DNA from: Escherichia coli
Lineage (GTDB): Bacteria > Pseudomonadota > Gammaproteobacteria > Enterobacterales > Enterobacteriaceae
Reading direction: 5' to 3' (one strand)
NCBI RefSeq assembly: GCF_017348835.2
Contig: NZ_CP071375.1
DNA length: 64,000 nucleotides
In this document: positions 1 to 64,000 of the stretch, piece by piece
How the letters are laid out: each line of letters starts with the position of its first letter
How positions within the stretch are numbered: the first letter of the stretch is position 1
The notes under the pieces: model-generated
Told to the model about the DNA's origin: nothing
What the model saw: only the letters and a program-made list of their open reading frames with translations
Database searches by the model: none
Program-made: the position numbers and the translations under genes

Positions 1-1
1 G

Positions 2-1114
2 GTGGAAGGCAAACTGATCGACAAAGTGGGCCAGTTAGGCAAAAAGCTGCATACCGGGCGTAGTCGTAATGATCAGGTAGCGACTGACCTGAAACTGTGG
101 TGCAAAGATACCGTTAGTGAGTTACTGACGGCTAACCGGCAGCTGCAATCGGCGCTGGTGGAAACCGCACAAAACAATCAGGACGCGGTCATGCCAGGTT
201 ACACTCACCTGCAACGCGCCCAGCCGGTGACGTTCGCGCACTGGTGCCTGGCCTATGTTGAGATGCTGGCGCGTGATGAAAGCCGTTTGCAGGATGCGCT
301 TAAGCGTCTGGATGTCAGCCCATTAGGCTGTGGCGCGCTGGCGGGAACGGCTTATGAGATCGACCGTGAACAGTTAGCTGGCTGGCTGGGCTTTGCTTCA
401 GCGACCCGTAACAGTCTCGACAGCGTTTCTGACCGTGACCACGTGCTGGAACTGCTTTCTGCTGCCGCTATCGGCATGGTGCATCTGTCGCGTTTTGCTG
501 AAGATCTGATTTTCTTTAACACCGGCGAAGCGGGGTTTGTGGAGCTTTCTGACCGCGTGACTTCCGGTTCATCATTAATGCCGCAGAAGAAAAACCCGGA
601 TGCGCTGGAGCTGATTCGCGGTAAATGCGGTCGGGTGCAGGGTGCGTTAACCGGCATGATGATGACGCTGAAAGGTTTGCCGCTGGCTTACAACAAAGAT
701 ATGCAGGAAGACAAAGAAGGTCTGTTCGACGCGCTCGATACCTGGCTGGACTGCCTGCATATGGCGGCGCTGGTGCTGGACGGCATTCAGGTGAAACGTC
801 CACGTTGCCAGGAAGCGGCTCAGCAGGGTTACGCCAACGCCACCGAACTGGCGGATTACCTGGTGGCGAAAGGCGTACCTTTCCGCGAGGCGCACCATAT
901 CGTGGGTGAAGCGGTGGTGGAAGCCATTCGTCAGGGCAAACCGCTGGAAGATCTGCCGCTCGACGAGTTGCAGAAATTCAGCCCGGTGATTGGCGAAGAT
1001 GTCTATCCGATTTTGTCGCTGCAATCGTGCCTCGACAAGCGTGCGGCAAAAGGCGGCGTCTCACCGCAGCAGGTGGCCCAGGCGATTGCTTTTGCGCAGG
1101 CGCGGTTGGGGTAA
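2..1114 (+). CDS. argH: argininosuccinate lyase, C-terminal 370 codons (5' end outside the window)
   Basis: ORF open at the window edge; fumarate-lyase signature [12 protein letters not shown]; sits directly upstream of oxyS/oxyR as in E. coli. Confidence 0.92.
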
Positions 1115-1176
1115 GAACATTTATATGTACAAATTTGAGCCTGGCTTATCGCCGGGCTTTTTTATGGCAAAAAAAA

Positions 1177-1285
1177 GCGGATCCTGGAGATCCGCAAAAG
1201 TTCACGTTGGCTTTAGTTATTCGAGTTGAGAAACTCTCGAAACGGGCAGTGACTTCAAGGGTTAAAAGAGGTGCCGCTCCGTTTC
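1177..1285 (-). ncRNA. oxyS: OxyS small regulatory RNA (about 109 nt)
   Basis: Minus-strand sequence reads GAAACGGAGCGGCACCTCTTTTAACCC...GCGGATCTCCAGGATCCGC followed by a U-run, matching OxyS as I remember it; divergent from oxyR. Confidence 0.85.
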
Positions 1286-1380
1286 TGTGAGCAATTATCA
1301 GTCAGAATGCTTGATAGGGATAATCGTTCATTGCTATTCTACCTATCGCCATGAACTATCGTGGCGATGGAGGATGGATA
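1286..1380. promoter_or_regulatory. oxyR/oxyS divergent promoter region with expected OxyR operator
   Basis: Short intergenic space between the oxyS 5' end and the oxyR start; inferred from conserved locus organisation, exact sites not mapped. Confidence 0.5.
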
Positions 1381-2298
1381 ATGAATATTCGTGATCTTGA
1401 GTACCTGGTGGCATTGGCTGAACACCGCCATTTTCGGCGTGCGGCAGATTCCTGCCACGTTAGCCAGCCGACGCTTAGCGGGCAAATTCGTAAGCTGGAA
1501 GATGAGCTGGGCGTGATGTTGCTGGAGCGGACCAGCCGTAAAGTGTTGTTCACCCAGGCGGGAATGCTGCTGGTGGATCAGGCGCGTACCGTGCTGCGTG
1601 AGGTGAAAGTCCTTAAAGAGATGGCAAGCCAGCAGGGCGAGACGATGTCCGGACCGCTGCATATTGGTTTGATTCCCACGGTTGGACCGTACCTGCTACC
1701 GTATATTATCCCGATGCTGCACCAGACCTTTCCAAAGCTGGAAATGTATCTGCATGAAGCACAGACCCACCAGTTACTGGCGCAACTGGACAGCGGCAAA
1801 CTCGATTGCGTGATCCTCGCGCTGGTGAAAGAGAGCGAAGCATTCATTGAAGTGCCGTTGTTTGATGAGCCAATGTTGCTGGCTATCTATGAAGACCACC
1901 CGTGGGCGAACCGCGAATGCGTACCGATGGCCGATCTGGCTGGGGAAAAACTGCTGATGCTGGAAGATGGTCACTGTTTGCGCGATCAGGCAATGGGTTT
2001 CTGTTTTGAAGCCGGGGCGGATGAAGATACACACTTCCGCGCGACCAGCCTGGAAACTCTGCGCAACATGGTGGCGGCAGGTAGCGGGATCACTTTACTG
2101 CCTGCGCTGGCTGTGCCGCCGGAGCGCAAACGCGATGGGGTTGTTTATCTGCCGTGCATTAAGCCGGAACCACGCCGCACTATTGGCCTGGTTTATCGTC
2201 CTGGCTCACCGCTGCGCAGCCGCTATGAGCAGCTGGCAGAGGCCATCCGCGCAAGAATGGATGGCCATTTCGATAAAGTGTTAAAACAGGCGGTTTAA
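1381..2298 (+). CDS. oxyR: LysR-family oxidative stress regulator OxyR (305 aa)
   Basis: Protein begins [22 protein letters not shown]; the ORF-track start at 1351 is an upstream extension. Confidence 0.95.
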
Positions 2299-3681
2299 AC
2301 CGTTTAACGCAGCTACCCGATAGGCTTCCGCCATCGTCGGGTAGTTAAAGGTGGTGTTGACGAAGTACTCAATAGTGTTGCCGCCACCTTTCTGTTCCAT
2401 AATCGCCTGACCGATATGAATAATTTCGGCAGCGCGCTCGCCAAAGCAGTGAATGCCCAGAATCTCTTTTGTTTCCCGATGGAACAAAATTTTCAGCGTG
2501 CCCACGTTCATGCCGACGATTTGTGCACGTGCCAGATGTTTAAACTGGGCGCGGCCCACTTCATATGGCACTTTCATCGCGGTCAGCTGCTGTTCGGTTT
2601 TGCCCACAGAGCTGATTTCCGGGATGGTGTAAATGCCGGTAGGGATATCTTCAATCAGATGCGCGGTGGCTTCGCCTTTTACCAGCGCCTGCGCGGCAAT
2701 GCGCCCCTGGTCATAGGCCGCTGATGCCAGGCTCGGATAACCAATCACGTCGCCCACCGCGTAAACGTGCGGCTGTGCGGTCTGATACATGCTGTTGACC
2801 TTCAGCTGTCCGCGACTGTCAGTTTCCAGCCCAATGTTCTGTAACGCCAGCGAATCGGTATTACCGGTACGACCGTTGGCATAGAGCAGGCAGTCAGCTT
2901 TCAGTTTTTTACCCGACTTCAGATGCATGATCACACCGTCGTCACAGCCTTCGATCTTCTCGTACTCTTCGTTGTGGCGAATCACTACGCCACTGTTCCA
3001 GAAGTGATAGGAGAGAGAATCTGACATCTCTTGATCGAGAAATGCCAGCAGGCGATCGCGGGTGTTGATCAGATCCACTTTTACATCCATACCGCGGAAG
3101 ATCGACGCATATTCACAGCCGATCACTCCAGCACCATAGATAAGTACATGGCGCGGTTCGTGGTGCATGCTAAGAATTGAGTCGCTGTCGTAAATGCGTG
3201 GATGGGTGAAATCAACATCTGTTGGATGATATGGACGAGAGCCGCAGGCAATAACAAATTTTTCAGCGGTTAGTGTTTCAACGCTGCCGTCCGGGCAATC
3301 CAGCGCCAACGTATGCTCGTCAACAAAGCGAGCGTTCCCCTGCAATATTTCACAGTGATTACGTTCGTAAAATCCCTGACGCATGCGCGTTTGTTGATTA
3401 ATCACGTTATCGGCATGGTTAAGGATATCGGCAAAAGAAGAGCGGAGCAGTCGGGAATGGTCGCTGTATAGTGGGTTTTGATTGAATTCTATAATGCGGC
3501 TGACGGCGTGACGGAGAGCTTTCGACGGGATGGTGCCCCAGTGGGTGCAACCGCCGCCAACATTTTGATAACGCTCGATAACTGCGACGCGCGCACCTTG
3601 CTTAACCAGGCCCATTGCAGCGCCTTCGCCGCCGGGGCCGGAACCTATTACTATGGCATCGTAATCGTAGGAATGTGGCAT
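2281..3681 (-). CDS. sthA: soluble pyridine nucleotide transhydrogenase (466 aa)
   Basis: FAD/NAD-binding motif [12 protein letters not shown]; convergent with oxyR with an 18-nt overlap. Confidence 0.93.
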
Positions 3682-4010
3682 GGTAGGGCTTACCTGTTCT
3701 TATACATAAAAGCAACAGAATGGTAACATTTTATCGCGGGTAAGCCAATTGATCCCCGTCATTAATCTGGCTATAGCGTGAGCGGCCTTTGCTTTGTCTG
3801 CCTCCTTCTTAACTTATTTATTCACTATTAATCGCTTTTTCTTATGGCTGATAGTTTTATCTTGCCGAAGCGTGCTTTTTTGTTATTGTCTTTATGAAAT
3901 CTTCTTATAAAACAAATATATAAATATTTTATATTGATGGGTTATTTGTATTTATACCATCAATAAAATCCGTTAATTAGCCTGTTTATAAGTGAATAAA
4001 GGAATAGCCG

Positions 4011-5177
4011 ATGATCGAACACTATATTCGAGGGTTTGAGGAAGAACTGCGTGAGATCCGCCATCAGATCCACGAAAACCCGGAGCTGGGATTACAGGAA
4101 TTTAAAACCAGTGCTTTGGTAGCGGAAAAGCTGCGCCAGTGGGGTTATGAGGTTGAGCAAGGGCTGGCGACAACCGGCGTGGTAGCCACGTTAAAAGTGG
4201 GCGACGGAGAGAAAAGTATTGGCCTGCGGGCGGATATGGATGCGTTGCCGATTTATGAAAATAGTGGCAAGCCCTGGGCCAGTAAACATCCTGGTTTAAT
4301 GCACGCCTGCGGGCATGACGGGCATACCACCATACTGCTGGGGGCCGCGCGTTATTTTGCCGAAACCCGCCGTTTTAACGGCACGTTACGTCTTATCTTC
4401 CAGCCTGCGGAAGAGATGATTAACGGCGGTGAGATCATGGTTAAAGAGGGGCTTTTTGATCGTTTCCCCTGCGATGTCATTTTCGGCATGCATAACATGC
4501 CCGGTCTGCCGGTGGGTAAGTTTTATTTCCAGCCAGGGGCACTGATGGCGTCAATGGATCAGTTCCATATTACGGTTCGTGGTTGTGGCGGACACGGTGC
4601 GATCCCGCACAAAGCCATCGATCCGGTGCTGGTTGCCGCACATATCACTACCGCATTACAAAGCATTGTGTCGCGCAATGTCGATCCGCTGGAAGCGGCG
4701 GTAATTACCGTTGGCAGCATTGTTGCAGGGGAGGCGGCTAACGTCATTCCTGACAGTGCTGAGATGAAAATCAGCGTCCGCTCTCTTAGCCGCGATACCC
4801 GACAACTTCTTCTGACCCGTATTCCTGCTTTGGCACAGGCCCAGGCTGCCAGCTTTGGTGCTACGGCTGAGGTTACGCATGTTAACGGTACACCGGTATT
4901 AGTGAATGACGAGGAGATGGCGCGCTTCGCCTGGCAGGTGGCGTGTAAAACGTTTGGTGAAGATCGGGCCGAGTTTGGCATCAAGCCCCTGATGGGCAGT
5001 GAGGATTTCTCTTTCATGCTGGAAGCCCAACCCAAAGGCGGTTTCCTGTTATTCGGTAATGGCGATGTCGGGGAGGGTTCCTGCATGGTGCATAACCCGG
5101 GTTACGACTTCAACGATGCAAGTCTGGTCCCGGCAAGCAGCTACTGGGGCGCACTGGTAGAAGCCTGGCTGCAATAA
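4011..5177 (+). CDS. M20/M20D-family amidohydrolase (hippurate hydrolase / N-acyl-amino-acid amidohydrolase-like), 388 aa
   Basis: Metal-ligand context HACGHDGHT and overall M20D-like sequence; AT-rich upstream region; substrate cannot be told from sequence. Confidence 0.8.
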   Translation: MIEHYIRGFEEELREIRHQIHENPELGLQEFKTSALVAEKLRQWGYEVEQGLATTGVVATLKVGDGEKSIGLRADMDALPIYENSGKPWASKHPGLMHACGHDGHTTILLGAARYFAETRRFNGTLRLIFQPAEEMINGGEIMVKEGLFDRFPCDVIFGMHNMPGLPVGKFYFQPGALMASMDQFHITVRGCGGHGAIPHKAIDPVLVAAHITTALQSIVSRNVDPLEAAVITVGSIVAGEAANVIPDSAEMKISVRSLSRDTRQLLLTRIPALAQAQAASFGATAEVTHVNGTPVLVNDEEMARFAWQVACKTFGEDRAEFGIKPLMGSEDFSFMLEAQPKGGFLLFGNGDVGEGSCMVHNPGYDFNDASLVPASSYWGALVEAWLQ

Positions 5178-5220
5178 ATAAAAAAACAACACAACAACTC
5201 TTTATGGCAAGGAATATGGA

Positions 5221-6541
5221 ATGACGGCGATCGTAAATGAAAGCGTGAGTGTGAAGAAAAAGCCTAGTGGCAGGCGGGTGATTTTTGCTTCGGCGTTTGG
5301 CAATGCGCTCGAATTTTTTGATTTTGGCGTTTACAACTTTTTTGTGGTCTATATCAGTACGCTATTTTTCCCGCCCAGCGCTGATCACAATGTCGCGCTG
5401 TTACTGGCATTTGCAACGTTTGGCGTGAGTTTTTTTATGCGCCCGCTTGGTGGAATTATCGTCGGGGCCTGGGCCGATCGTTTCGGACGCAAACCCGCGA
5501 TGGTGTTCACCATTGCCCTGATGAGCCTCGGCACGTTGATGATTGGCATTGCGCCGACGTATGAAACGGCGGGCTATTGGGGAACCGCGACGCTGGTGCT
5601 AGCGCGTCTAATTCAGGGCGTTGCGGCAGGAGGCGAAGTCGGTGCCTCAATGTCTTTGTTGGTTGAATCAGCTCCGGCAAATCGTCGCGGCTTTTACAGC
5701 AGTTGGTCACTGGCGACTCAAGGCCTGGCAACAACCTTTGGTGGTGTTGTCGCTTTAGGTTTAAGTGCATGGCTGCCCTTTGCGACAGGTTCAGAAACCG
5801 TAATGGCTGAATGGGGCTGGCGTGTGCCATTTTTTATTGGCGTGTTATTAGCACCTATCGGTTGCTGGTTGCGTCTGAGCCTGGAAAATGACGTGCCTGA
5901 GCCTGCCTGTGCGCAATAAAAAAGCTGCTACCAGCGAAAGCGCGTTTTCTCTGCTCCTGCAACATAAGGCGACTATCGTTAATGGCGTTTTACTCGCTAT
6001 TGGTAGCACGGTCGCAACCTATATCTCCCTCTTTTATTACGGCACCTGGGCGGCGAAGTATCTGGCGATGCCTCAACATTATTCTCATGCAGCGATGTTA
6101 CTGGCGGGCGTTATTACGTTTGTGGGTGCGCTGCTTGTGGGGATGTTGTGCGATTCGGTCGGGCGTAAAAAGCTGATTTTAATCTCCCGTGTGATGGTGC
6201 TGATCTGTAGCTGGCCGTCATTCTGGCTGTTGGTGAATTACCCAAGCCCAGGCATGTTGCTGACGGTGGTTTTCGTGATGGTCAGCTTTACCACGCTTGG
6301 CGGTGTGCCAGTGATGTTGTTGATCTCTGAACTGTTGCCGAAACGGATTCGGGCATTGGGTTTTGCGCTGGTTTATAGCATTGGTGTGGCAATCTTTGGC
6401 GGTTTTGCTCAATATTTCGCTACGCAATCCATCGTGTTGCTGGATAGTTTGACGGCTCCGGCGTGGTATTTGGGTGGAGGCACGTTGCTGTCGATGTTGG
6501 CGTTGTTGTACGTAAAAGAACCGGCCAAAGAATTGCAGTAA
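5221..6541 (+). pseudogene. MHS-family MFS transporter (ShiA/KgtP/ProP-like) interrupted by a frameshift; two ORFs 5221-5919 and 5888-6541
   Basis: N-terminal ORF has MFS motifs (RPLGGIIVGAWADRFGRK, ARLIQGVAAGGEVG); C-terminal ORF continues the 12-TM architecture in the +1 frame; the frames overlap at 5888-5919 next to an A6 run. Confidence 0.7.
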
Positions 6542-6647
6542 ATATGTTTTATTGCGTTACCGTTCATTCACAATACTGGAGCAATCCAGTATGTTCATTC
6601 TCTGGTATAGTGCCAGCAGTACTTTTGGCAAGGATTCAGACATCGTG

Positions 6648-7295
6648 ATGGGCGTAAGAGCGCAACAAAAAGAAAAAACCCGCCGTTCGCTGGTGGAAGC
6701 CGCATTTAGCCAATTAAGTGCTGAACGCAGCTTCGCCAGCCTGAGTTTGCGTGAAGTGGCGCGTGAAGCGGGCATTGCTCCCACCTCTTTTTATCGACAT
6801 TTCCGCGACGTAGACGAACTGGGTCTGACCATGGTTGATGAGAGCGGTTTAATGCTACGCCAACTCATGCGCCAGGCGCGTCAGCGTATCGCCAAAGGCG
6901 GGAGTGTGATCCGCACCTCGGTCTCCACATTTATGGAGTTCATCGGTAATAATCCTAACGCCTTCCGGTTATTATTGCGGGAACGCTCCGGCACCTCCGC
7001 TGCGTTTCGTGCCGCCGTTGCGCGTGAAATTCAGCACTTCATTGCGGAACTTGCGGACTATCTGGAACTCGAAAACCATATGCCGCGTGCGTTTACTGAA
7101 GCGCAAGCCGAAGCAATGGTGACAATTGTCTTCAGTGCGGGTGCCGAGGCGTTGGACGTCGGCGTTGAACAACGTCGGCAATTAGAAGAGCGACTGGTAC
7201 TGCAACTGCGAATGATTTCGAAAGGGGCTTATTACTGGTATCGCCGTGAACAAGAGAAAACCGCAATTATTCCGGGAAATGTGAAGGACGAGTAA
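6648..7295 (+). CDS. fabR: TetR-family fatty-acid biosynthesis repressor FabR (215 aa; a 234-aa form would start at 6591)
   Basis: Protein [20 protein letters not shown]... with TetR HTH; ORF-track start 6552 is an upstream extension. Confidence 0.9.
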
Positions 7296-7654
7296 TGAAA
7301 CAAGCAAATCAAGATAGAGGTACGCTGCTGCTGGCGTTAGTTGCTGGCTTATCGATTAATGGTACTTTCGCAGCGCTGTTTAGCTCCATTGTGCCATTTT
7401 CTGTATTCCCGATTATTTCCCTGGTGCTGACGGTTTATTGCCTGCATCAACGTTATCTTAATCGCACTATGCCGGTAGGCTTGCCGGGTCTGGCAGCTGC
7501 CTGTTTTATTCTCGGCGTACTGCTGTACAGCACGGTAGTTCGTGCGGAATATCCGGATATCGGCTCTAACTTCTTCCCGGCAGTACTCTCCGTCATTATG
7601 GTGTTCTGGATTGGCGCGAAGATGCGTAACCGTAAGCAGGAAGTTGCTGAGTAA
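7295..7654 (+). CDS. yijD: small inner-membrane protein YijD (119 aa)
   Basis: Hydrophobic 119-aa ORF overlapping the fabR stop. Confidence 0.85.
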
Positions 7655-7662
7655 TCGGTATC

Positions 7663-7689
7663 ATGCCGGATGCTGGCGCATCCGGCATG
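7663..7689. terminator. bidirectional hairpin (REP-like) between convergent yijD and trmA
   Basis: Inverted repeat ATGCCGGATGC-TGG-CGCATCCGGCAT. Confidence 0.6.
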
Positions 7690-7693
7690 GGTT

Positions 7694-8794
7694 TTACTTC
7701 GCGGTCAGTAATACGCCGCACTCCATATGGTGCGTGTAGGGGAACTGATCAAACAGAGCCAGACGTTCGACCTTGTGCGTCTGGCTTAATGTTTCCAGAT
7801 TCTTGCATAACGTTTCCGGATTGCAGGAGATATACAGAATACGTGGATACGCCTGCACCATTTTCTCGGTTTCACTGTCCAGACCGCTGCGCGGCGGGTC
7901 GACAAAAATGGTTTCGCACTGATAGCTCTTTAAGTCGATCCCTTGCAGGCGGTTAAACTCGCGCACACCATTCATCGCCTGAGTAAATTCTTCTGCCGCC
8001 ATACGAATAATTTGTACGTTATCAATATGGTTAGCGGCAATGTTGTATTGCGCGGCAGCGACCGACGGCTTGGCGATTTCGGTGGCTAATACCCGATCAA
8101 AATTGCGCGCCAGGGCTAATGAGAAGTTACCGTTGCCGCAGTACAGCTCCAGTAAATCGCCTTTTGAGCCTTTGGTTACGTCCAGCGCCCATTCCAGCAT
8201 CTGAATATTCATCGCCGCGTTCGGCTGGGTAAAGCTGTTTTCTACCTGACGGTAGATCATCTCTTTCCCTGCGACCGGCAGACGTTCGTCGATGTAATCT
8301 TGATCCAGCGCGATTTTGGTTTTCGTTGCCCGACCAATCAGATGCACATTCAGATTCTGTGCTCGCAGTGCATCGCGCAGGGCTTCCGCTTCCTGACGCC
8401 ACTCATCATTCAGCTTTTTATGGTACAGCAAGGAAACCACCGCCTGATTACTCAGCGTGGTGAGGTAATCAATCTGGAACAACTTGTGGCGCAGAACGGG
8501 ATTATTACGCACACCCGCAATCATCGCCGTCATCAACTGGTTGATGAGTTCACTGGCGGCGGGGAAGCTATCCACGCGGATACGGCTTTTGGTTTGTTGA
8601 TCGAAAATGATGTGATACAGGTCATCGCCATCGTGCCAGATGCGGAACTCCGCACGCATCCGGTAATGACTGACCGGCGAGCGAAACACTTCCGGAACCA
8701 GGTCAGAAAACGGTGCCATCATACTTTGCAAACGTACCACTTTTTCGGCTAACTGCGCTTCATACTGTTCTGTTGGAAGGTGTTCGGGGGTCAT
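7694..8794 (-). CDS. trmA: tRNA (uracil54-C5)-methyltransferase (366 aa)
   Basis: Full-length ORF of expected size and position with SAM-methyltransferase features. Confidence 0.93.
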
Positions 8795-8921
8795 GATGTA
8801 TCCTGAAAAATTAAAGTACGCGGCGATTGTAGGGATTGCTCATCAGATGTCCAGATCTTGATGAATTCCTATTTGTGAGCTACGTCTGGACAGTAACTTG
8901 TTACAACCTGTAGCATCCACT

Positions 8922-9162
8922 TGCCGGTCCTGTGAGTTAATAGGGAATCCAGTGCGAATCTGGAGCTGACGCGCAGCGGTAAGGAAAGGTGCGATGATTG
9001 CGTTATGCGGACACTGCCATTCGGTGGGAAGTCATCATCTCTTAGTATCTTAGATACCCCTCCAAGCCCGAAGACCTGCCGGCCAACGTCGCATCTGGTT
9101 CTCATCATCGCGTAATATTGATGAAACCTGCGGCATCCTTCTTCTATTGTGGATGCTTTACA
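8922..9162 (+). promoter_or_regulatory. btuB leader containing the adenosylcobalamin (B12) riboswitch
   Basis: Leader reads GCCGGTCCTGTGAGTTAATAGGGAATCCAGTGCGAATCTGGAGCTGACGCGCAGCGGTAAGGAAAGGTGCGATGATTGCG...GCCGGCCAACGTCGCATCTGGTTC, the btuB B12 element; boundaries approximate. Confidence 0.85.
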
Positions 9163-11046
9163 ATGATTAAAAAAGCTTCGCTGCTGACGGCGTGTTCTGT
9201 CACAGCCTTTTCTGCTTGGGCACAGGATACCAGCCCGGATACTCTCGTCGTTACTGCTAACCGTTTTCAGCAGCCAGTAAATACTGTCCTTGCACCTACT
9301 GATATTGTTACCCGTGAGGATATTCAACGCTGGCAGTCGAAAGACCTCAACGATGTTATGAGTCATCTCCCCGGTGTAAATATCTCTCAAACTGGTGGAA
9401 TGGGGACGAGTTCTTCTCTTTATGTTCGTGGCACTGAATCGCGCCATGTTTTAGTGTTGATTGACGGTGTGCCGATGGCTCGTGCCGGTATCGACAATGC
9501 AATTGATATTAGCCAGTTCCCGGTATCACTTGTACAGCGTGTTGAATATATTCGTGGGCCGCGTTCTGCCGTTTATGGTTCTGGTGCCATCGGAGGTGTG
9601 GTGAACATTATTACAATGAGTAATGATGAGAAAGCTCAGATCAACGCAGGAATGGGTACAAATGGTTATCAAGCCTATGATGGGGTAATAAATAAACGTT
9701 TTGGCGATACGATGGTAACAGCAGCAGGTGCTTACCAGACGACCAAAGGTTTTAACATTCAGCCTGGCTCACCATACAGTGGTGATAGCGATCGCGATGG
9801 ATATCGCAACAAACTTTTCTGGGGGGGGCTGCAGCATAAGTTTAACGATAACTTCTCGGGGTTCTTCCGTGGTTACAGCTACACAGCTAATAATGATTAC
9901 GACCAGGGCTCGATGTATGGTTCTGCTACTGGCAACGAAGAAGCTCAGAATTACAACCAGTCCTGGGATACTGGCCTACGCTATAACTCCGGCATCTATT
10001 CGTCTCAGTTAATTGCTAACTATCAACGACTCAAGAATTATAACTACACAAATAATCTTGGTCGTTATGCGGGAGATGCCACCCTGGATGACATGGAACA
10101 GCGTTATATTCAGTGGGGTAATAGCATTGAGGTAGGGCATGGTGCAATTAGCGGCGGGATCGATTGGAAACAGGAAAAACTGACGTCCAGCAGCATTACA
10201 AAATCAGATGATTACGAACGCGATACCACCGGGTTATACCTGACTGGACAGCAACAGATTTCCAATGTGACTTTGGAAGCTTCTGGCCGAGAAGATCATG
10301 ATGAACAGTTTGGCTGGCATGGTACCTGGCAGACAGCTGCTGGCTGGGAGTTTATTGATGGCTACCAGGCAACACTTTCTTACGGTACCAGTTTTCTTTC
10401 GCCTTCTCTTGGACAGCAATACGGGGCTGCTCGCTTTGCTTCAATTTATGGTCCTGGTATTGCAGCCAACCCAAATTTGAAGCCAGAAGAATCTAAACAG
10501 TGGGAGATTGGAATTGAGGGGGTAACTGGGACTCTGGATTGGCGGCTCTCAGGATATCGTTATGAAATTCAGAACCTGATTGATTATAAAAGCATAAATA
10601 ATGTCAACCAGTACATTAATGTGAAATCAGCCACGATTAAAGGGCTGGAATGGACGGGAAATATTACAACCGGTCCTGTTGAACATCGCTTGACGTTACA
10701 ATATGTTGACCCGCGCGATGATGAAACAGATAAAGTGCTGTACCGTCGGGCAAAACAGCAGGTTAAGTACGAGTTGACTGGACAAGCTTATGGTTTCGAA
10801 TGGGACGTTTCTTACCAATATATAGGTCAACGATACGACAACGCTTATGACGAGACCTCTGGCTCATCACATACAGTTAAATTAGGCGGTGTGAGCTTGT
10901 GGGATCTTGCGGTTGCGTATCCGGTCACCTCTCACCTGACAGTTCGTGGTAAAATAGCCAACCTGTTCGACAAAGATTATGAGACAGTCTATGGCTACCA
11001 AACTGCAGGACGGGAATACACCTTGTCTGGCAGCTACACCTTCTGA
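9163..11046 (+). CDS. btuB: TonB-dependent outer-membrane vitamin B12 receptor (about 627 aa here)
   Basis: Signal peptide MIKKASLLTACSVTAFSAWA, TonB box DTLVVTA, C-terminal aromatic residue; ORF-track start 9118 is a leader extension. Confidence 0.93.
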   Translation: MIKKASLLTACSVTAFSAWAQDTSPDTLVVTANRFQQPVNTVLAPTDIVTREDIQRWQSKDLNDVMSHLPGVNISQTGGMGTSSSLYVRGTESRHVLVLIDGVPMARAGIDNAIDISQFPVSLVQRVEYIRGPRSAVYGSGAIGGVVNIITMSNDEKAQINAGMGTNGYQAYDGVINKRFGDTMVTAAGAYQTTKGFNIQPGSPYSGDSDRDGYRNKLFWGGLQHKFNDNFSGFFRGYSYTANNDYDQGSMYGSATGNEEAQNYNQSWDTGLRYNSGIYSSQLIANYQRLKNYNYTNNLGRYAGDATLDDMEQRYIQWGNSIEVGHGAISGGIDWKQEKLTSSSITKSDDYERDTTGLYLTGQQQISNVTLEASGREDHDEQFGWHGTWQTAAGWEFIDGYQATLSYGTSFLSPSLGQQYGAARFASIYGPGIAANPNLKPEESKQWEIGIEGVTGTLDWRLSGYRYEIQNLIDYKSINNVNQYINVKSATIKGLEWTGNITTGPVEHRLTLQYVDPRDDETDKVLYRRAKQQVKYELTGQAYGFEWDVSYQYIGQRYDNAYDETSGSSHTVKLGGVSLWDLAVAYPVTSHLTVRGKIANLFDKDYETVYGYQTAGREYTLSGSYTF

Positions 11047-11848
11047 ACCACGTCCCACCGTGCTGGTGTTTGACTCCGGCGTCGGTGGGTTGTCGGTCTA
11101 TGACGAGATCCGGCATCTCTTACCGGATCTCCACTACATTTATGCTTTCGATAACGTCGCTTTCCCGTATGGCGAAAAAAGCGAAGAGTTTATTGTTGAG
11201 CGAGTGGTGGCAATTGTCACCGCAGTGCAAGAACGTTATCCCCTTGCGCTGGCGGTGGTCGCTTGCAACACCGCCAGTACCGTTTCACTTCCTGCATTAC
11301 GCGAAAAGTTCGACTTCCCGGTTGTTGGTGTCGTGCCGGCGATTAAACCTGCTGCACGTCTGACGGCAAATGGCATTGTCGGATTACTGGCAACCCGCGG
11401 AACAGTTAAACGTTCTTATACTCATGAGCTGATCGCGCGATTCGCTAATGAATGCCAGATAGAAATGCTGGGCTCGGCAGAGATGGTTGAGTTGGCTGAA
11501 GCGAAGCTGCATGGCGAAGATGTTTCTCTGGATGCGCTAAAACGTATCTTGCGTCCGTGGTTAAGAATGAAAGAGCCGCCAGATACCGTTGTATTGGGTT
11601 GCACCCATTTCCCTCTACTACAAGAAGAACTGTTACAAGTGCTGCCAGAGGGAACACGGCTGGTGGATTCTGGCGCAGCGATTGCTCGCCGAACGGCCTG
11701 GTTGTTAGAACATGAAGCCCCGGATGCAAAATCTGCCGATGCGAATATTGCCTTTTGTATGGCAATGACGCCAGAAGCTGAACAATTATTGCCCGTTTTA
11801 CAGCGTTACGGCTTCGAAACGCTCGAAAAACTGGCAGTTTTAGGCTGA
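10991..11848 (+). CDS. murI: glutamate racemase (285 aa)
   Basis: Starts MATKLQDGNT inside the last 56 nt of btuB in another frame. Confidence 0.9.
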   Translation: MATKLQDGNTPCLAATPSEPRPTVLVFDSGVGGLSVYDEIRHLLPDLHYIYAFDNVAFPYGEKSEEFIVERVVAIVTAVQERYPLALAVVACNTASTVSLPALREKFDFPVVGVVPAIKPAARLTANGIVGLLATRGTVKRSYTHELIARFANECQIEMLGSAEMVELAEAKLHGEDVSLDALKRILRPWLRMKEPPDTVVLGCTHFPLLQEELLQVLPEGTRLVDSGAAIARRTAWLLEHEAPDAKSADANIAFCMAMTPEAEQLLPVLQRYGFETLEKLAVLG

Positions 11849-11869
11849 TTTGGTTGAATGTTGCGCGGT

Positions 11870-12095
11870 CAGAAAATTATTTTAAATTTCCTCTTGTCAG
11901 GCCGGAATAACTCCCTATAATGCGCCACCACTGACACGGAACAACGGCAAACACGCCGCCGGGTCAGCGGGGTTCTCCTGAGAATTCCGGCAGAGAAAGC
12001 AAAAATAAATGCTTGACTCTGTAGCGGGAAAGCGTATTATGCACACCCCGAGCCGCTGAGAAAAAGCGAAGCGGCACTGCTCTTTAACAATTTAT
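11870..12095 (+). promoter_or_regulatory. rrnB-type tandem promoters P1 and P2 with UP element and boxA antiterminator
   Basis: P1 TTGTCA (11894-11899) / TATAAT (11916-11921) with A/T-rich upstream; P2 TTGACT (12013-12018) / TATTAT (12035-12040); boxA TGCTCTTTAACAA at 12078-12090. Confidence 0.85.
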
Positions 12096-12221
12096 CAGAC
12101 AATCTGTGTGGGCACTCGAAGATACGGATTCTTAACGTCGCAAGACGAAAAATGAATACCAAGTCTCAAGAGTGAACACGTAATTCATTACGAAGTTTAA
12201 TTCTTTGAGCATCAAACTTTT

Positions 12222-13763
<1,542 letters not shown>

Positions 13764-13848
13764 CCTTAAAGAAGCGTTCTTTGTAGTGCTCACACAGATT
13801 GTCTGATAGAAAGTGAAAAGCAAGGCGTCTTGCGAAGCAGACTGATAC

Positions 13849-13924
13849 GTCCCCTTCGTCTAGAGGCCCAGGACACCGCCCTTTCACGGCGGTAACAGGG
13901 GTTCGAATCCCCTAGGGGACGCCA
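13849..13924 (+). tRNA. gltT: tRNA-Glu in the 16S-23S spacer
   Basis: GTCCCCTTCGTCTAGAGG...GGGGACGCCA, 76 nt. Confidence 0.95.
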
Positions 13925-14117
13925 CTTGCTGGTTTGTGAGTGAAAGTCACCTGCCTTAATATCTCAAAACTCATCTTCGGGTGATGTTTGAGATATTTGC
14001 TCTTTAAAAATCTGGATCAAGCTGAAAATTGAAACACTGAACAACGAGAGTTGTTCGTGAGTCTCTCAAATTTTCGCAACACGATGATGGATCGCAAGAA
14101 ACATCTTCGGGTTGTGA

Positions 14118-17020
<2,903 letters not shown>

Positions 17021-17114
17021 ACAACGCCGAAGGTGTTTTGGCGGATTGAGAGAAGATTTTCAGCCTGATACAGATTAGATTAACCGGCGGTAAGCGGGTT
17101 AATACAACAGAATT

Positions 17115-17234
17115 TGCCTGGCGGCCGTAGCGCGGTGGTCCCACCTGACCCCATGCCGAACTCAGAAGTGAAACGCCGTAGCGCCGATGGTAGTGTGGGG
17201 TCTCCCCATGCGAGAGTAGGGAACTGCCAGGCAT
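17115..17234 (+). rRNA. rrfB: 5S ribosomal RNA
   Basis: TGCCTGGCGGCCGTAGCGCGGTGG...GGAACTGCCAGGCAT, 120 nt. Confidence 0.96.
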
Positions 17235-17244
17235 CAAATAAAGC

Positions 17245-17278
17245 AGAAGGCCCGGTCGGAAGACTGGGCCTTTTTGCG
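17245..17278 (+). terminator. rho-independent terminator after 5S
   Basis: Hairpin GGCCCGGTC-GGAA-GACTGGGCC followed by TTTTTGCGTTTC. Confidence 0.75.
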
Positions 17279-17368
17279 TTTCTACAAACTCTCCCTGTCG
17301 TCATAACTACAAGCCATCCCCCCACAGATACGGTAAACTAGCCTCGTTTTTGCATCAGGAAAGCAGCT

Positions 17369-18397
17369 ATGAACCACTCCTTAAAATCCTGGAACACATT
17401 TGGCATTGATCATAATGCTCAGCACATTGTATGTGCCGAAGACGAACAACAACTACTCAATGCCTGGCAGCATGCAACCGCAGAAGGGCAACCCGTTCTT
17501 ATTCTGGGAGAAGGAAGTAATGTACTTTTTCTGGAAGACTATCGCGGCACGGTGATCATCAACCGGATCAAAGGTATCGAAATTCATGATGAACCTGATG
17601 CGTGGTATTTACATGTAGGAGCCGGAGAAAACTGGCATCGCCTGGTAAAATACACTTTGCAGGAAGGTATGCCTGGTCTGGAAAATCTGGCATTAATTCC
17701 TGGTTGTGTCGGCTCATCACCTATCCAGAATATTGGTGCTTATGGCGTAGAATTACAGCGAGTTTGCGCTTATGTTGATTGTGTTGAACTGGCGACAGGC
17801 AAGCAAGTGCGCTTAACTGCCAAAGAGTGCCGTTTTGGCTATCGCGACAGTATTTTTAAACATGAATACCAGGACCGCTTCGCCATTGTAGCCGTAGGTC
17901 TGCGTCTGCCAAAAGAGTGGCAACCTGTACTAACGTATGGTGACTTAACTCGTCTGGATCCTACAACAGTAACGCCACAGCAAGTATTTGATGCGGTGTG
18001 TCATATGCGCACCACCAAACTCCCTGATCCAAAAGTGAATGGCAATGCCGGTAGTTTCTTCAAAAACCCTGTTGTATCTGCCGAAACGGCTAAAGCATTA
18101 CTGTCACAATTTCCAACAGCACCAAATTACCCCCAGGCGGATGGTTCAGTAAAACTGGCAGCAGGTTGGCTTATCGATCAGTGCCAGCTAAAAGGGATGC
18201 AAATGGGTGGGGCTGCGGTGCACCGTCAACAGGCGTTAGTTCTCATTAATGAAGACAATGCAAAAAGCGAAGATGTGGTGCAACTGGCACACCATGTAAG
18301 ACAAAAAGTGGGTGAAAAATTTAATGTCTGGCTTGAGCCTGAAGTCCGCTTTATTGGTGCATCAGGTGAAGTGAGCGCAGTGGAGACAATTTCATGA
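17369..18397 (+). CDS. murB: UDP-N-acetylenolpyruvoylglucosamine reductase (342 aa)
   Basis: Full-length ORF; conserved rrnB-murB-birA arrangement. Confidence 0.93.
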
Positions 18398-19359
18398 AGG
18401 ATAACACCGTGCCACTGAAATTAATCGCGCTGTTAGCGAATGGCGAATTTCACTCAGGTGAGCAGTTGGGTGAAACGTTAGGAATGAGCCGGGCGGCTAT
18501 TAATAAACACATTCAGACACTGCGTGACTGGGGCGTTGATGTCTTTACCGTTCCGGGTAAAGGATACAGCCTGCCTGAGCCTATCCAGTTACTTAATGCT
18601 GAACAGATATTGGGTCAGCTGGATGGCGGTAGTGTAACTGTGCTGCCAGTGATTGACTCCACGAATCAGTACCTTCTTGATCGTATCGGAGAGCTTAAAT
18701 CGGGCGATGCCTGCGTTGCAGAATACCAGCAGGCTGGCCGTGGTCGCCGGGGTCGGAAATGGTTTTCGCCTTTTGGCGCAAACTTATATTTGTCGATGTT
18801 CTGGCGTCTGGAACAAGGCCCGGCGGCGGCGATTGGTTTAAGTCTGGTTATCGGTATCGTGATGGCGGAAGTATTACGCAAGCTGGGTGCAGATAAAGTT
18901 CGTGTTAAATGGCCTAATGACCTCTATCTGCAGGATCGCAAGCTGGCAGGCATTCTTGTGGAGCTGACTGGCAAAACCGGCGATGCGGCGCAAATAGTCA
19001 TTGGAGCCGGGATCAACATGGCAATGCGTCGTGTTGAAGAGAGTGTCATTAATCAGGGGTGGATCACGCTGCAGGAAGCGGGGATCAATCTCGATCGTAA
19101 TACGTTGGCGGCCATGCTAATACGTGAATTACGCGCGGCGCTGGAACTCTTCGAACAAGAAGGATTGGCACCTTATCTTTCGCGCTGGGAAAAGCTGGAT
19201 AATTTTATTAATCGCCCAGTGAAACTTATCATTGGTGATAAAGAAATATTTGGCATTTCACGCGGAATAGACAAACAGGGTGCTTTATTGCTTGAGCAGG
19301 ATGGAATAATAAAACCATGGATGGGCGGTGAAATATCCCTGCGTAGTGCAGAAAAATAA
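18394..19359 (+). CDS. birA: biotin-protein ligase / bio operon repressor (321 aa)
   Basis: N-terminal HTH and ligase motif GRGRRGRKW; start overlaps the murB stop (ATGA). Confidence 0.93.
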
Positions 19360-19387
19360 GAAAGGGGAGCATTAGCTCCCCTGCAAA

Positions 19388-20338
19388 TTATTTGCGTAGT
19401 CTGACCTCTTCTACCGCATGATTAGCACTTTTCGTCAGGATTAAACTGGCGCGCTCACGAGTAGGTAGAATATTTTGCTTTAAGTTCAGCCAGTTGATCT
19501 CTTTCCACAACGTCATGGCAGTCTTAATAGCTTCTTCTTTAGTTAATTTCGCGTAGTTATGAAAATAGGAATCCGGGTCTGTAAAAGCCCCTTCGCGGAA
19601 TTTCAGAAAACGGTTGATATACCATGTCTGAAGTAAGTCTTCCGGAGCATCAACATATATCGAAAAATCGACAAAATCAGAAACAAATACATGATGTGGA
19701 TCGTGTGGATAATCCATCCCGCTCTGTAAGACATTTAACCCTTCAAGAATTAAAATATCAGGTTGAACAACAGTTTTATCTCCATCCGGGATCACATCAT
19801 AAATAAGATGCGAGTAAACAGGGGCTGTAACGTTTGGCACGCCGGATTTGAGATCGGAAACAAACTTCACCAGGCGATGCATATCATACGATTCCGGGAA
19901 GCCTTTCTTCTTCATCAGACCACGTTCTTTCAGAACCTGATTAGGGTGAAGGAAGCCATCTGTAGTGATCAGTTCAACACGACGATGTTCCGGCCAACGG
20001 CTTAATAGCGCCTGCAATACACGGGCGGTTGTACTTTTCCCCACCGCGACACTGCCAGCAATACTGATAATGTAAGGAATGCGTTGCCCGTTGGTACCAA
20101 GAAACTGTTCCAGAACTGCCTGACGGCGCAGATTCGAGCTTATATAGAAGTTCAGCAAACGTGACAAAGGTAAATAGATCTCGGCAACTTCTTCTAACGA
20201 GAGATCTTCATTAATACCTTTGAGACGGGCGATCTCATCTTCCGATAACGTCATAGGTACGGAATCACGCAGAGCTGCCCACTGGTTGCGGTCAAACTGT
20301 AGGTAAGGCGTCATTAACGTTTGCTCTTTTATACTCAT
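19388..20338 (-). CDS. coaA: pantothenate kinase (316 aa)
   Basis: Starts [15 protein letters not shown]; P-loop GSVAVGKST; ORF-track start 20494 is a TTG-initiated extension. Confidence 0.92.
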
Positions 20339-20656
20339 AAGCATGTTTCTGGCGGTCATAGCTCTATCGGCAAAGCGATATTTGCCATGGCGCGTCACAG
20401 TTCTGTTGAATGGGTTAATGGGCAGGAGGGTAACACCAGATGGGGAGGAATAATAAGAAAAAATCTCTCCCAGGAAGCTATCGTTGAAAAGCAATGTGAC
20501 AGATATTCCATCTGATAAAAAGAATTATGGTTTAGCAGGAGCGCATTGTTGAGCACAATGATGTTGAAAAAGTGTGCTAATCTGCCCTCCATTCGGCTGT
20601 TTCTTCATCGTGTCGCATAAAATGTGACCAATAAAACAAATTATGCAATTTTTTAG

Positions 20657-20685
20657 TTGCATGAACTCGCATGTCTCCATAGAAT
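20657..20685 (+). promoter_or_regulatory. promoter of the thrU-tyrU-glyT-thrT-tufB operon
   Basis: TTGCAT (20657-20662), 17-bp spacer, TAGAAT (20680-20685), about 15 nt before thrU. Confidence 0.6.
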
Positions 20686-20699
20686 GCGCGCTACTGGAT

Positions 20700-20775
<76 letters not shown>

Positions 20776-20783
20776 TCAAGTCC

Positions 20784-20868
<85 letters not shown>

Positions 20869-20984
20869 ATTTCGGCCACGCGATGGCGTAGCCCGAGACG
20901 ATAAGTTCGCTTACCGGCTCGAATAAAGAGAGCTTCTCTCGATATTCAGTGCAGAATGAAAATCAGGTAGCCGAGTTCCAGGAT

Positions 20985-21059
<75 letters not shown>

Positions 21060-21065
21060 AGATGT

Positions 21066-21141
21066 GCTGATATAGCTCAGTTGGTAGAGCGCACCCTTGG
21101 TAAGGGTGAGGTCGGCAGTTCGAATCTGCCTATCAGCACCA
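21066..21141 (+). tRNA. thrT: tRNA-Thr
   Basis: GCTGATATAGCTCAGTTGG...TCAGCACCA, 76 nt. Confidence 0.95.
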
Positions 21142-21219
21142 CTTCTTTTCTCCTCCCTGTTTTTTCCTTCTGTTTATTGCATTCAACAAGTCGGGCATGT
21201 TGCCTGGTTGATGTGGTGA

Positions 21220-22440
<1,221 letters not shown>

Positions 22441-22470
22441 TTGCCGATAACATTTGACGCAATGCGCACT

Positions 22471-22498
22471 AAAAGGGCATCATTTGATGCCCTTTTTG
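22471..22498 (+). terminator. rho-independent terminator after tufB
   Basis: Hairpin GGGCATCA-TTT-GATGCCC followed by TTTTT. Confidence 0.75.
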
Positions 22499-22669
22499 CA
22501 CGCTTTCGTACCAGAACCTGGCTCATCAGTGATTTTCTTTGTCATAATCATTGCTGAGACAGGCTCTGTTGAGGGCGTATAATCCGAAAAGCTAATACGC
22601 GTTTCGATTTGGTTTGCCTCGCGATCGCGGGGTGAAAATGTTTGTAGAAAACTTCTGACAGGTTGGTTT

Positions 22670-23053
22670 ATGAGTGCGAATACCGAAGCTCAAGGAAGCG
22701 GGCGCGGCCTGGAAGCGATGAAGTGGGTCGTTGTGGTGGCATTGCTCCTGGTGGCGATTGTCGGCAACTACCTTTATCGCGACATTATGCTGCCGCTGCG
22801 TGCGCTGGCCGTAGTAATTCTGATTGCTGCAGCGGGTGGTGTCGCGCTGTTAACGACAAAAGGTAAAGCTACCGTTGCTTTTGCCCGTGAAGCGCGAACC
22901 GAAGTCCGTAAGGTCATTTGGCCGACTCGCCAGGAAACATTGCACACCACGCTTATTGTGGCTGCGGTTACCGCAGTAATGTCACTGATCCTGTGGGGAC
23001 TGGATGGTATTCTGGTTCGCCTGGTATCCTTTATCACTGGCCTGAGGTTCTGA
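22670..23053 (+). CDS. secE: preprotein translocase subunit SecE (127 aa)
   Basis: Three-TM 127-aa ORF directly upstream of nusG. Confidence 0.93.
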
Positions 23054-23054
23054 G

Positions 23055-23600
23055 ATGTCTGAAGCTCCTAAAAAGCGCTGGTACGTCGTTCAGGCGTTTT
23101 CCGGTTTTGAAGGCCGCGTAGCAACGTCGCTGCGTGAGCATATCAAATTACACAACATGGAAGATTTGTTTGGTGAAGTCATGGTACCAACCGAAGAAGT
23201 GGTTGAAATCCGTGGCGGTCAGCGTCGCAAAAGCGAACGTAAATTCTTCCCTGGCTACGTCCTCGTTCAGATGGTGATGAACGACGCGAGCTGGCACCTG
23301 GTGCGCAGCGTACCGCGTGTGATGGGCTTCATCGGCGGTACTTCCGATCGTCCTGCGCCAATCAGCGATAAAGAAGTCGATGCGATTATGAACCGCCTGC
23401 AGCAGGTTGGTGATAAGCCGCGTCCGAAAACGCTGTTTGAACCGGGTGAAATGGTCCGTGTTAATGATGGTCCGTTCGCTGACTTCAACGGTGTTGTTGA
23501 AGAAGTGGATTACGAGAAATCTCGTCTGAAAGTGTCTGTTTCTATCTTCGGTCGTGCGACCCCGGTAGAGCTGGACTTCAGCCAGGTTGAAAAAGCCTAA
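23055..23600 (+). CDS. nusG: transcription termination/antitermination factor NusG (181 aa)
   Basis: [22 protein letters not shown]; KOW region. Confidence 0.95.
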
Positions 23601-23639
23601 CCCAGCGATCAAAAAAGCGGCGATTTAATCGTTGCACAA

Positions 23640-23678
23640 GGCGCGAGATTGGAATACAATTTCGCGCCTTTTGTTTTT
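23640..23678 (+). terminator. terminator after nusG
   Basis: Imperfect hairpin GGCGCGAGATT...AATTTCGCGCC followed by TTTTGTTTTT. Confidence 0.65.
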
Positions 23679-24895
<1,217 letters not shown>

Positions 24896-25307
24896 TGCCT
24901 TTACGTGGGCGGTGATTTTGTCTACAATCTTACCCCCACGTATAATGCTTAATGCAGACGTATATCCGAGATATTCGGGTTGTGGCAAGGCGGCAACTGA
25001 GTGAGTCGCCAGGAGCATAGCTAACTATGTGACTGGTGCGAACGAAGGAAGCCAACGCCGCCACAAGCTGAATAGCGACGGATAGAAAAGATTTGTTCGT
25101 TGGAGCCTGGCCTATCCAGGCCTCCGTCGAAGACCGCAGGAGTTTCGCAAGAAACTTAATCCCCTGCGTAGACGGTGACAGAACGCTAAGATTATTCTTT
25201 TATATTCTGGCTTGTTTCTGCTCACCGTAATTAAGACGCTCTCTCCGTTTGGAGGAGTGAAGTGAGTTCCAGAGATTTTCTCTGGCAAACATCCAGGAGC
25301 AAAGCTA
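24896..25307 (+). promoter_or_regulatory. rplJL leader (about 400 nt untranslated; expected L10-(L7/L12) autoregulatory target)
   Basis: Long untranslated spacer between rplA and rplJ with no plausible coding ORF. Confidence 0.55.
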
Positions 25308-25805
25308 ATGGCTTTAAATCTTCAAGACAAACAAGCGATTGTTGCTGAAGTCAGCGAAGTAGCCAAAGGCGCGCTGTCTGCAGTAGTTGCGGATTCCCGT
25401 GGCGTAACTGTAGATAAAATGACTGAACTGCGTAAAGCAGGTCGCGAAGCTGGCGTATACATGCGTGTTGTTCGTAACACTCTGCTGCGCCGTGCTGTTG
25501 AAGGTACTCCGTTCGAGTGCCTGAAAGACGCGTTTGTTGGTCCGACCCTGATTGCATACTCTATGGAACACCCGGGCGCTGCTGCTCGTCTGTTCAAAGA
25601 GTTCGCGAAAGCGAATGCAAAATTTGAGGTCAAAGCCGCTGCCTTTGAAGGTGAGCTGATCCCGGCGTCTCAGATCGACCGCCTGGCAACTCTGCCGACC
25701 TACGAAGAAGCAATTGCACGCCTGATGGCAACCATGAAAGAAGCTTCGGCTGGCAAACTGGTTCGTACTCTGGCTGCTGTACGCGATGCGAAAGAAGCTG
25801 CTTAA
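25308..25805 (+). CDS. rplJ: ribosomal protein L10 (165 aa)
   Basis: [36 protein letters not shown]. Confidence 0.97.
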
Positions 25806-25871
25806 TCGCAGTTATCTTTTTAACGCATTCGCTTACGTATAAACTTATTCTGATATTCAGGAACAATTTAA

Positions 25872-26237
<366 letters not shown>

Positions 26238-26276
26238 GCCAACCCTTCCGGTTGCAGCCTGAGAAATCAGGCTGAT

Positions 26277-26310
26277 GGCTGGTGACTTTTTAGTCACCAG
26301 CCTTTTTGCG
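26277..26310 (+). terminator. rplL-rpoB intergenic attenuator hairpin
   Basis: GGCTGGTGACT-TTTTA-GTCACCAGCC followed by TTTTTGCG, preceded by a second hairpin CAGCCTGA-GAAA-TCAGGCTG. Confidence 0.8.
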
Positions 26311-26556
26311 CTGTAAGGCGCCAGTAGCGTTTCACACTGTTTGACTACTGCTGTGCCTTTCAATGCTTGTTTCTATCGACGACTTAATATACTGCGACAG
26401 GACGTCCGTTCTGTGTAAATCGCAATGAAATGGTTTAAGCGTGATAGCAACAGGCATTGCGGAAAGTGTTCCATTTTCCGGTCAACAAAATAGTGTTGCA
26501 CAAACTGTCCGCTCAATGGACAGATGGGTCGACTTGTCAGCGAGCTGAGGAACCCT

Positions 26557-29500
26557 ATGGTTTACTCCTATACCGAGAAAAAACGTATTCGTAAGGATTT
26601 TGGTAAACGTCCACAAGTTCTGGATGTACCTTATCTCCTTTCTATCCAGCTTGACTCGTTTCAGAAATTTATCGAGCAAGATCCTGAAGGGCAGTATGGT
26701 CTGGAAGCTGCTTTCCGTTCCGTATTCCCGATTCAGAGCTACAGCGGTAATTCCGAGCTGCAATACGTCAGCTACCGCCTTGGCGAACCGGTGTTTGACG
26801 TCCAGGAATGTCAAATCCGTGGCGTGACCTATTCCGCACCGCTGCGCGTTAAACTGCGTCTGGTGATCTATGAGCGCGAAGCGCCGGAAGGCACCGTAAA
26901 AGACATTAAAGAACAAGAAGTCTACATGGGCGAAATTCCGCTCATGACAGACAACGGTACCTTTGTTATCAACGGTACTGAGCGTGTTATCGTTTCCCAG
27001 CTGCACCGTAGTCCGGGCGTCTTCTTTGACTCCGACAAAGGTAAAACCCACTCTTCGGGTAAAGTGCTGTATAACGCGCGCATCATCCCTTACCGTGGTT
27101 CCTGGCTGGACTTCGAATTCGATCCGAAGGACAACCTGTTCGTACGTATCGACCGTCGCCGTAAACTGCCTGCGACCATCATTCTGCGCGCCCTGAACTA
27201 CACCACAGAGCAGATCCTCGACCTGTTCTTTGAAAAAGTTATCTTTGAAATCCGTGATAACAAGCTGCAGATGGAACTGGTGCCGGAACGCCTGCGTGGT
27301 GAAACCGCATCTTTTGACATCGAAGCTAACGGTAAAGTGTACGTAGAAAAAGGCCGCCGTATCACTGCGCGCCACATTCGCCAGCTGGAAAAAGACGACG
27401 TCAAACTGATCGAAGTCCCGGTTGAGTACATCGCGGGTAAAGTGGTTGCTAAAGACTATATTGATGAGTCTACCGGCGAGCTGATCTGCGCAGCGAACAT
27501 GGAGCTGAGCCTGGATCTGCTGGCTAAGCTGAGCCAGTCTGGTCACAAGCGTATCGAAACGCTGTTCACCAACGACCTGGATCACGGCCCGTATATCTCT
27601 GAAACCTTACGTGTCGACCCAACTAACGACCGTCTGAGCGCACTGGTAGAAATCTACCGCATGATGCGCCCTGGCGAGCCGCCGACTCGTGAAGCAGCTG
27701 AAAGCCTGTTCGAGAACCTGTTCTTCTCTGAAGACCGTTATGACTTGTCTGCGGTTGGTCGTATGAAGTTCAACCGTTCTCTGCTGCGCGAAGAAATCGA
27801 AGGTTCCGGTATCCTGAGCAAAGACGACATCATTGATGTTATGAAAAAGCTCATCGATATCCGTAACGGTAAAGGCGAAGTCGATGATATCGACCACCTC
27901 GGCAACCGTCGTATCCGTTCCGTTGGCGAAATGGCGGAAAACCAGTTCCGCGTTGGCCTGGTACGTGTAGAGCGTGCGGTGAAAGAGCGTCTGTCTCTGG
28001 GCGATCTGGATACCCTGATGCCTCAGGATATGATCAACGCCAAGCCGATTTCCGCAGCAGTGAAAGAGTTCTTCGGTTCCAGCCAGCTGTCTCAGTTTAT
28101 GGACCAGAACAACCCGCTGTCTGAGATTACGCACAAACGTCGTATCTCCGCACTCGGCCCAGGCGGTCTGACCCGTGAACGTGCAGGCTTCGAAGTTCGA
28201 GACGTACACCCGACTCACTACGGTCGCGTATGTCCAATCGAAACCCCTGAAGGTCCGAACATCGGTCTGATCAACTCTCTGTCCGTGTACGCACAGACTA
28301 ACGAATACGGCTTCCTTGAGACTCCGTATCGTAAAGTGACTGACGGTGTTGTAACTGACGAAATTCACTACCTGTCTGCTATCGAAGAAGGCAACTACGT
28401 TATCGCCCAGGCGAACTCCAACCTGGATGAAGAAGGCCACTTCGTAGAAGACCTGGTAACTTGCCGTAGCAAAGGCGAATCCAGCTTGTTCAGCCGCGAC
28501 CAGGTTGACTACATGGACGTATCCACCCAGCAGGTGGTATCCGTCGGTGCGTCCCTGATCCCGTTCCTGGAACACGATGACGCCAACCGTGCATTGATGG
28601 GTGCGAACATGCAACGTCAGGCCGTTCCGACTCTGCGCGCTGATAAGCCGCTGGTTGGTACTGGTATGGAACGTGCTGTTGCCGTTGACTCCGGTGTAAC
28701 TGCGGTAGCTAAACGTGGTGGTGTCGTTCAGTACGTGGATGCTTCCCGTATCGTTATCAAAGTTAACGAAGACGAGATGTATCCGGGTGAAGCAGGTATC
28801 GACATCTACAACCTGACCAAATACACCCGTTCTAACCAGAACACCTGTATCAACCAGATGCCGTGTGTGTCTCTGGGTGAACCGGTTGAACGTGGCGACG
28901 TGCTGGCAGACGGTCCGTCCACCGACCTCGGTGAACTGGCGCTTGGTCAGAACATGCGCGTAGCGTTCATGCCGTGGAATGGTTACAACTTCGAAGACTC
29001 CATCCTCGTATCCGAGCGTGTTGTTCAGGAAGACCGTTTCACCACCATCCACATTCAGGAACTGGCGTGTGTGTCCCGTGACACCAAGCTGGGGCCGGAA
29101 GAGATCACCGCTGACATCCCGAACGTGGGTGAAGCTGCGCTCTCTAAACTGGATGAATCCGGTATCGTTTACATTGGTGCGGAAGTGACCGGTGGCGACA
29201 TTCTGGTTGGTAAGGTAACGCCGAAAGGTGAAACTCAGCTGACCCCAGAAGAAAAACTGCTGCGTGCGATCTTCGGTGAGAAAGCCTCTGACGTTAAAGA
29301 CTCTTCTCTGCGCGTACCAAACGGTGTATCCGGTACGGTTATCGACGTTCAGGTCTTTACTCGCGATGGCGTAGAAAAAGACAAACGTGCGCTGGAAATC
29401 GAAGAAATGCAGCTCAAACAGGCGAAGAAAGACCTGTCTGAAGAACTGCAGATCCTCGAGGCGGGTCTGTTCAGCCGTATCCGTGCTGTGCTGGTAGCCG

Positions 29501-30585
29501 GTGGCGTTGAAGCTGAGAAGCTCGACAAACTGCCGCGCGATCGCTGGCTGGAGCTGGGCCTGACCGACGAAGAGAAACAAAATCAGCTGGAACAGCTGGC
29601 TGAGCAGTATGACGAACTGAAACACGAGTTCGAGAAGAAACTCGAAGCGAAACGCCGCAAAATCACCCAGGGCGACGATCTGGCACCGGGCGTGCTGAAG
29701 ATTGTTAAGGTATATCTGGCGGTTAAACGCCGTATCCAGCCTGGTGACAAGATGGCAGGTCGTCACGGTAACAAGGGTGTAATTTCTAAGATCAACCCGA
29801 TCGAAGATATGCCTTACGATGAAAACGGTACGCCGGTAGACATCGTACTGAACCCGCTGGGCGTACCGTCTCGTATGAACATCGGTCAGATCCTCGAAAC
29901 CCACCTGGGTATGGCTGCGAAAGGTATCGGCGACAAGATCAACGCCATGCTGAAACAGCAGCAAGAAGTCGCGAAACTGCGCGAATTCATCCAGCGTGCG
30001 TACGATCTGGGCGCTGACGTTCGTCAGAAAGTTGACCTGAGTACCTTCAGCGATGAAGAAGTTATGCGTCTGGCTGAAAACCTGCGCAAAGGTATGCCAA
30101 TCGCAACGCCGGTGTTCGACGGTGCGAAAGAAGCAGAAATTAAAGAGCTGCTGAAACTTGGCGACCTGCCGACTTCTGGTCAGATCCGCCTGTACGACGG
30201 CCGCACTGGTGAACAGTTCGAACGTCCGGTAACCGTTGGTTACATGTACATGCTGAAACTGAACCACCTGGTCGACGACAAGATGCACGCGCGTTCCACC
30301 GGTTCTTACAGCCTCGTTACTCAGCAGCCGCTGGGTGGTAAGGCACAGTTCGGTGGTCAGCGTTTCGGGGAGATGGAAGTGTGGGCGCTGGAAGCATACG
30401 GCGCAGCATACACCCTGCAGGAAATGCTCACCGTTAAGTCTGATGACGTGAACGGTCGTACTAAGATGTATAAAAACATCGTGGACGGCAACCATCAGAT
30501 GGAGCCGGGCATGCCAGAATCCTTCAACGTATTGTTGAAAGAGATTCGTTCGCTGGGTATCAACATCGAACTGGAAGACGAGTAA
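26557..30585 (+). CDS. rpoB: RNA polymerase beta subunit (1342 aa)
   Basis: Starts [17 protein letters not shown]; ORF-track start 26524 is an upstream extension. Confidence 0.98.
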
Positions 30586-30661
30586 TTCTCGCTCAAACAG
30601 GTCACTGCTGTCGGGGTAAAACCCGGCAGCGGATTGTGCTAACTCCGACGGGAGCAAATCC

Positions 30662-33600
30662 GTGAAAGATTTATTAAAGTTTCTGAAAGCGCAGACTAAA
30701 ACCGAAGAGTTTGATGCGATCAAAATTGCTCTGGCTTCGCCAGACATGATCCGTTCATGGTCTTTCGGTGAAGTTAAAAAGCCGGAAACCATCAACTACC
30801 GTACGTTCAAACCAGAACGTGACGGCCTTTTCTGCGCCCGTATCTTTGGGCCGGTAAAAGATTACGAGTGCCTGTGCGGTAAGTACAAGCGCCTGAAACA
30901 CCGTGGCGTCATCTGTGAGAAGTGCGGCGTTGAAGTGACCCAGACTAAAGTACGCCGTGAGCGTATGGGCCACATCGAACTGGCTTCCCCGACTGCGCAC
31001 ATCTGGTTCCTGAAATCGCTGCCGTCCCGTATCGGCCTGCTGCTCGATATGCCGCTGCGCGATATCGAACGCGTACTGTACTTTGAATCCTATGTGGTTA
31101 TCGAAGGCGGTATGACCAACCTGGAACGTCAGCAGATCCTGACTGAAGAGCAGTATCTGGACGCGCTGGAAGAGTTCGGTGACGAATTCGACGCGAAGAT
31201 GGGTGCGGAAGCAATCCAGGCTCTGCTGAAGAGCATGGATCTGGAGCAAGAGTGCGAACAGCTGCGTGAAGAGCTGAACGAAACCAACTCCGAAACTAAG
31301 CGTAAAAAGCTGACCAAGCGTATCAAACTGCTGGAAGCGTTCGTTCAGTCAGGTAACAAACCAGAGTGGATGATCCTGACCGTTCTGCCGGTACTGCCGC
31401 CAGATCTGCGTCCGTTGGTTCCGCTGGATGGTGGTCGTTTCGCGACTTCTGACCTGAACGATCTGTATCGTCGCGTCATTAACCGTAACAACCGTCTGAA
31501 ACGTCTGCTGGATCTGGCTGCGCCGGACATCATCGTACGTAACGAAAAACGTATGCTGCAGGAAGCGGTAGACGCCCTGCTGGATAACGGTCGTCGCGGT
31601 CGTGCGATCACCGGTTCTAACAAGCGTCCTCTGAAATCTTTGGCCGACATGATCAAAGGTAAACAGGGTCGTTTCCGTCAGAACCTGCTCGGTAAGCGTG
31701 TTGACTACTCCGGTCGTTCTGTAATCACCGTAGGTCCATACCTGCGTCTGCATCAGTGCGGTCTGCCGAAGAAAATGGCGCTGGAGCTGTTCAAACCATT
31801 CATCTACGGCAAGCTTGAACTGCGTGGTCTTGCTACCACCATTAAAGCTGCGAAGAAAATGGTTGAGCGCGAAGAAGCTGTCGTTTGGGATATCCTGGAC
31901 GAAGTTATCCGCGAACACCCGGTACTGCTGAACCGTGCACCGACTCTGCACCGTCTGGGTATCCAGGCATTTGAACCGGTACTGATCGAAGGTAAAGCTA
32001 TCCAGCTGCACCCGCTGGTTTGTGCGGCATATAACGCCGACTTCGATGGTGACCAGATGGCTGTTCACGTACCGCTGACGCTGGAAGCCCAGCTGGAAGC
32101 GCGTGCGCTGATGATGTCTACCAACAACATCCTGTCCCCGGCGAACGGCGAACCAATCATCGTTCCGTCTCAGGACGTTGTACTGGGTCTGTACTACATG
32201 ACCCGTGACTGTGTTAACGCCAAAGGCGAAGGCATGGTGCTGACTGGCCCGAAAGAAGCAGAACGTCTGTATCGCTCTGGTCTGGCTTCTCTGCATGCGC
32301 GCGTTAAAGTGCGTATCACCGAGTATGAAAAAGATGCTAACGGTGAATTAGTAGCGAAAACCAGCCTGAAAGACACGACCGTTGGCCGTGCCATTCTGTG
32401 GATGATTGTACCGAAAGGTCTGCCTTACTCCATCGTCAACCAGGCGCTGGGTAAAAAAGCAATCTCCAAAATGCTGAACACCTGCTACCGCATTCTCGGT
32501 CTGAAACCGACCGTTATTTTTGCGGACCAGATCATGTACACCGGCTTTGCATATGCAGCGCGTTCTGGTGCATCTGTTGGTATCGATGACATGGTCATCC
32601 CGGAGAAGAAACACGAAATCATCTCCGAGGCAGAAGCAGAAGTTGCTGAAATTCAGGAGCAGTTCCAGTCTGGTCTGGTAACTGCGGGCGAACGCTACAA
32701 CAAAGTTATCGATATCTGGGCTGCGGCGAACGATCGTGTATCCAAAGCGATGATGGATAACCTGCAAACTGAAACCGTTATTAACCGTGACGGTCAGGAA
32801 GAGAAGCAGGTTTCCTTCAACAGCATCTACATGATGGCCGACTCCGGTGCGCGTGGTTCTGCGGCACAGATTCGTCAGCTTGCTGGTATGCGTGGTCTGA
32901 TGGCGAAGCCGGATGGCTCCATCATCGAAACGCCAATCACCGCGAACTTCCGTGAAGGTCTGAACGTACTCCAGTACTTCATCTCCACCCACGGTGCTCG
33001 TAAAGGTCTGGCGGATACCGCACTGAAAACGGCGAACTCCGGTTACCTGACTCGTCGTCTGGTTGACGTGGCGCAGGACCTGGTGGTTACCGAAGACGAT
33101 TGTGGTACCCATGAAGGTATCATGATGACTCCGGTTATCGAGGGTGGTGACGTTAAAGAGCCGCTGCGCGATCGCGTACTGGGTCGTGTAACTGCTGAAG
33201 ACGTTCTGAAGCCGGGTACTGCTGATATCCTCGTTCCGCGCAACACGCTGCTGCACGAACAGTGGTGTGACCTGCTGGAAGAGAACTCTGTCGACGCGGT
33301 TAAAGTACGTTCTGTTGTATCTTGTGACACCGACTTTGGTGTATGTGCGCACTGCTACGGTCGTGACCTGGCGCGTGGCCACATCATCAACAAAGGTGAA
33401 GCAATCGGTGTTATCGCGGCACAGTCCATCGGTGAACCGGGTACACAGCTGACCATGCGTACGTTCCACATCGGTGGTGCGGCATCTCGTGCGGCTGCTG
33501 AATCCAGCATCCAGGTGAAAAACAAAGGTAGCATCAAGCTCAGCAACGTGAAGTCGGTTGTGAACTCCAGCGGTAAACTGGTTATCACTTCCCGTAACAC

Positions 33601-34885
33601 CGAACTGAAACTGATCGACGAATTCGGTCGTACCAAAGAAAGCTACAAAGTACCTTACGGTGCGGTACTGGCAAAAGGCGATGGCGAACAGGTTGCTGGC
33701 GGCGAAACCGTTGCAAACTGGGACCCGCACACCATGCCGGTTATCACCGAAGTAAGCGGTTTTGTACGCTTTACTGACATGATCGACGGCCAGACCATTA
33801 CTCGTCAGACCGACGAACTGACCGGTCTGTCTTCGCTGGTGGTTCTGGATTCCGCAGAACGTACCGCAGGTGGTAAAGATCTGCGTCCGGCACTGAAAAT
33901 CGTTGATGCTCAGGGTAACGACGTTCTGATCCCAGGTACCGATATGCCTGCGCAGTACTTCCTGCCGGGTAAAGCGATTGTTCAGCTGGAAGATGGCGTA
34001 CAGATCAGCTCTGGTGACACCCTGGCGCGTATTCCGCAGGAATCCGGCGGTACCAAGGACATCACCGGTGGTCTGCCGCGCGTTGCGGACCTGTTCGAAG
34101 CACGTCGTCCGAAAGAGCCGGCAATCCTGGCTGAAATCAGCGGTATCGTTTCCTTCGGTAAAGAAACCAAAGGTAAACGTCGTCTGGTTATCACCCCGGT
34201 AGACGGTAGCGATCCGTACGAAGAGATGATTCCGAAATGGCGTCAGCTCAACGTGTTCGAAGGTGAACGTGTAGAACGTGGTGACGTAATTTCCGACGGT
34301 CCGGAAGCGCCGCACGACATTCTGCGTCTGCGTGGTGTTCATGCTGTGACTCGTTACATCGTTAACGAAGTACAGGACGTATACCGTCTGCAGGGCGTTA
34401 AGATTAACGATAAACACATCGAAGTTATCGTTCGTCAGATGCTGCGTAAAGCTACCATCGTTAACGCGGGCAGCTCCGACTTCCTGGAAGGCGAACAGGT
34501 TGAATACTCTCGCGTCAAGATCGCAAACCGCGAACTGGAAGCGAACGGCAAAGTGGGTGCAACTTACTCCCGCGATCTGCTGGGTATCACCAAAGCGTCT
34601 CTGGCAACCGAGTCCTTCATCTCCGCGGCATCGTTCCAGGAGACCACTCGCGTGCTGACCGAAGCAGCCGTTGCGGGCAAACGCGACGAACTGCGCGGCC
34701 TGAAAGAGAACGTTATCGTGGGTCGTCTGATCCCGGCAGGTACCGGTTACGCGTACCACCAGGATCGTATGCGTCGCCGTGCTGCGGGTGAAGCTCCGGC
34801 TGCACCGCAGGTGACTGCAGAAGACGCATCTGCCAGCCTGGCAGAACTGCTGAACGCAGGTCTGGGCGGTTCTGATAACGAGTAA
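30662..34885 (+). CDS. rpoC: RNA polymerase beta' subunit (1407 aa)
   Basis: GTG start, [48 protein letters not shown]; catalytic NADFDGD motif. Confidence 0.98.
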
Positions 34886-34906
34886 TCGTTAATCCGCAAA
34901 TAACGT

Positions 34907-34933
34907 AAAAACCCGCTTCGGCGGGTTTTTTTA
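34907..34933 (+). terminator. rho-independent terminator of the rpoBC operon
   Basis: AAAAACCCGC-TTCG-GCGGGTTTTTTTAT. Confidence 0.9.
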
Positions 34934-35097
34934 TGGGGGGAGTTTAGGGAAAGAGCATTTGTCAGAATATTTAAGGAATTTCTGAATACTCATAATCAAT
35001 GTAGAGATGACTAATATCCTGAAACTGACTGAACTAATTGAGTCAAACTCGGCAAGGATTCGATACTATTCCTGTGTAACTTTCTTAAGGAACGAGA

Positions 35098-35627
35098 ATG
35101 AAACAGGAAGTGGAAAAGTGGCGACCTTTTGGACATCCGGATGGTGATATTCGTGATTTATCATTTCTTGATGCTCATCAGGCTGTCTACGTTCAGCATC
35201 ATGAGGGCTAGAGTATCGCTTTTGGGTTACCTACTCTCTTCACTGCTTCACAAAAGATTATGAACATCAGACGAACGAAGAAAAACAATCGTTAATGTAC
35301 CACGCGCCTAAAGAATCTCGTCCCTTCTGCCAGCACCGTTATAACTTAGCGCGCACACACTTAAAAAGAACCATTTTGGCGCTGCCAGAAAGCAATGTTA
35401 TTCATGCCGGGTATGGTAGCTATGCCGTGATTGAGGTGGACTTAGACGGAGGAGACAAGGCATTTTACTTTGTTGCGTTCAGGGCTTTCAGGGAAAAGAA
35501 AAAACTCCGTTTGCATGTAACTAGCGCTTACCCCATTTCTGAAAAACAGAAAGGTAAATCAGTGAAATTTTTCACCATTGCCTACAATTTATTGAGAAAT
35601 AAGCAGCTTCCTCAGCCCTCAAAATAA
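35098..35627 (+). pseudogene. yjaZ: htrC/yjaZ-like gene disrupted by a frameshift (N-terminal 37 codons 35098-35211; remainder open in another frame 35205-35627)
   Basis: ATG at 35098 with Shine-Dalgarno AAGGA stops at TAG 35209-35211 after 37 codons; a 140-codon frame continues to 35627 from 35205 with no start codon until 35295. Confidence 0.65.
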
Positions 35628-35628
35628 C

Positions 35629-35653
35629 AAAACCCACCTTAAGGTGGGTTTCG
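35629..35653 (+). terminator. putative terminator hairpin after yjaZ
   Basis: Palindrome CCCACCTT/AAGGTGGG followed by a short T-run. Confidence 0.45.
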
Positions 35654-35884
35654 CCAGAGATAATTCTCTGGTATTCAGAACGCCATTACCGGACTTTGCC
35701 TTGACCTTGCGAGAATCGCAGGTTGCGGGATGTCTGAATTTCTTCAGTCTGCTGCATCCTGGAAGATGAGAACATGTGTTCTTATTTTCGTCTCTATCAT
35801 AGTTGAGTATTTACTCTCTTACAATCAGATCTCTTTCATTGCTCAACAGGCGATGGCTTCAGACTTTGCATTACGGAATTTTTA

Positions 35885-36045
35885 AGAAAGGCAGGGCGAA
35901 ACGAGGAAGAAGCTTTTCGCCCTGGACAACATTCCTGCTGACGGCACTACCATAAAAAAACACAACGCTTTCAACAACCTTGCGTTTTTCATCTTCCGTA
36001 GCGGCTCGGAATAAATTTACGTTCTTACATTCCGTCTCATAGTCT
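35885..36045 (-). ncRNA. sroH: possible SroH-like small RNA in the yjaZ-thiH intergenic region / thiH 3' end
   Basis: Placed by analogy with the K-12 locus from memory; hairpin GGGCGAAA...TTTCGCCC at 35891-35925 could be its terminator on the minus strand; boundaries uncertain. Confidence 0.3.
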
Positions 36046-37170
36046 TTGCGAGGCGCGTCCCAGATAGCTGTCCCAGTCTTTCCATACCGGCTGCAAACCC
36101 TGAGCGGTTAACGCGGCAGCAACCGCTTCCGGTCTGCGATCGTCGTGCGGTGAGAACTGTTCCAGCTCGGGGTGATTGTCGGCATAGCCACCTGGCTGCG
36201 TTTTCGAAAAAGCGCTGACGTTATTAATTGCCAGCGGAATAACGCGATCGCGAAACCACGGTGATTCCCGCGTGGAGAGTGACAGTTCAATCTCCGGTGC
36301 AAGCAGTCGGAAGGCGCAGATGGTTTGCACTAACTGGCGTTCATCCATAATCGACGCAGGCTCAATGCCGCCAGTACACGGGCGCAGGCGCGGAAAGGAG
36401 ACAGAGTAACGGCTTTGCCAGTAATGCTGTTGCAGCCATAGCAAATGTTCGGCAACCATATAGCAGTCAACGCGCCAGTTGTCGGAAAGGCCAATTAGCG
36501 CGCCGAGGCCTATCTTATCAATCCCCGCACGCCCCAGCCGATCCGGCGTTTCCAGCCGCCAGAAGAAGTCCTGTTTTTTGCCTTTCAGATGATGGCGGGC
36601 ATAAGTCGCCTCGTGATATGTCTCCTGATAAACCATCACGCCATCCAGACCAAGCTGCTTTAACTCGGCGTATTCCGCCTCCGCGAGCGGTTGCACTTCT
36701 ATCTGTAGTGAAGAGAACTGTTCACGCAGGGCAGGGAGATGACGACGAAAGTAATCCATCCCCACTTTCGCCTGATGTTCACCAGTGACTAATAGCAGAT
36801 GTTCAAAGCCCATCTCCCGTATAGCGGCGCTTTCCTTGGCAATATCCGCTTCATCCAGCGTTTTGCGCTTGATGCGATTACTCATGGAAAATCCGCAGTA
36901 CGTGCAGTCGTTAGCGCAAAGATTGGAAAGATAAAGCGGGACGTAGAAACTAACTGTGTTGCCAAATCGCTGACGGGTCAGACGCTGCGCCCGTTGGGCC
37001 AGTTGTTCCAGATAGCCACTGGCGGCTGGCGATAACAGCGCCATCATATCGTCGCGGGTGAATTGCGAGGCATTTAGCGCCCGCTCTACGTCAACAGCCG
37101 TTTTGCCGTTGATACGCAGGCGGATGTCATCCCAGTCCAGTTGTCGCCAGCGATCGCTGAAGGTTTTCAT
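36037..37170 (-). CDS. thiH: 2-iminoacetate synthase, radical SAM (377 aa)
   Basis: Radical-SAM cysteine motif CANDCTYC; last gene of the thi operon. Confidence 0.92.
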
Positions 37171-37937
37171 GCCGATGCCTCCAGAAATCCAGTCAGCGGG
37201 CTGGTGGCATGAGCAAAATGACTGCGGCTGCCCGGTCCGGACTGACGTGCCAGCAGGCCTGCTTCTACCGCCAGACGAAATGCCTTCGCCATGTTGACGG
37301 GATCGTCCGCGACGGCAATCGCCGTATTCACTAACACCGCGTCGGCCCCCATTTCCAGCGCCTGCGCGGCATGGCTGGGAACGCCGATGCCAGCATCGAC
37401 AACCACCGGAACTGTGGCCTGCTGGATAATAATCTCCAGCATGGCACGGGTTTCCAGTCCCTGATTCGAGCCAATCGGCGCGCCGAGCGGCATCACCGCT
37501 GCACAGCCGACTTCTTCCAGACGTTTACACAATACCGGATCGGCCCCGCAGTAAGGCAGCACGACAAATCCCTGTTGTACCAGCGTTTCGGCGGCTTTCA
37601 GGGTTTCGATGGGATCGGGCAACAGCCAGCGGGCGTCAGGGTGAATCTCCAATTTTAGCCAGTTTGTGCCTAACGCTTCACGTGCCAGATGGGCGGCGAA
37701 AATGGCTTCTTCCGCTGTTTTCGCCCCGGAAGTATTCGGCAGCAGGGTCACACCCGCCGCGATAAGCGGTTCGAGGATAGCGTCGTTGTGCTGGCGCAAG
37801 TCGACACGTTTCATCGCCAGTGTCACCAGCTGGCTGCCGGAAGCGCGAATCGCCTCCACCATCAGTTGTGAAGAAGCGAATTTCCCGGTGCCGGTAAACA
37901 GATGTGAATCAAACGTTTTGTCCGCAATACGTAACAT
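37167..37937 (-). CDS. thiG: thiazole synthase (256 aa)
   Basis: Starts [20 protein letters not shown]; ORF-track start 38195 is an extension running through thiS in another frame. Confidence 0.92.
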
Positions 37938-37938
37938 C

Positions 37939-38139
37939 TCAACCCCCTGCAATAACCTGAAAAAGCAGGATCTGGTCGCCATCCTGCACGATATGTTGCA
38001 TCCACTGCTCACGCGGGACGATTTGATGATTAATCGCCAGAGCCGCGCCCGCTTGTCGTTGGTCGAGTTGCTCCAGTAGTTCGTGAACAGTTTGCCCGGC
38101 GCCGCACTGCATCGGTTGATCGTTAAACAGGATCTGCAT
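37939..38139 (-). CDS. thiS: sulfur-carrier protein ThiS (66 aa)
   Basis: [12 protein letters not shown]...ends in GG. Confidence 0.9.
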
Positions 38140-38878
38140 TGCTTCCTCCGCATACCGGGCAACCACTGGCGCGGCGCAACGCCAGGCTGCGCCACTGGCT
38201 CGACTTACCGTCGAACAGTCGGAGTTCTCCCGCAGGCGTCTCTATACCGCTTAATAACTTAATGGCTTCCAGTGCCTGCAAAGTGCCCATAACCCCGACC
38301 ACCGGGCCAACCACGCCCGCCGTGCGGCAGTTGCGTTCTGGCTCCTGGTTATCTGGCCACAGGCAGCGGTAACACCCCTGCTCCCAGGGCGGCGTCAGTA
38401 CCATCAACTGACCGCCAAATCCGACCGCGCTGGCGGTGATAAGCGGCGTGTTGAGTGCCACGCAGGCGGCATTAATCTCCTGGCGAGTCGCCATATTGTC
38501 GGTACAGTCGAGCACCACATCGGCTTGTGCAACCGCATCTTTTAACGCCTCACCCGTTAACCGTTGTTGTAATGCTGTCAGTTGAATATCGGGATTCAAC
38601 TGTGTCAGTCGCTGATGGCTGACCTGCGATTTCGGGCGATCGATATCTTCAGTGGTAAAGAGGATTTGTCGTTGCAGATTGCTTAAATGCACATCGTCGT
38701 CATCTGCCAGTACCAGCGTCCCGACGCCAGCGCCCGCCAGGTATAGCGCAGCAGGTGTACCCAGCCCGCCAAGACCGATAATCAGCACCTGGCTGTCGAG
38801 CAGTTTTTGCTGCCCGTCAAGAGCGATATCGTCGAGCAGGATTTGGCGGCTATAACGCATAAAGTCACGGTCATTCAT
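38123..38878 (-). CDS. thiF: ThiS adenylyltransferase (251 aa)
   Basis: Starts [15 protein letters not shown]; nucleotide-binding GLGGLG; overlaps thiS start and thiE stop. Confidence 0.92.
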
Positions 38879-39505
38879 CGCCAACTCCTGCAATTTCCAG
38901 CAACTGTGCCGTTGCCAAACGCCAGTCTGCGCCTTGAGTAATGGCGCTGACGACGGCGATACTGCCGACACCCGTTGCTATCACCGCAGGCGCGCGCGGC
39001 AGACTGATACCGCCAATCGCCACGGTGGGATAATCCGCCAGGCGCTCAACATGCCGTGCCAGCTGTTCCAGCCCCTGCGGTGCAGAAGGCATCTGTTTGG
39101 TTTGCGTCGGGAACACATGTCCCAGCGCGATATAAGAAGGGCGTGCTGCCAGCGCGACGTCGATCTCCATATCGTCATGGGTCGAAACGCCCAGCCGCAG
39201 ACCAGCCGCACGGATGGCGCTGAGATCGGTGGCTTGCAAATCTTCCTGCCCCAAATGGACGCCATACGCCTGATGCTTGATCGCCAGCCACCAGTAATCG
39301 TTGATAAACAATCGCGCGTTATAGCGGCGGCCCAGTGCAATTGCCGCCACGACATCGGCTTCCACCTCTTCATCGCGCCGATCTTTGATGCGTAGCTGGA
39401 GAGTACGTACACCTGCATCCAACAGACGTTCGATCCACTGTACGCTGTCCACCACCGGGTACAGTCCTAAACGAAAAGGTACAGGAGGAAAATCAGGCTG
39501 ATACA

Positions 39506-39506
<1 letters not shown>
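38871..39506 (-). CDS. thiE: thiamine-phosphate synthase (211 aa)
   Basis: Starts [20 protein letters not shown]; start codon overlaps the thiC stop by 1 nt. Confidence 0.92.
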
Positions 39507-41404
<1,898 letters not shown>

Positions 41405-41439
41405 TCATTCCAAAAAGTTAAGGACGTGGCTTGTCAGAC

Positions 41440-41570
41440 GACGGATGAAGCAAGAGACGATCGCCGCAAAGGCGATGCGATAGCAGATTAACTCTTGTTC
41501 CCTTCGCAGGTATTAGCCTGATCAGGTTCCGCGGATCCCGAATAAACGGTCTCAGCCAGTTAAGGCACTC
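41440..41570 (-). promoter_or_regulatory. TPP riboswitch (thi box) in the thiC leader
   Basis: Minus strand reads CTGAGACCGTTTATTCGGGATCCGCGGAACCTGATCAGGCTAATACCTGCGAAGGGAACAAG, carrying the conserved CUGAGA and ACCUGAUC...GGGAA thi-box elements; boundaries approximate. Confidence 0.8.
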
Positions 41571-41633
41571 CGACAAGAAATTAGCCCCACAAACGGGGCG
41601 TTGAATGTAAATTACGCGTTAACAGCGCAGAAC

Positions 41634-42110
41634 TCAAGCAGGATGTTTGACGCGGGCGGCGTCAAGCACCAGCAGAATCAGCTTATCTTCCAGCACAAAG
41701 CGCGCTTCCAGCGCCTCGCCGATGTCAGATAAAACCTGTTGAAACTCAAGGTAATTATCATGATCGATAGCGGTTTCCAGGCTGGAATCGTAGTAATCCA
41801 TAATCTGTTGGGTATTGGCTTCGAGTTGCGGCCAAATCTTCGCGGCGCGCGCGAGTTGCCCGTTGCCTTCCAGCTTATGAAGAATGCGCTCATAAATACT
41901 GAAATGTCCGGCAGACAAGTAATCGACCAGGCTCTGACAAAAATCATCAAGGGCTTTTTCGTTTAGCCTCATGTACGATTCTTTGCCAGGCTTAATGCCA
42001 ACCAGATTGTAGTAAGCCACGAGCAGATGCTTACGTACATGTAGCCAGCGATCAACCAGTTTGTTACTTCCTCTGACGCGCTCCGTCAGGTTATCGAGCT
42101 GGTTAAGCAT
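41634..42110 (-). CDS. rsd: regulator of sigma D, anti-sigma70 factor (158 aa)
   Basis: 158-aa ORF MLNQLDNLTERVRGSNKLVDRWLHVRKHLLVAYYNL in the conserved position. Confidence 0.9.
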   Translation of the reverse strand: MLNQLDNLTERVRGSNKLVDRWLHVRKHLLVAYYNLVGIKPGKESYMRLNEKALDDFCQSLVDYLSAGHFSIYERILHKLEGNGQLARAAKIWPQLEANTQQIMDYYDSSLETAIDHDNYLEFQQVLSDIGEALEARFVLEDKLILLVLDAARVKHPA

Positions 42111-42204
42111 GATTGACTCCGCAAGTTTGTATTCAAAAACTGCTCAGTGAGAAATGTAAAAACCATGTTAAACATGCCAGTGATGCAAAGGTAGTGCAAG
42201 AGCT

Positions 42205-42978
42205 ATGGATCGTATAATTGAAAAATTAGATCACGGCTGGTGGGTCGTCAGCCATGAACAAAAATTATGGTTGCCGAAGGGAGAATTGCCATATGGCGAA
42301 GCGGCAAATTTCGATCTTGTGGGTCAGCGCGCACTACAAATCGGCGAATGGCAGGGGGAACCTGTTTGGTTAATACAACAGCAGCGGCGTCACGATATGG
42401 GGTCGGTACGTCAGGTCATTGATCTCGATGTTGGGCTGTTTCAACTGGCCGGACGTGGCGTGCAACTGGCGGAGTTTTACCGATCGCATAAATACTGTGG
42501 TTACTGCGGGCATGAAATGTATCCAAGCAAAACCGAATGGGCGATGCTGTGCAGCCATTGCCGTGAGCGTTACTACCCGCAAATCGCCCCCTGCATTATT
42601 GTTGCCATCCGTCGCGATGATTCGATCCTCCTCGCCCAGCATACCCGCCATCGTAACGGTGTCCATACGGTACTTGCCGGATTCGTCGAAGTGGGCGAAA
42701 CCCTCGAGCAGGCGGTCGCGCGGGAAGTGATGGAAGAGAGCGGAATTAAAGTTAAAAACTTGCGTTATGTGACTTCCCAGCCGTGGCCGTTTCCTCAGTC
42801 TTTAATGACCGCGTTTATGGCGGAATATGACAGCGGCGACATCGTGATCGACCCGAAAGAATTGCTCGAGGCGAACTGGTATCGCTATGACGATTTGCCG
42901 TTACTCCCGCCGCCCGGCACCGTGGCGCGCCGTCTGATAGAAGATACGGTGGCGCTGTGTCGGGCAGAGTACGAGTGA
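42205..42978 (+). CDS. nudC: NADH pyrophosphatase, Nudix hydrolase (257 aa)
   Basis: Zinc-ribbon cysteines CGYCG...CSHCR and Nudix-box-like [22 protein letters not shown]. Confidence 0.92.
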
Positions 42979-43017
42979 TGATACACTGACCGCCTGACGC
43001 ACTAAGGAACAGCCAAA

Positions 43018-44082
43018 ATGACCGAACTTAAAAACGATCGTTATCTGCGGGCGCTGCTGCGCCAGCCCGTTGATGTCACTCCAGTATGGATGATGCGCCA
43101 GGCGGGTCGCTATCTACCGGAATATAAAGCCACGCGCGCCCAGGCGGGCGATTTTATGTCGCTGTGCAAAAACGCCGAGCTGGCGTGCGAAGTGACTTTG
43201 CAACCGCTGCGTCGCTACCCGCTGGATGCGGCGATCCTCTTTTCCGATATCCTCACCGTGCCGGACGCGATGGGGTTAGGGCTCTATTTTGAAGCCGGAG
43301 AAGGTCCGCGTTTTACCTCGCCAGTCACCTGCAAAGCCGACGTCGATAAACTGCCAATTCCGGACCCGGAAGATGAGCTGGGTTACGTGATGAGCGCGGT
43401 GCGTACCATTCGCCGCGAACTGAAAGGCGACGTTCCGCTGATTGGTTTTTCCGGCAGCCCGTGGACGCTGGCGACCTACATGGTGGAAGGCGGTAGCAGC
43501 AAAGCGTTCACCGTGATCAAAAAAATGATGTATGCCGATCCGCAGGCGCTGCACGCGCTACTCGATAAACTGGCGAAAAGCGTCACCCTATACCTGAACG
43601 CGCAGATTAAAGCCGGTGCTCAGGCAGTGATGATTTTCGACACCTGGGGCGGTGTGCTTACCGGGCGCGATTATCAACAGTTCTCGCTCTATTACATGCA
43701 TAAAATTGTTGATGGTTTACTGCGTGAAAACGACGGTCGCCGCGTACCGGTCACGCTGTTTACCAAAGGCGGCGGACAGTGGCTGGAAGCCATGGCAGAA
43801 ACCGGTTGCGATGCGCTGGGCCTCGACTGGACAACGGACATCGCCGATGCGCGCCGCCGTGTGGGCAATAAAGTCGCGTTGCAGGGTAATATGGATCCGT
43901 CGATGCTGTACGCGCCGCCTGCCCGCATTGAAGAAGAAGTAGCGACTATACTTGCAGGTTTCGGTCACGGCGAAGGTCATGTCTTTAACCTTGGTCACGG
44001 CATTCATCAGGATGTGCCGCCAGAACATGCTGGCGTGTTCGTGGAGGCAGTGCATCGATTGTCTGAACAGTATCACCGCTAA
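43018..44082 (+). CDS. hemE: uroporphyrinogen decarboxylase (354 aa)
   Basis: [36 protein letters not shown]. Confidence 0.95.
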
Positions 44083-44091
44083 GGAGCGATT

Positions 44092-44763
44092 ATGGATCTC
44101 GCGTCATTACGCGCTCAACAAATCGAACTGGCTTCTTCTGTGATCCGCGAGGATCGACTCGATAAGGATCCGCCGGATCTGATCGCCGGAGCCGATGTCG
44201 GGTTTGAGCAGGGCGGAGAAGTGACGCGAGCGGCGATGGTGCTGTTGAAACACCCCTCGCTTGAGCTGGTGGAGTATAAAGTGGCCCGCATCGCCACCAC
44301 CATGCCTTACATTCCAGGTTTTCTTTCCTTCCGCGAATATCCTGCGCTGCTGGCAGCGTGGGAGATGCTGTCACAAAAGCCGGATTTAGTGTTTGTCGAT
44401 GGTCATGGGATCTCGCATCCTCGCCGTCTTGGCGTCGCCAGCCATTTTGGTTTGCTGGTGGATGTGCCGACCATTGGCGTAGCGAAAAAACGACTATGCG
44501 GTAAATTCGAACCGCTCTCCAGCGAACCGGGCGCGCTGGCCCCACTGATGGATAAAGGCGAGCAGCTGGCCTGGGTCTGGCGCAGCAAAGCGCGCTGTAA
44601 CCCGTTGTTTATCGCTACCGGCCATCGGGTCAGCGTGGACAGCGCGCTGGCGTGGGTACAACGCTGCATGAAAGGCTATCGTCTGCCGGAGCCAACGCGC
44701 TGGGCGGACGCGGTGGCCTCGGAACGTCCGGCGTTCGTGCGCTATACAGCAAATCAGCCCTAA
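44092..44763 (+). CDS. nfi: endonuclease V (223 aa)
   Basis: 223-aa ORF downstream of hemE. Confidence 0.9.
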
Positions 44764-44805
44764 TTCAGGTAAACTGCGGATAATTTCCGTATTTGAGAAC
44801 TCAAC

Positions 44806-45396
44806 ATGTTACAAAACCCAATTCATCTGCGTCTGGAGCGCCTGGAAAGCTGGCAGCATGTCACTTTCATGGCTTGCTTATGCGAACGCATGTACCCCAA
44901 TTACGCCATGTTCTGCCAGCAAACCGGTTTTGGTGATGGGCAAATTTACCGTCGTATTCTCGATCTCATCTGGGAAACGCTGACCGTTAAAGACGCAAAA
45001 GTAAATTTCGACAGCCAACTGGAGAAATTTGAAGAAGCGATTCCTTCAGCCGACGATTTCGATCTGTACGGCGTTTATCCGGCAATCGATGCCTGCGTGG
45101 CGTTAAGTGAACTGGTCCATTCGCGTTTGAGTGGTGAAACGCTCGAACACGCGGTGGAAGTGAGTAAGACCTCCATCACGACCGTTGCGATGCTGGAAAT
45201 GACTCAGGCTGGTCGCGAAATGAGCGATGAAGAGCTCAAAGAAAACCCAGCTGTAGAGCAAGAATGGGACATTCAGTGGGAAATATTCCGACTTTTAGCT
45301 GAGTGCGAAGAACGTGATATCGAGCTGATAAAAGGCCTTAGGGCAGACCTGCGTGAGGCGGGTGAGAGCAATATTGGTATAATTTTTCAGCAATAA
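44806..45396 (+). CDS. yjaG: DUF416-family protein YjaG (196 aa)
   Basis: ORF size and position upstream of hupA. Confidence 0.85.
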   Translation: MLQNPIHLRLERLESWQHVTFMACLCERMYPNYAMFCQQTGFGDGQIYRRILDLIWETLTVKDAKVNFDSQLEKFEEAIPSADDFDLYGVYPAIDACVALSELVHSRLSGETLEHAVEVSKTSITTVAMLEMTQAGREMSDEELKENPAVEQEWDIQWEIFRLLAECEERDIELIKGLRADLREAGESNIGIIFQQ

Positions 45397-45582
45397 GACC
45401 AGAAAACGTGATTTAACGCCTGATTTGTCGTACCTGGAGTCTTCCCTTTCGCCCCCCGTCTGGTCTACATTTGGGGGGCGAAAAAAAGTGGCTATCGGTG
45501 CGTGTATGCAGGAGAGTGCTATTCTGGCATTTCCGTCGCACTCGATGCTTAGCAAGCGATAAACACATTGTAAGGATAACTT

Positions 45583-45855
45583 ATGAACAAGACTCAACTG
45601 ATTGATGTAATTGCAGAGAAAGCAGAACTGTCCAAAACCCAGGCTAAAGCTGCTCTGGAGTCCACTCTGGCTGCAATTACTGAGTCTCTGAAAGAAGGCG
45701 ATGCTGTACAACTGGTTGGTTTCGGTACCTTCAAAGTGAACCACCGCGCTGAGCGTACTGGCCGCAACCCGCAGACCGGTAAAGAAATCAAAATTGCCGC
45801 AGCTAACGTACCGGCATTTGTTTCTGGCAAGGCACTGAAAGACGCAGTTAAGTAA
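45583..45855 (+). CDS. hupA: DNA-binding protein HU-alpha (90 aa)
   Basis: [90 protein letters not shown]. Confidence 0.97.
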
Positions 45856-45861
45856 GATTGC

Positions 45862-46563
45862 GTGGCAGTGAACAGTTTTAACGAAGGGGTGGTTTCACCC
45901 CTTTTGTCTTTCTGGCGTCGATCATTGATGCTGGCCGGCGCTCTGTTTCTCACTGCCTGTAGTCACAACTCTTCACTTCCTCCCTTTACCGCCAGTGGAT
46001 TTGCTGAAGACCAGGGCGCAGTACGTATCTGGCGAAAAGACAGCGGCGATAATGTGCATCTGCTTGCCGTGTTTAGCCCGTGGCGCAGTGGCGATACCAC
46101 GACGCGAGAGTATCGCTGGCAGGGCGATAACCTCACGCTCATCAATATCAATGTTTACAGCAAACCGCCGGTGAACATTCGCGCGCGTTTTGACGATCGC
46201 GGCGATCTGAGCTTTATGCAACGTGAATCCGATGGGGAAAAGCAGCAGCTTTCTAACGATCAAATCGATTTATACCGTTATCGTGCTGATCAGATCCGCC
46301 AGATTAGCGATGCCTTACGTCAGGGGAGAGTCGTGCTGCGCCAGGGGCGCTGGCATGCGATGGAACAGACCGTGACCACCTGCGAAGGGCAAACCATTAA
46401 ACCTGATTTAGATTCGCAGGCGATAGCGCATATCGAGCGCCGCCAGAGCCGCTCTTCTGTTGATGTCAGCGTGGCATGGCTGGAAGCGCCCGAAGGTTCG
46501 CAATTACTGTTGGTGGCAAACTCTGATTTCTGTCGCTGGCAACCCAACGAGAAAACGTTCTGA
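45862..46563 (+). CDS. yjaH: DUF1481-family putative lipoprotein YjaH (233 aa)
   Basis: Lipobox-like N-terminus (LTAC) and conserved position between hupA and zraP. Confidence 0.8.
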   Translation: MAVNSFNEGVVSPLLSFWRRSLMLAGALFLTACSHNSSLPPFTASGFAEDQGAVRIWRKDSGDNVHLLAVFSPWRSGDTTTREYRWQGDNLTLININVYSKPPVNIRARFDDRGDLSFMQRESDGEKQQLSNDQIDLYRYRADQIRQISDALRQGRVVLRQGRWHAMEQTVTTCEGQTIKPDLDSQAIAHIERRQSRSSVDVSVAWLEAPEGSQLLLVANSDFCRWQPNEKTF

Positions 46564-46564
46564 T

Positions 46565-46984
46565 TTACCAGTGGCCCATACCCATATGACCGCCACCACC
46601 GCAGCCGCCGTAACCCATTCCGGTACCGCGCGGAATACCCGCTTCAGCCATCGCAATATCTCGTTTCACCCGTAACTCATCTAACGACTGACGCAAATTC
46701 TCCATCTCTTTGGCGACCGCGTTAATTTTGCTGCTATCCGGTGGGTTCGCGGCTAACAGGGCATTGTATTCATAACGCTTCGTCACCAGTTGCTGTTGCA
46801 GTGCGCTGCTTTGAGCGTAAAAGTCATTATGGATTTTCTGCCACGCTGTCTGTTGTTCGCTGGTCAAAGGCGCGGCATTTTGCTGCCACATACCGTGTCC
46901 GCCGTGAGCAAATGCAGATGTCGATCCCATCGCCATTGCTGAAAGCGCCATCATTACCAGGGCAATTTTCGTGTTCCGTTTCAT
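46565..46984 (-). CDS. zraP: periplasmic zinc-responsive chaperone ZraP (139 aa)
   Basis: Signal peptide MKRNTKIALVMMALSAMAMGSTSAFA, Gly/His-rich C-terminus; the 47-codon ORF-track extension covers the promoter and is rejected. Confidence 0.88.
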   Translation of the reverse strand: MKRNTKIALVMMALSAMAMGSTSAFAHGGHGMWQQNAAPLTSEQQTAWQKIHNDFYAQSSALQQQLVTKRYEYNALLAANPPDSSKINAVAKEMENLRQSLDELRVKRDIAMAEAGIPRGTGMGYGGCGGGGHMGMGHW

Positions 46985-47019
46985 GGTTAATCCTCCAGTG
47001 GTTGTCTTACTTCGGGTAT

Positions 47020-47035
47020 TGCATTTTCCGTGCCA
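47020..47035 (-). promoter_or_regulatory. sigma54 (-24/-12) promoter of zraP
   Basis: Minus strand reads TGGCACGGAAAATGCA, matching TGGCAC-N5-TTGCA. Confidence 0.8.
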
Positions 47036-47074
47036 ACGGTGAAACGCTGATATGACGGGCAATCTGGCGTGATA

Positions 47075-47123
47075 GGCGAGTAAAAATGACTCGCCTGCTG
47101 CGGGTGGCGAGTCATTTTTACTC
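47075..47123. promoter_or_regulatory. ZraR enhancer: paired dyad-symmetric sites between the divergent sigma54 promoters
   Basis: GGCGAGTAAAAATGACTCGCC (47075-47095) and GGCGAGTCATTTTTACTC (47106-47123) are inverted copies of one another. Confidence 0.7.
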
Positions 47124-47174
47124 ATTGAAACTTAAGTCTTTGTGTTACAGCGCAGGGTAAGCGCTGATAAAAGA

Positions 47175-47190
47175 TGGCATGATTTCTGCT
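47175..47190 (+). promoter_or_regulatory. sigma54 promoter of zraSR
   Basis: TGGCAT-GATTT-CTGCT about 30 nt upstream of the zraS start. Confidence 0.65.
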
Positions 47191-47221
47191 GTCAGAAAGG
47201 GATGAGCAGGCAAAGAAGAAG

Positions 47222-48598
47222 ATGCGTTTTATGCAATGTTCTAAAGACTCCTTCGCTAAATGGTTAAGCGCGATCCTCCCCGTAGTCATTGTTGGGCTGG
47301 TGGGGTTGTTTGCGGTAACGGTGATTCGCGATTATGGGCGCGAGACTGCCGCCGCCAGACAAACGCTGCTGGAAAAAGGCAGTGTACTTATTCGCGCTCT
47401 TGAATCCGGCTCGCGCGTCGGCATGGGGATGCGCATGCATCATGCGCAGCAGCAGGCCTTACTGGAAGAAATGGCCGGGCAGCCTGGAGTACGTTGGTTT
47501 GCGGTCACGGATGAACAAGGAACAATCGTGATGCATAGCAACTCCGGCATGGTGGGAAAACAGCTTTATTCCCCGCAGGAAATGCAGCAGTTACATCCGG
47601 GAGATGAAGAAGTGTGGCGGCGGATCGATAGCGCAGACGGCGAGCCTGTTCTGGAAATTTATCGCCAGTTTCAACCGATGTTTGCTGCTGGAATGCACCG
47701 GATGCGCCATATGCAGCAGTATGCCGCGACACCACAAGCAATTTTCATCGCTTTCGACGCCAGTAATATTGTGAGTGCCGAAGATCGTGAGCAGAGAAAC
47801 ACCCTGATTATCCTCTTCGCCCTGGCGACGGTCTTGCTGGCAAGCGTATTGTCATTCTTCTGGTATCGCCGTTATCTGCGCTCGCGCCAGCTTCTACAAG
47901 ATGAAATGAAGCGCAAAGAGAAGCTGGTGGCGCTGGGGCATCTTGCGGCAGGCGTTGCCCACGAAATCCGTAACCCACTTTCCTCGATTAAAGGACTGGC
48001 GAAATACTTTGCCGAGCGCGCGCCTGCAGGGGGAGAAGCGCATCAACTGGCGCAGGTGATGGCGAAAGAGGCCGACCGTTTAAACCGCGTGGTAAGCGAG
48101 TTGCTGGAACTGGTTAAGCCAACGCATCTGGCATTGCAGGCGGTGGATCTCAACACGCTGATTAACCACTCATTACAGCTGGTAAGCCAGGATGCAAACA
48201 GCCGGGAGATCCAGTTACGCTTTACCGCCAACGACACATTACCGGAAATTCAGGCCGATCCGGACAGGCTGACTCAGGTCCTGTTGAATCTCTATCTCAA
48301 TGCTATTCAGGCGATTGGTCAGCATGGCGTGATTAGCGTGACGGCCTGCGAAAGCGGCGCGGGCGTGAAAATCAGCGTTACCGACAGCGGTAAGGGAATT
48401 GCGGCAGATCAGCTTGAAGCCATCTTCACTCCGTACTTCACCACCAAAGCCGAAGGCACCGGATTGGGGCTGGCGGTCGTGCATAATATTGTTGAACAAC
48501 ACGGTGGTACAATTCAGGTCGCAAGCCAGAAGGGAAAAGGCTCAACGTTCACCCTCTGGCTTCCGGTCAATATTACGCGTAAGGACCCACAAGGATGA
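47222..48598 (+). CDS. zraS: sensor histidine kinase ZraS (458 aa as called)
   Basis: N-terminal TM and periplasmic region, H-box GHLAAGVAHEIRNPL, ATPase G-boxes. Confidence 0.9.
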   Translation: MRFMQCSKDSFAKWLSAILPVVIVGLVGLFAVTVIRDYGRETAAARQTLLEKGSVLIRALESGSRVGMGMRMHHAQQQALLEEMAGQPGVRWFAVTDEQGTIVMHSNSGMVGKQLYSPQEMQQLHPGDEEVWRRIDSADGEPVLEIYRQFQPMFAAGMHRMRHMQQYAATPQAIFIAFDASNIVSAEDREQRNTLIILFALATVLLASVLSFFWYRRYLRSRQLLQDEMKRKEKLVALGHLAAGVAHEIRNPLSSIKGLAKYFAERAPAGGEAHQLAQVMAKEADRLNRVVSELLELVKPTHLALQAVDLNTLINHSLQLVSQDANSREIQLRFTANDTLPEIQADPDRLTQVLLNLYLNAIQAIGQHGVISVTACESGAGVKISVTDSGKGIAADQLEAIFTPYFTTKAEGTGLGLAVVHNIVEQHGGTIQVASQKGKGSTFTLWLPVNITRKDPQG

Positions 48599-49920
48599 CG
48601 CACGATAATATCGATATTCTGGTGGTGGATGATGACATTAGCCACTGCACTATTTTGCAGGCTTTACTGCGCGGCTGGGGCTATAACGTCGCGCTGGCGA
48701 ACAGCGGGCGACAGGCGCTGGAGCAGGTGCGGGAACAGGTTTTTGATCTTGTGCTTTGCGATGTGCGAATGGCGGAGATGGACGGCATCGCCACGCTGAA
48801 AGAGATCAAAGCGTTAAACCCGGCGATTCCGGTACTGATTATGACCGCGTACTCCAGCGTCGAGACGGCGGTAGAAGCGTTGAAAACCGGGGCGCTGGAT
48901 TATCTCATCAAGCCGCTGGATTTCGATAACCTACAGGCGACGCTGGAAAAGGCGCTCGCGCATACGCACAGTATTGATGCTGAAACACCTGCGGTGACTG
49001 CCAGCCAGTTCGGTATGGTCGGTAAAAGCCCGGCGATGCAACACCTGCTCAGTGAAATCGCCCTCGTCGCGCCATCGGAAGCCACGGTGCTGATCCACGG
49101 CGATTCCGGCACCGGTAAAGAGCTGGTCGCCAGGGCGATTCACGCCAGTAGCGCACGTAGCGAAAAACCGCTGGTAACGCTCAACTGTGCGGCACTCAAC
49201 GAATCCTTGCTGGAATCTGAATTGTTCGGTCACGAAAAAGGGGCGTTTACCGGAGCCGATAAACGCCGGGAAGGGCGCTTTGTTGAGGCGGACGGCGGCA
49301 CGCTGTTTCTCGATGAAATTGGCGATATCTCGCCGATGATGCAGGTGCGTCTGCTGCGTGCGATTCAGGAGCGCGAAGTTCAGCGTGTCGGTAGCAACCA
49401 GACTATCTCGGTTGATGTCCGGCTGATTGCGGCGACCCATCGCGATCTTGCCGCAGAGGTGAATGCCGGGCGTTTTCGCCAGGATCTCTACTATCGCCTG
49501 AATGTGGTGGCGATTGAAGTACCATCGCTGCGGCAACGGCGGGAAGATATCCCTCTGCTGGCTGGCCATTTTCTGCAGCGCTTTGCCGAGCGTAATCGCA
49601 AGGCGGTAAAAGGCTTTACGCCACAGGCGATGGATTTGCTGATCCACTACGACTGGCCGGGAAATATTCGTGAACTGGAAAATGCGGTGGAACGGGCGGT
49701 GGTGCTGCTGACCGGGGAATATATTTCCGAACGCGAGCTGCCGCTGGCGATTGCCGGTACGCCGATCCCGCTGGGGCAAAGTCAGGATATTCAGCCGCTG
49801 GTGGAAGTCGAAAAAGAAGTGATTCTGGCGGCACTGGAGAAAACGGGCGGCAACAAAACCGAAGCCGCCCGTCAGTTAGGGATCACGCGCAAAACGCTAT
49901 TGGCAAAACTGTCGCGTTAG
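48595..49920 (+). CDS. zraR: sigma54-dependent response regulator ZraR (441 aa)
   Basis: Receiver domain, AAA+ Walker [15 protein letters not shown] sigma54-contact motif, C-terminal HTH. Confidence 0.93.
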
Positions 49921-51206
49921 TTCTGCTCGCGTTCGATGGCGCGCCAGCCGATATCTTTCCGGCAGAAGCAGTCGTCCCAGTGGATATCGGTCATTAAGTC
50001 ATAGGCGCGTTTCTGCGCTTCTGCTACGGTATGACCCAGCGCGGTGACGCACAGTACGCGCCCGCCGCTGGTCACTACCTGCTCGTCATCCGCCAGTTTT
50101 GTGCCCGCGTGGAACACTTTGCCGCCTGCCACTTCTTCCAGCGGCAGGCCGTGGATCACATCACCGGTGCGGTAATCACCCGGATATCCACCCGCAGCCA
50201 TCACCACGCCGAGAGAAGCGCGTTCATCCCACTCGGATGTTTTCTCGTCCAGCTTGCCTTCACAGGCTGCCAGGCAGAGTTCAACCAGATCGGACTTCAT
50301 GCGCAGCATAATCGGCTGGGTTTCTGGATCGCCAAAGCGGCAGTTAAATTCGATAACCTTCGGATTGCCCTGTTTGTCGATCATCAGACCCGCGTAGAGA
50401 AAACCGGTGTAGGTGTTGCCTTCCGCCGCCATGCCTTTCACGGTTGGCCAGATAATACGTTCCATGGTGCGCTGATGAACTTCATCGGTTACTACCGGCG
50501 CGGGGGAGTAAGCGCCCATCCCGCCGGTGTTTGGTCCGGTATCTTTATCGCCTACGCGTTTGTGATCCTGGCTGGTGGCCATCGGCAATACATGCTCGCC
50601 GTCCACCATCACGATAAAGCTCGCTTCTTCGCCATCGAGGAACTCTTCGATAACGATGCGATGACCCGCGTCGCCAAAAGCGTTGCCCGCCAGCATATCG
50701 TGAACAGCCGCTTCCGCTTCTTCCAGCGTCATCGCCACGATAACGCCTTTCCCGGCAGCCAGACCGTCAGCTTTAATGACGATTGGCGCGCCTTTCTCAC
50801 GCAGATACGCCAGCGCAGGTTCTACCTCGGTGAAGTTCTGGTATTCCGCCGTAGGGATCTTATGGCGGGCCAGGAAATCTTTGGTAAACGCTTTTGAGCC
50901 TTCCAGTTGGGCCGCACCTGCGGTTGGGCCGAAGATTTTCAGCCCGGCGGCGCGGAAGGTATCGACCACGCCTTTCACCAGCGGCGCTTCCGGGCCGACG
51001 ATGGTCAGATCAATCTTTTCGTTTTGTGCGAAATCCAACAGCGCCGGGATATCGGTCACGCCGATAGCAACGTTTTGCAGCGCGGGTTCCAGCGCAGTGC
51101 CTGCATTACCCGGAGCAACAAAAACAGTCTCAACCAGCGGCGACTGGGCCGCTTTCCAGGCCAGCGCGTGCTCGCGCCCGCCGTTACCAATCACTAATAC
51201 TTTCAT
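49917..51206 (-). CDS. purD: phosphoribosylamine-glycine ligase (429 aa)
   Basis: MKVLVIGNGGREHALAWKAAQSP; 4-nt convergent overlap with zraR. Confidence 0.95.
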   Translation of the reverse strand: MKVLVIGNGGREHALAWKAAQSPLVETVFVAPGNAGTALEPALQNVAIGVTDIPALLDFAQNEKIDLTIVGPEAPLVKGVVDTFRAAGLKIFGPTAGAAQLEGSKAFTKDFLARHKIPTAEYQNFTEVEPALAYLREKGAPIVIKADGLAAGKGVIVAMTLEEAEAAVHDMLAGNAFGDAGHRIVIEEFLDGEEASFIVMVDGEHVLPMATSQDHKRVGDKDTGPNTGGMGAYSPAPVVTDEVHQRTMERIIWPTVKGMAAEGNTYTGFLYAGLMIDKQGNPKVIEFNCRFGDPETQPIMLRMKSDLVELCLAACEGKLDEKTSEWDERASLGVVMAAGGYPGDYRTGDVIHGLPLEEVAGGKVFHAGTKLADDEQVVTSGGRVLCVTALGHTVAEAQKRAYDLMTDIHWDDCFCRKDIGWRAIEREQN

Positions 51207-51217
51207 CTATTGCTCCA

Positions 51218-52807
51218 TTAATGGCGGAAGTGGCGCATGTCGGTGAAGAGCATCGCAATACCGTGCTCGTCGGCGGCGGCAATCACTTCGTCATCACGGA
51301 TGGAACCGCCAGGCTGGATTACGCAGGTCACGCCCGCAGCGGCGGCGGCATCAATACCGTCGCGGAACGGGAAGAACGCGTCAGAAGCCATCGAGGAACC
51401 TTTCACTTCCAGGCCTTCATCGGCAGCTTTAATACCGGCGATTTTCGCGGAGTACACGCGGCTCATCTGGCCCGCGCCAATACCGATGGTCATATTGTTT
51501 TTGGCATAGACGATAGCATTGGATTTCACGAACTTCGCCACTTTCCAGCAGAACAGCGCATCACGCAGTTCCTGTTCGGTCGGCTGACGTTGGGTGACGA
51601 CGCGCAGTTCTTCCGCACCGACCATCCCCAGGTCACGATCCTGAACCAGCAGACCGCCGTTCACGCGTTTGAAATCAAGACCCGGAACACGCTCGCCCCA
51701 CTGACCGCAGGTCAGAACGCGTACGTTCTGCTTGGCGGCGGTGATTTTCAGGGCTTCTTCGCTGGCGGAAGGCGCAATAATCACTTCGACAAACTGACGA
51801 GAAATGATGGCCTGTGCGGTTTCCGCATCCAGCTCGCGGTTAAAGGCAATGATGCCGCCGAATGCGGAGGTTGGGTCGGTTTTGTACGCGCGATCGTAAG
51901 CATCAAGAATGGAATTGCCGATAGCCACGCCGCAAGGGTTGGCGTGCTTCACAATCACACATGCCGGCTCGGCGAACTCTTTCACGCACTCCAGCGCCGC
52001 ATCGGTATCGGCGATGTTGTTATAAGAGAGGGCTTTACCCTGAACCTGGGTTGCGGTAGCAACGGAGGCCTCTTTCACATTCTCTTCTATATAGAAGGCA
52101 GCCTGCTGGTGGCTGTTCTCGCCGTAACGCATATCCTGCTTCTTAATGAAGTTCAGGTTCAGCGTGCGTGGGAAGCGACCGGCGGCTTCTTTGCTTTCAC
52201 CGTGGTAAGCCGGAACCATGCTGCCGAAGTAGTTGGCAATCATGCTGTCGTAGGCGGCAGTGTGTTCGAAGGCTTTGATGGCGAGGTCGAAACGGGTTGC
52301 AAGCGTCAGCGATCCTTCGTTGTCATCCATCTCTTTAATAATGGCGTCGTAGTCGCTGCTCTTCACCACGATTGCGACATCTTTATGGTTCTTGGCGGCG
52401 GAGCGCACCATCGTTGGGCCGCCGATATCGATGTTCTCAACCGCATCTTCCAGCGAGCAACCTTCACGGGCCACGGTCTGGGCGAACGGATACAGGTTAA
52501 CAACCACCATATCGATAGGCTGGATCTGATGTTCTTCCATAATGGCATCGTCCTGGCCGCGACGGCCCAGAATGCCACCATGTACTTTCGGATGCAGGGT
52601 CTTCACGCGTCCATCCATCATCTCTGGGAAACCGGTGTAATCGGAAACTTCGGTTACCGGCAGACCTTTTTCTGCTAACAGACGGGCAGTGCCCCCTGTA
52701 GACAGCAGCTCCACACCGCGTGCGGAAAGTGCCTGGGCGAATTCGACGATACCGGCTTTGTCAGAAACACTGAGCAGAGCGCGGCGGACTGGACGACGTT
52801 GTTGCAT
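51218..52807 (-). CDS. purH: bifunctional AICAR transformylase / IMP cyclohydrolase (529 aa)
   Basis: [41 protein letters not shown]. Confidence 0.95.
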
Positions 52808-52914
52808 GGTAAATCCCCTGGATTTGACTATTACAGAGAGCGTTAGCTGAATTTTTCGCGAAAAACTCAGCTAACGCCCCTAACGGGGCATCCTTATTTT
52901 TCGCTCGCATTGTA

Positions 52915-52930
52915 ACGAAAACGTTTGCGC
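52915..52930 (-). promoter_or_regulatory. PurR operator (pur box) of purHD
   Basis: Minus strand GCGCAAACGTTTTCGT, 14/16 match to ACGCAAACGTTTTCTT. Confidence 0.7.
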
Positions 52931-53101
52931 AACGCTCGCGAATTTTTCTCTTTCAATGGTGATCACAATTTTGACAGTGGTTACCGTGGGAAAAATACAG
53001 AAATTACATTGATGATTGTGGATAACTCTGTGCGTAAAAAGGTATAAAGCGGGCTTTTGCTGGGGAATGCAGCAGTCAGTCATTTTTCAGCAATTTTTCT
53101 A

Positions 53102-53290
53102 TTGCGGCCTGCGGAGAACTCCCTATAATGCGCCTCCATCGACACGGCGGATGTGAATCACTTCACACAAACAGCCGGTTCGGTTGAAGAGAAAAATCCT
53201 GAAATTCAGGGTTGACTCTGAAAGAGGAAAGCGTAATATACGCCACCTCGCGACAGTGCGCTAAAGCGCGTCGCAACTGCTCTTTAACAA
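53102..53290 (+). promoter_or_regulatory. rrnE-type promoters P1 and P2 with boxA
   Basis: P1 TTGCGG (53102-53107) / TATAAT (53124-53129); P2 TTGACT (53212-53217) / TAATAT (53234-53239); boxA TGCTCTTTAACAA at 53278-53290. Confidence 0.8.
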
Positions 53291-53421
53291 TTTATCAGAC
53301 AATCTGTGTGGGCACTCGAAGATACGGATTCTTAACGTCGCAAGACGAAAAATGAATACCAAGTCTCAAGAGTGAACACGTAATTCATTACGAAGTTTAA
53401 TTCTTTGAGCATCAAACTTTT

Positions 53422-54963
<1,542 letters not shown>

Positions 54964-55048
54964 CCTTAAAGAAGCGTTCTTTGTAGTGCTCACACAGATT
55001 GTCTGATAGAAAGTGAAAAGCAAGGCGTCTTGCGAAGCAGACTGATAC

Positions 55049-55124
55049 GTCCCCTTCGTCTAGAGGCCCAGGACACCGCCCTTTCACGGCGGTAACAGGG
55101 GTTCGAATCCCCTAGGGGACGCCA
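55049..55124 (+). tRNA. gltV: tRNA-Glu in the 16S-23S spacer
   Basis: Same 76-nt tRNA-Glu sequence as at 13849-13924. Confidence 0.95.
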
Positions 55125-55308
55125 CTTGCTGGTTTGTGAGTGAAAGTCACCTGCCTTGATATCTCAAAACTCATCTTCGGGTGATGTTTGAGATATTTGC
55201 TCTTTAAAAATCTGGATCAAGCTGAAAATTGAAACACTGAACAATGAAAGTTGTTCGTGAGTCTCTCAAATTTTCGCAACTCTGAAGTGAAACATCTTCG
55301 GGTTGTGA

Positions 55309-58211
<2,903 letters not shown>

Positions 58212-58305
58212 ACAACGCCGAAGGTGTTTTGGCGGATTGAGAGAAGATTTTCAGCCTGATACAGATTAGATTAACCGGCGGTAAGCGGGTTAATACGACA
58301 GAATT

Positions 58306-58425
58306 TGCCTGGCGGCAGTAGCGCGGTGGTCCCACCTGACCCCATGCCGAACTCAGAAGTGAAACGCCGTAGCGCCGATGGTAGTGTGGGGTCTCCCCAT
58401 GCGAGAGTAGGGAACTGCCAGGCAT
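58306..58425 (+). rRNA. rrfE: 5S ribosomal RNA, second copy
   Basis: TGCCTGGCGGCAGTAGCGCGGTGG...GGAACTGCCAGGCAT, 120 nt; differs from the first copy at one position (GGCAGTAG vs GGCCGTAG). Confidence 0.96.
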
Positions 58426-58435
58426 CAAATTAGAA

Positions 58436-58466
58436 AAACCCCGGTCCATAAGGCCGGGGTTTTTTG
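58436..58466 (+). terminator. rho-independent terminator after 5S
   Basis: AAAAACCCCGG-TCCATAA-GGCCGGGGTTTTTTGC. Confidence 0.85.
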
Positions 58467-58499
58467 CATATCAATTATTTGCATGATGAAGGGAATCTC

Positions 58500-58883
58500 A
58501 TGTCAGTTCTGTATATCCAAATTCGTCGTAATCAAATTACTGTTCGCGATCTTGAAAGCAAACGTGAAGTGTCAGGAGACGCTGCCTTCAGTAACCAGCG
58601 CCTGTTAATCGCCAATTTCTTTGTTGCAGAAAAAGTTCTGCAAGATCTTGTTCTGCAACTCCACCCACGTTCAACCTGGCATTCTTTTTTGCCAGCAAAA
58701 CGTATGGATATTGTTGTGAGCGCGCTGGAAATGAATGAGGGCGGTTTGTCACAGGTTGAGGAACGCATTCTACATGAAGTGGTCGCTGGGGCAACGTTAA
58801 TGAAATATCGCCAGTTCCACATCCATGCGCAATCAGCGGTACTCAGTGATAGTGCGGTCATGGCAATGCTTAAGCAGAAATAA
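58500..58883 (+). CDS. yjaA: YjaA stress-response protein (127 aa)
   Basis: Starts MSVLYIQIRRNQITVRDLE; ORF-track start 58464 lies inside the rrn terminator and is rejected. Confidence 0.85.
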   Translation: MSVLYIQIRRNQITVRDLESKREVSGDAAFSNQRLLIANFFVAEKVLQDLVLQLHPRSTWHSFLPAKRMDIVVSALEMNEGGLSQVEERILHEVVAGATLMKYRQFHIHAQSAVLSDSAVMAMLKQK

Positions 58884-58946
58884 TCGTGTCACCATTGGTG
58901 GGTACGAAACCTGAAGTTCAGCCCACCGGGATGAGAAAAAAATCAC

Positions 58947-59390
58947 CTACGCCCCCACATACGCCAGATTCAGCAACGGATACGGTTTCCCCAAATCGTC
59001 CACCTCAGAGCGTCCCGTAACCTTAAAACCCACCTTCTTATAGAACCCAACCGCCTGCTCATTTTGCTCATTAACGTTGGTTGTCAGTTCCGGTGCCATC
59101 GAGAGCGCATGCTCCACCAGCATCCGACCCACGCCGCAGCCGCGCACATCAGGATCGATAAACAGCGCATCCATATGCTGCCCACTTAACAACATAAACC
59201 CAACCGGCTGATCCCGTTCATTAACCGCGACCCACAACGGTGCTTCCGGCAGAAAGGAACGAACCAGCTCTTCCAGCTCGGCCCGATACTCTGCTGATAA
59301 AAAATCGTGAGTGGCATCGACAGAACGACACCAAATCGCAACGAGTTCCTCCCCTTCCTCATGCCGTGAGCGGCGAATACTAATAACCAT
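58947..59390 (-). CDS. yjaB: GNAT-family N-acetyltransferase YjaB (147 aa)
   Basis: GNAT acetyl-CoA-binding motif in a 147-aa ORF divergent from metA. Confidence 0.88.
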   Translation of the reverse strand: MVISIRRSRHEEGEELVAIWCRSVDATHDFLSAEYRAELEELVRSFLPEAPLWVAVNERDQPVGFMLLSGQHMDALFIDPDVRGCGVGRMLVEHALSMAPELTTNVNEQNEQAVGFYKKVGFKVTGRSEVDDLGKPYPLLNLAYVGA

Positions 59391-59503
59391 TTTCTCTCCT
59401 TTTCGTCATTCTTATATTCTAACGTAGCCTTTTCCTTGAAACTTTCTCACCTTCAACATGCAGGCTCGACATTGGCAAATTTTCTGGTTATCTTCAGCTA
59501 TCT

Positions 59504-59527
59504 GGATGTCTAAACGTATAAGCGTAT
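59504..59527 (+). promoter_or_regulatory. probable MetJ operator (tandem met boxes) upstream of metA
   Basis: Three contiguous 8-bp units GGATGTCT AAACGTAT AAGCGTAT resembling AGACGTCT, 20-40 nt before the metA start. Confidence 0.5.
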
Positions 59528-59546
59528 GTGGTGAGGTAATCAGGTT

Positions 59547-60476
59547 ATGCCGATTCGTGTGCCGGACGAGCTGCCCGCCGTCAATTTCTTGCGTGAAGAA
59601 AACGTCTTTGTGATGACAACTTCTCGTGCGTCTGGTCAGGAAATTCGTCCACTTAAGGTTCTGATCCTTAACCTGATGCCGAAGAAGATTGAAACTGAAA
59701 ATCAATTTCTGCGCCTGCTTTCAAACTCACCTTTGCAGGTCGATATTCAGCTGTTGCGCATCGATTCCCGTGAATCGCGCAACACGCCCGCAGAGCATCT
59801 GAACAACTTCTACTGTAACTTTGAAGATATTCAGGAACAGAACTTTGACGGTCTGATTGTAACCGGTGCGCCGCTGGGCCTGGTGGAGTTTAATGATGTC
59901 GCTTACTGGCCGCAGATCAAACAGGTGCTGGAGTGGTCGAAAGATCACGTCACCTCGACGCTGTTTGTCTGCTGGGCGGTACAGGCCGCGCTCAATATCC
60001 TCTACGGCATTCCTAAGCAAACTCGCACCGACAAACTCTCTGGCGTTTACGAGCATCATATTCTCCATCCTCATGCGCTTCTGACGCGTGGCTTTGATGA
60101 TTCATTCCTGGCACCACATTCGCGCTATGCTGACTTTCCGGCAGCGTTGATTCGTGATTATACCGATCTGGAAATTCTGGCAGAGACAGAAGAAGGAGAT
60201 GCGTATCTGTTTGCCAGCAAAGACAAGCGTATCGCCTTTGTGACGGGGCATCCGGAATACGACGCACATACGCTGGCGCAGGAATATTTCCGCGATGAGG
60301 AAGCCGGACTAAAACCGGATGTACCGTATAACTATTTTCCGCACAACGATCCGCAAAACAAACCGCGAGCGAGCTGGCGTAGTCACGGTAATTTGCTATT
60401 TACCAACTGGCTCAACTATTACGTCTACCAGATCACGCCATACGATCTGCGCCGTATGAATCCAACGCTGGATTAA
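59547..60476 (+). CDS. metA: homoserine O-succinyltransferase (309 aa)
   Basis: [45 protein letters not shown]. Confidence 0.95.
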
Positions 60477-60482
60477 TCCTTA

Positions 60483-60510
60483 CAGCTCCCGAAACTTCAT
60501 TCGGGAGCTG
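60483..60510. terminator. bidirectional terminator hairpin shared by metA and the convergent dehydratase operon
   Basis: CAGCTCCCGAA-ACTTCA-TTCGGGAGCTG, 11-bp stem. Confidence 0.8.
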
Positions 60511-60516
60511 TCTCTG

Positions 60517-61704
60517 TCAGGCCATCCGACAAGCTACTGGTGAATAATCGAAGGCTTTATAGGTCAGAACAAACTCTTTATGCCCCAGCCGCTCTGCGCT
60601 ACAAAGTTTACCGCTGCTGACTTCCTCAATGCAGTGCAACATATCGCTTGCGACATCATCAAGCGATGCACCTTCACTGATAATCCTGCCAGCATTAATA
60701 TCCATATCATCCGCCATATTGGCCCAGGTTTGTGGGTTGTTACAGACTTTAATCACTGGCGCAATTACGGAGCCGATCACTGAACCTCGTCCGGTGGTAA
60801 ACAAAATCATATGACATCCGGTAGCGATAAGTTCCATCGCTTCTGATGAGTCATTGATGTTGGGATAGCCGAAACGCGCTTCGCCGTCGGGAACCACATC
60901 CATCAGATACAGACCAGGGTAAGGGGCATGTTCTGTCGGGAGTAAAACGCCCTGAATAGGGCTATCGCCTGACTTTGTATAGGCACCCAGCGATTTTTCT
61001 TCTTGCGTGGTTAACCCGCCGACGGCGTTACCGTTAGAAAAACTGCCTAAACCCATTGTCGCGTAATAGCGTTTAGCTTTATCCATTGCTGCATCAATCG
61101 CCTCTCTGGCCGCAGGTGTCGCCGCTCGCGCCATCATGTGGCCTTCACAACCAATCAACTCGCCGCTCTCTTCAAAAATGCAGGTCGCGCCTTGTGCGAG
61201 GAGTCGATCAAACGCGCGACCTACGGCAGGATTGCCCGTAATGCCGCTGGTGCCGTCGGAACCGCCGCAAATCGTACCAATAACTAAATCACTGAACGCA
61301 ATCGGGCGAACCGCCACCTGCTTAATTTGCGCCAGCATCTCTGTGACACAAACTTTGCCCCGTTTGATGGTTTCTGTAGTTCCCTTATTTTCCTGGATAA
61401 CCAGCTTATGGCATGGGCGACCACTGGCGATGACATCTTCATAAAGTTTATCGCGATCAAAGTTTTCGCAGCCGAGGGCGATAATCAACACCGCACCAAC
61501 ATTGGGATGGGTCGCCAGTCCTTTTACCAGTCGGTAGCCGTAGTCCGTGGGGTAACAGCCGGAAAAACCAAAATACTGCACGTCTTCATTTGTGAAAGAC
61601 TCAGCGATCGCTTTGGCAACGTGGCTGGCGCATTCCACCATAAAGATGACTTGTACGCTGTTACGTATACCGACTCTGCCATCTTGTCTCATGTAACCCT
61701 GCAT
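60517..61704 (-). CDS. UxaA/GarD-family sugar-acid dehydratase, large catalytic subunit (395 aa)
   Basis: Resembles the C-terminal catalytic domain of altronate/galactarate dehydratases; start codon overlaps the stop of the upstream SAF-domain ORF. Confidence 0.75.
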   Translation of the reverse strand: MQGYMRQDGRVGIRNSVQVIFMVECASHVAKAIAESFTNEDVQYFGFSGCYPTDYGYRLVKGLATHPNVGAVLIIALGCENFDRDKLYEDVIASGRPCHKLVIQENKGTTETIKRGKVCVTEMLAQIKQVAVRPIAFSDLVIGTICGGSDGTSGITGNPAVGRAFDRLLAQGATCIFEESGELIGCEGHMMARAATPAAREAIDAAMDKAKRYYATMGLGSFSNGNAVGGLTTQEEKSLGAYTKSGDSPIQGVLLPTEHAPYPGLYLMDVVPDGEARFGYPNINDSSEAMELIATGCHMILFTTGRGSVIGSVIAPVIKVCNNPQTWANMADDMDINAGRIISEGASLDDVASDMLHCIEEVSSGKLCSAERLGHKEFVLTYKAFDYSPVACRMA

Positions 61705-62024
61705 CAGGCCTCTCCTGCTGGCTCATAGCCCGCATTATCATGGTGGAATACGGCGATATAATCGCTGTTCAGGTTATGGGAATGGATATGCTCGCCAATA
61801 GGGATAGCCTGACTGGCAGAGCCAATGCCTGCGCCATATTTACGAACTTTATCGCCCTGACATAACGTTTCGATTGCCAGCTTATGCCCAAGAGCAACGT
61901 AGCTTTGTGCCACAAATTCACCACCGTCATAGTGGACGCGATCGCCTTGCTGAATATCTTCCAGGGCGACAACGCAGTTATCGAGTTTGTGTAATAGCAG
62001 AGCGCGTTTATTCATGTTCACCAA
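61704..62024 (-). CDS. UxaA/GarD-family dehydratase small subunit, SAF-domain protein (106 aa)
   Basis: 106-aa ORF resembling the N-terminal SAF domain of UxaA-family dehydratases, immediately upstream of and coupled to the large subunit. Confidence 0.65.
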   Translation of the reverse strand: MVNMNKRALLLHKLDNCVVALEDIQQGDRVHYDGGEFVAQSYVALGHKLAIETLCQGDKVRKYGAGIGSASQAIPIGEHIHSHNLNSDYIAVFHHDNAGYEPAGEA

Positions 62025-62071
62025 CTCTCCTGGTTGTGGGGATACAGGCGACCCACAGGCCGCCCGACTGT

Positions 62072-62836
62072 TTAGAAACCGATCAGCGCGCCGCCATCGA
62101 CAATCAGAACCTGACCGCTAACGAAACCGGCAGCATCAGAAGCCAGATAGGTTGCAGCCCAGCCGATATCTTCTGGTTTGCCGAATTTTTTCATCGGTGT
62201 ACGACCAAGAATTTTATTTTTACGCTCATCGTCACCCTCAATGGCTTTGCGCAGCATTGGCGTATCAATCCAGCCCGGAGCGACGCCGTTAACGCGGATC
62301 CCTGCGCCAGAAAGTTCGGTTGCCATGCCATGAATCAGCCCGAGGTAGGCAGACTTCGCGGCAGCATAGCCGGTGACATAAGGTTGACCGAGGAACGATG
62401 TCATTGAGGCGGTAAAAAGCACACAGGCATTGCCATGCTGTTTCATATGAGGGACCAGCGAGCGAGTCAGAGCGAACGCGCCAACGACATGGACATCAAG
62501 AACCGATTCAAAATCAGCGACGCTCATCTCTTCGATCGGTTTTTTACAGTGATTTCCGGCGTTATTGACCAGAATATCGATCTGATTATGCTGGCTCAGA
62601 AGGCCGTCTACCCAACTTTCCGTCTCGTCAGTGTGGGCCACATTGAACTGGCTCCAGGATGCATTTGGCCCCAGCGACTCGGCAGCGTTTTTGGCAGCTT
62701 CGCCATTGAGATCGGCAATGATGACTTTTGCGCCACAGGCGATCATGCATTTAGCCATTGCATAGCCCAGGCCACTGGCGGAACCGGTGATCAGGGCAGT
62801 TTTATTTTCCAGTGAAAAGGGGTTATTCATCGTCAT
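62072..62836 (-). CDS. short-chain dehydrogenase/reductase (gluconate 5-dehydrogenase / KduD-like), 254 aa
   Basis: Rossmann motif TGSASGLGYA, NNAG motif, catalytic YAAAK. Confidence 0.85.
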   Translation of the reverse strand: MTMNNPFSLENKTALITGSASGLGYAMAKCMIACGAKVIIADLNGEAAKNAAESLGPNASWSQFNVAHTDETESWVDGLLSQHNQIDILVNNAGNHCKKPIEEMSVADFESVLDVHVVGAFALTRSLVPHMKQHGNACVLFTASMTSFLGQPYVTGYAAAKSAYLGLIHGMATELSGAGIRVNGVAPGWIDTPMLRKAIEGDDERKNKILGRTPMKKFGKPEDIGWAATYLASDAAGFVSGQVLIVDGGALIGF

Positions 62837-62861
62837 GATTTTTTTCTCGTCAGATAAAGGG

Positions 62862-63875
62862 TTAGAGGTCGATTAAAATTTTGGTGAATGCGCCGGGATC
62901 GGCGGCCCAGTCGCTGAACGCCCGATCGGCAGTATCAATCGGGTAGTGCGCGGAAATAATTAGCTCAATGGGGTAGCACTGCTTTTCCATTAAAGAGAGA
63001 ACTGCTCTGAAATCGGCAACGGTGGCGTTGCGGGAACCACGGATATCCAGCTCTTTCATGAGGAAGCGCGCGCTCTCATAATTCACCGGTTTTTTCGCAT
63101 AGCCGACGTACACCACGCGCCCGCAGAAGGCAGCCAGCTCGACTGCCTGCTCGATGGTTTTATCCAGGCCAATGGCTTCAATCACCACCGCAGGACCGCG
63201 GTCTTCGTTCAGTTTCGCCAGGATCTCAGCAACATTTTCGCGTGCGCTGTTGATATACCTTTCGGCACCACATGCCTTCGCTACCGCCTGCTTACGATCG
63301 TCGATATCAATGGCTACCACGCGACCGCCCATCGCGTTAGCTGCTGCAATAGCGCCAAGACCAATCACGCCGCAGCCCATAACGACGACCCATTCGCCAA
63401 CATTGATTTGCGCCCGGCGCGCAGCGTGAAGACCAACGGCTAATGGTTCGACTAACGCCAGTTCGTCACTGGAAAGGGAATTACAGACAATGACTTTATT
63501 GGCCGGAATAGACAGCAGCGGCACCATACCGCCCTGGCGCTGAACGCCAAGAGTCTGGTTGTTTTTACAGGCATTCGGGCGACCGCTCAGACAGGAACTG
63601 CAATGACCGCATTCGGTACAGGGCAGAACAACAACACGATCGCCTTCCAGAATATGTTTAACCTGGCTGCCTGTTTGCAGGATCTTGCCGCCGATTTCAT
63701 GACCGGGAATGCAAGGATACTGCGTGAGGGGATTTAGCCCGCGCCAGGTATTTAAATCTGAACCGCATAAACCAACTCGTTCAACACGAATTAATACATG
63801 GTCGGCTGGGCAATCAGGTTCGGCGATATCAATAAATCGCGTTACGGAACCTTTATCAATGGCTAACGCTTTCAT
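62862..63875 (-). CDS. Zn-dependent medium-chain dehydrogenase (sorbitol / L-idonate dehydrogenase-like), about 337 aa
   Basis: Catalytic Zn ligands (GLCGSDL...GHEIGG) and structural Zn cysteines (CTECGHCSSC); likely start MKALAIDKG at 63875, ORF-track start 63956 is an extension. Confidence 0.82.
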   Translation of the reverse strand: MKALAIDKGSVTRFIDIAEPDCPADHVLIRVERVGLCGSDLNTWRGLNPLTQYPCIPGHEIGGKILQTGSQVKHILEGDRVVVLPCTECGHCSSCLSGRPNACKNNQTLGVQRQGGMVPLLSIPANKVIVCNSLSSDELALVEPLAVGLHAARRAQINVGEWVVVMGCGVIGLGAIAAANAMGGRVVAIDIDDRKQAVAKACGAERYINSARENVAEILAKLNEDRGPAVVIEAIGLDKTIEQAVELAAFCGRVVYVGYAKKPVNYESARFLMKELDIRGSRNATVADFRAVLSLMEKQCYPIELIISAHYPIDTADRAFSDWAADPGAFTKILIDL

Positions 63876-63888
63876 ATAAAAACCTTTT

Positions 63889-64000
63889 TTAAAGTGAATC
63901 GGATGAAATAACAGAATCGGTATTTTTAATATTTCTCTTAATAGGTTTAACGCCAAAGGCTACCCCAAGAGCGCCGATTACCCCAATGGCACCCGCAAGA
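63889..64000 (-). CDS. 3' end (last 36 codons) of a membrane protein, probably the operon's transporter; 5' end outside the window
   Basis: Minus-strand frame open to the window edge, ending ...LAGAIGVIGALGVAFGVKPIKRNIKNTDSVISSDSL-stop, 14 nt upstream of the dehydrogenase start. Confidence 0.5.
   Translation of the reverse strand, partial: LAGAIGVIGALGVAFGVKPIKRNIKNTDSVISSDSL

Follow-up and report, generated by a model that had tools for sequence, protein, structure and literature searches.

Two core genes, sthA and fabR, which lie next to each other in K-12-type genomes of Escherichia coli, are separated by 2,963 bp in the 64,000-nucleotide stretch of E. coli DNA analyzed here (the window), as against 330 bp in a K-12-type genome. 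This raises the question of whether the 2,633 bp of extra DNA were gained by one lineage or lost by the other. The original prediction had put the excess at about 2.6 kb, in agreement with this measurement, and had read it as an insertion relative to K-12. Positions 3801-6541 of the window constitute an operon of two genes, the first for an M20D amidohydrolase and the second for a putative MHS-type proton symporter, preceded by an AT-rich control region belonging to the operon itself (Table 1). Taken as a whole, the locus is quite probably best explained as an old N-acyl amino acid operon that was deleted from K-12-type genomes, is silenced through its AT-rich region and carries a split transporter in the window strain.

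The locus is already annotated and already present in the literature, and there is nothing mechanistically new in it. The same two genes occupy the same sthA-fabR locus in strain CFT073 (c4924-c4926; C_RS23275/C_RS23280) and in the ECs4892/4893 region of O157 Sakai, with 94-97% nucleotide identity to the window, and are named "M20 aminoacylase family protein" and "citrate-proton symporter" in RefSeq. The window differs from these loci in having a rare allele, with a transporter gene that is split by a private 4-bp duplication. The c4924-c4926 locus was previously listed as the UPEC-associated "SAC no. 14" (PMC2831201). The value of the present finding is corrective: K-12 is not the ancestral reference at sthA-fabR, and what would be called a "strain-specific island" here is an old genus-level operon, deleted in most laboratory-type E. 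coli.

Table 1. Coordinates of features at the sthA-fabR locus (window positions)
Feature	Coordinates	Strand	Remarks
sthA (soluble pyridine nucleotide transhydrogenase)	2281..3681	-	466-aa ORF; annotated in PE164, O157 and K-12-type records; left core flank
Spacer segment common with K-12-type genomes	3682..3800		116/119 identical to K-12-type spacer
AT-rich upstream region of operon, putatively regulatory	3801..4010	+	27% GC; absent from K-12-type genomes
Inverted repeat TTATATTGATGG-N16-CCATCAATAAAA	3929..3968		12-nt arms, 92% complementary; candidate operator within AT-rich region
M20D-family amidohydrolase/aminoacylase	4011..5177	+	388 aa, intact; Pfam M20 and M20_dimer, TIGR01891
MHS-like MFS transporter, N-terminal half	5221..5919	+	TM1-6, native residues 1-227 plus ACAQ and stop; ended early by frameshift
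Transporter, C-terminal half	5888..6541	+	MTCLSLP plus native residues 228-438, TM7-12; separate overlapping ORF
4-bp tandem duplication (GCCT GCCT)	5897..5904	+	Extra copy aligned at 5901-5904; shifts transporter frame in central cytoplasmic loop
Last 35 nt of transporter ORF, including TAA	6507..6541	+	100% identical in K-12-type genomes; right edge of deletion scar
fabR upstream region	6542..6644	+	Salmonella and Klebsiella homology resumes at ~6564
fabR	6645..7295	+	RefSeq-style GTG start at 6645; right core flank

Origin of the K-12-type arrangement

The short spacer of K-12-type genomes retains both ends of the island. Its positions 1-119 correspond to window 3682-3800 and its positions 193-330 to window 6507-6644, the latter at 100% identity and including the final 35 nt of the transporter ORF, down to its stop codon. 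The tail encoded by this stretch (..VKEPAKELQ, then the stop) aligns with the ..KETAGRAID terminus of homologous Burkholderiales transporters and is thus native to the transporter family; RefSeq likewise places the 35 nt within the "citrate-proton symporter" CDS of island-bearing genomes. At the opposite end, outgroup alignments show that window ~3682-3760 is homologous to the sthA-fabR spacer of Salmonella and Klebsiella, and that ~3761-3800 is an Escherichia-specific segment forming the left edge of the island, which is kept in the scar. The Salmonella and Klebsiella spacers (~170 bp) lack the operon and also ~150 extra bp present in K-12. The deletion took window 3801-6506 and left a 73-bp filler in addition to both island edges. 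This filler gave no significant match in blastn-short searches of the window or of the corresponding loci from PE164, O157, E. albertii and CFT073, nor in Smith-Waterman comparison with shuffled controls (best score 32 versus 23.5 +/- 3, the reverse strand scoring the same), and is absent from the Salmonella and Klebsiella spacers. Its presence means that something more than a simple excision in one step took place.

The accessory status of the pair in E. coli, as originally predicted, is confirmed by the BLASTN presence/absence comparison proposed with it: the operon is far from universal, being found in 1,505 of 5,426 complete E. coli genomes (28%), with one common scar in 3,918 of the 5,426 (72%). 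Presence here means that at least 80% of the query is covered, the remaining genomes matching the edges alone. The particular allele of the window is rare, with 2 of the 5,426 genomes matching it at >=99%. Beyond E. coli, the operon is syntenic at sthA-fabR in E. albertii and in one E. fergusonii chromosome. Between E. coli and E. albertii the M20 gene is 92.8% and the MHS gene 88.4% identical, a divergence matching that of the flanking core genes sthA (91.4%), oxyR (89.5%) and fabR (94.2%), and dN/dS of both operon genes is 0.01-0.05. The retention of the island termini in K-12, taken together with the synteny and species-level divergence of the operon in E. albertii and E. fergusonii, shows that K-12 carries a deletion, and the predicted insertion relative to K-12 is accordingly not upheld. 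On these sequence comparisons, the operon entered the sthA-fabR spacer before E. albertii, E. fergusonii and E. coli separated, and it has since been inherited under purifying selection, with the K-12-type juxtaposition of sthA and fabR representing a later deletion. The common junctions, rather than a tree, point to a single deletion event. The operon genes have been described as absent in some D and F strains and present in B2 and E strains (PMC2831201), a patchy distribution which suggests that the two alleles have been moved by recombination. The island genes also show an excess of dS within the species, for which introgression is a possible source.

Recent horizontal gain of the operon, with foreign DNA inserted by an unspecified route into an ancestral and empty K-12-like spacer, would be favored by the lack of the pair in Salmonella, in Klebsiella and in 72% of E. 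coli genomes, by the AT-rich block at one island edge, and by the nature of the nearest relatives. Among the best 80 genome matches there are no further Enterobacteriaceae, the next after E. albertii being a betaproteobacterium at 63% identity; with the nearest non-Escherichia relatives in this set being Betaproteobacteria at <=63%, the genes must once have been acquired from a source outside the Enterobacteriaceae. A recent date for this event is contradicted by the 35 nt of transporter ORF with their family-native tail and the left island edge retained in K-12, by a K-12 spacer ~150 bp longer than that of the outgroups, and by the synteny and species-level divergence seen in both E. albertii and E. 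fergusonii. It is also at odds with composition: coding GC is 52-54%, GC3 56-58% and codon usage like that of the flanks, such that the comparison of GC content and codon usage originally proposed shows a native composition of the coding DNA. Mobility genes and plasmid copies are equally lacking. We therefore reject the recent-insertion model, which we regard as extremely improbable in the light of the scar termini, the native tail, the E. albertii divergence, the outgroup spacers and the native composition.

No integrase or transposase ORFs were found in the window, and the upstream spacer (3682-4020) is free of direct repeats, in keeping with the earlier statement that such boundaries are not visible; a deletion in K-12 explains their absence. 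A search of 72,556 PLSDB plasmid records recovered no copy of the operon, the only match being 66 bp to an Agrobacterium M20 gene, and plasmid carriage was rejected on this basis. With no mobility ORFs, a native composition, no PLSDB copy and one constant chromosomal position across three species of Escherichia, the locus does not qualify as a mobile genomic island.

The enzyme, its transporter partner and their likely substrate

The first gene of the operon encodes a member of peptidase family M20, subfamily M20D, with the inserted dimerisation domain and with curated thresholds passed throughout. The HMM searches proposed with the original M20D assignment support it, the 388-aa ORF matching PF01546 Peptidase_M20 (4e-44, 151 bits versus a cutoff of 24.6), PF07687 M20_dimer (8.5e-13, 48.6 bits versus 21) and TIGR01891 "amidohydrolases" (359 bits versus 153.75). 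The nearest solved structures are those of B. subtilis YxeP (1ysj, 1e-71), Arabidopsis ILL2 (1xmb) and AgaA (6slf), the Corynebacterium N-alpha-acyl-glutamine aminoacylase. With these and the S. aureus dipeptidase 4ewt the enzyme aligns over its full length (E 1e-71 to 2e-64) and shares the metal- and catalytic-site motifs MHACGHDGH, QPAEE, FGMH and HNP, whose residues are all aligned and identical in type. The gene shows dN/dS values of 0.014-0.05. The substrates of solved M20D enzymes vary widely, including N-acetylated cysteine derivatives, auxin-amino acid conjugates, acyl-glutamines and dipeptides; hence similarity at the level of YxeP, ILL2, 6slf or 4ewt does not fix the substrate. M20D pockets of similar fold accept very different substrates. 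Among NCBIfam models, the enzyme does not reach the equivalogs CpsA (336 versus a cutoff of 500) or DoeB2 (322 versus 550), and no equivalog for HipO (EC 3.5.1.32) is among its matches. The labels "hippuricase" and "hippurate hydrolase" in databases are annotation names only, and identity to characterized M20D enzymes is moderate only. In a protein search with the enzyme, the 120 matches listed were all E. coli variants at 99-100% identity and were uninformative with regard to donors or characterized relatives.

The transporter was characterized through its intact 438-aa version in PE164, the nearest relative of the window. It matches Sugar_tr and MFS_1, and its best NCBIfam family is the metabolite/H+ symporter (MHS, TC 2.A.1.6) model TIGR00883 (E 1.8e-96; residues 27-416 on positions 1-392 of the 400 in the model). 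The HMM search originally suggested thus supports the MFS assignment and gives MHS as the best-matching family. Its score of 323.7 bits falls below the curated TIGR00883 cutoff of 443.45, and the TcuC/CitA subfamily is likewise not reached (NF011656, 286 bits versus a cutoff of 445). Because both scores lie under the curated cutoffs, the MHS subfamily of the transporter is not firmly assigned.

The association of the two genes extends well beyond Escherichia, with M20D and MHS genes lying side by side in the same orientation in at least 9 distant loci of Burkholderiales, Pseudomonas and other Proteobacteria, a recurrence in unrelated loci which makes the functional unit of hydrolase and importer originally envisaged a reasonable one. 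A divergent LysR regulator lies upstream in 4 of the 5 distant-locus neighbors tested. In the Escherichia operon, a spacer of 43 nt without a terminator separates the genes, which together with the recurrent adjacency argues for one function. On the basis of these contextual and family-level analyses, the operon is likely to serve in taking up an N-acyl amino acid and hydrolyzing it. The symporter would import such a compound in anionic form, or else a comparable carboxylate with an amide linkage, hippurate-like compounds being the leading candidates, and the metal-dependent M20D enzyme would cleave the amide bond to release an amino acid and an organic acid as nutrients.

A comparable arrangement is known in E. 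coli K-12 itself, where abgABT combines an M20-family amide hydrolase with an importer devoted to p-aminobenzoyl-glutamate, which is likewise an N-acyl amino acid. It differs from the present operon in that its transporter belongs to the AbgT family rather than the MFS, its hydrolase has two subunits and it lies at another locus; kinship is only distant, the "aminobenzoyl-glutamate utilization protein" structure 3io1 matching the M20D enzyme at 1.7e-35. [quoted passage not shown] Its LysR gene has a counterpart in the divergent LysR of the Burkholderiales relatives of the E. coli pair. The gene order in P. putida is reversed, with the transporter upstream of hipO, and the Escherichia operon lacks a LysR gene.

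Alternatively, the pair might not be an N-acyl amino acid system at all, the transporter being a citrate/tricarboxylate symporter and the M20D enzyme either an unrelated peptidase, acting as dipeptidase or carboxypeptidase, or a deacylase with a biosynthetic role. The RefSeq product name "citrate-proton symporter", the rank of TcuC (286 bits) as top NCBIfam model apart from the general TIGR00883, the inclusion within M20D of carboxypeptidases (CpsA, 336 bits) and of the S. aureus dipeptidase 4ewt, and the placement of c4924-c4926 under "citrate metabolism" in a comparative-genomics paper (PMC2831201) all speak in its favor. However, the TcuC score is far under its cutoff and no citrate-specific equivalog is reached, neither citrate-lyase nor tricarboxylate catabolic genes are found near the operon, and the characterized LysR/MFS/HipO module of P. 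putida is a hippurate system. The tight and recurrent coupling of the two genes also disfavors unrelated roles. We consequently consider the citrate alternative unlikely and prefer an N-acyl amino acid system.

The AT-rich control region and regulation

Ahead of the operon, GC content falls to 25-37% over 3700-4100. Thus, the AT-rich block noted in the original prediction is indeed present; it is 96% identical between E. coli and E. albertii. The block is better conserved than the adjoining coding DNA and is 96-98% identical among E. coli and E. fergusonii alleles, a degree of conservation that points to a constrained regulatory region rather than a foreign one. The candidate operator within it differs by one arm base in other alleles. 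A sigma-70 consensus scan of 3700-4010 detected no promoter at the scan threshold, the sole promoter-like site lying on the fabR side (6567-6595). An RNA element in the leader was rejected, as there was no relevant Rfam match and the RNA fold was not significant (z = -1.2).

No regulator gene belongs to the Escherichia operon, whose upstream region displays the AT-richness of an H-NS-silenced promoter (27% GC over 3801-4010 versus 52% for the whole window). In CFT073, c4924, the "putative hippuricase", was among the top five genes induced on overexpression of TosR, an AT-rich-DNA-binding regulator, with a log2FC of 6.6, or about 100-fold (PMC5956150). This gene is the M20D gene of the sthA-fabR locus. 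Composition and this one overexpression study are consistent with a scheme in which H-NS-type silencing would act at the AT-rich promoter region, with PapB-family proteins such as TosR relieving it.

The operon is under strong purifying selection in the B2/UPEC, ST131 and O157 lineages, and its control region is highly conserved. Given these features, it would make a small but sensible subject for functional study, for instance of whether hippurate or another N-acyl amino acid is used in urine or the gut. Hippurate is abundant in urine. A more far-reaching and rather doubtful proposal is that the operon represents an ancestral Escherichia capacity for scavenging a host-derived N-acyl amino acid, with hippurate as candidate, silenced by H-NS through the unusually well conserved AT-rich region and turned on by adhesin regulators of the PapB family such as TosR, its retention or loss reflecting niche adaptation. 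If true, nutrient use and adhesin expression would be under joint control, and this capacity would have been retained in B2/UPEC and O157 and lost from K-12-type lineages.

A private 4-bp duplication splits the transporter of the window

Across 8 kb, the sole indel between the window and PE164 is a 4-bp duplication that splits the transporter in its central loop, hydropathy placing it between TM6 and TM7. It is private to the window sequence: a 43-mer spanning it occurs in 0 of the 5,426 genomes, and the unduplicated 39-mer matches PE164 and F2_81. Intact alleles, as in PE164, O157 and CFT073, encode 438 aa with a 6+6 hydropathy pattern, and the window version is not a single 12-TM polypeptide, being split after residue 227 of 438. 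The operon module in the window strain is therefore probably impaired, with both halves persisting as complete ORFs.

We lean towards the view that the module is dead through abolition of the transporter, as suggested by the premature stop after residue 227 and the weak ribosome-binding context of the second transporter ORF. Alternatively, the TM1-6 and TM7-12 halves might both be made and assemble into a working permease; the break falls exactly in the central loop with zero native residues lost, and the second ORF begins at an ATG overlapping the end of the first. A precedent would be lac permease, which Bibi and Kaback are said to have found functional as N6 and C6 halves in 1990. As the duplication is private to the window sequence, selection has not had time to reveal whether it is tolerated. 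The frameshift could also be an assembly error or artefact, in which case the gene would be intact. The original prediction had missed that the transporter is not one ORF in the window.

Gene content of the sthA-fabR interval

The interval between sthA and fabR spans 2,963 bp in the window versus 330 bp in the K-12-type chromosome L003, confirming that 2,633 bp of extra DNA with two additional genes is present at this position. The AT-rich block expected ahead of these genes is also real, with a GC content of 27% over 3801-4010 against 52-54% for both genes. The genes are already annotated, belong to well-known families and feature in comparative and transcriptomic papers, making this a real but ordinary finding; what is added here is the polarity of the event, the conservation of the control region, the finding that the same gene pair recurs across Proteobacteria, and an apparently private frameshift.

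Layout of the locus in the window and correspondence of the K-12-type spacer
Feature	Position in window	Remarks
argH'	within 1-11,000	leftmost gene
oxyR	1381-2298	
sthA	2281-3681	minus strand
spacer	between sthA and the 388-aa ORF	
388-aa ORF	4011-5177	M20D amidohydrolase
two overlapping ORFs	5221-5919 and 5888-6541	split transporter
fabR	start 6645	GTG start
yijD, trmA, btuB	within 1-11,000; btuB 9160-11046	in that order after fabR; btuB on plus strand
K-12 spacer 1-119	3682-3800	97% identical
K-12 spacer 120-192		73 bp without any match
K-12 spacer 193-330	6507-6644	100% identical

The M20D assignment of the first ORF is upheld by matches to Peptidase_M20, M20_dimer and TIGR01891 (359 bits; cutoff 154). 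Among solved structures it is closest to YxeP, ILL2, an N-acyl-glutamine aminoacylase and a staphylococcal M20 peptidase, and it keeps all of the metal-site motifs. The E. albertii NBRC 107761 version (L004 7156-7158) has a stop three codons early (..LVEA*LQ*), yielding 385 rather than 388 aa. The transporter belongs to the MFS, and its best family is indeed that of the metabolite:H+ symporters (TIGR00883, E 1.8e-96), as the original prediction of an MHS transporter held, but it scores below the curated cutoff of that model. Its score is also under the TcuC/CitA cutoff; RefSeq names the two products "M20 aminoacylase family protein" and "citrate-proton symporter", and the "citrate" in the latter is not supported by the scores against curated models.

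While the MFS affinity of the predicted single transporter gene stands, a break in its reading frame had been overlooked. Relative to PE164, a pig isolate that is the nearest relative and otherwise differs by one SNP over the 8 kb compared, the window contains a 4-bp tandem duplication at 5897-5904, which ends the frame after native residue 227; residues 228-438 continue in a second ORF started at an overlapping ATG. The break sits between TM6 and TM7, in the central loop, and leaves every native residue in place. None of the 5,426 complete E. coli genomes matches a 43-mer across the duplication, while the unduplicated 39-mer recovers PE164 and F2_81, indicating that the search works. The duplication is either private to this sequence or an assembly error.

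Polarity and age of the event

The two genes had been predicted to be an insertion relative to K-12, a polarity that sequence comparison reverses. The third piece of the K-12 spacer begins within the transporter ORF, so that C-terminal codons and the stop codon are still present in K-12. This tail is native to the transporter gene, since Burkholderiales transporters adjoining M20D genes end in ..KETAGRAID* in the same register. The Salmonella and Klebsiella sthA-fabR spacers are ~170 bp long, and their homology to Escherichia ends near window 3760 and restarts at 6564; hence K-12 has ~150 bp that are missing from these outgroups, both ends of which are the island's own ends. By these alignments the K-12-type spacer is a deletion scar rather than an empty site, with the operon anciently resident in the genus and deleted in K-12-type strains. 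The 73-bp filler (L003:2620-2692, in place of window 3801-6506) is single-copy in E. coli and finds no match in the window, island included, or in the Salmonella and Klebsiella spacers. In one scar-type genome (NZ_CM130001.1) an IS481-family transposase sits in the sthA-fabR spacer.

The island occupies the same site in 1,505 of 5,426 complete E. coli genomes, including UTI89, CFT073, ST131, APEC O1 and O18, E2348/69, O157:H7 and O145. The scar, with an identical 73-mer and junctions, is found in 3,918, among them K-12, W/KO11 and many more; only 3 genomes have neither. A 2010 synteny survey had already recorded CFT073 c4924-c4926 in E2348/69 and four UPEC strains but not in K-12, HS, 042 or SMS-3-5; O157 was likewise scored as lacking them (PMC2831201), which the genome scan and the O157 locus examined here contradict. 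As anticipated, signs of mobility are missing: there is no integrase among the window ORFs near the locus, no direct repeat in the upstream spacer (3682-4020) and no plasmid copy in PLSDB. Two island-query matches in the RefSeq E. coli set lie on records labelled plasmids.

In a scan with one genome per species, E. albertii alone, apart from E. coli, gave a close match (97% amino-acid identity); the next was a betaproteobacterium at 63%, and no other Enterobacteriaceae were among the best 80 genome matches. The order sthA, M20, transporter, fabR is the same in E. albertii and in one E. fergusonii chromosome. Identities between E. coli and E. albertii (M20 92.8%, transporter 88.4%) are in the range of the flanks (sthA 91.4%, oxyR 89.5%, fabR 94.2%, trmA 92.7%), and GC3 and codon usage of the operon resemble those of the flanks. 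Both genes are under selection, with dN/dS of 0.01-0.05, comparable to trmA. The simplest history would begin with a single acquisition, on the Escherichia stem, from a source outside the family, continue by vertical descent under selection and end with a later deletion.

Within E. coli, the synonymous divergence of the island genes is three to six times that of the flanking genes (dS of 0.26-0.46 for the transporter and 0.11-0.17 for M20 versus 0.01-0.07 for sthA and 0.06-0.12 for trmA; between O157 and CFT073, 0.46 for the transporter and 0.07 for sthA). For E. coli against E. albertii, these four genes have similar dS. The alleles are also mosaic, as in window 6000-6099, where identity reaches 100% with E. 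albertii but only 87% with O157. This excess divergence, taken together with the mosaicism, suggests old allelic lineages or introgression.

Control region and predicted function of the gene pair

The AT-rich block (3801-4010) shows 96% identity when E. coli is compared with E. albertii and 96-98% across the alleles of E. coli and E. fergusonii, and is better conserved than the adjoining coding DNA (dS 0.2-0.7). Over the first 82 bp adjoining sthA, the five sequences compared do not differ. The AT-rich leader contains an inverted repeat with 12-nt arms (3929-3968); no Rfam family, significant RNA fold or consensus promoter was detected in it. The CFT073 enzyme gene c4924 (C_RS23275), located at this same locus, is among the five genes most induced on overproduction of TosR (log2FC 6.6). 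TosR belongs to the PapB family of regulators; it has a predicted affinity for AT-rich DNA and a presumed role in counteracting silencing by H-NS and Lrp (PMC5956150). Given this induction and the conserved AT-rich leader, it is reasonable to infer silencing via this region. ECs4893, a Sakai gene of the region, rises 2.1-fold at a growth transition (PMC2241611).

In the window 43 nt separate the two genes, a gap that has a ribosome-binding site and lacks a terminator. In at least 9 of the loci compared, from Burkholderia, Paraburkholderia, Pseudomonas and other genera, the M20D gene is followed on the same strand, within ~100 bp, by an MHS homologue (36-45% identity), and in 4 of the 5 cases examined the gene upstream of the pair encodes a divergent LysR regulator. 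No catabolic genes consistently accompany the pair among these loci, and the module therefore looks self-contained. A characterised analogue in P. putida KT2440 comprises the LysR regulator PP_2701, the MFS protein PP_2703 and the HipO enzyme PP_2704; in Escherichia no regulator gene accompanies the operon. Purified PP_2704 prefers hippurate over N-acetyl-alanine, and PP_2701 is induced by hippurate (bioRxiv 10.64898/2025.12.09.693157). The family assignment, the pairing of the genes and the selection on them are demonstrated by these data. Taken together, the recurrence, self-containment and close spacing of the pair and the P. putida analogue point to an operon that would take up an anionic N-acyl amino acid and hydrolyze its amide bond inside the cell, with both substrate and direction of transport predicted by analogy; hippurate is the leading, albeit unproven, candidate.

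Variation in the flanking genes

Upstream of fabR, window 6573-6592 forms a perfect hairpin or palindrome with 8-bp arms, ATACTGGA-GCAA-TCCAGTAT, which overlaps a promoter-like site (6567-6595) and is only partly conserved in Salmonella and Klebsiella. In CFT073 the argH-oxyR interval contains a further accessory pair, manD with an MFS transporter (L083 25451-28015), which is missing from the window at the corresponding 1115-1380. The btuB gene (GC 46%, GC3 43%) is a highly divergent allele with only 56% protein identity to the BtuB of CFT073 and K-12-type strains, conservation being confined to the N-terminal signal/TonB-box region and the final ~45 residues. It looks like a cassette-like replacement of a phage/colicin receptor. 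Its interior is present at 99% identity or more in 283 of the 5,426 complete E. coli genomes; in the others megablast does not detect it. The allele occurs in island-bearing and scar-bearing backgrounds alike.

Follow-up and report, generated by a model that had tools for sequence, protein, structure and literature searches.

The locus and its strain-variable operon

The sequence analysed here, which we call the window, is a 64-kb (64,000-nucleotide) stretch of the Escherichia coli chromosome with the gene order argH, oxyR, sthA, M20 aminoacylase, MFS transporter, fabR, yijD and trmA. The divergent neighbour sthA (2281-3681, minus strand) encodes soluble transhydrogenase. The aminoacylase gene (4011-5177, plus strand) encodes a 388-aa protein of the M20 aminoacylase family that is sometimes annotated as hippurate hydrolase. 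Its start codon at 4011 is also the RefSeq-annotated start in strain PE164, which is 99.9% identical over the segment. A metabolite:H+ symporter (MFS) gene follows on the plus strand (5221-6541) and appears as two ORFs in this window. A 4-bp tandem duplication of GCCT at 5901-5904 splits its 438-aa ORF into 5221-5919 and 5888-6541. The duplication is absent from PE164, O157:H7 and E. albertii; either the gene is a pseudogene in this strain or the split comes from a sequencing error.

Between sthA and the aminoacylase gene lies a 329-bp intergenic region of 33% G+C. Its aminoacylase-proximal 208 bp (3803-4010) form an AT-rich regulatory region that is absent from K-12, and the left breakpoint of the strain-variable segment falls near 3802. 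The first-pass annotation placed an inverted repeat in AT-rich DNA directly upstream of an amidohydrolase gene, in a variable segment without a regulator gene. Both descriptions hold: 3803-4010 is 26% G+C, and the segment encodes the M20 aminoacylase and the MFS transporter only.

Of 5426 complete E. coli genomes, 1505-1507 (about 28%) carry the aminoacylase-MFS pair together with its upstream region. Among these carriers are B2/ExPEC strains, O157:H7 and Nissle 1917. In the genomes sampled from other Escherichia, the pair is found at this position too in E. albertii, in one strain of E. fergusonii and in an unclassified Escherichia. The best 120 matches in a protein database search are all 99-100% identical, and those with a source name are all E. 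coli. The nearest enzyme outside Escherichia is 63% identical and belongs to the betaproteobacterium Silvimonas, where no recognisable regulator was seen among the neighbouring genes; plasmid-borne relatives are below 60%. Compared with O157:H7, the window differs by 2.6% in the aminoacylase gene and by 6.5% in the MFS gene, against 0.3-0.8% in oxyR, sthA and fabR. The higher divergence of the accessory genes suggests old allelic lineages or recombination at the locus.

K-12 lacks the pair, yet the final ~37 bp of the MFS gene, with its stop codon, remain in place, as does a weakly similar stretch that matches the first ~75 bp after window position 3802. Since the 3' end of the MFS gene is still there, the sthA-fabR arrangement of K-12 is a deletion derivative and not the ancestral state, so the earlier term "insert" for this segment is inexact. 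The retained K-12 stretch (1910-1990 of the compared sequence, for a segment equal to window 3803-6505) adjoins fabR on its upstream side and may carry the fabR promoter. A literature search found no paper on regulation of the aminoacylase-MFS operon. The name hipO (hippurate hydrolase) is listed among genes associated with a uropathogenic clade (PMC4819403).

The inverted repeat, its alleles and its conservation

The repeat is where it had been reported, exact in its letters and coordinates. The left arm TATTGATGG occupies 3932-3940, the AT-rich 16-nt spacer GTTATTTGTATTTATA occupies 3941-3956, and the right arm CCATCAATA occupies 3957-3965. The window reads tatTATTGATGGgttatttgtatttataCCATCAATAaaatcc across it. 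The whole lies 46-79 nt upstream of the ATG at 4011, which agrees with the distance first given. The perfect arms stop at 9 bp because a3931 and a3966, directly outside them, do not pair. If a 2-nt offset is allowed the symmetry continues outward as ATTTTAT / ATAAAAT, and this is a point against the reading we favour below, that the symmetry is incidental.

Several other features touch the repeat. One further copy of the word TATTGATGG lies in the window, within the btuB reading frame at 10353. In strain ZJ3920 a copy of IS1 sits inside the right arm with a 9-bp target duplication, TATACCATC, equal to window 3953-3961; this copy (3151-3935 of the compared sequence) comes to lie between the aminoacylase gene and its upstream region. 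Another perfect inverted repeat, of 10 bp, is formed by TTTATTCACT at 3817-3826 and AGTGAATAAA at 3991-4000, with 164 nt between them. The two copies enclose all of the AT-rich DNA, the right one overlapping the Shine-Dalgarno sequence. Such a repeat turns up in 14% of shuffles, and the left copy is variable in strain 7CC.

The comparison of the upstream region took in three other Escherichia lineages and 13 E. coli genomes, among them ST131, Nissle 1917, O157:H7 and animal isolates. The first-pass annotation had pointed to absence from orthologous loci as a refutation of the operator idea; the repeat is not absent, since the 8-bp cores TATTGATG (3932-3939) and CATCAATA (3958-3965) are identical in all 15 orthologous loci read, the three non-coli lineages included. 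The innermost base of the left arm, 3940, is polymorphic. The window, ST131 and others carry G there; Nissle 1917, O157:H7, E. albertii and the E. fergusonii strain carry A, and an unclassified Escherichia carries C. Its partner C3957 is constant whatever base stands at 3940, so no compensating change has occurred. Judging from the aligned sequences, the conserved object is an 8-N18-8 repeat, TATTGATG-N18-CATCAATA. The presence of A3940 in E. albertii, the E. fergusonii strain and O157:H7 suggests that the ninth pair may be a derived gain.

Allele counts over 42 nt (3928-3969) in the 1507 carrier genomes give the same picture. The perfect 9-bp allele, G3940, is found in 637 genomes, A3940 in 514, A3940 together with C3955 (the O157 type) in 309, and other alleles in 47. 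Summed over both A alleles, 823 of the 1507 carriers have A at 3940. The description of the repeat as a perfect 9-bp one is thus true of the window and does not extend to the carriers as a group, where the perfect form is seen in 637 of 1507 genomes only. The three major alleles account for 1460 of 1507 genomes and all of them keep both 8-bp arms. This retention of the arms counts in favour of an operator.

The same can be said of where the variation falls, to a degree. Within the spacer, 3948 changes from T to A in unclassified Escherichia and 3955 from T to C in O157:H7. Counting 3940 as well, 3 of the 18 positions of the N18 spacer are variable and 0 of the 16 arm positions are, across 15 loci and four Escherichia lineages. 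All three variants in the spacer is the pattern expected of a true dyad operator, but there are so few substitutions that the contrast is not significant (p about 0.14). The result is similar over a longer stretch: 5 sites are variable in the 83 nt of 3928-4010, none of them in the 16 arm positions (p about 0.33).

This proximal block (3928-4010, plus strand), which holds the repeat, the leader and the Shine-Dalgarno sequence AAGGAA (3999-4004), is strongly conserved. Against E. albertii it differs at 1 of 83 positions (1.2%). The distal part of the AT-rich region (3803-3927) differs at 7 of 125 (5.6%), the sthA-proximal intergenic DNA (3682-3802) at 7 of 121 (5.8%), the aminoacylase-MFS spacer at 4 of 42 and the MFS-fabR spacer at 11 of 103 (about 10%). 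At four-fold degenerate sites 24% differ in the aminoacylase gene, and for sthA the figure is 32%. The block diverges far less than these four-fold sites, and we conclude that it is under purifying selection. The 45 nt from the repeat to the start codon (3966-4010) are as conserved as the arms, so the conservation fits a promoter, a leader and a ribosome-binding site, and the symmetry is not singled out.

Chance expectation and searches for recurrence

How often would such a repeat arise with no function at all? We used dinucleotide-preserving shuffles of the 329-bp sthA-aminoacylase intergenic region as the null model. Of these, 458-513 of 5000 and 303 of 3000 (about 10%) held one or more perfect 9-bp inverted repeats whose spacer was 0-30 nt, and the 208-bp AT-rich part alone gave a similar 9-10%. 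With the same spacers, 8-bp arms appear in 29% of shuffles and 10-bp arms in 2.4%. The repeat is statistically not distinguishable from chance. The caution in the first-pass annotation that it might be a chance occurrence in AT-rich DNA is well founded, and such an origin explains the repeat no worse than an operator does.

The rest of the window leads to the same view. Whole-window shuffles predict 6 +/- 2.5 perfect 9-bp repeats per 64 kb. About two dozen repeats are observed and about ten of these have arms of exactly 9 bp, so the excess over chance lies in longer, mostly G+C-rich hairpins. No perfect inverted repeat in the window is longer than the one at 47078-47123, whose 18-bp arms begin GAGTAAAAATGACTCGCC and are 10 nt apart. 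An A/T-rich inverted repeat with AATATCTCAAA arms and a spacer of 18-22 nt occurs twice, at 13958-13997 and 55159-55196, about 41 kb apart; the two copies are probably part of a duplicated region such as an rRNA operon.

One measure goes the other way. The local hairpin has a predicted stability of -12.6 kcal/mol, and of 300 shuffles made from the AT-rich part 16 fold as stably or more so. A hairpin stabler than 95% of such shuffles is a point against incidental symmetry.

A search for the same dyad elsewhere, as the first-pass annotation had suggested, gave no second site: there is no other copy at up to 3 mismatches within the 64-kb window, and a metagenome scan with the exact arms gave no second enterobacterial locus among the 120 matches listed. 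The matches listed include this Escherichia locus at least about 15 times; the rest are unrelated, apparently mostly in coding contexts. A dispersed repeat or mobile-element end (REP, MITE or IS terminal repeat) was considered and rejected, since the repeat is found in 1507 places in 1507 genomes, one in each. It has no match on plasmids. Two plasmid-labelled records, NZ_CP170376.1 and one other, carry the chromosomal locus; one of them is a 169-kb record from a hybrid assembly, and both are probably mislabelled chromosome fragments. An intrinsic terminator was also rejected: no site was found in 3600-4100, and the stem is A/T-rich with a 16-nt loop and AAAATCC after it.

Candidate promoters and binding proteins, and the readings of the repeat

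The sigma-70 consensus scan found no 9-of-12 promoter and only several 8-of-12 candidates. The best -10 candidate, TAAAAT (5 of 6; 3964-3969, plus strand), overlaps the end of the right arm and has a weak -35, TTATTT, upstream at 3942-3947. An 8-of-12 promoter-like pair on the plus strand (3934-3960) is made from both arms: TTGATG (3934-3939), 15 nt, and TACCAT (3955-3960). Another 8-of-12 candidate lies further upstream on the same strand (3862-3889), with TTGCCG, 16 nt, and the extended -10 TGnTATTGT. AAGGAA at 3999-4004 is plausible as the ribosome-binding site.

If the candidate at 3862-3889 is used, the mRNA would begin near 3896 and carry the repeat as a hairpin in a long 5' UTR, where it might stabilise the transcript or modulate translation. 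We regard this as very improbable. It has in its favour the extended -10 just described and the predicted stability of -12.6 kcal/mol (z -3.1), and the hairpin persists in the centroid fold of 3896-4035. Yet the whole putative leader is predicted to fold no better than shuffles (z -0.5), and the Shine-Dalgarno sequence is not sequestered in the centroid structure. With A or C in place of G3940 one pair is lost and nothing compensates for it, and there is no covariation. Nor does it match an RNA family; a known structured RNA was rejected on the Rfam search, whose sole hit (E 0.99) is a chance one inside coding sequence.

Published transcription starts bear on the opposite strand. In the EDL933 Cappable-seq data, supplement 6 lists sthA starts 10, 32, 40 and 152 nt upstream of the ATG (PMC10469882). 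In window coordinates these are about 3691, 3713, 3721 and 3833, and every one lies left of the repeat. The extra start at 152 nt (~3833, minus strand) falls in the region absent from K-12, and K-12 sthA is listed with a 12-nt leader only. A CATAAG -10-like hexamer lies near this start at 3846-3841 on the minus strand. The supplements of the 2014 EDL933 transcriptome have no entries with matching locus tags.

These starts matter for the idea that the arms are back-to-back divergent AT-rich promoters or, in another form, inverted high-affinity sites at which a nucleoid protein such as H-NS silences the operon. We think it unlikely that this is what the sequence records. The composition of the region, 26% G+C, fits both forms, as does the landing of IS1 at this site in ZJ3920; and no aminoacylase start is among the EDL933 starts listed, in tables that stop short of this locus. 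The H-NS motif is TCGATAAATT, and TCAATAAAAT at 3960-3969 is 2 mismatches from it, the nearest approach to the repeat of any of the 23 consensus sequences described below. The motif is degenerate, however, and common in any AT-rich DNA, and a literature search found no binding data for a nucleoid protein here. For divergent promoters the evidence is an outward TAAAAT on both strands, at 3964-3969 (plus) and 3931-3926 (minus), but the minus-strand sthA starts published in that supplement lie at 3691-3833 and not at about 3919. H-NS-silenced acquired promoters resemble this one in having 26% G+C, a lineage-variable gene pair, a weak promoter consensus and an H-NS-like motif. They differ in that the promoter region here is unusually conserved and not drifting.

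A regulator of a more specific kind would be expected to leave a recognisable site. We scanned 23 regulator consensus sequences, among them Nac, Lrp, IHF, ArgR, NikR, BirA, PdhR, LexA and sigma-54, and none falls on the repeat. Nac, ATA-N9-TAT, matches trivially in this AT-rich DNA. The closest resemblance within the arms is to the FNR/CRP family: the left arm holds TTGAT (3934-3938) and the right arm ATCAA (3959-3963), both perfect half-sites of FNR type. In the canonical site, TTGAT-N4-ATCAA, the two are 4 bp apart, whereas here they are 20 bp apart, which is the wrong spacing, and we reject a canonical FNR/CRP site. No site of FNR/CRP pattern within 2 mismatches overlaps the repeat or 3803-4010. 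The best matches in 3880-4010 have 3 mismatches for FNR, located elsewhere, and 4 for CRP (TGTGA-N6-TCACA).

Two known operators do share the spacing. The BirA operator bioO is TTGTAAACC-N16-GGTTTACAA and the nik operator bound by NikR is GTATGA-N16-TCATAC. Both resemble the repeat in having two short inverted half-sites with 16-bp spacing over a promoter. Geometry alone therefore rules out nothing. The half-sites themselves differ: the best matches have 8 mismatches of 18 for BirA and 4 of 12 for NikR, and none is on the repeat. In the 9-N16-9 geometry, 25 bp (about 2.4 helical turns) also separate the centres of the half-sites, a distance that is unusual and out of phase for a simple dimer. 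The earlier claim that the geometry fits a dimeric operator is correct in that two inverted half-sites are present at a promoter, with arms 46-79 nt upstream of the ATG that overlap promoter-like hexamers; it is weaker on the spacing of their centres.

The genetic setting invites one further comparison. In E. coli K-12 the abgR-abgABT system places M20-type aminoacyl hydrolases and a transporter under a LysR regulator. What the two share is a catabolic unit made of a transporter gene and an M20 amidohydrolase gene. The difference is that no regulator gene is adjacent here, and no T-N11-A box of LysR type was found on the repeat.

An operator would then have to serve a regulator encoded elsewhere in the chromosome, as a dimer or tetramer that would bind the 8-bp arms across an uncontacted 18-bp spacer. 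From the sequence comparison we consider this possible but doubtful. Such a regulator would occlude the -35 and -10 of the aminoacylase gene until an inducer, for example an N-acyl amino acid, frees the site, and we hold this mechanism just as tentatively. The operator is the only reading that makes positive use of invariant arms and a variable spacer. The repeat overlaps the best -10 candidate and the promoter-like pair at 3934-3960, the variable segment has no regulator of its own, and the 16-bp spacer has its parallels in the BirA and NikR operators. Against it, the repeat is statistically indistinguishable from chance and the arm-versus-spacer contrast is not significant. There is no second site in the window or among the metagenome matches listed, no known consensus fits, the centres are out of phase for a simple dimer, and no candidate protein was found. 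In its fullest form the idea is that TATTGATG-N18-CATCAATA is the operator of a chromosomal regulator that switches on an operon for uptake and hydrolysis of N-acyl amino acids, with G, A or C at 3940 tuning the affinity. We find that version somewhat less probable still.

We favour the view that the repeat is a real but incidental symmetry in the conserved promoter and leader of a strain-variable aminoacylase-MFS operon, and we believe this about as much as we doubt it. The proximal block would hold a weak sigma-70 promoter, its best -10, TAAAAT at 3964-3969, touching the right arm, and would share its length with a leader and a ribosome-binding site. Nucleoid proteins such as H-NS typically bind DNA of this composition. 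Selection would act on the promoter and leader elements, and the two 8-bp words would be mirror images by chance. A dedicated dimeric regulator would not be needed. The shuffle frequencies argue for incidental symmetry, as do the G, A or C at 3940 without compensation, the conservation of the whole region and the failure to find a second copy or a consensus match. The invariance of the arms in 15 loci, and the placing of the repeat where a repressor would block RNA polymerase, argue against it. We therefore rank incidental symmetry first, an operator second, nucleoid-protein sites or back-to-back promoters third, and a 5'-UTR hairpin last.

As it stands, this is an ordinary short inverted repeat in an uncharacterised promoter and has little significance. 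Two other results are more solid: K-12 has lost the segment between sthA and fabR by deletion, and the promoter-leader of the operon is under much stronger constraint than the silent sites of its coding sequence. If the operator reading were true, the repeat would give a way into the control of an accessory aminoacylase/transporter operon found in about 28% of complete E. coli genomes.

What the first reader, a model, noticed from the sequence alone, without database searches (positions are those of the whole stretch)
5885..5925. Frameshift splitting the MHS transporter beside an A6 run
The transporter reads through 5221-5919 in one frame and resumes in the +1 frame from 5888 to 6541; the two halves together make a normal-length 12-TM MHS protein. 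The frames overlap within GCCTGAGCCTGCCTGTGCGCAATAAAAAAGC, which contains a short direct repeat and a homopolymeric A6 tract. This could be true pseudogenisation, a slippage-prone switch, or a sequencing/assembly indel.
Basis: seen in the sequence. Interest (0 to 1): 0.4.

Follow-up and report, generated by a model that had tools for sequence, protein, structure and literature searches.

The report
Private 4-bp duplication breaks accessory transporter
An E. coli accessory membrane-transporter gene is cut into two halves by a 4-base tandem duplication found in no other sequenced strain, which is most likely an ordinary recent loss-of-function mutation or, less likely, an assembly error.

Summary
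ORFs 5221-5919 and 5888-6541 are the N- and C-halves of one MFS (MHS-like) transporter.

The cause is not the A6 run. It is a 4-bp tandem duplication (GCCT/CCTG) within 5901-5909. Deleting 4 nt restores, residue for residue, the 438-aa protein of the nearest genome, E. coli PE164. The A6 run (5918-5923) is identical in the intact alleles that carry it.

The duplication is the only indel outside the rRNA operons across 64 kb compared with PE164. It is absent from all 5,426 complete E. coli genomes and from a 15-billion-protein collection.

The gene is half of a two-gene accessory cassette (M20 aminoacylase + transporter). It is present in 1,507 of 5,426 genomes and deleted in about 3,800, including K-12. 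Where present it is almost always intact.

The break falls in the disordered linker between TM6 and TM7. ORF1 therefore carries native residues 1-228 and ORF2 carries 229-438.

Best reading: a recent, strain-private frameshift (a nascent pseudogene). An assembly artefact cannot be excluded without reads. Phase variation, recoding and "two separate genes" are not supported. A functional two-piece transporter is a low-probability possibility. Interest is low.

The parts
4011..5177 (+). Intact M20 aminoacylase gene (388 aa), the upstream partner of the transporter in a two-gene cassette
   Evidence: Pfam Peptidase_M20 + M20_dimer. NCBIfam TIGR01891 amidohydrolase scores 359 bits, above its cutoff of 153.75. 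The closest solved structures are YxeP, the IAA-amino acid hydrolase ILL2 and N-acyl-glutamine aminoacylase. The sequence is identical to PE164. The same M20-MFS pair occurs in Serratia and Limnobaculum at other loci.
5221..5919 (+). ORF1: N-terminal half of the transporter (native residues 1-228, TM1-6) followed by four out-of-frame residues (ACAQ) and a stop
   Evidence: An SD-like AAGGA lies upstream of the ATG (-5.4 kcal/mol).
5901..5909 (+). The lesion: GCCTGCCTG, two tandem copies of a 4-nt unit where intact alleles have one (GCCTG). The 4 extra bases cannot be placed more precisely within this tract.
   Evidence: Alignment to PE164 and 06-00048. Whole-window comparison with PE164. Multi-allele alignment.
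5917..5919 (+). Premature TAA stop of ORF1, created by the frame change. It uses the T before the A6 run and the first two A's of the run.
5918..5923 (+). A6 run: not the site of the lesion, and the same length as in the intact alleles that carry it
   Evidence: All nine homopolymers of 5 nt or more in the gene are identical to PE164.
5888..6541 (+). ORF2: seven out-of-frame residues (MTCLSLP) followed by native residues 229-438 (TM7-12). The ATG at 5888 is a fortuitous out-of-frame ATG inside the codons GAA-AAT-GAC.
   Evidence: The SD is weak (-3.3 kcal/mol; GGA lies only 2 nt from the ATG). A TGA stop lies 4 codons upstream in that frame.
6507..6541 (+). The last 35 nt of the transporter CDS. 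This is the only part of the cassette retained in K-12-type genomes (a deletion scar).
6567..6595 (+). Promoter-like site upstream of fabR, in sequence shared with K-12. It suggests fabR does not depend on read-through from the broken gene.
   Evidence: (a consensus match only).
6645..7295 (+). fabR (downstream neighbour), intact. It has one synonymous difference from PE164 at 6797.

Best explanation
The window is an E. coli chromosome segment (argH-oxyR-sthA ... fabR-yijD-trmA-btuB ...) from a strain nearly clonal with the pig isolate PE164. Between sthA and fabR it carries an accessory two-gene cassette: an M20 N-acyl-amino-acid amidohydrolase and an MHS-like MFS transporter.

In this strain alone, a 4-bp tandem duplication (GCCTG to GCCTGCCTG, 5901-5909) shifted the transporter's reading frame at codon 228/229. 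That position is in the disordered cytoplasmic linker between TM6 and TM7. Translation from the native start ends four codons later at TAA 5917-5919, giving a six-helix N-domain fragment.

The C-domain is left without a proper ribosome-binding site. It is inferred to be made poorly or not at all, and lone MFS half-domains are unstable in vivo. The inferred consequence is loss of uptake of the cassette's unknown substrate. By gene context that substrate is probably an anionic N-acyl amino acid, which the M20 enzyme would then hydrolyse.

The event is very recent, because there is no other change in the gene and the M20 partner is intact. It affects a cassette that most E. coli have already lost.

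Shown: the duplication, its uniqueness, the position of the break, and the intactness of orthologues. Inferred: that the duplication is a real mutation rather than an assembly error, the loss of function, and the substrate class.
For: - A 4-nt insertion relative to intact alleles, while the A6 run is unchanged.
- Removing 4 nt restores 100% identity to the 438-aa WP_053884356.1.
- Over 64 kb the window differs from PE164 by 9 substitutions, differences in the rRNA operons, and this single indel outside the rRNA operons. The two 1-nt indels in 23S rRNA are peculiarities of one PE164 copy, not of the window. The assembly is therefore not indel-noisy, and a 4-bp tandem duplication is not a typical homopolymer-type sequencing error.
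- The duplication is absent from 5,426 complete E. coli genomes. The best identity over the junction is 96.4%, which corresponds to the 4 gaps. Neither ORF product is present in the 15-billion-protein collection.
- Orthologues are single ORFs of 436-449 aa.
- The break lies in the linker. AlphaFold (pTM 0.81) shows no helix at residues 224-239 and pLDDT below 50 at 226-236. This is the least conserved 15-aa window of the protein apart from the N-terminus and the hydropathy minimum.
- The cassette is dispensable. It is full-length in 1,507 of 5,426 genomes. About 3,837 genomes, including K-12, keep only the last ~35 nt.
- The ORF2 start context is weak.
- Termination-reinitiation in E. coli needs very short overlaps or distances (PMC10666635).
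- LacY and XylE half-domains are unstable when expressed alone in vivo (PMC7272624).
Against: - No read data are available, so an assembly or consensus artefact cannot be excluded. Singleton frameshifts confirmed by BLASTp were judged mostly sequencing errors in older genomes (PMC3711429).
- Loss of function is inferred, not measured.
- ORF1 and ORF2 together encode every native residue. ORF2 has an ATG 29 nt upstream of the ORF1 stop, so residual two-piece function is not excluded.
- Where the gene is present it is nearly always kept at full length: 60 of 60 evenly sampled genomes show no net indel. This suggests the gene is useful where retained, and makes a fixed loss somewhat less expected.
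Confidence: 0.66

Rival explanations
1. Sequencing or assembly artefact: the strain's gene is actually intact and the extra GCCT is a consensus error.
For: The allele is a singleton. It is present in 0 of 5,426 genomes, and the ORF products are absent from the 15-billion-protein collection. There is no second mutation in the gene. The literature cautions that BLASTp-validated singleton frameshifts are often errors (PMC3711429). Noisy public contigs do show spurious lesions in this same stretch, for example the L016 contig-end inverted junction and P0121.
Against: A 4-bp tandem duplication is not the usual error type, which is a 1-nt homopolymer indel. All homopolymers in the gene match PE164. 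The only other small indels against PE164 are in PE164's own 23S copy. The window therefore looks like a clean assembly.
Confidence: 0.2
2. The split gene is still functional. The N6 and C6 halves are both made, with ORF2 translated from ATG 5888 (or GTG 5909) by weak independent initiation or reinitiation. They then assemble into a working two-chain transporter, as engineered LacY halves do.
For: The break is exactly in the disordered inter-domain linker. ORF1 plus ORF2 contain all 438 native residues. An in-frame ATG lies 13 nt before the duplication, in an A-rich region that is not strongly structured. LacY expressed in two segments is functional (Bibi & Kaback 1990, cited). Several other independent lesions fall in the same linker in other Escherichia.
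Against: There is no usable SD: GGA sits 2 nt from the ATG and pairs at -3.3 kcal/mol, against -5.4 for the native start. The stop lies 29 nt downstream of the candidate start, and coupling collapses at about 20 nt (PMC10666635). The split is not conserved in any lineage: the window and CU42ET-1 lesions are each in one genome, and the contig lesions were each recovered from one contig. The linker clustering comes largely from a length-biased protein cluster.
Confidence: 0.07
3. Slippage-prone ON/OFF switch (phase variation) at the A6 run or the tetranucleotide repeat.
For: Short repeats are present, and a two-copy tandem repeat can in principle revert precisely by slippage. Other strains show small indels nearby: CU42ET-1 has a -2 deletion directly after the A6 run, L018 has a -2 deletion in GCTGCT, and P0121 implies A6 shortened to A4.
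Against: The A6 run keeps the same length in the intact alleles that carry it and is interrupted in the O157 allele. There are only 2 copies of the 4-nt unit and Tandem Repeats Finder finds no array. None of 5,426 genomes share the variant. 60 of 60 evenly sampled genomes show no net indel. The tract is far shorter than known contingency loci (own knowledge).
Confidence: 0.03
4. Programmed ribosomal frameshifting or transcriptional slippage restores the full-length protein.
For: The string A-AAA-AAG (the dnaX-type heptamer) occurs at 5918-5924.
Against: Restoring the frame needs a +1 (or -2) shift before the stop at 5917-5919. The heptamer begins inside and after that stop and would promote a -1 shift. 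The local RNA is no more structured than shuffled sequence (z +1.56). The frameshift is absent from all orthologues, so no recoding signal could have been selected.
Confidence: 0.01

Closest known systems
Ordinary strain-specific frameshift pseudogenes in E. coli (annotated 'frameshifted' by PGAP). An example is the same gene in E. coli O99:H6 CU42ET-1, NZ_CP082773.1 265460-266774.
   Same: A single small indel in an otherwise intact accessory gene. It is private to one genome, and the neighbouring genes are intact.
   Different: The lesion differs: +4 tandem duplication at codon 228/229 here, against a -2 (GC) deletion at codon 234 in CU42ET-1. The two events are independent.
Metabolite:H+ symporter (MHS) family of the MFS, TC 2.A.1.6 (TcuC, CitA, KgtP, ProP, ShiA)
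   Same: The best NCBIfam hit is TIGR00883 (MHS), followed by TcuC, KgtP-like, ProP and ShiA models. The fold has 12 helices in two six-helix domains. MFS motif A (GAWADRFGRK) is present.
   Different: The scores are below every curated cutoff (323.7 against 443.45 for TIGR00883; 286 against 445 for TcuC). The PGAP name 'citrate-proton symporter' and any specific substrate are therefore unsupported. No member of this orthologous group has been characterised, as far as the searches here showed.
Engineered split lactose permease (LacY N6/C6; Bibi & Kaback 1990, PNAS 87:4325)
   Same: The cut lies in the central cytoplasmic loop between TM6 and TM7, leaving complete N and C domains on separate ORFs.
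   Different: In LacY both halves were deliberately given expression signals. Here the C-half has only a fortuitous ATG with no proper SD. Function and expression are untested, and the paper itself was not readable here.
Phase-variable contingency genes with tetranucleotide or homopolymer tracts (e.g. Haemophilus lic1 (CAAT)n; own knowledge)
   Same: The frame is changed by a gain of one 4-nt repeat unit.
   Different: There are only 1 to 2 repeat copies, no polymorphism in the population, and no array.

Membership tests
Major facilitator superfamily (MFS) | Pfam MFS_1 / Sugar_tr match above the gathering score | tested here: met
   ORF1 scores 82.3 bits on Sugar_tr (cutoff 22.3) and 64.4 on MFS_1 (cutoff 33.4). 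ORF2 scores 44.9 bits on Sugar_tr.
Major facilitator superfamily (MFS) | Twelve TM helices in two six-helix domains joined by a cytoplasmic linker | tested here: met
   AlphaFold model of the repaired protein: pTM 0.81, helices throughout, and a non-helical low-confidence linker at residues 224-239. The hydropathy profile agrees.
Major facilitator superfamily (MFS) | Motif A (G-x-x-x-D-R/K-x-G-R-R/K) in the TM2-TM3 loop | tested here: met
   GAWADRFGRK at residues 82-91, read directly from the translation. D86, G89 and R90 are invariant in 22 orthologues.
Metabolite:H+ symporter family (MHS, TIGR00883 / TC 2.A.1.6) | Score at or above the curated cutoff of the family model | tested here: not met
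   TIGR00883 is the best hit, but at 323.7 bits against a cutoff of 443.45. The protein is MHS-like; strict membership is not demonstrated.
Citrate-proton symporter (PGAP product name) / TcuC | Equivalog-level match or demonstrated substrate | tested here: not met
   No equivalog model passes. TcuC subfamily scores 286 bits against a cutoff of 445. The substrate was not tested.
Frameshift pseudogene | Orthologues are single intact ORFs, and the two fragments map colinearly onto one protein | tested here: met
Frameshift pseudogene | The lesion is a real mutation in the organism, not a sequence error | not testable with these tools
   No reads are available. Indirect evidence (a clean assembly and an atypical error type) favours a real mutation.
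Frameshift pseudogene | Loss of function of the product | not testable with these tools
   Inferred from truncation after TM6 and the weak restart context.
Phase-variable simple-sequence contingency locus | A repeat array long enough for frequent slippage, with length polymorphism among strains | tested here: not met
   Tandem Repeats Finder finds no array. A6 has the same length in every sampled allele that carries it. The variant is in 0 of 5,426 genomes, and 60 of 60 sampled genomes show no net indel.
Programmed ribosomal frameshift (dnaX -1 type or prfB +1 type) | A slippery site in the zero frame before the zero-frame stop, the correct shift direction, and conservation of the frameshift among orthologues | tested here: not met
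   The heptamer AAAAAAG lies at and after the stop and has the wrong direction. There is no stimulatory structure. The frameshift is unique to this genome.
Naturally split, functional two-chain MFS transporter (LacY N6/C6-like) | Independent translation signals for the C-half, and conservation of the split | tested here: inconclusive
   An ATG is present, but the SD is weak and badly spaced. The split is not conserved. Expression cannot be tested here.

The most novel reading that the evidence does not exclude
The inter-domain linker of this transporter (codons ~227-239) may be a preferred place for disruptive lesions because cuts there are tolerated. On this reading the N6 and C6 halves are both produced and reassemble into a working transporter. 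The window's allele would then be a naturally occurring, functional split MFS rather than a dead gene.

Independent lesions in the same 13 codons exist in other Escherichia:
- CU42ET-1: -2 at codon 234.
- L018: -2 at codon 235.
- L017: nonsense at codon 238.
- L013: net -11.
- P0138: a 79-aa in-frame deletion starting at codon 237.
Probability: 0.06. Interest if true: 0.45.

Novelty: new member of a known kind. Interest (0 to 1): 0.13.

Why it matters
The practical value is mainly for annotation. The two ORFs should be annotated as one frameshifted gene, not as two transporters. The product name 'citrate-proton symporter' should be treated as unsupported.

Biologically, the window shows an early step in the decay of an accessory M20-aminoacylase/MFS cassette. 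E. coli repeatedly loses this cassette: 72% of complete genomes keep only a 35-nt scar.

If the split halves proved functional, this would be a natural counterpart of the classic LacY N6/C6 experiment. Nothing here shows that.

Tried and rejected
- **A6-run slippage.** Rejected: the A6 run is identical in the intact alleles that carry it.
- **Two independent genes.** Rejected: orthologues are single ORFs of 436-449 aa.
- **Tandem-repeat array.** None found.
- **Recoding.** Wrong direction and position, and no RNA structure.
- **Rfam.** No RNA family at the site.
- **Exact look-up of both ORF products among 15 billion proteins.** Absent.
- **Junction 32-mer in metagenome and species-representative genome collections.** No hits. 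The intact 28-mer of this lineage also has no metagenome hit, so those scans had no power.
- **Literature search for the cassette (sthA / fabR / aminoacylase).** Returned only irrelevant 'fabric' papers.
- **Bibi & Kaback 1990.** Could not be opened, so it is cited only through the reference lists and description.
- **Census of disrupted alleles.** Samples of 60, 17 and 25 genomes were inspected. The protein-cluster route is biased towards fragments of similar length, so I do not claim a mutational hotspot.
- **L016 'break' at codon 237.** This is an inverted junction at a contig end and was treated as an assembly artefact.

Full report
**1. Observation**

The window carries two overlapping + strand ORFs: 5221-5919 (232 aa) and 5888-6541 (217 aa). 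They are in frames offset by +1 and share 32 nt. ORF1 matches Pfam Sugar_tr profile positions 2-191 of 452 (E 4e-23). ORF2 matches positions 243-397 (E 1e-11). These are the two halves of one MFS transporter.

**2. Where the window comes from**

The region is E. coli chromosome, in the order argH, oxyR, sthA, M20 aminoacylase, transporter, fabR, yijD, trmA, btuB, and so on.

The nearest complete genome is the pig isolate PE164 (NZ_CP114128.1). Over all 64,000 nt the two differ by:
- 9 substitutions;
- differences inside the two rRNA operons;
- one indel outside the rRNA operons.

That indel is the lesion under study. The two 1-nt indels in 23S rRNA are peculiar to one PE164 copy. Both window copies and PE164's other copy agree with each other. 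The window is therefore a clean assembly from a near-clonal relative of PE164. The window's own genome is not among the 5,426 complete E. coli genomes searched.

**3. The lesion**

Alignment with intact alleles shows that the window has GCCTGA-GCCT-GCCTG where they have GCCTGA-GCCTG. This is a 4-bp tandem duplication that can be placed anywhere within 5901-5909.

The A6 run (5918-5923) is the same length in PE164, 06-00048, AR_451 and STIN_95. In the O157:H7 allele it is interrupted by synonymous changes (AAGAAG).

Deleting 4 nt and translating gives a 438-aa protein identical to PE164's WP_053884356.1. Reading from the native start, the frame runs ...ENDVPEP, then ACAQ, then TAA at 5917-5919. 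In the other frame an ATG at 5888 gives MTCLSLP followed by VRNKKAATSES... through to the native C-terminus. This ATG is formed by the out-of-frame reading of GAA-AAT-GAC. ORF1 thus holds native residues 1-228 and ORF2 holds 229-438.

**4. Position in the protein**

- An AlphaFold model of the repaired protein (22-sequence alignment, pTM 0.81) has helices throughout, except for a non-helical segment at 224-239 with pLDDT below 50 at 226-236.
- Apart from the N-terminus, this is the least conserved 15-residue window of the protein across 22 orthologues.
- It is also the hydropathy minimum between the sixth and seventh hydrophobic segments.

The cut therefore lies in the cytoplasmic linker between the N and C domains.

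**5. What the gene is**

The intact protein's best NCBIfam hits are:
- the MHS subfamily model TIGR00883, at 323.7 bits against a cutoff of 443.45;
- TcuC, at 286 bits against a cutoff of 445.

No hit reaches its curated cutoff. The protein is MHS-like, and the PGAP name 'citrate-proton symporter' is not supported. MFS motif A (GAWADRFGRK) is present.

The upstream gene (4011-5177) is an intact M20 amidohydrolase. It passes TIGR01891, and its closest solved relatives are YxeP, the IAA-amino-acid hydrolase ILL2 and N-acyl-glutamine aminoacylase.

The M20-MFS pair recurs as an adjacent pair in Serratia marcescens and Limnobaculum at unrelated loci. I infer that the cassette takes up and hydrolyses an anionic N-acyl amino acid. 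This is inference from context only.

**6. Population picture**

- 1,507 of 5,426 complete E. coli genomes carry the full gene.
- About 3,837, including K-12, retain only its last ~35 nt next to fabR. This is a deletion scar.
- Where present, the gene is kept at full length. There was no net indel in 60 of 60 evenly sampled genomes, 17 of 17 and 24 of 25.
- None of the genomes carries the window's duplication. The best junction identity is 96.4%, which corresponds to the four gaps.
- Neither ORF product exists in a 15-billion-protein collection.
- Scans of metagenome and species-representative genome contigs for the junction were negative. The metagenome scan was uninformative because the intact junction of this lineage is also absent there.

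**7. Interpretation**

The simplest account is a very recent, strain-private frameshift, for these reasons:
- there is no second change in the gene;
- the partner gene is intact;
- the closest relative is intact.

A 4-bp tandem duplication with minimal flanking homology, in a locally repetitive GCCTG context, is a normal spontaneous mutation type. It is not the usual signature of sequencing error, which is a 1-nt homopolymer indel. The rest of the window shows no such noise. Without reads, an artefact cannot be excluded, and the literature warns that singleton frameshifts are often errors (PMC3711429). I put a real mutation at about 0.75-0.8 and an artefact at about 0.2.

**8. Consequence**

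The N-half would be made from the native start, which has a good SD (-5.4 kcal/mol). The C-half has only the fortuitous ATG 5888. Its GGA lies 2 nt upstream and pairs at -3.3 kcal/mol. The ORF1 stop lies 29 nt downstream of that ATG.

Experiments in E. coli show that termination-reinitiation falls off steeply, with distances of about 20 nt almost abolishing coupling (PMC10666635). That study varied distances downstream of the stop; long overlaps were not tested. Separate LacY and XylE half-domains are unstable in vivo unless co-expressed (PMC7272624). Loss of function is therefore the likely outcome, but it is inferred.

fabR lies downstream behind a promoter-like site in sequence shared with K-12. 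A polar effect is unlikely.

**9. Rivals**

- *Phase variation.* Only two copies of a 4-nt unit, no array, and no polymorphism.
- *Programmed frameshifting.* The dnaX-like AAAAAAG begins inside and after the ORF1 stop and would shift in the wrong direction. The local RNA is no more stable than shuffles (z +1.56). The frameshift is not conserved.
- *Independent genes.* Refuted by single-ORF orthologues.
- *Functional split transporter.* Not excluded. [quoted passage not shown] However, there is no evidence that the C-half is expressed and the split is not conserved.

**10. An aside that was followed partway**

Other Escherichia carry independent lesions in the same linker:

| Source | Lesion |
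|---|---|
| E. coli O99:H6 CU42ET-1 (complete genome, PGAP 'frameshifted') | 2-bp deletion directly after the A6 run, codon 234; private to that genome |
| Logan contig L018 | GCTG[CT]ACC deletion, codon 235 |
| L017 | GAA to TAA, codon 238 |
| L013 (allele ~90% identical to E. coli alleles) | net -11 nt |
| P0138 | in-frame 79-aa deletion starting at codon 237 |

Lesions elsewhere in the gene also exist. Examples are L014 (-5 nt at codon 270) and N-terminally truncated forms seen on many contigs.

Most of the linker cases were found through one 90%-identity protein cluster, which by construction gathers fragments of similar length. The sample is therefore biased and I do not claim a hotspot. 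Only CU42ET-1 was found without that bias. The window and CU42ET-1 lesions are each private to one genome, and the Logan-contig lesions were each recovered from a single contig. That argues against long-term persistence of split alleles.

**11. Verdict**

This is an ordinary nascent pseudogene in a dispensable accessory cassette, or less likely an assembly error. Interest is low.

Noticed in passing
window 35098-35627 (+): yjaZ (htrC) is also a frameshifted pseudogene: 530 nt, with a stop after 37 codons and the rest of the protein continuing in another frame. The sequence is identical in PE164, where PGAP marks it 'frameshifted'. It is therefore older than the transporter lesion. An sroH RNA match lies just downstream at 35629-35789.
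   Followed up: partly
window 6507-6541; K-12 locus L005 2984-3018: K-12 and about 3,800 other complete E. coli genomes lack the M20-transporter cassette but keep the last ~35 nt of the transporter CDS upstream of fabR, preceded by 73 nt of unrelated sequence. This is a deletion scar. It implies the cassette is ancestral at this site and was lost.
   Followed up: partly
L015 (NZ_CP082773.1 265460-266774), L018, L017, L013, protein P0138: Independent lesions in other Escherichia fall in the same inter-domain linker (codons 227-239): -2 at codon 234, -2 at codon 235, a nonsense mutation at codon 238, a net -11, and a 79-aa in-frame deletion starting at codon 237. This could reflect a hotspot, tolerance of cuts there, or sampling bias. 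It is unresolved.
   Followed up: partly
window 15499 and 16008 (23S rRNA); PE164 4720442-4723342: One 23S copy of PE164 lacks an A (GGGAAAC) and a C (GCCCCGG) relative to both window copies and to PE164's other copy. These are probably homopolymer errors or rrn heterogeneity in PE164, not in the window.
   Followed up: yes
window 54976-55290: The 16S-23S spacer of the second rRNA operon differs from PE164 by a 3-nt indel and a short block of rearranged sequence just upstream of the 23S gene. This looks like spacer heterogeneity between rrn operons or strains.
   Followed up: no
window 5221-6541 (repaired) and RefSeq WP_053884356.1: The PGAP product name 'citrate-proton symporter' is not supported by any NCBIfam model at its curated cutoff. 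The best hits are the generic MHS model and TcuC, both well below their cutoffs.
   Followed up: yes
L006-L009 (Serratia marcescens, Limnobaculum zhutongyuii): The M20 aminoacylase + MFS pair is conserved as an adjacent two-gene unit in other enterobacterial genera, in different genomic neighbourhoods. This suggests a mobile or repeatedly retained functional module with an unknown substrate.
   Followed up: partly
E. coli genome search summaries: Two of the 1,507 full-length copies of the transporter gene are reported on records typed as plasmids rather than chromosomes. These were not inspected.
   Followed up: no
L016 3700-3731 (Logan SRR22225569 contig end): After nt 709 of the gene, the contig continues with the reverse complement of sequence that normally lies ~50-70 nt further downstream. 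This is an inverted junction at a contig end and most likely an assembly artefact. It is a reminder that some public 'disrupted' alleles are not real.
   Followed up: partly
window 60517-64000; PE164 4671509-4676933: The right end of the window carries an accessory cluster next to metA: RraA-family protein, MFS transporter, zinc alcohol dehydrogenase, SDR oxidoreductase and two UxaA-family hydrolase genes. This was seen only through the PE164 annotation and was not examined.
   Followed up: no

Follow-up and report, generated by a model that had tools for sequence, protein, structure and literature searches.

Where does murI, the gene for glutamate racemase, begin, and where do its expression signals lie, if its reading frame opens inside the 3′ end of btuB, the gene for the TonB-dependent vitamin B12 receptor? 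The initial annotation of this locus had placed the murI start 56 nt before the end of btuB in a different frame, and had described the arrangement as known and conserved. Our best explanation, which we consider very probable, is a genuine overlap in which murI initiates at the ATG at 10991 and its initiation signals are written in btuB codons; of this explanation, we infer only the promoter component.

A 56-nt overlap of btuB and murI and its conservation

We refer to the whole 64,000-nucleotide stretch of Escherichia coli DNA that was analyzed as the window; both genes, the riboswitch and the junction features described below lie on its + strand. Positions 10991-10993 read ATG, and positions 11044-11046 read TGA, the btuB stop codon. 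The open reading frame list ends the btuB frame at 11046 and the murI frame, at +1 relative to btuB, at 11848. Positions 9000-11900 are 100% identical to a record of E. coli strain PE164, in which RefSeq annotates btuB at 1664..3547 and murI at 3492..4349, equivalent to window positions 9163..11046 and 10991..11848, respectively. By this annotation the two genes overlap by exactly 56 nt (10991..11046), in full agreement with the coordinates of the initial annotation, and two further E. coli records, whose btuB alleles differ, show the same 56-nt overlap (three E. coli records were checked in all). The overlap contains the last 18 btuB codons and the stop codon, together with murI codons 1-18 and two bases of codon 19. 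Codon position 1 of murI is codon position 2 of btuB; each btuB third position is thus a second position of murI, which leaves hardly any overlap site where a change would be silent in both genes.

Both overlapping reading frames are real genes with identified products, and the overlap is a genuine same-strand, out-of-frame gene overlap rather than a gene-calling artefact. The identity of btuB comes from its RefSeq annotation and from relatives that carry Plug and TonB_dep_Rec Pfam domains. We took the annotated ATG at 9163 as the btuB start; the btuB open reading frame in the program-made list opens at a TTG at 9118, 45 nt upstream of this ATG and just past the aptamer of the cobalamin riboswitch that controls btuB (8908..9097; Rfam RF00174, 87 bits, E = 2.4e-21; also annotated in RefSeq). 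The 285-residue MurI protein of the window is 99% identical over 285 residues to E. coli MurI in PDB entry 2JFN (chain A residues 1-285, beginning MATKLQ; E = 8e-187). By sequence similarity it is a glutamate racemase (Asp/Glu racemase, PF01177), with a match that spans the whole catalytic fold, and an alignment of 98 sequences shows no variation at the catalytic cysteines C92 and C204. The window protein differs from 2JFN at two residues, 66 (11186-11188; Glu in the window and Ala in 2JFN, ...EKSE[E/A]FIV...) and 262 (11774-11776; Glu in the window and Gly in 2JFN, ...MTP[E/G]AEQ...), both of which are ordinary strain polymorphisms.

The gene order in E. coli and Enterobacterales is trmA, riboswitch, btuB, murI and rrnB, with the 16S rRNA gene starting ~370 nt downstream of murI. 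An Rfam scan of 8700-12400 produced no hit at the junction, and its matches were limited to the cobalamin riboswitch, the beginning of 16S rRNA and, below threshold, Ysr197 (Yersinia sRNA 197). This last match, at 11847-12100, opens on the murI stop codon, falls in the spacer that precedes 16S rRNA (the rrnB promoter/leader region) and extends over the whole model, with 74.5 bits where the gathering score is 167 (E = 7.8e-17). The arrangement of btuB and murI is ordinary and common to E. coli and its relatives. The overlap is also already known: it is annotated in RefSeq and discussed in a TraDIS preprint, which also points out the lack of a btuB deletion in the Keio collection (10.1101/2025.12.01.691526).

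To follow the junction across relatives, we assembled 87 junctions from three families: the window, 80 Enterobacteriaceae genome loci (~35 genera) and six Morganellaceae/Yersiniaceae loci from Proteus, Xenorhabdus, Providencia, Photorhabdus and two Serratia species. A homology search seeded with E. coli MurI yielded sequences of ≥85% identity, all from Enterobacteriaceae, and nothing beyond the 80 genome loci; the distant junctions were obtained through a search of 50%-cluster representatives and look-up of the encoding contigs. In all six loci outside the Enterobacteriaceae, the order is trmA, btuB, murI and the overlap is annotated as exactly 56 nt, which bears out the description of the arrangement as conserved. 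Within the species, the 114-nt junction at 10937-11050 was found in 5425 of 5426 complete E. coli genomes, at ≥99% identity in 5303 of them. Two of the 5427 matches in this search lie on plasmids, and one genome gave no match although murI is essential. In Citrobacter amalonaticus AUH_CA_2023_1, btuB carries an internal stop ~180 codons before its end and the murI junction is intact; this btuB may be a pseudogene or reflect an assembly error.

Synonymous variation falls sharply toward the junction. Among the 81 Enterobacteriaceae sequences, btuB third positions have an entropy of 1.1-1.5 bits before 10941, which drops to 0.30 bits across 10942-10990 and to 0.15 bits within the overlap, where the nucleotides are near-invariant; for murI the corresponding values are 0.08 bits in the overlap and 0.8-1.5 bits downstream. 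These contrasts give Mann-Whitney p-values of ~1e-9 to 1e-11 that are uncorrected for phylogeny and inflated by the relatedness of the 87 sequences.

The initial annotation had held the C-terminal codons of btuB and the N-terminal codons of murI to be mutually constrained. Within the Enterobacteriaceae, the BtuB and MurI peptides encoded by the overlap are both nearly invariant. Between families, the constraint is lopsided: in an alignment of seven family-level junctions, the BtuB C-terminus is kept as ...RG(K/R)IANLFDKDYET(A/V)YGY.T.GREY.L(S/T)GSY(T/N)F, while MurI residues 1-22 diverge strongly, shifting from MATKLQDGNTPCLAATPSEP to, for example, MVIAPLEENISLQEATTSDNN. Judged from these sequences, the constraint on the overlap is asymmetric, with the BtuB sequence as the older and dominant constraint and the MurI tail drifting. 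The btuB stop codon itself varies, being TAA in 13 of the 87 relatives, which alters MurI residue 19.

The murI start codon and the MurI N-terminal tail

The ATG at 10991..10993, formed by btuB TAT-GGC, is invariant in all 87 junctions, the outcome of aligning the enterobacterial btuB-murI junctions as had been proposed. The Tyr codon of btuB from which this ATG takes its A and T is likewise TAT in 87/87, whereas neighboring btuB Tyr codons are TAC in 80-95% of the junctions (79-83 of 87 for four of them). A Tyr codon fixed as TAT amid TAC-preferring neighbors testifies directly to selection for the murI ATG, and the start is thus conserved beyond the need of the btuB frame. Database MurI proteins of the sampled taxa all begin at this same ATG, and their length differences are C-terminal. 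Based on this comparative evidence, we assign the murI start to the ATG at 10991. The N-terminus in 2JFN reflects the depositors' construct and not necessarily that of native MurI, and a search of published N-terminomics and ribosome-profiling supplements found no murI entry.

Since this start lies within btuB, all murI initiation signals would be written in btuB codons. A weak Shine-Dalgarno-like GAGA lies 6 nt upstream of the ATG (10981..10984), in part within a btuB GAG codon (10981-10983) that is invariant in 87/87; its predicted pairing with the anti-Shine-Dalgarno sequence, -2.7 kcal/mol, is about the average of random window positions. We found no special RNA structure near the start, with folds of 10931-11070 and 10961-11030 giving z = -0.41 and +0.74, respectively, against shuffled sequences. 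The proposal that murI initiation depends on sequence inside btuB is upheld by the origin of the ATG in TAT-GGC and by a synonymous constraint that extends ~50 nt further upstream.

The MurI open frame contains one further ATG inside btuB, at 10979..10981, 12 nt upstream of the assigned start and created by a TAT Tyr codon of btuB. It is absent in 78 of the 80 Enterobacteriaceae genome loci and present in most Morganellaceae/Yersiniaceae loci. Initiation here would give a 289-residue protein (MRQSMATKLQ...) and a 68-nt overlap. This is the first ATG of the murI open frame in the window; it occurs in the E. coli records that were checked, in Proteus, Xenorhabdus and Providencia and in both Serratia species, and the original 1992 description of murI reportedly predicted 289 residues, the count for this ATG. 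Against it, 80 of 87 relatives read ACG at this site, since btuB there mostly encodes its Tyr as TAC; the best anti-Shine-Dalgarno pairing of this ATG is only -0.9 kcal/mol; and MurI has 285 residues both in RefSeq and in the PDB entry. We therefore reject ATG 10979 as the murI start and consider it very improbable.

We give just as little credence to the opposite reading, in which there is no real coding overlap: MurI would start beyond the btuB stop, for example at the GTG codons at 11060/11066, and the annotated N-terminal 18-23 residues would be untranslated or dispensable. Several features of the MurI N-terminus do fit such a start. In the AlphaFold model (mean pLDDT 94), residues 1-12 have pLDDT below 50 and are predicted to be disordered; the N-termini of other MurI proteins are mostly far shorter; and the tail diverges between families. 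TraDIS also recovered Tn5 insertions within the overlap, for which the authors suggest an alternative start (10.1101/2025.12.01.691526). The 10-fold orientation bias of those insertions fits better with transposon-driven expression than with a native internal start, and the downstream codons fare poorly on conservation and Shine-Dalgarno pairing, on which grounds we rejected the GTG and TTG candidates. GTG 11060/11066 is start-capable in only ~73% of Enterobacteriaceae and shows no Shine-Dalgarno pairing (+0.4 kcal/mol), murI codon 24 is ATT in Xenorhabdus and Providencia, and the next candidate, TTG 11090, falls inside the conserved DSGVGGL motif. Among the 87 junctions there is no conserved murI start codon downstream of 11046, in contrast to ATG 10991, which is invariant against codon preference. 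A start past 11046, named by the initial annotation as the finding that would overturn its reading, thus gains no support.

With initiation at ATG 10991, the tail encoded by the overlap sets this MurI apart from other racemases. Similarity of the window protein to 15 other solved racemases (E = 1e-22 to 1e-31) does not set in until about residue 24 (VLVFDSG...), and the first strand of the AlphaFold model begins at residue 21. In MurI proteins from overlap-bearing loci, 26-30 residues precede the xDSGxGG motif, versus a median of 12 among 81 other representatives, and MurI relatives at ~50% identity have neither an upstream btuB nor the N-terminal extension. The overlap-encoded tail (~18 residues) is lineage-specific and probably disordered. 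In our best explanation, the shared 56 nt encode both the last β-strand of the BtuB barrel, up to its C-terminal Phe, and this ~18-residue tail, an extension of murI into btuB that is missing from other glutamate racemases and drifts between families.

Constrained btuB codons and a candidate murI promoter

Synonymous-site conservation sets in ~50 nt upstream of the murI ATG, in a btuB block (10942..10990) in which third-position variation is suppressed. Across the 87 sequences, three consecutive codons in this block (10945-10953) have invariant third positions, CGT, GGT/GCT and AAA/AGA; the other invariant btuB third positions are those of CTG, the GAG codon at the Shine-Dalgarno-like element and the TAT codon at the start and, within the overlap, those of ACC (11020-11022), the final TTC and the stop codon. 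In TGGTAAAAT (10947..10955), an extended -10-like motif 36-44 nt upstream of the murI ATG, the three consecutive sites provide the T of TG and the first T and fourth A of the hexamer. This motif matches the extended -10 pattern of sigma-70 promoters, with TGn directly 5′ of a near-TATAAT hexamer, and TG[G/C]TA[A/G]AAT persists across all seven of the family-level junctions despite the residue changes Gly to Ala and Lys to Arg. As a motif alone it is not enriched: TGNTANAAT occurs seven times in the window, equal to chance expectation. A -35/-10 promoter scan of the + strand near the junction called nothing, because the candidate has no -35 match. We searched the supplements of published transcription-start, 3′-end and promoter studies and found no murI transcription start.

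From this pattern of conserved sites, we infer a murI promoter and leader within btuB that would be independent of the riboswitch, with transcription putatively starting at ~10960-10965 and a leader of ~26-31 nt. In the proposed mechanism, initiation would draw on the ATG, the weak GAGA and the putative extended -10 promoter TGGTAAAAT, which would allow expression of the essential murI gene independently of the riboswitch-controlled btuB promoter, and read-through from the btuB promoter also occurs, the two genes being reported as an operon. Published genetics fit such a promoter. Cells survive transposon insertions in btuB, as well as loss of 1 kb from its 5′ end together with its ATG, despite their need for murI, and the only insertions for which an orientation bias is reported are those in the overlap (10.1101/2025.12.01.691526). 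The tolerance of btuB insertions, this bias and the need to escape B12 control are all consistent with the candidate promoter.

Alternatively, murI may have no promoter of its own and depend on btuB read-through and translational coupling only, with the conserved block reflecting constraint on the BtuB protein. We consider this unlikely, yet it deserves serious weight. A btuB-murI co-transcript has been reported and described as an operon, and btuB promoter mutations raise the measured transcript ~300-fold (PMC10802341). The candidate promoter has no -35 element, and the BtuB residues of the upstream block are highly conserved; nucleotide conservation upstream of the ATG could come in part from BtuB amino-acid constraint and codon preference. 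Protein constraint fails, however, to explain the invariant third positions: as a background, none of the 113 invariant amino-acid columns with degenerate codons in murI downstream of the overlap keeps a single codon. The tolerated btuB insertions and 1-kb deletion argue against read-through as the only source of murI transcript, and an essential gene placed solely behind a B12-repressed riboswitch would itself be B12-repressed, as judged from the known behavior of the btuB riboswitch. As for coupling, the btuB stop codon at 11044-11046 lies 53 nt past the murI ATG, so that termination-reinitiation from btuB to murI, as normally defined, is impossible.

The window btuB is a minority mosaic allele, and only 372 of the 5426 complete E. 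coli genomes match ≥80% of 9000-11900. Its central 1.6 kb (9250-10936) shares only ~55% identity with either the common K-12-like allele or a third class of alleles, but 77-79% with btuB of Citrobacter, Kluyvera and Salmonella. The three E. coli allele classes are identical at ~9250 and again from ~10887-10937, just upstream of the murI signals. Constraint on the silent sites there would explain why these divergent alleles converge just upstream of murI.

More broadly, positions 10942-11046 (~105 nt) could form an order-wide conserved murI expression module that is embedded in BtuB strand codons, acts independently of the riboswitch and also marks a boundary for btuB allele swaps. Such a module may consist of the extended -10 promoter, a short leader, the weak ribosome-binding site, the start codon and the disordered tail, and may serve as a fixed downstream boundary for recombinational exchange of divergent E. 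coli btuB alleles. We put this wider proposal forward tentatively, as one that is finely balanced and leans slightly toward the negative.

Consequences and comparison with known systems

The overlap has practical consequences for work on btuB that are already recognized. A clean btuB deletion is lethal, in keeping with the missing Keio mutant; transposon and phage-receptor screens flag murI falsely; and changes to the BtuB C-terminus, whether engineered or natural, also edit MurI and its expression signals. Our analysis adds that the silent sites of ~16 more btuB codons upstream of the overlap are constrained, most simply, on the evidence of their sequence conservation, by a murI promoter and leader. 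Any recoding or truncation of btuB should respect these codons.

Compared with the junction of E. coli K-12 and Enterobacterales in general, the window has the same genes in the same order, the same 56-nt overlap and the same start codon. Its junction sequence is identical to that of records with K-12-like btuB alleles; the difference from K-12 lies further upstream, where the window btuB before ~10887-10936 belongs to the minority, highly divergent class. With internal operon promoters located in an upstream coding sequence, the junction shares a TGn-extended, -10-like element 36-44 nt before the murI start whose key bases are fixed synonymously; it differs from them in that the murI candidate has no -35 element and is known here from its sequence.

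Bacterial gene overlaps usually measure 1 or 4 nt, and 56 nt is far longer. The closest likeness is to overlaps that arise when a downstream gene acquires an N-terminal extension (overprinting). As in those cases, the murI start lies inside the upstream gene, and the extension, which is restricted to certain lineages and predicted to be disordered, shows less conservation than the older frame. Unlike recent or annotation-derived extensions, the btuB-murI overlap is stable over at least three families.

Follow-up and report, generated by a model that had tools for sequence, protein, structure and literature searches.

The single terminator hairpin between the 5S rRNA gene and murB at the rrnB position of Escherichia coli

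We analyzed the 3΄ end of the ribosomal RNA operon at the rrnB position in a 64,000-nt stretch of Escherichia coli DNA (hereafter, the window), and found that one hairpin separates the 5S rRNA gene from murB. This hairpin (positions 17243-17277) and its U-tract are very probably the sole Rho-independent terminator of the operon, representing an old and widespread family allele that has probably been shuffled by gene conversion or recombination. As an ordinary, canonical intrinsic terminator in the layout usual for Enterobacteriaceae, it carries little weight by itself.

Anatomy and folding of the operon 3΄ end

A complete rRNA operon was identified in the window by Rfam search (16S rRNA, 12222-13763; tRNA; 23S rRNA, 14118-17020; 5S rRNA). 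The 5S rRNA gene of this rrnB-position operon (rrfB) occupies positions 17115-17234 of the plus strand; its mature ends were obtained by stretching the Rfam call (RF00001, 17117-17232, 92.8 bits) by 2 nt on each side according to an alignment with the 120-nt K-12 rrfB annotation. Sequence comparison placed the 5S 3΄ trailer CAAATAAA at 17235-17242 (plus strand). The pentamer CAAAT of this trailer is common to all rrn operons, and the A at 17240 is T1-like, a position at which O157:H7 and T2 carry T. The single intrinsic-terminator hairpin (17243-17277, plus strand), identified by folding and covariation, thus lies 8 nt 3΄ of the 5S gene and is co-directional with the 16S-tRNA-23S-5S operon. 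Its GC-rich core stem of 9 bp (17249-17257 paired with 17262-17270) contains seven G-C pairs, one G-U pair and one U-A pair and encloses a GGAA loop (17258-17261), and an outer A/U-rich stem (17243-17248 paired with 17272-17277) extends the whole stem to 15 bp. The U-tract TTTTTGCGTTT (17271-17281, plus strand) shows no differences from the tract that follows T2 of K-12 rrnB, and apart from 2 mismatches the rrnB-specific spacer (17282-17368, plus strand) follows the K-12 sequence beyond T2 collinearly. The following gene, murB (UDP-N-acetylenolpyruvoylglucosamine reductase; 17369-18397, plus strand), was assigned from the annotated murB of matching genomes, and its ATG at 17369 opens a 342-aa translation. 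Residue 7 of this MurB (17387-17389) is Ser (TCC) in the window and Pro (CCC) in K-12.

We computed the minimum folding energy (MFE) of the hairpin and compared it with those of shuffled sequences. The 51-nt hairpin segment had an MFE of -26.1 kcal/mol (z = -5.8), a value equaled by 0 of 200 shuffles, and a 76-nt segment had a z of -3.8. The ΔG of -26.1 falls between those of K-12 T1 (-32.6) and T2 (-22.7), and each of the three hairpins is far more stable than its own shuffles. Moreover, 16 distinct T1-core alleles from 8 genera could be aligned without gaps, and this small set of related sequences, which is supportive rather than decisive, showed the 9 core pairs to be 99.3% paired, with compensatory changes in 3 of the 9 (G-C to A-U, C-G to U-A and A-U to G-C). 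When the core partners were shifted by one to three columns in the same 16 alleles, pairing reached only 17-55%.

The locus accordingly has the elements of a Rho-independent terminator, namely a GC-rich stem-loop with a U-tract directly 3΄ of it, at the 3΄ end of a transcription unit and on the transcribed strand. A consensus promoter/terminator scan called no terminator in the window; on K-12, the same scan called T1 and missed the established T2, whose flanks are identical. Because K-12 T2 is missed as well, the null result in the window reflects a limitation of the tool and is uninformative, and we rejected it as evidence against a terminator. In K-12, T1 and T2 terminate 87% and 100% of transcripts, respectively (Orosz 1991, as quoted in PMC8144298), and by analogy with both we infer that the window hairpin terminates transcription. 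As RNA polymerase transcribes the 16S-tRNA-23S-5S unit, the GC-rich stem-loop would form in the nascent RNA, and the polymerase would pause on the U-tract and then release, with the operon ending 137 nt before murB. Such release at the U-tract would shield murB-birA from rrn read-through.

The initial annotation had stated that rrnB of K-12 ends in T1 followed by T2, and alignment with MG1655 (NC_000913.3, 4171400-4172400) confirmed this order: the 5S gene, T1, an extra sequence ending in a second AACTGCCAGGCATCAAAT, T2, the same spacer and murB. The same alignment bore out the single hairpin of the window, with 5S, one hairpin and murB in succession. The distance between the two K-12 terminators had been put at about 100 bp, with a partial 5S repeat within it; the repeat is present (18 nt), but the length is 166 bp including the rrB TLR/sRNA gene. 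MG1655 has 166 bp more than the window between 5S and murB, and these extra bases comprise T1, the TLR/sRNA gene rrB and an 18-nt copy of the 5S 3΄ end. According to Stenum et al. 2021 (PMC8144298), a tRNA-linked repeat (TLR; Rudd 1999) lies between T1 and T2; the small RNA RrB arises from it by T1 read-through and binds Hfq and CsrA, and rrA and rrF, near-identical copies of rrB, sit at rrnA and rrnD. A K-12-type T1-rrB-T2 end has two successive hairpins after the 5S gene, a TLR body (GGGAGCGGATTTGAACGTTGCG...GCCCGCCA) between them and a second 18-nt 5S 3΄ end (AACTGCCAGGCATCAAAT) about 150 bp downstream. In the 5S-murB interval of the window, we found one hairpin only, no TLR sequence and no copy of the 5S 3΄ end beyond that of the 5S gene itself. 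A search of the whole window for the TLR sequence, allowing up to 3 mismatches, gave 0 matches. Rfam contains no family for the hairpin and none for the rrB/TLR region.

Terminator alleles in E. coli and other Enterobacteriaceae

We compared the rrnB intervals of 11 genomes and distinguished three alleles, namely the tandem, a single intact T2, and a single T1-type core in T2-type flanks. The tandem allele (326 nt from GGAACTG to the murB start) was found in K-12 and O104:H4. The single intact T2 allele (158 nt) was found in APEC O78:H4, RUT3575 and CX07, and accounted for about 5 of 59 sampled chromosomes (~8%). The third allele (160 nt; about 26 of 59, ~44%) was carried by the window, PE164, O157:H7, 3347558, ECAMP047, STEC299 and the B2 strain NRG857C. 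The 160-nt interval of the window is the same as that of PE164 and differs from that of O157:H7 by one nucleotide; over 21.6 kb, the window is 100.0% identical to PE164 and F2_81. For an 83-mer from the window, 8 genomes gave matches with ≥99% identity and 1,482 gave matches with ≥80% coverage.

The initial annotation had described the hairpin as a hybrid with T2-like flanks and a T1-like stem, and a column-wise comparison with K-12 T1 and T2 supported this description. In the window allele, CAAATAAA is T1-like at one base, GCAGAAGGCC is T2-like, CGGTCGGAAGACTG is a T1-type interior and GGCCTTTTTGCGTTTCTAC is T2-like. In the O157:H7 allele, the flanks are exactly those of T2 and the interior alone is replaced, and strain 3347558 has an exact T1 core (GGCTCAGTCGGAAGACTGGGCC) inside T2 flanks.

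To estimate how frequent the single-hairpin end is, we used a 381-nt query extending from 5S to murB, for which 5,394 of the 5,426 complete E. coli genomes gave matches covering 80% of the query or more. Among 59 chromosomes taken at even steps of the ranking, 31 matched in one collinear piece and 28 in two pieces spanning 545 bp (tandem), so that about 53% of complete E. coli genomes would carry a single-hairpin rrnB. A query composed of TLR, T2 and the rrnB flank placed the tandem at rrnB in roughly 2,500-2,670 of the 5,426 genomes (46-49%), a range obtained from spread rows and an identity band, as the tandem count at ≥80% coverage is contaminated by rrnA and rrnD matches with 80-82% coverage. 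All these frequencies refer to complete RefSeq genomes, a set in which clinical and laboratory clones are heavily over-represented, and the split into classes is based on the 59-row sample and indirect counts. Judged from these genomes, the single-hairpin rrnB end is a variant that occurs naturally and commonly, and does not represent a deletion specific to one strain. The idea that the arrangement is peculiar to this strain therefore does not hold; the alignment against K-12 and other E. coli that had been proposed as a check recovered the tandem in K-12, whereas many other strains, including O157:H7 and NRG857C, share the single hairpin.

We scanned species-representative genomes with MurB as the query and obtained 80 loci, none of them from Salmonella or E. 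fergusonii; in 48 of the 80, the contig reached a 5S 3΄ end. One hairpin lies between 5S and murB in 45 of these 48 informative Enterobacteriaceae loci, and the TLR was found in the other three (Citrobacter portucalensis, Kluyvera genomosp. 3 and Enterobacter sp. CC120223-11). Within Escherichia, the 5S gene is directly followed by a single T2-type hairpin in the representatives E69 and E1V33, and by a single T1-type hairpin in E. whittamii. E. albertii has a window-like core, GGCCCGGTCGAAAGACCGGGCC, on a contig whose first bases already belong to the left flank of the hairpin, so that single and tandem states look alike. Single hairpins with a T1 core in T2-like flanks were found in C. amalonaticus ku-bf3, Phytobacter massiliensis, strain RIT691 and Kosakonia oryzendophytica; at the same site, the hairpin of Kosakonia oryzendophytica is identical to that of the window at 39 of 40 positions, and that of C. 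amalonaticus ku-bf3 is near-identical. Across the loci compared, the single state is evidently the norm at the rrn-murB locus in Enterobacteriaceae and the K-12 tandem is a minority arrangement, and both hairpin cores are old and are found in several genera.

Other arrangements of the locus were also observed. In Escherichia sp. MOD1-EC7003 (L022:1-421), an rrnA/rrnG-type flank containing REP lies between the terminator and murB, which constitutes a fourth arrangement; the flank is followed by an ORF fragment that we take to resemble the start of a transposase. Enterobacter sp. JUb54 (L040:1700-2000) has an intermediate architecture, in which a T1-type hairpin is followed about 60 nt later by a T2-type hairpin, with neither a TLR body nor a 5S remnant in between. 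A contig labelled Chryseobacterium sp. 18061 (L074) carries an enterobacterial 5S-murB locus with a MurB 77% identical to the query, and probably represents a mislabelled or contaminated assembly.

Origin of the window allele and absence of the RrA/B/F module

We extracted all rrn 3΄ ends of K-12, and they bear out the account of Stenum et al. 2021. The rrnA, rrnB and rrnD (after rrfF) operons end in T1, TLR, the 5S remnant and T2, and the modules of rrnA and rrnB are 100% identical over 158 nt. In rrnG, the 5S gene is followed by a lone T2-type hairpin with an rrnA-type flank; rrnE has a hairpin unrelated to T1 and T2, and rrnC and rrnH run on into tRNA genes. Because the T1-TLR-T2 module is also present at rrnA and rrnD of K-12, the relevant process would be exchange among rrn operons and not a purely local event. 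We infer such exchange from the identity of the K-12 rrnA and rrnB modules, the flank shared by rrnG and rrnA, and a 23S-5S helix variant shared within the window. The window allele has a T1-type stem-loop core within the flanks that surround T2 in K-12, and in the PE164-like lineage the K-12 module (T1, the rrB TLR/sRNA, the 18-nt 5S repeat and T2) is simply absent. Through gene conversion and homologous recombination, both the terminator alleles and the state of an operon end, with or without the T1-TLR module, may have been shuffled from operon to operon and from strain to strain. If so, the locus is a neat case of concerted evolution extending past the rRNA genes into their terminators.

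The shared helix lies in the 23S-5S spacer (17076-17108 and 58267-58299), where rrnB and rrnE of the window have the same unusual variant, TTAACCGGCGGTAAGCGGGTTAA. The corresponding helix of K-12 rrnB is ATCAGAACGCAGAAGCGGTCTGAT, a whole-helix swap relative to the window in which pairing is kept, and the shared variant looks like within-strain concerted evolution between operons. The second operon of the window, rrnE (5S at ~58306-58425), has the same terminator hairpin as rrnE of K-12; the terminator AAAAACCCCGGTCCATAAGGCCGGGGTTTTTT (58426-58475) and the yjaA start are identical to those of K-12. As the rrnE terminator is unchanged, the terminator polymorphism is specific to certain operons.

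The initial annotation had suggested a deletion or recombination between T1 and T2, or else an ancestral unduplicated state, in this strain. A recent deletion of a K-12-like T1-rrB-T2 end, through the 18-nt 5S repeats or a crossover between the T1 and T2 hairpins, would explain why the length difference equals exactly the 166 bp repeat unit, and would be in keeping with the equally clean absences at rrnD and rrnA of PE164 and with the 5S-plus-intact-T2 allele at rrnB of other strains. However, loss mediated by the 18-nt 5S repeats would leave 5S followed by an intact T2 (GGCCATCCTGACGGATGGCC), which is not the window allele, with its T1-type core (GGCCCGGTCGGAAGACTGGGCC) in T2-type flanks; and since the succession of T2 flank, T1 core and T2 flank requires at least two exchange points, a single crossover between T1 and T2 cannot produce it. 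The allele is also shared by roughly 44% of the sampled E. coli and occurs nearly unchanged in other genera, and it is therefore neither recent nor strain-specific. We rejected both the single crossover and the repeat-mediated deletion on the basis of this mosaic structure and of the true deletion-type single T2 that occurs elsewhere; the genome comparisons leave a recent deletion largely refuted, and we consider it highly improbable. A collapse of the tandem repeat region during assembly might also be envisaged, as 18-nt direct repeats flank the missing unit and further copies of it lie at other rrn operons, a setting in which short-read assemblers can err. However, the same contiguous layout is present in thousands of independent complete genomes, and collapse cannot yield a hairpin that differs from both T1 and T2, so that the probability of such an artefact is close to nil.

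One sub-variant of the explanation by exchange among operons, from which it differs in polarity alone, is a short-patch gene conversion: the stem-loop interior of an ancestral T2-type rrnB terminator, single or tandem, would have been replaced by that of a T1 donor located in another rrn operon, yielding the mosaic. The O157:H7 allele, with its exact T2 flanks and replaced interior, and the exact T1 core in the T2 flanks of strain 3347558 are both consistent with such an event, and O55:H7, itself single at rrnB, has a T1 donor at rrnD. On the other hand, the flanking homology amounts to only about 5-7 nt per side, no T1 donor is left at rrnA or rrnD of PE164, and the same mosaic in Kosakonia, Citrobacter and E. 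whittamii favors an old allele; we regard this polarity as a tentative possibility. The old, widespread allele exchanged among rrn operons remains our preferred reading. The ancestral unduplicated state thus came closer than deletion or recombination, except that it had been ascribed to this strain, while the allele is old and widespread.

PE164, the genome nearest to the window, is without the T1-TLR-T2 module at rrnA, rrnB and rrnD. At its rrnA (L099:31587-31806), the gap between 5S and mobB is 103 nt, compared with 269 nt in K-12, and contains a single T2-type hairpin; at its rrnD (L100:22387-22565), the gap between rrfF and yhdZ is 62 nt, compared with 228 nt in K-12, and the 5S gene is directly followed by K-12 rrnD T2. 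Of the 5,426 complete E. coli genomes, 3,975 were matched in a sensitive blastn search with the 115 TLR-specific bases, and the other 1,451 (27%) gave no match. O157:H7 strains have one copy of the TLR, and in O55:H7 the copy is located at rrnD. These results moderately favor the idea that T1-rrB/TLR-T2 is an accessory cassette gained and lost at rrnA, rrnB and rrnD, that the PE164-like lineage is a natural triple null for RrA/B/F with ~27% of genomes lacking any copy, and that the window-type hairpin is an ancient cross-genus allele maintained at the rrn-murB junction.

On the module, our literature searches found one paper, Stenum et al. 2021 (PMC8144298), which stresses the conservation of these sRNAs between species and does not mention absence at the strain level, and presence or absence among strains is described nowhere in the papers searched. 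If the cassette interpretation is true, natural strains can do without the Hfq- and CsrA-binding RrA/B/F sRNAs, which have been described as conserved, and comparisons of matched strains that naturally carry or lack them could serve to seek their function. The absence of rrB from about half of E. coli, and of the whole RrA/B/F family from about a quarter, is relevant to studies of these sRNAs and of CsrA/Hfq titration, although this natural absence is a modest side note.

Comparison with the K-12 terminators

The rrnB T1-T2 pair of K-12, which is used more than any other terminator in cloning, does not typify the species E. coli. The window hairpin resembles T2 of K-12 rrnB in its site, where the rrnB-specific spacer and murB come next with no further hairpin, in its left flank (CAAAT[A/T]AAGCAGAAGGCC), which is one base apart, and in its U-tract and downstream flank (GGCCTTTTTGCGTTTCTACAAACTCT), which are identical. 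It differs from T2 in the stem-loop interior (ATCCTGACGGAT in T2, CGGTCGGAAGACTG in the window) and in a stem that is one pair longer and more stable (-26.1 versus -22.7 kcal/mol). Moreover, T2 follows the 18-nt 5S remnant, whereas the window hairpin directly follows a real 5S gene.

With T1 of K-12 rrnB, rrnA and rrnD, the window hairpin shares a homologous core (GGC[C/T]C[G/A]GTCG[G/A]AAGACTGGGCC), which has 2 differences from that of rrnA T1 with pairing kept, and a location directly after 5S CAAATAAA. However, the T1 flanks (AAAACGAAAGG...CCTTTCGTTTTATCTG) form a 20-bp perfect stem and the TLR comes next, whereas in the window the flanks are of the T2 type and are followed by the murB spacer. 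The TLR sRNA module of rrB and RrA,B,F, which fills the site between T1 and T2 in K-12, is absent from the window. In this respect, the window is similar to rrnG and rrnE of K-12, which also consist of 5S, CAAAT and one hairpin with a U-tract and without the TLR, although the rrnG core is of the T2 type, the CCCCGG stem of rrnE is unrelated, and the downstream flanks of both differ as well.

Follow-up and report, generated by a model that had tools for sequence, protein, structure and literature searches.

A 10-nt deletion breaks yjaZ (htrC) in an Escherichia coli lineage and leaves a probable loss-of-function pseudogene of a dispensable accessory gene

The yjaZ gene (synonym htrC) found downstream of rpoC in the window analyzed here, a stretch of 64,000 nt from an Escherichia coli genome (RefSeq assembly GCF_017348835.2, contig NZ_CP071375.1), carries a single 10-nt deletion by which, judging from the sequence, it has very probably become a loss-of-function pseudogene. 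The lesion is already known, as the same deletion was annotated by NCBI as a yjaZ pseudogene in three sequenced strains, and the finding is real and biologically ordinary, a lineage-specific frameshift pseudogene in an accessory gene that E. coli can dispense with. It matters little, since YjaZ is absent from a third of the complete E. coli genomes and the neighbouring genes are unaffected.

Reading frames and the 10-nt deletion

Direct reading of the sequence revealed a Shine-Dalgarno motif placed 6 nt before the yjaZ start codon (ATG, 35098-35100), and in the ORF listing this start is followed by 37 codons (MKQEVEKWRPFGHPDGDIRDLSFLDAHQAVYVQHHEG) and by a TAG at 35209-35211. The –1 frame is closed by a TGA at 35202-35204 and then remains open for 140 codons, beginning with GLEYRFWVTYSLHCF and reaching the TAA at 35625-35627; in this frame no ATG, GTG or TTG was found from 35205 until the ATG at 35295, which opens an ORF of 110 aa. 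The two pieces jointly align end to end with the intact gene (540 nt) of E. coli B and K-12 and are, therefore, not chance ORFs. The alignment with yjaZ of E. coli B C2566 and K-12 MG1655 (b3989) also revealed that the 10 nt AAAGAGCCTT, corresponding to gene positions 112-121, are missing between positions 35208 and 35209 of the window, and that this gap is the sole frame-breaking difference from both references. Features of the locus are collected in Table 1.

These results bear on the initial annotation of the locus, which had described a well-placed ATG leading to a TAG after 37 codons, together with 140 further open codons having their first start at 35295, and had taken them for a single yjaZ/htrC gene, situated downstream of rpoC, in which a small indel had disrupted the frame, and not for two genes. 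The sequence, the translation and the ORF listing confirmed the former description, and the alignment to K-12 htrC that had been proposed to identify the indel upheld the latter through its single frame-breaking gap; the size of the indel, estimated at about 7 nt, had to be corrected to exactly 10 nt. Thus, the locus combines an indel that is not a multiple of three with a premature stop placed directly after codon 37, as expected of a frameshift pseudogene. In terms of translation, the single deletion causes a –1 shift past codon 37 with an immediate TAG, so that the normal start gives rise to a 37-residue peptide only, the remaining 140 codons being intact in sequence and out of frame.

Apart from the gap, the window departs from K-12 yjaZ at five gene positions (285, 309, 369, 444 and 501), each time by a synonymous substitution in the third codon position, and no sign of decay after inactivation is visible among these changes. 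This absence of decay fits a young pseudogene and is by itself no proof of lost function.

The gap can be placed in one way only, as the bases on either side do not repeat those at the ends of the missing segment; accordingly, neither microhomology nor direct repeats flanking the deletion were found in the alignment. The deleted AAAGAGCCTT sits in a weak quasi-palindrome. Since the DNA of the intact allele (E. coli B) around the site folds no better than shuffled sequences (z = 0.29), no mechanism is evident, and a hairpin- or repeat-mediated deletion was rejected on the basis of this fold and of the lack of flanking microhomology.

Table 1. Features of the yjaZ locus, in positions of the window
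Feature	Position	Strand	Basis
Intrinsic terminator of rpoC, hairpin AAAAACCCGC-TTCG-GCGGGTTTTT, bounding the yjaZ locus upstream	34907..34930	+	sequence
Low-GC yjaZ-sroH islet	34938..35872	.	GC; BLAST alignment of the window with the UTI89 intergenic region
yjaZ Shine-Dalgarno AAGGA	35087..35091	+	sequence
yjaZ 5′ fragment, codons 1-37 (identical to K-12), then premature TAG	35098..35211	+	ORF listing; alignments
yjaZ 3′ part, equivalent to intact codons 41-179, –1 frame, otherwise undamaged	35205..35627	+	translation; alignment
Deletion junction, 10 nt AAAGAGCCTT absent	35208..35209	+	alignments; junction 48-mer search
Residual 110-aa ORF, YjaZ residues 70-179, without a good Shine-Dalgarno	35295..35627	+	ORF listing; NF007263 score
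Full-length gene of the small RNA sroH, convergent to yjaZ	35629..35789	-	Rfam RF00372
Bidirectional terminator hairpin, AAACCCACC-TTAA-GGTGGGTTT, common to yjaZ and sroH	35630..35651	.	sequence

Carriers and history of the deletion allele

A 48-mer spanning the junction was found in three of 5,426 complete E. coli genomes, namely PE164 (pig, China), F2_81 (pig, Australia) and A30 (baboon), and the intact sequence at the deletion site in 3,418 genomes of the same set. In all three carriers, yjaZ was annotated by the NCBI PGAP pipeline as a pseudogene with the note "frameshifted". In a much larger assembly collection, the exact 37-aa peptide was detected on at least 105 contigs (162 index blocks), and each of the ten peptide-bearing contigs that were fetched (L018-L027, drawn from NCBI draft assemblies and from Logan assemblies of public runs) had the identical deletion. 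The lesion is, thus, reproducible in independent assemblies and common to related isolates, a point that the initial annotation had left to be checked. Across 6.6 kb, the window showed no SNP relative to F2_81 and one relative to PE164, with 99.9% identity across 25 kb, and it therefore belongs to the F2_81/PE164 lineage; at this level of identity, the window strain is very close to these pig isolates. The deletion could be used as a lineage marker for strains of the F2_81/PE164/A30 type.

Among the fetched contigs, the deletion occurred on at least three haplotype backgrounds. The window-type haplotype consists of the five synonymous changes, to which A30 and L026 add 96T>C, and L019 combines the deletion with nine other differences from E. 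coli B. The favoured reading of this distribution, based on sequence comparison, is that the deletion arose once or a few times and was subsequently dispersed by descent and recombination within a minor E. coli lineage. Across 6.6 kb, A30 presents the window's lineage-specific alleles through rpoC and yjaZ and diverges sharply from about position 35661 into thiH, a common haplotype on one side and a divergent one on the other that indicate recombination next to an inherited allele. This pattern weighs against an account in which the deletion is a recurrent hot-spot event that took place independently in several lineages rather than once in an ancestor, to which the clearly different haplotypes of L019 and of A30/L026 would otherwise lend themselves. 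Older deletions that removed yjaZ (HH45-type and UTI89-type) do have end-points at a distance of only 3-4 nt, near gene position 115, in keeping with a hot spot, but the site, having neither flanking repeats or microhomology nor a significant hairpin, is not slippage-prone and the allele is very rare, so that recurrence is unlikely and a single or few origins followed by descent and recombination are preferred.

The YjaZ family and the loss of yjaZ in E. coli

The htrC gene was reportedly described by Raina and Georgopoulos in 1990 as a heat-shock gene whose product is needed for growth at high temperature. In a 2024 review of the y-ome, the initial functional designation of yjaZ (synonym htrC) is given as retracted and the gene as uncharacterised (PMC11551758), so that the stationary-phase/heat-shock association mentioned in the initial annotation stands for a name only. 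The use of product names as a proxy for pseudogenes failed, as the "stationary phase growth adaptation protein" of strain H28 proved to be an intact 179-aa variant.

According to precomputed annotations, the YjaZ family corresponds to Pfam PF27200. Its members stand alone in unrelated contexts, such as a cyanobacterial chromosome; moreover, a gene of the family adjoins P2-like prophage tail genes in Aeromonas, and a member on a Raoultella contig is labelled by NCBI as plasmid-borne. Identity from E. coli to cyanobacteria is approximately 50%, and the best fold matches of the YjaZ model were, weakly, toxins of the RelE/ParE type.

A megablast search of window positions 35050-35680 against the 5,426 complete E. 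coli genomes matched the yjaZ region in 3,737 of them (~69%) and gave no match in the remaining 1,689 (~31%); nearly all matches span 641 nt relative to the 631-nt query. In UTI89-type genomes, about 23 bp replace the yjaZ-sroH islet. The intergenic region of HH45 is compact, contains a different filler and retains 49 nt of yjaZ (gene positions 67-115), and this remnant points to deletion as the origin of the yjaZ-less state. Three different yjaZ deletions have end-points within about 5 nt of each other (gene positions 111-116), the 10-nt deletion starting at 112, the HH45 remnant ending at 115 (GAGGGCAAAG, then TCTT) and the UTI89 remnant ending in GAGGGCAA. No repeat or significant hairpin that would explain this cluster of end-points was found, and it may be a coincidence (a chance of roughly 2%, judged post hoc) or may reflect a fragile site.

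Broken alleles were also found among the genomes that retain yjaZ. In O157:H7, a 71-nt deletion (gene positions 401-471) shifts the frame of the C-terminus and leaves a 147-aa "protein HtrC" that lacks the invariant K138, R141, H143, S146, A147 and F161; in the O157:H7 strain ECP17-46 (L006, 1549-1992), this truncated HtrC is annotated as a normal CDS, and some 310 complete genomes share the identity band of the O157:H7 allele. A loss of 2 nt in a dinucleotide-repeat tract, GCGCGCACACAC (positions 267-268), was observed in O111:H8 SF4-1, E2863 and GPEC1189. Codon W46 was converted to a stop twice, by TGG>TAG in four complete genomes and separately by TGG>TGA, the latter allele having no match among complete RefSeq genomes. 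Other lesions include Q67*, a 5-nt deletion at 191-195, an additional A at 164 and the loss of a C at 199, and yjaZ is disrupted by an IS3-family insertion in another public E. coli assembly. As a consequence of the many independent lesions, the exact 110-aa C-terminal ORF has been deposited as a separate protein on at least 861 contigs; the deposited 37-aa and 110-aa "proteins" from the yjaZ locus are fragments of one broken gene.

The phenotypic cost of losing yjaZ is probably small. The gene is accessory and low in GC, about 31% of the complete genomes give no match to it and many others carry it in independently broken form, and a kanamycin-resistance cassette (ΔyjaZ::kan) routinely takes its place as a linked marker when rpoC alleles are moved (PMC4666387). 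A further proposal would see yjaZ as a mobile, stand-alone gene, costly, toxic or phage-related, which E. coli sheds by selection and not by drift, the 10-nt deletion being one adaptive knock-out among others. It seems improbable, to much the same degree as the recurrence of the deletion; if it were true, the loss from about 31% of genomes, the O157:H7 allele, the two W46 stops and the IS insertions would be further adaptive knock-outs, and the end-points clustered at gene positions 111-116 would mark a fragile site. The repeated independent loss of yjaZ might interest those who study this uncharacterised family.

Coding capacity of the interrupted gene

The consequences for the protein were assessed by means of an alignment of E. 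coli YjaZ with 25 family members from Enterobacteriaceae, Aeromonas, Oceanimonas, Thiolinea and cyanobacteria. It contains 30 invariant columns, 13 of which precede residue 70 (E4, W8, D20, L21, S22, Y43, F45, Y49, H52, C53, F54, K56 and L69). The 37-aa peptide ends ahead of the block from Y43 to K56, and the 110-aa ORF starts past it, without the N-terminal 69 residues. When scored against the NCBIfam equivalog NF007263, a profile of 179 positions with a whole-protein cut-off of 324 bits, the 110-aa ORF reached 250.7 bits and matched profile positions 70-179 only, and the intact YjaZ of E. coli B reached 430.1 bits over positions 1-179. Therefore, no product encoded by the locus attains the family score, and the DNA itself is orthologous. 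An AlphaFold2 model of the intact protein (pLDDT 87.9, pTM 0.84) places strands 27-33 and 41-49 within one confidently scored unit.

The 140-codon part would be translatable only from the internal ATG at 35295, which has a poor ribosome-binding site, and the resulting product would be devoid of the first 69 residues and, with them, of 13 of the 30 invariant positions. No well-spaced Shine-Dalgarno was found in the 20 nt preceding this ATG (ACGAAGAAAAACAATCGTTA). These two features indicate that most likely no functional YjaZ is made, and the "truncated or inactive" protein anticipated by the initial annotation would most likely be an inactive one, both products lacking conserved parts of the family. 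The full conservation of the 110-aa ORF at the amino-acid level counts against the pseudogene reading, and low-level translation of this ORF could occur in principle. Nevertheless, a split gene in which the 110-aa ORF, alone or together with the 37-aa peptide, would be expressed and functional, for example as a free RelE/ParE-like domain, is very unlikely.

Even less probable is programmed –1 ribosomal frameshifting at the overlap (35205-35208) as a route to a near-full-length functional YjaZ. The geometry is that of a –1 shift, as a slip after GGC (Gly37) onto CTA would read HHEG-LEYRFW and the slipped product would lose only K38, E39 and P40; by the same route, spontaneous –1 slippage at GGC-TAG, a rare event, would produce a YjaZ of nearly full length that lacks only these three residues. 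However, the site (CAT GAG GGC TAG) does not conform to an X XXY YYZ slippery heptamer, none being present in CATGAGGGCTAGAG, and contains no homopolymer on which transcription could slip; in DNA folding, the intact allele of E. coli B does not surpass shuffled sequences at this site; and the sequence occupies a single frame in 3,418 genomes, the two-frame state being rare and derived (3 of 5,426). Programmed frameshifting was rejected on these grounds, as the conserved two-frame state, the heptamer and the stimulatory element of such genes were not found, the last with regard to the DNA fold of the intact allele.

That the gap is a sequencing or assembly artefact in a strain whose yjaZ is really intact, a caveat of the initial annotation, is scarcely credible and was set aside, since a 10-nt loss in non-repetitive sequence is atypical of platform error and the identical junction, on several haplotype backgrounds, was found by the junction search in three complete genomes of different laboratories and continents and is also present in ten of ten independent contigs, even if some single-base yjaZ indels in public assemblies (such as L014, an additional A in an A-run, and L015) may be artefacts and could lend the idea some colour. 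One other public assembly (L013, GCA_046506925.1) is ridden with errors, its rpoC and thiH being likewise chopped into many short ORFs.

Terminators, sroH and the surrounding islet

The order of rpoC terminator, yjaZ and sroH/thiH in the window is that of K-12. The rpoC gene ends at 34885, and on the palindrome that follows it (34907-34930) a terminator-like pattern was called on the opposite strand. The GC content of the yjaZ-sroH islet is 0.40-0.45, compared with 0.51-0.61 in the flanks. The sroH gene begins 2 nt past the yjaZ stop and is arranged as in K-12; the deletion does not touch it, and it matches Rfam RF00372 over model positions 1-161 with 190.6 bits (gathering score 80); model positions 137-161 also match the bidirectional terminator on the + strand. 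A literature search on sroH returned only unrelated matches to "self-rated oral health". Since yjaZ forms a transcription unit of its own, enclosed by terminators and convergent to sroH and thiH, the 10-nt deletion is not expected to have a polar effect on the neighbours.

Two variations of the islet were observed besides the lesion. In E. coli B, O157:H7, O111:H8 SF4-1 and A30, the 6-nt loop of a hairpin inside sroH (minus strand), CCAGAG-ATAATT-CTCTGG at 35654-35671, reads AATTAT, its reverse complement. Both loop states occur among the carriers of the 10-nt deletion, and L024 is identical to the window throughout the 530-nt gene and yet has the other loop. From the sequences compared, this variation looks like a recurrent inversion of the loop within a perfect inverted repeat, with the stem kept. 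In addition, an IS1 of strain ET650 (L036, 363-1060) lies between rpoC and yjaZ in the promoter region of the latter, and may silence or drive this gene, which is itself intact.

Comparison with known yjaZ alleles

The K-12 MG1655 gene (b3989, synonym htrC), which encodes the 179-aa YjaZ (NF007263, Pfam PF27200), occupies the same position as yjaZ in the window, and the residues encoded by codons 1-37 and 70-179 are identical in both. The window differs by the absence of the 10 nt at 112-121, by which the frame is shifted, and neither of its products reaches the family cut-off.

The deletion junction of the window recurs unchanged in the yjaZ pseudogenes of PE164 (LZG51_RS22995), F2_81 (CPH39_RS22990) and A30 (AOY83_RS22340). 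Over 631 nt, the sequences of PE164 and F2_81 show 100% identity with the window, whereas A30 differs by one SNP in yjaZ (96T>C), by the alternative hairpin loop at 35660-35665 and by a different thi-operon haplotype. In contrast, the O157:H7, 2-bp-deletion, W46*, Q67* and IS3-family alleles are independent loss-of-function lesions of the same non-essential gene, which differ from that of the window in both position and mechanism, comprising a 71-nt deletion, a 2-nt deletion, nonsense mutations and the insertion of an IS.

Follow-up and report, generated by a model that had tools for sequence, protein, structure and literature searches.

The hairpin between yjaZ and thiH in this Escherichia coli sequence probably serves as the 3'-terminal stem-loop of a conserved RNA, about 57 nt long, which would be transcribed in the thiH sense from its own sigma-70-type promoter and whose 3' end is probably shared with the thiCEFSGH operon. 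The 57-nt RNA is unannotated and is treated here as a new candidate small RNA at the 3' end of that operon. SroH, with which an earlier note made from the sequence alone had linked the hairpin, is a separate, neighboring accessory gene, whereas the hairpin element belongs to the core genome. As far as sequence comparison goes, the evidence for the RNA is stronger than that for many named sRNAs.

Locus and gene context

The window, meaning the whole 64-kb stretch of DNA that was analyzed, is a segment of the E. coli chromosome in which rpoC ends at 34885. The features that frame the hairpin are listed below in window coordinates.

34907-34930: strong rpoC terminator (terminator scan)
34938-35879, no strand assigned: accessory yjaZ-sroH block (an indel), delimited by alignment with strain WG5 and absent from about 31% of E. 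coli
about 35078-35627, plus strand: yjaZ, frameshifted in the window, with its stop at 35627
35629-35789, minus strand: sroH (Rfam RF00372, 190.6 bits with a gathering threshold of 80, matched over its full length, 1-161)
35630-35651: sroH terminator
35796-35824, minus strand: sigma-70-like promoter-like site of sroH, TTGTAA-17-TATGAT (promoter scan)
36037-37170, minus strand: thiH, a 377-aa ORF annotated as thiH in matching genomes, the last gene of thiCEFSGH
36039-36037, minus strand: thiH stop codon, TGA

From the yjaZ stop at 35627 to the thiH stop codon at 36037-36039 there is a gap of 409 nt, which contains only short ORFs, the longest of 51 aa, in agreement with the earlier description of a roughly 400-nt gap without a credible ORF. 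The interval flagged there, 35860-36045, is the thiH-proximal half of this gap. The 51-aa ORF (35730-35885, plus strand) is antisense to the sroH 5' end and was considered as a type I toxin; this idea was dropped because its relatives are just six sporadic 'hypothetical protein' clusters, all from Escherichia and without a family.

Structure of the hairpin and of the proposed RNA

The elements assigned to the RNA itself are as follows.

35886-35942, minus strand: proposed 57-nt RNA (Romero 5' end, Term-seq 3' end and covariance model)
35892-35924, minus strand: hairpin B, the hairpin described earlier (inverted repeat, fold and covariation)
35925-35942, minus strand: hairpin A, consisting of GUCAGC (35942-35937), the loop AGGAAU and GUUGUC (35930-35925)

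The inverted repeat is present as it had been described, with arms of 10 bp that are 100% complementary and separated by 13 nt. The string quoted for it, GGGCGAAACGAGGAAGAAGCTTTTCGCCC, lies at 35894-35922, which is at most 3 nt off the 35891-35925 given for it. The repeat arms occupy 35892-35901 (CAGGGCGAAA) and 35915-35924 (TTTCGCCCTG); read on the minus strand, the 5' arm is CAGGGCGAAA at 35924-35915 and the 3' arm is UUUCGCCCUG at 35901-35892, and six of the 10 base pairs of the stem are G-C. The 13-nt loop, AGCUUCUUCCUCG, is at 35914-35902 and includes the conserved CUUCCUC at 35909-35903. Neither strand has a clean U-tract, as the earlier note had observed (minus-strand tail CCUUUCUU, plus-strand tail GGACAACA). 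The folding energy of hairpin B is -15.0 kcal/mol on the minus strand (z -2.1) and -17.1 kcal/mol on the plus strand (z -2.6), so that single-sequence folding is just modestly above chance; its reality is established by covariation across species and not by folding energy.

The sequence of the proposed 57-nt RNA is GUCAGCAGGAAUGUUGUCCAGGGCGAAAAGCUUCUUCCUCGUUUCGCCCUGCCUUUC, with a minimum free energy of -19.3 kcal/mol. Hairpin A is imperfect in E. coli, and in most genera its arms are GUCAGC and GCUGAC. A short ORF inside the RNA, starting at an AUG in the loop of hairpin A, was rejected, the AUG not being conserved (GGAAG and GGACG variants occur).

Mapped RNA ends in E. coli K-12

Window positions were converted to MG1655 coordinates (U00096.3) with an offset of +4,154,698, determined from sroH. 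An offset of 1,977 nt between U00096.2 and U00096.3 was applied and was confirmed by the sroH transcription start site (TSS) in the table of Romero 2014 (PMC4681348). The supplement of that study lists a reverse-strand TSS, 'RVS_(III)-4188664', at U00096.2 4188662-4188664, which corresponds to window 35941-35943 and coincides exactly with the +1 predicted from the promoter layout described below. Class III denotes a leading edge in global RNA-seq with no TAP enrichment (PMC4681348); a 5' triphosphate is therefore unproven, and 35942 could be a processing site. The 5'-terminal hairpin of the RNA might hinder 5'-end assays such as TAP enrichment.

On the same strand, Adams 2021 (PMC7815308, supplementary file 1) reports a Term-seq 3' end at 4190584, classed as 'orphan', which maps to window 35886, 6 nt past the stem of hairpin B (...UUUCGCCCUG-CCUUUC). 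Together, the 5' end at 35942 and the 3' end at 35886 delimit an RNA of 57 nt, corresponding to MG1655 4190584-4190640. The assignment of the hairpin as a terminator had been called weak; the doubt was too pessimistic, because there is a strong RNA 3' end on the minus strand 6 nt past the stem. This end fits termination as well as trimming, and the two cannot be told apart from it. No other 3' ends or Rho-termination regions between thiH and hairpin B are listed in Adams 2021 (PMC7815308).

The scores of the 3' end at 4190584 were 130,816 (LB, OD 0.4), 527,736 (LB, OD 2.0) and 74,886 (M63), compared with 533,884, 441,420 and 576,295 for the SroH 3' end under the same conditions in that order (PMC7815308). 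The signal at 35886 was thus lowest in thiamine-free minimal medium (M63) and highest in stationary LB, with the qualification that normalization makes comparability between the libraries uncertain. This pattern argues against the thi operon as the main source; a signal that is lowest without thiamine speaks against the 3' end belonging only to thi-operon mRNA. Ettwiller 2016 and the ROSE in vitro TSS data have no entry for the locus, and Kim 2012 gives no coordinates for it.

Conservation and covariation in Enterobacteriaceae

A total of 80 thiH loci were taken from species-representative Enterobacteriaceae genomes. The two-hairpin element follows thiH in 63 of these loci, representing about 25 genera, and is missing from the other 17. 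It is always located on the thiH strand, 90-125 nt past the thiH stop. A covariance model based on 58 distinct sequences gave one match per locus in the 63 loci, in the window and in a yjaZ-less strain (L003), with scores of 38.7-76.8 bits; every match was on the thiH strand and at the same offset. The match in the window, at 35884-35943 on the minus strand (63.1 bits, E 7e-13), is the only copy there.

The common layout 3' of thiH comprises, in order, a species-specific GC-rich hairpin with a T-run, a TAnnnT motif, six nucleotides, hairpin A (GUCAGC...GCUGAC), hairpin B with its CUUCCUC loop, and a GCC(U/C)(U/C)C tail. In the structural alignment (A2), the two-helix structure pairs in 93.6% of cells, as against 25-46% in controls with slid partners, and compensatory changes are found in 12 of the 16 pairs (104 cells). 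None of 500 shuffles of this alignment reached any of these measures, and RNAalifold recovered both helices unaided. Hairpin B has compensatory changes in 8 of its 10 pairs (58 sequences) and 94.5% of its cells pair, a percentage inflated by an alignment filter that demanded hairpin B pairing; the filter leaves hairpin B covariation uninflated. Hairpin A, which was not part of the filter, has compensatory changes in four of its six pairs, with 92.2% of cells pairing. The cells contain about 42 G.U pairs against 2 A.C when read on the minus (thiH-sense) strand, which identifies this as the functional strand.

The loop of hairpin B is 81% pyrimidine; of 62 sequences, 39 carry CTTCCTC in it and 50 carry CCTC. 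The tail past the stem has the consensus GCC(U/C)(U/C)C, which is rich in C and U and has few U residues in most other genera: the first 8 nt contain three or fewer U in 54 of the 62 sequences and five or more in six. The E. coli tail, CCUUUCUU, has 5 U in 8 nt.

Promoter-like architecture upstream of the RNA

Three elements precede the mapped 5' end.

35949-35954, minus strand: putative -10 hexamer TATGGT, 6 nt upstream of the mapped 5' end
35972-35977, minus strand: putative -35 hexamer TTGTTG, separated from the -10 by a spacer of 17 nt
35955-35990, minus strand: thiH-proximal hairpin followed by U7 (AAAAACGCAAGGUUGUUGAAAGCGUUGUGUUUUUUU), terminator-like

The start predicted from this layout is the G at 35942. 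A TAnnnT motif is found 24-27 nt ahead of hairpin B in 56 of 62 sequences (exactly 25 nt in 46), and in the remaining six, read by eye, it is shifted 2-3 nt closer. In 41 of the 62 sequences a TTG precedes the -10 by exactly 17 nt, and in four more by 18 nt. In the position-wise profile, the TTG carries 1.6, 0.7 and 1.2 bits and the spacer is near 0 bits. The E. coli hexamers themselves are weak (TTGTTG 3/6, TATGGT 4/6) and fall under the threshold of the promoter scan.

The thiH-proximal hairpin overlaps the putative promoter, with the -35 in its loop and its U-run serving as the spacer. It folds on the minus strand only (-15.3 kcal/mol, z -4.8, versus -4.3 kcal/mol on the plus strand), and at its position most genera have a canonical GC-rich stem with a T-run. 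No Term-seq 3' end is listed at this hairpin in E. coli (PMC7815308). The conservation of the T-rich spacer and -10 could in part be that of a terminator U-tract. The promoter layout is kept in Cedecea and Buttiauxella, which have no terminator-like hairpin upstream (listing read by eye). We infer that the RNA probably has a promoter of its own, embedded in the terminator-like hairpin next to thiH.

SroH as an accessory neighbor

The earlier note had placed SroH on the minus strand at the thiH 3' end and had proposed a possible SroH-like small RNA and hairpin in the flagged interval. The region and strand were right (RF00372, b4691) but the coordinates were not: sroH, at 35629-35789, does not overlap 35860-36045 and is about 100 bases from the hairpin. 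The SroH interpretation is therefore supported only in part, as the right region and the wrong element. The Rfam check for SroH that had been proposed for the flagged interval gave no match, even at E<=10. Over 35800-36100, also at a permissive E<=10, there was no sroH match, and the best scores were 17.2 bits for STnc240 (gathering 55, E 5.3) and 13.1 bits for a CRISPR repeat. The sroH gene adjoins the yjaZ stop, 247 nt from the thiH stop, and MG1655 has sroH (b4691) annotated at the equivalent place, directly past the yjaZ stop. The promoter-like site ends 7 nt before the sroH 5' end and agrees with the Rfam 5' end at 35789. A class I TSS for sroH is given at 4188510-4188512 in Romero 2014 (PMC4681348), and its Term-seq 3' end is 4190323, or window 35625 (Adams 2021, PMC7815308).

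The two elements also differ in distribution. Among 5426 complete E. coli genomes, sroH with its promoter was present in 3735 (about 69%), whereas the hairpin region was present in 5418, including genomes that lack yjaZ and sroH. Strain WG5 is without window ~34938-35879 (yjaZ, sroH and the sroH promoter) and has kept 35880-36037 almost unchanged; the edge of the block is ~6 nt beyond the 3' end of the 57-nt RNA. That sroH has been lost in phylogroups B2 and D, as well as in some Shigella, is already published (PMC3318445). In an Rfam scan of 20 representative loci, of which 19 were non-E. coli loci carrying the element, sroH was detected in E. coli alone, and there was no gathering-level Rfam match on the element in 20 other loci.

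Alternative explanations

That the hairpin is only a terminator or 3' stabilizer of thiCEFSGH mRNA, with 35942 an RNase processing site or protected decay intermediate and no separate gene or promoter, is unlikely. Such a role would suit an element that always lies on the thiH strand, 90-125 nt past the thiH stop, and a terminator or an exonuclease block would leave just such a stable hairpin, with a 3' end 6 nt on. The 5' end is of class III and not TAP-enriched, the E. coli promoter hexamers are weak, and the stability of thiH mRNA is known to be regulated, the message being destabilized in csrA51 (published). Against it stands the conservation of TTG-17-TAnnnT-6-G around an unconstrained spacer, which by a by-eye reading persists even without an upstream terminator. 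In most genera, a canonical terminator (GC stem and T-run) lies between thiH and the element, which places the element beyond the operon's own terminator. Hairpin A, the loop and the GCC(U/C)(U/C)C tail are conserved more than a stabilizer needs, and the 3'-end signal is lowest in thiamine-free medium. A very unlikely reading makes the element a 5' leader or cis-regulator of downstream genes on the same strand, e.g., PTS IIB/IIA. A PTS IIB ORF does lie ~130-200 nt past the element on that strand in Leclercia, Trabulsiella, Cedecea, Franconibacter and Siccibacter, and hairpin B is without a U-tract in these PTS-bearing genera. However, E. coli strains without yjaZ and sroH have only the convergent rpoC terminator downstream, PTS genes occur without the element in loci L056, L065, L071, L083 and L084, and the element tracks thiH and not the downstream content.

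Less probable still is an action of the hairpin on the plus strand, either as a terminator of or barrier to rpoC or yjaZ read-through or as a protein-binding palindrome at the DNA level. The site is between convergent transcription units, and the hairpin folds slightly more stably on the plus strand (-17.1 kcal/mol, z -2.6), but about 42 G.U cells would become A.C mismatches on that strand, the reverse being true of 2. The plus strand has no U-tract and no Term-seq 3' end listed here, rpoC already has a strong terminator at 34907-34930, and a DNA palindrome would neither tolerate the wobble asymmetry nor need a conserved asymmetric loop. The possibility that the hairpin belongs to SroH, as part of its transcript, of a longer precursor or of a regulatory element, is the least probable of all and is refuted for practical purposes. 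The two share a strand and an intergenic region, and SroH starts 97 nt beyond the mapped 3' end; however, the Rfam sroH model ends at 35789 with nothing in 35800-36100, SroH has its own class I TSS and promoter-like site, and a strong 3' end separates the hairpin from SroH. Furthermore, about 31% of E. coli keep the hairpin without sroH, and sroH was found in E. coli alone among the 20 loci, 19 of them non-E. coli loci with the element.

Proposed mechanism

Under the preferred reading, that of a small RNA with its own promoter, transcription would begin at 35942 from the sigma-70-type promoter (-35 at 35977-35972, -10 at 35954-35949), which would be nested in the weak terminator-like hairpin and U-run past the thiH stop. 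Transcripts of thiCEFSGH probably read through this upstream hairpin to hairpin B, as the lack of an E. coli 3' end at the upstream hairpin suggests. Hairpin B would then form a 3' end common to the thiCEFSGH mRNA and the small RNA, as in sRNAs derived from 3' UTRs. In E. coli, this end may be formed by weak intrinsic termination (tail CCUUUCUU). In most other genera, transcription more likely terminates at a point further on, with an exonuclease then trimming the RNA back to hairpin B, since most tails contain few U residues and hairpin B is therefore not a canonical intrinsic terminator there; its mean stability across genera is -15 kcal/mol.

The anti-Shine-Dalgarno-like CUUCCUC loop may be the functional surface of the RNA, pairing with purine-rich ribosome-binding sites of targets. 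Such pairing is a conjecture from the loop sequence and is held with low confidence. The complement of the loop has 40 matches in the window against 16.5 expected, an excess driven by GAA-rich codons; it is uninformative for this reason and because any strong Shine-Dalgarno sequence matches GAGGAAG. A wider proposal is possible but on balance doubtful: the element would define a new sRNA family of the Enterobacteriaceae, expressed independently of thiamine and possibly more in stationary phase from a promoter within the thiH terminator, that represses targets through the CUUCCUC loop without an Hfq-type U-tail and whose GGA-containing 5' hairpin might engage CsrA.

Novelty and significance

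In the current RefSeq record of MG1655, sroH alone is annotated in the yjaZ-thiH gap. The element belongs to no family in Rfam 15, and the sRNA table of Romero 2014 (PMC4681348) passes from SroH to ECS163 with nothing for it. Searches of the open literature by sequence, by coordinates and by thiH together with sRNA found the RNA undescribed. Two papers that name thiH bear on it tangentially or not at all, one using the gene as a linkage marker and the other concerning Csr-dependent mRNA stability. The RNA is unannotated even though no bacterium is better annotated than E. coli K-12, and the two ends of the RNA stand uninterpreted in published datasets, one as a low-confidence TSS and the other as an 'orphan' 3' end. 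The analysis also corrects an error that is easily made in annotation, namely the attribution of any structure in the yjaZ-thiH gap to SroH, which is itself accessory while the neighboring RNA element is core. If confirmed, the RNA would add a core-genome sRNA beside the thiamine operon, a case of a promoter sitting inside a terminator, and a candidate for chaperone-independent or CsrA-linked regulation.

Comparison with known systems

SroH and the element are both small non-coding RNAs on the same strand of the same intergenic region. They differ in locus, and SroH, at 161 nt, has a promoter of its own and ends in a canonical U-rich terminator. The two have no similarity in sequence or structure, the Rfam model of SroH misses the element, and SroH, unlike the element, is accessory (about 69% of E. 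coli).

Hairpin B resembles a canonical intrinsic terminator in its GC-rich 10-bp stem, in the E. coli 3' end 6 nt on and in the 5 U within 8 nt. It differs in its 13-nt loop, which is conserved in sequence, and in its GCC(U/C)(U/C)C tail. A simple terminator scan misses it, the 13-nt loop exceeding the 8-nt limit of the scan.

The C/U-rich loops of RsaE/RoxS and RNAIII in Firmicutes mask Shine-Dalgarno sequences, a mechanism documented mainly in Gram-positive bacteria. By analogy, the exposed pyrimidine-rich CUUCCUC loop of the element, complementary to GAGGAAG, may be comparable to these loops, although the RNAs have no homology to it.

DapZ and MicL are sRNAs derived from 3' UTRs that have their own promoter and a 3' end common to the parental mRNA. 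Like them, the proposed small RNA lies where a biosynthetic operon ends and has a conserved internal promoter (putative here), a 3' end that is probably shared with the mRNA, and a proposed seed that is a conserved unpaired segment. Its 13-nt loop and the missing U-tail in most species make the usual Hfq binding doubtful, and its putative promoter is not in the coding sequence but past the stop codon, in a terminator-like hairpin.

Other RNA families in the window

Besides sroH, matches to Rfam families were obtained at the following positions of the window, all of which are expected in a K-12-like region.

1176-1285, OxyS
8908-9097, cobalamin riboswitch, presumably that of btuB
26242-26303, P26
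41482-41582, TPP riboswitch, presumably the thiC leader
12222-17232 and 53422-58423, two complete rRNA operons, including StyR-44 elements and tRNAs

The yjaZ-sroH segment

The segment next to the proposed 57-nt RNA, the one with hairpins A and B, contains the following features.

About 35078-35627, plus strand, yjaZ, frameshifted in the window
35655-35672, hairpin CCAGAGA-TAAT-TCTCTGG inside the small RNA gene sroH
35730-35885, plus strand, 51-aa ORF whose core is hydrophobic, on the strand opposite the 5' part of sroH

Relative to K-12, yjaZ carries a 10-bp deletion at about 35198-35199 (missing bases AAAGAGCCTT), which frameshifts the gene; in strain PE164, which is 100% identical, yjaZ is annotated as a 'frameshifted' pseudogene. 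The entire yjaZ-sroH segment (about 34938-35879) is an indel; some 31% of complete E. coli genomes lack it, and no more than about 6 nt separate its thiH-side edge from the 3' terminus of the 57-nt RNA. Compared with K-12, the internal hairpin of sroH is present as its exact reverse complement (loop AATTAT versus ATAATT), an inversion of the hairpin loop of the template-switch type. Because only 3 complete E. coli genomes were at least 99% identical to the window over sroH, the inverted allele is rare. The 51-aa ORF, which stops shortly ahead of hairpin B, is probably spurious; within Escherichia it matched just six 'hypothetical protein' clusters of sporadic occurrence, it has no Pfam domain, and it is absent from the K-12 annotation.

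The thiH-rpoC interval in other genera

Several genera have, in place of yjaZ-sroH, genes for PTS IIB (MKNIVLCCAAGMSTS...) and PTS IIA between thiH and rpoC, encoded on the same strand as thiH. Among the thiH loci of species-representative Enterobacteriaceae genomes, the PTS IIB start was located about 130-200 nt past the 57-nt element, on the thiH strand, in L038, L046, L059, L068, and L078. The same start, as read from the DNA, is encoded downstream of thiH in the element-less loci L056, L065, L071, L083, and L084; the last two loci have the palindromic string TGTAACCGGTTTCA ahead of it.

Candidate regulatory sequences

Some 20 nt upstream of the putative -35 hexamer of the element is an additional conserved motif, CGnA(A) (about 35994-36010, minus strand; information 1.1, 1.2, and 1.8 bits), which in other species occupies positions -44 to -41, counted from the -10 hexamer. 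The E. coli copy belongs to a small inverted repeat, UUCCG...CGGAA. The motif may be a site for a regulator, an UP-like element, or a stem in the thiH 3'-UTR.

The string GGAGGAAGC, part of which is complementary to the conserved CUUCCUC in the hairpin B loop, occurs on the minus strand at two sites of the thi operon (38141-38151 and 39510-39520). One is the thiS ribosome-binding site, the start codon having been placed by ORF translation, and the other was assumed to lie near the thiE start. This complementarity is not evidence of targeting, since any strong Shine-Dalgarno sequence matches the CUUCCUC loop.

A GGA was present within the hairpin A segment (35925-35942) in 42 of 62 species, in the context AGGAA in E. 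coli and ACGGAU in most species. The thiH mRNA is reportedly destabilised in a csrA51 mutant (PMC4844966), and a connection of the hairpin A GGA with that effect is speculative. The GGA resembles a CsrA GGA-in-loop site.

Follow-up and report, generated by a model that had tools for sequence, protein, structure and literature searches.

How do the oppositely oriented genes zraP and zraSR draw their control from the gap that separates them, and does any part of this gap code for protein, as a mechanical list of open reading frames would have it? The question was addressed in a stretch of Escherichia coli DNA of 64,000 nucleotides (hereafter the window), to which all positions refer. The segment 46985-47221 is almost certainly the divergent control region of zraP and zraSR, in which two sigma-54 promoters share mirror-image ZraR sites. 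The arrangement is that of the zraP-zraSR control region as already known and does not constitute a variant, and nothing observed contradicts this reading. What was observed directly, in the window and its relatives, is the presence of the elements, how far they exceed chance and how well they are conserved, and the domain composition of ZraR.

The zraP-zraSR locus

The 736 bases around the control region matched the PE164 chromosome of E. coli at 100% identity, and nearly all of 5,420 complete genomes of this species at 96-98%. According to the annotation of the identical PE164 sequence, positions 46985-47221 match exactly the whole 237-bp gap between zraP and zraS. The gene order in PE164 is hemE-nfi-yjaG-hupA-yjaH, zraP (on the opposite strand), zraS-zraR and purD, and it is the same in K-12. 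The orthologous K-12 region zraP-hydHG (zraSR) has the same 237 bp, with the same zraS promoter motif, the same 17-bp cores of both ZraR sites and the same spacings. The two regions are 98% identical, the eight single-base differences including none at core positions: one is a spacer base of the zraP promoter (A here, G in K-12), three lie in the outer flanks of the ZraR sites (GG/G here, AA/A in K-12), and the remaining ones are in variable DNA.

For comparison across species, one genome per species was scanned with ZraP as the query, which gave 21 loci from Escherichia, Citrobacter and Salmonella enterica subsp. arizonae. The zraP-zraS spacers of these loci were aligned together with those of the window and K-12, making 23 sequences. 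The zraR gene neighboured the control region in all genomes examined.

The zraP gene (46565-46984, minus strand; RefSeq annotation of PE164) encodes a protein of 139 aa with a signal peptide (MKRNTKIALVMMALSAMAMGSTSAFA) and the Pfam domain Metal_resist (PF13801, E=1e-23). A Shine-Dalgarno sequence, GGAGG, precedes the ATG (46984) by 7 nt, at 46992-46996 on the minus strand, and a GGAG-type sequence at the equivalent place in 23 of the 23 sequences supports this start. The protein is 98% identical to K-12 ZraP with an indel of 2 aa, K-12 ZraP being 141 aa long. The Gly/Met-rich C-terminal tail (46565-46630) reads RGT--GMGYGG in comparison to RGAGMGMGYGG in K-12, that is, a two-residue indel and one substitution.

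On the plus strand, zraS (47222-48598; RefSeq annotation of PE164) encodes the sensor kinase with the Pfam domains HisKA and HATPase_c, and zraR (48595-49920) the cognate enhancer-binding protein with Response_reg, Sigma54_activat and a Fis-type HTH_8. The E-values of the three ZraR matches were 8e-74 (Sigma54_activat), 4e-32 and 6e-15. The GAFTGA motif can be read directly in the ZraR translation, and an activator with both sigma-54 interaction and DNA-binding domains is thus encoded within the system itself. In the alignment of starts, the zraS ATG conserved across genera is at 47231, which is codon 4 of the annotated MRFMQ... protein, and several Citrobacter and Salmonella sequences have no ATG at the position of 47222. 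Judged from this alignment, translation of zraS may begin three codons downstream of the annotated start.

The periplasmic sensor part of ZraS (47330-47790, codons about 38-190) was found to be dimorphic within E. coli. The window and K-12 alleles share 59% protein identity over residues 38-190, with a length difference of 7 residues, and 99% over residues 195-458. Sensor DNA of the window type (identity at least 95%) was present in 4183 of 5419 E. coli genomes; the other 1236, K-12 derivatives included, matched it by only 60-80%. The K-12-like type was found also in E. whittamii and E. albertii, and the window-like type in E69, a cryptic clade and SCPM-O-B-8794, the distance between the two types being about the same as that of each to Citrobacter. 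On this evidence the sensor allele of laboratory K-12 is the minority allele. A literature search did not find a paper on the ZraS sensor dimorphism.

Sigma-54 promoters in the spacer

The initial annotation had placed a near-consensus sigma-54 promoter toward zraP and a weaker one toward zraS in the spacer. Direct reading and a pattern search located both motifs. The zraP promoter (PzraP; TTGGCACGGAAAATGCA, 47020-47036, minus strand, GG at 47034-33 and GC at 47022-21) has a core, TGGCACGGAAAATGCA at 47020-47035, with one mismatch to TGGCACG-N4-TTGCW. The zraS promoter (PzraS; ATGGCATGATTTCTGCT, 47174-47190, plus strand, GG at 47176-77 and GC at 47188-89) has a core, TGGCATGATTTCTGCT at 47175-47190, with two mismatches. 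The spacing of the GG and GC doublets (ten bases) is correct in both, and the motif centres are 154 bp apart. When the 19-bp rule of PMC4591121 was applied, the predicted transcription starts were at about 47009 for PzraP, 25 nt before the zraP ATG, and at about 47201 for PzraS, 21 nt before the annotated zraS ATG.

The loose consensus search alone was uninformative, with 15 matches of at most two mismatches against 14.3 expected, and this background level made a weight matrix and a pairing test necessary. The weight-matrix scoring, which had been proposed beforehand as a check, was performed with a matrix of 17 positions built from 40 intergenic sigma-54 ChIP-seq motifs (Table 1 of Bonocora et al. 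2015, PMC4591121), with the zraP and zraS entries excluded from the training set. Over both strands of the 64-kb window, PzraS had the highest score (17.98 bits) and PzraP the second highest (16.70 bits), both falling inside the range of the training scores (median 16.4, range 8.8-22.2). In random first-order Markov sequences (n=1000), sites of at least 16.69 bits were present at 0.29 per 64 kb, and a divergent pair within 400 bp at this threshold was found in none of the 1000. Both motifs were also strongly conserved in the 23 sequences: the mean majority-base frequency was 0.95 for the PzraP 17-mer and 0.97 for the PzraS 17-mer, with 13 and 14 of the 17 columns invariant, respectively.

The orthologues of both sites are bound in published experiments. 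Sigma-54 ChIP-seq of K-12 has peak OS38 on TTGGCACGGAAGATGCA upstream of zraP with a FAT of 39, and peak OS39 on the PzraS sequence upstream of zraS with a FAT of 9; the starts predicted there for K-12 also lie 25 nt (zraP) and 21 nt (zraS) from the genes (PMC4591121). In Salmonella LT2 both orthologous sigma-54 sites are bound, with occupancies of 4.8 (zraS) and 29 (zraP) (Samuels et al.), and gSELEX with the RpoN holoenzyme gave a peak in the zraP-zraS spacer. When zraR is knocked out in K-12, the log2 change in the presence of zinc is -12.7 for zraP and -3.2 for zraS (about 9-fold for the latter), and without zinc (LB) -0.02 for zraS. In Salmonella with a promiscuous activator, zraP is up 16-fold and hydHG 3.7-fold. 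Sigma-54 and ZraR occupancy and ZraR-dependent expression are carried over to the window by analogy from these K-12 and Salmonella strains, on near-identical sequence, and would be expected here too. The arrangement agrees with the known regulation, as had been claimed, both in the K-12 occupancy by sigma-54 and ZraR and in the fall of expression under zinc in the zraR knockout.

The description of the zraS promoter as the weaker one held by occupancy in both species and by ZraR-dependent output. By sequence score it did not hold, or at best gave a mixed picture: PzraS outscored PzraP both in our own matrix and in the Salmonella PSSM of Samuels et al. (20.1 vs 17.4), and was below it in the Bonocora PSSM (11.4 vs 12.3; PMC4591121).

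These differences bear on a competing explanation, according to which PzraP alone is productive, the zraS motif is a non-productive sigma-54 site, and zraSR is transcribed from an unrecognised sigma-70 promoter. The occupancy of PzraS, about four to six times below that of the zraP site, would fit with this, and many sigma-54 binding sites may indeed never fire (Bonocora et al., PMC4591121). Also, the expression of zraS in LB is independent of ZraR, and therefore another, basal promoter of zraSR must exist. We nevertheless regard a non-productive PzraS as very unlikely, because the motif is the best matrix match of the whole window, is invariant at 14 of 17 positions across three genera and has its predicted start at a short distance from the gene, and because both the zinc-dependent loss of zraS expression in the zraR knockout and the induction of hydHG by the promiscuous activator speak for a working promoter. 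Furthermore, a simple scan of 46400-47400 did not find a sigma-70-like promoter. The reading with two productive sigma-54 promoters is thus preferred.

ZraR sites and the reading frames that cross them

Between the promoters lie two 17-bp near-palindromes, site 1 (CGAGTAAAAATGACTCG, 47077-47093, centre 47085) and its mirror image, site 2 (CGAGTCATTTTTACTCA, 47108-47124, centre 47116), separated by a variable spacer of 14 bp (47094-47107) with one of its 14 columns invariant. With flanks, site 1 reads GGCGAGT-AAAAATG-ACTCGCC (47075-47095) and site 2 GGCGAGT-CATTTTT-ACTCATT (47106-47126). The two inverted copies of GGCGAGT-N7-ACTCGCC given in the initial annotation are thus present and are mirror images, but the right arm of the second is imperfect and matches only ACTC(A). 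As reverse complements of each other, the sites form an 18-nt inverted repeat of 100% identity (47078-47095 and 47106-47123, with 10 nt between the arms), for which the chance expectation in 237 bp is about 4e-7 by our own arithmetic. Together the two sites make up a 48-bp unit that is two-fold symmetric around a point at about 47100/47101. Their centres are 31 bp apart, about three helical turns, which places them on one helical face. The centre of site 1 is at about -76 from the predicted PzraP start and -116 from that of PzraS, the centre of site 2 at about -85 from the PzraS start and -107 from the PzraP start, and both sites are therefore inside the range of 70-150 bp expected upstream of the sigma-54 promoters that they serve.

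As a formula for the site, GGCGAGT-N7-ACTCGCC did not stand. The outer GG/CC of the arms is strain-specific, K-12 having AACGAGT and AGCGAGT, and the central 7 bp are asymmetric and not a free spacer: in the 23 sequences site 1 always had GTAAAAATGAC, and site 2 had GTCATTTTTAC with very little variation. The recognition unit kept across the sequences is the 17-bp YGRGT-AAAAATG-ACYCR. Arm position 3 is A or G and its partner T or C, and many Citrobacter copies of site 2 have changed both (GGGT...ACCC). Strict covariation of the arms was rejected, as about five sequences were asymmetric, in favour of a tolerance for R and Y.

A full-text literature search found no usable description of the ZraR inverted repeats, and a 2016 review gives the ZraR enhancer sequence as 'NK'. 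Leonhartsberger et al. 2001 reportedly described, for zraP-zraSR, 'two inverted repeats separated by a 14 bp spacer', and the geometry found here, 17 + 14 + 17 bp, fits with that description.

The mean majority-base frequency was 0.98 in site 1 and 0.89 in site 2, with 14 and 11 of the 17 columns invariant, respectively. The four elements together had frequencies of 0.89-0.98, in comparison to 0.54-0.69 in the intervening DNA (0.56 between PzraP and site 1, 0.62 in the 14 bp between the sites and 0.54 just after site 2). Also the distances are largely fixed: the sites are 31 bp apart from centre to centre in 22 of the 23 sequences and 32 bp in one, and site 2 is 64-66 bp from PzraS in all 23. 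The distance from PzraP to site 1 (47037-47076) is 56-57 bp in Escherichia vs 67-68 bp in Citrobacter and Salmonella, an indel of 10-11 bp, or about one helical turn, in DNA that is otherwise unconserved. As evidence of phasing this indel would be weak, because it represents a single event.

An additional conserved block, TTTGTG...CAGG, was found at 47140-47156 between site 2 and PzraS, with 5 of 17 columns invariant and a majority-base frequency of 0.80 in comparison to 0.54 and 0.69 in its flanks. The block is seen in Escherichia and Citrobacter, and nothing comparable is present on the zraP side. It is possibly a site of bending or of an accessory factor; inspection of the block by eye gave no convincing consensus of IHF (WATCAANNNNTTR), CRP or CpxR. 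Two further repeats were set aside. The direct repeat AAACGCTGATA / AAGCGCTGATA (47042-52 and 47159-69), which flanks the enhancer with one copy adjoining each sigma-54 motif, is found in Escherichia only and is probably due to chance, and the inverted repeat 46977-88 / 47035-46, restricted to Escherichia or lying on coding sequence, was also treated as chance.

The expectation that the two dyads are the ZraR enhancer sites was borne out by their conservation in the 23 sequences and by published binding data. In gSELEX with ZraR, the zraP-zraS spacer was the single high-affinity target (81 of 86 clones; PMC8249747). The strongest ZraR ChIP-exo peak of the K-12 genome, peak_9 (S/N 73), is at 4201786-4201818 (PMC7657598 Dataset S2, ZraR sheet). 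In a gap-free alignment window positions equal K-12 positions minus 4,154,704, and the peak then falls at 47082-47114, reaching from one site centre to the other.

That the dyads would instead be operators of another protein, or an RNA or DNA hairpin element, is a highly improbable alternative. The GT-N7-AC pattern is also the recognition core of NorR, and by sequence alone related Fis-type HTH proteins could recognise the same site; however, the genome's strongest ZraR peak lies exactly on the dyads, ZraR picks this spacer almost exclusively in gSELEX, and the cognate zraR is adjacent in every genome examined. As for a hairpin, the 48-bp palindrome weakly matches a plant miRNA model (25 bits vs a gathering score of 44, E=0.05). 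When 46300-47500 was compared with Rfam at a permissive threshold, this match and one to a snoRNA within zraP were the only ones; both were below threshold and are ascribed to chance, and no family scored above threshold. Moreover, the dyads are upstream of both predicted starts and would thus be transcribed from neither promoter, and a scan of 46400-47400 found no intrinsic terminator or other terminator-like structure. Binding of ZraR to the two dyads remains the preferred reading.

The second-strongest ZraR ChIP-exo peak of K-12, peak_8 (S/N 34; 4201673-4201698), corresponds to 46969-46994 in the window. It covers the ribosome-binding site and start codon of zraP, at about +15 to +40 relative to the predicted transcription start of this gene. 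No dyad of the ZraR type is present under this peak, nor is there a matching ChIP-exo peak on the zraS side. The peak might, as a speculation, reflect ZraR cross-linked to the polymerase complex via the DNA loop.

The mechanical list of reading frames gives zraP as an ORF of 186 aa (46565-47125, minus strand), adding in frame 47 codons (46985-47125) that begin in site 2 and cross site 1 and PzraP. This extension is a non-coding artefact of the ORF list, as the initial annotation had concluded from its overlap with the promoter and enhancer, and as the comparison of related sequences also indicates. Although E. coli, E. whittamii and a cryptic-clade Escherichia keep the long frame open with an ATG at 47125, the idea that the real zraP is this 186-codon ORF with a 47-residue N-terminal extension has practically no credibility. 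In E. albertii, S. arizonae and all 15 Citrobacter, a stop codon interrupts the frame 1-6 codons before the conserved ATG. The Shine-Dalgarno sequence precedes the ATG at 46984, and MKRN followed by the signal peptide begins at that same conserved ATG in 23 of the 23 sequences. The extension has no Pfam match, overlaps PzraP and the two ZraR sites, would bury the signal peptide and has its first codon upstream of the predicted 5' end of the zraP mRNA, and both RefSeq and the K-12 annotation use the short start. A 42-aa 'hypothetical protein' (WP_001298656.1), annotated in some RefSeq E. coli such as CH10508, corresponds to another ORF of this segment, 46987-47115 on the minus strand. Also this ORF is very likely spurious, because it overlaps PzraP and ZraR site 1 and extends into site 2.

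Divergent activation and related systems

The standard model of NtrC-family response regulators fits the data best, and the formation of a ring, the looping and the precise starts are drawn from general knowledge of this family. In this model, sigma-54 RNA polymerase would wait in closed complexes on PzraP (minus strand) and PzraS (plus strand), while ZraR dimers would bind the two 17-bp sites on the same face of the helix. Upon zinc, lead or envelope stress, ZraS would phosphorylate ZraR, and the site-bound dimers would form an AAA+ ring. By looping of the DNA, the ring could reach either PzraP (sites at about -76/-107) or PzraS (about -85/-116), and ATP hydrolysis by the ring would open the promoter complex. 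The expected outcome is a strong induction of zraP and a more modest one of zraSR, the latter being autoregulation.

At glnAp2, NtrC likewise acts from a pair of 17-bp dyads that precede a sigma-54 promoter, through oligomerisation and looping. The two systems share the two 17-bp dyads about three helical turns apart, a response regulator with a Fis-type HTH, and sites about 80-140 bp upstream. They differ in the half-site, which is of the TGCACC type at glnAp2 and CGAGT here, in the invariant and asymmetric central 7 bp of the ZraR sites, and in the single enhancer that here serves two divergent sigma-54 promoters. In the norR-norVW spacer, to our knowledge, only norVW is sigma-54 dependent, unlike here, where both the zraP and zraS promoters are. 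The NorR sites resemble the ZraR sites in their GT-N7-AC core (GAGT-N7-ACTC here) and in their location in the spacer between divergent regulator and target genes, but there are three of them together with an IHF site (PMC2831303), as against two ZraR sites with no evident IHF consensus. Back-to-back sigma-54 motifs are present also in the hycA-hypA intergenic region of E. coli, with centres 128 bp apart (OS27/OS28, PMC4591121) in comparison to 154 bp here; the activator there is FhlA, with the site CATTTCGTACGAAATG, and is not a two-component response regulator.

It is conceivable, but on balance rather unlikely, that the architecture of the region is fixed and directional, with a single ZraR ring divided between PzraP and PzraS. 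The features that suggest this are the invariant asymmetric AAAAATG, the mirror-image arrangement of the sites, the one-turn difference on the zraP side and the conserved block at 47140-47156 on the zraS side. If this were true, the ratio of zraP to zraSR output would be set by phasing, together with accessory bending or an accessory factor on the zraS side.

The zraP-zraS control region, which has been used as a part in zinc biosensors, is a textbook case in which a single enhancer serves two divergent sigma-54 promoters, and the value of the present analysis lies mainly in annotation hygiene. The ZraR site is better written as YGRGT-AAAAATG-ACYCR than as the strain-specific GGCGAGT-N7-ACTCGCC.
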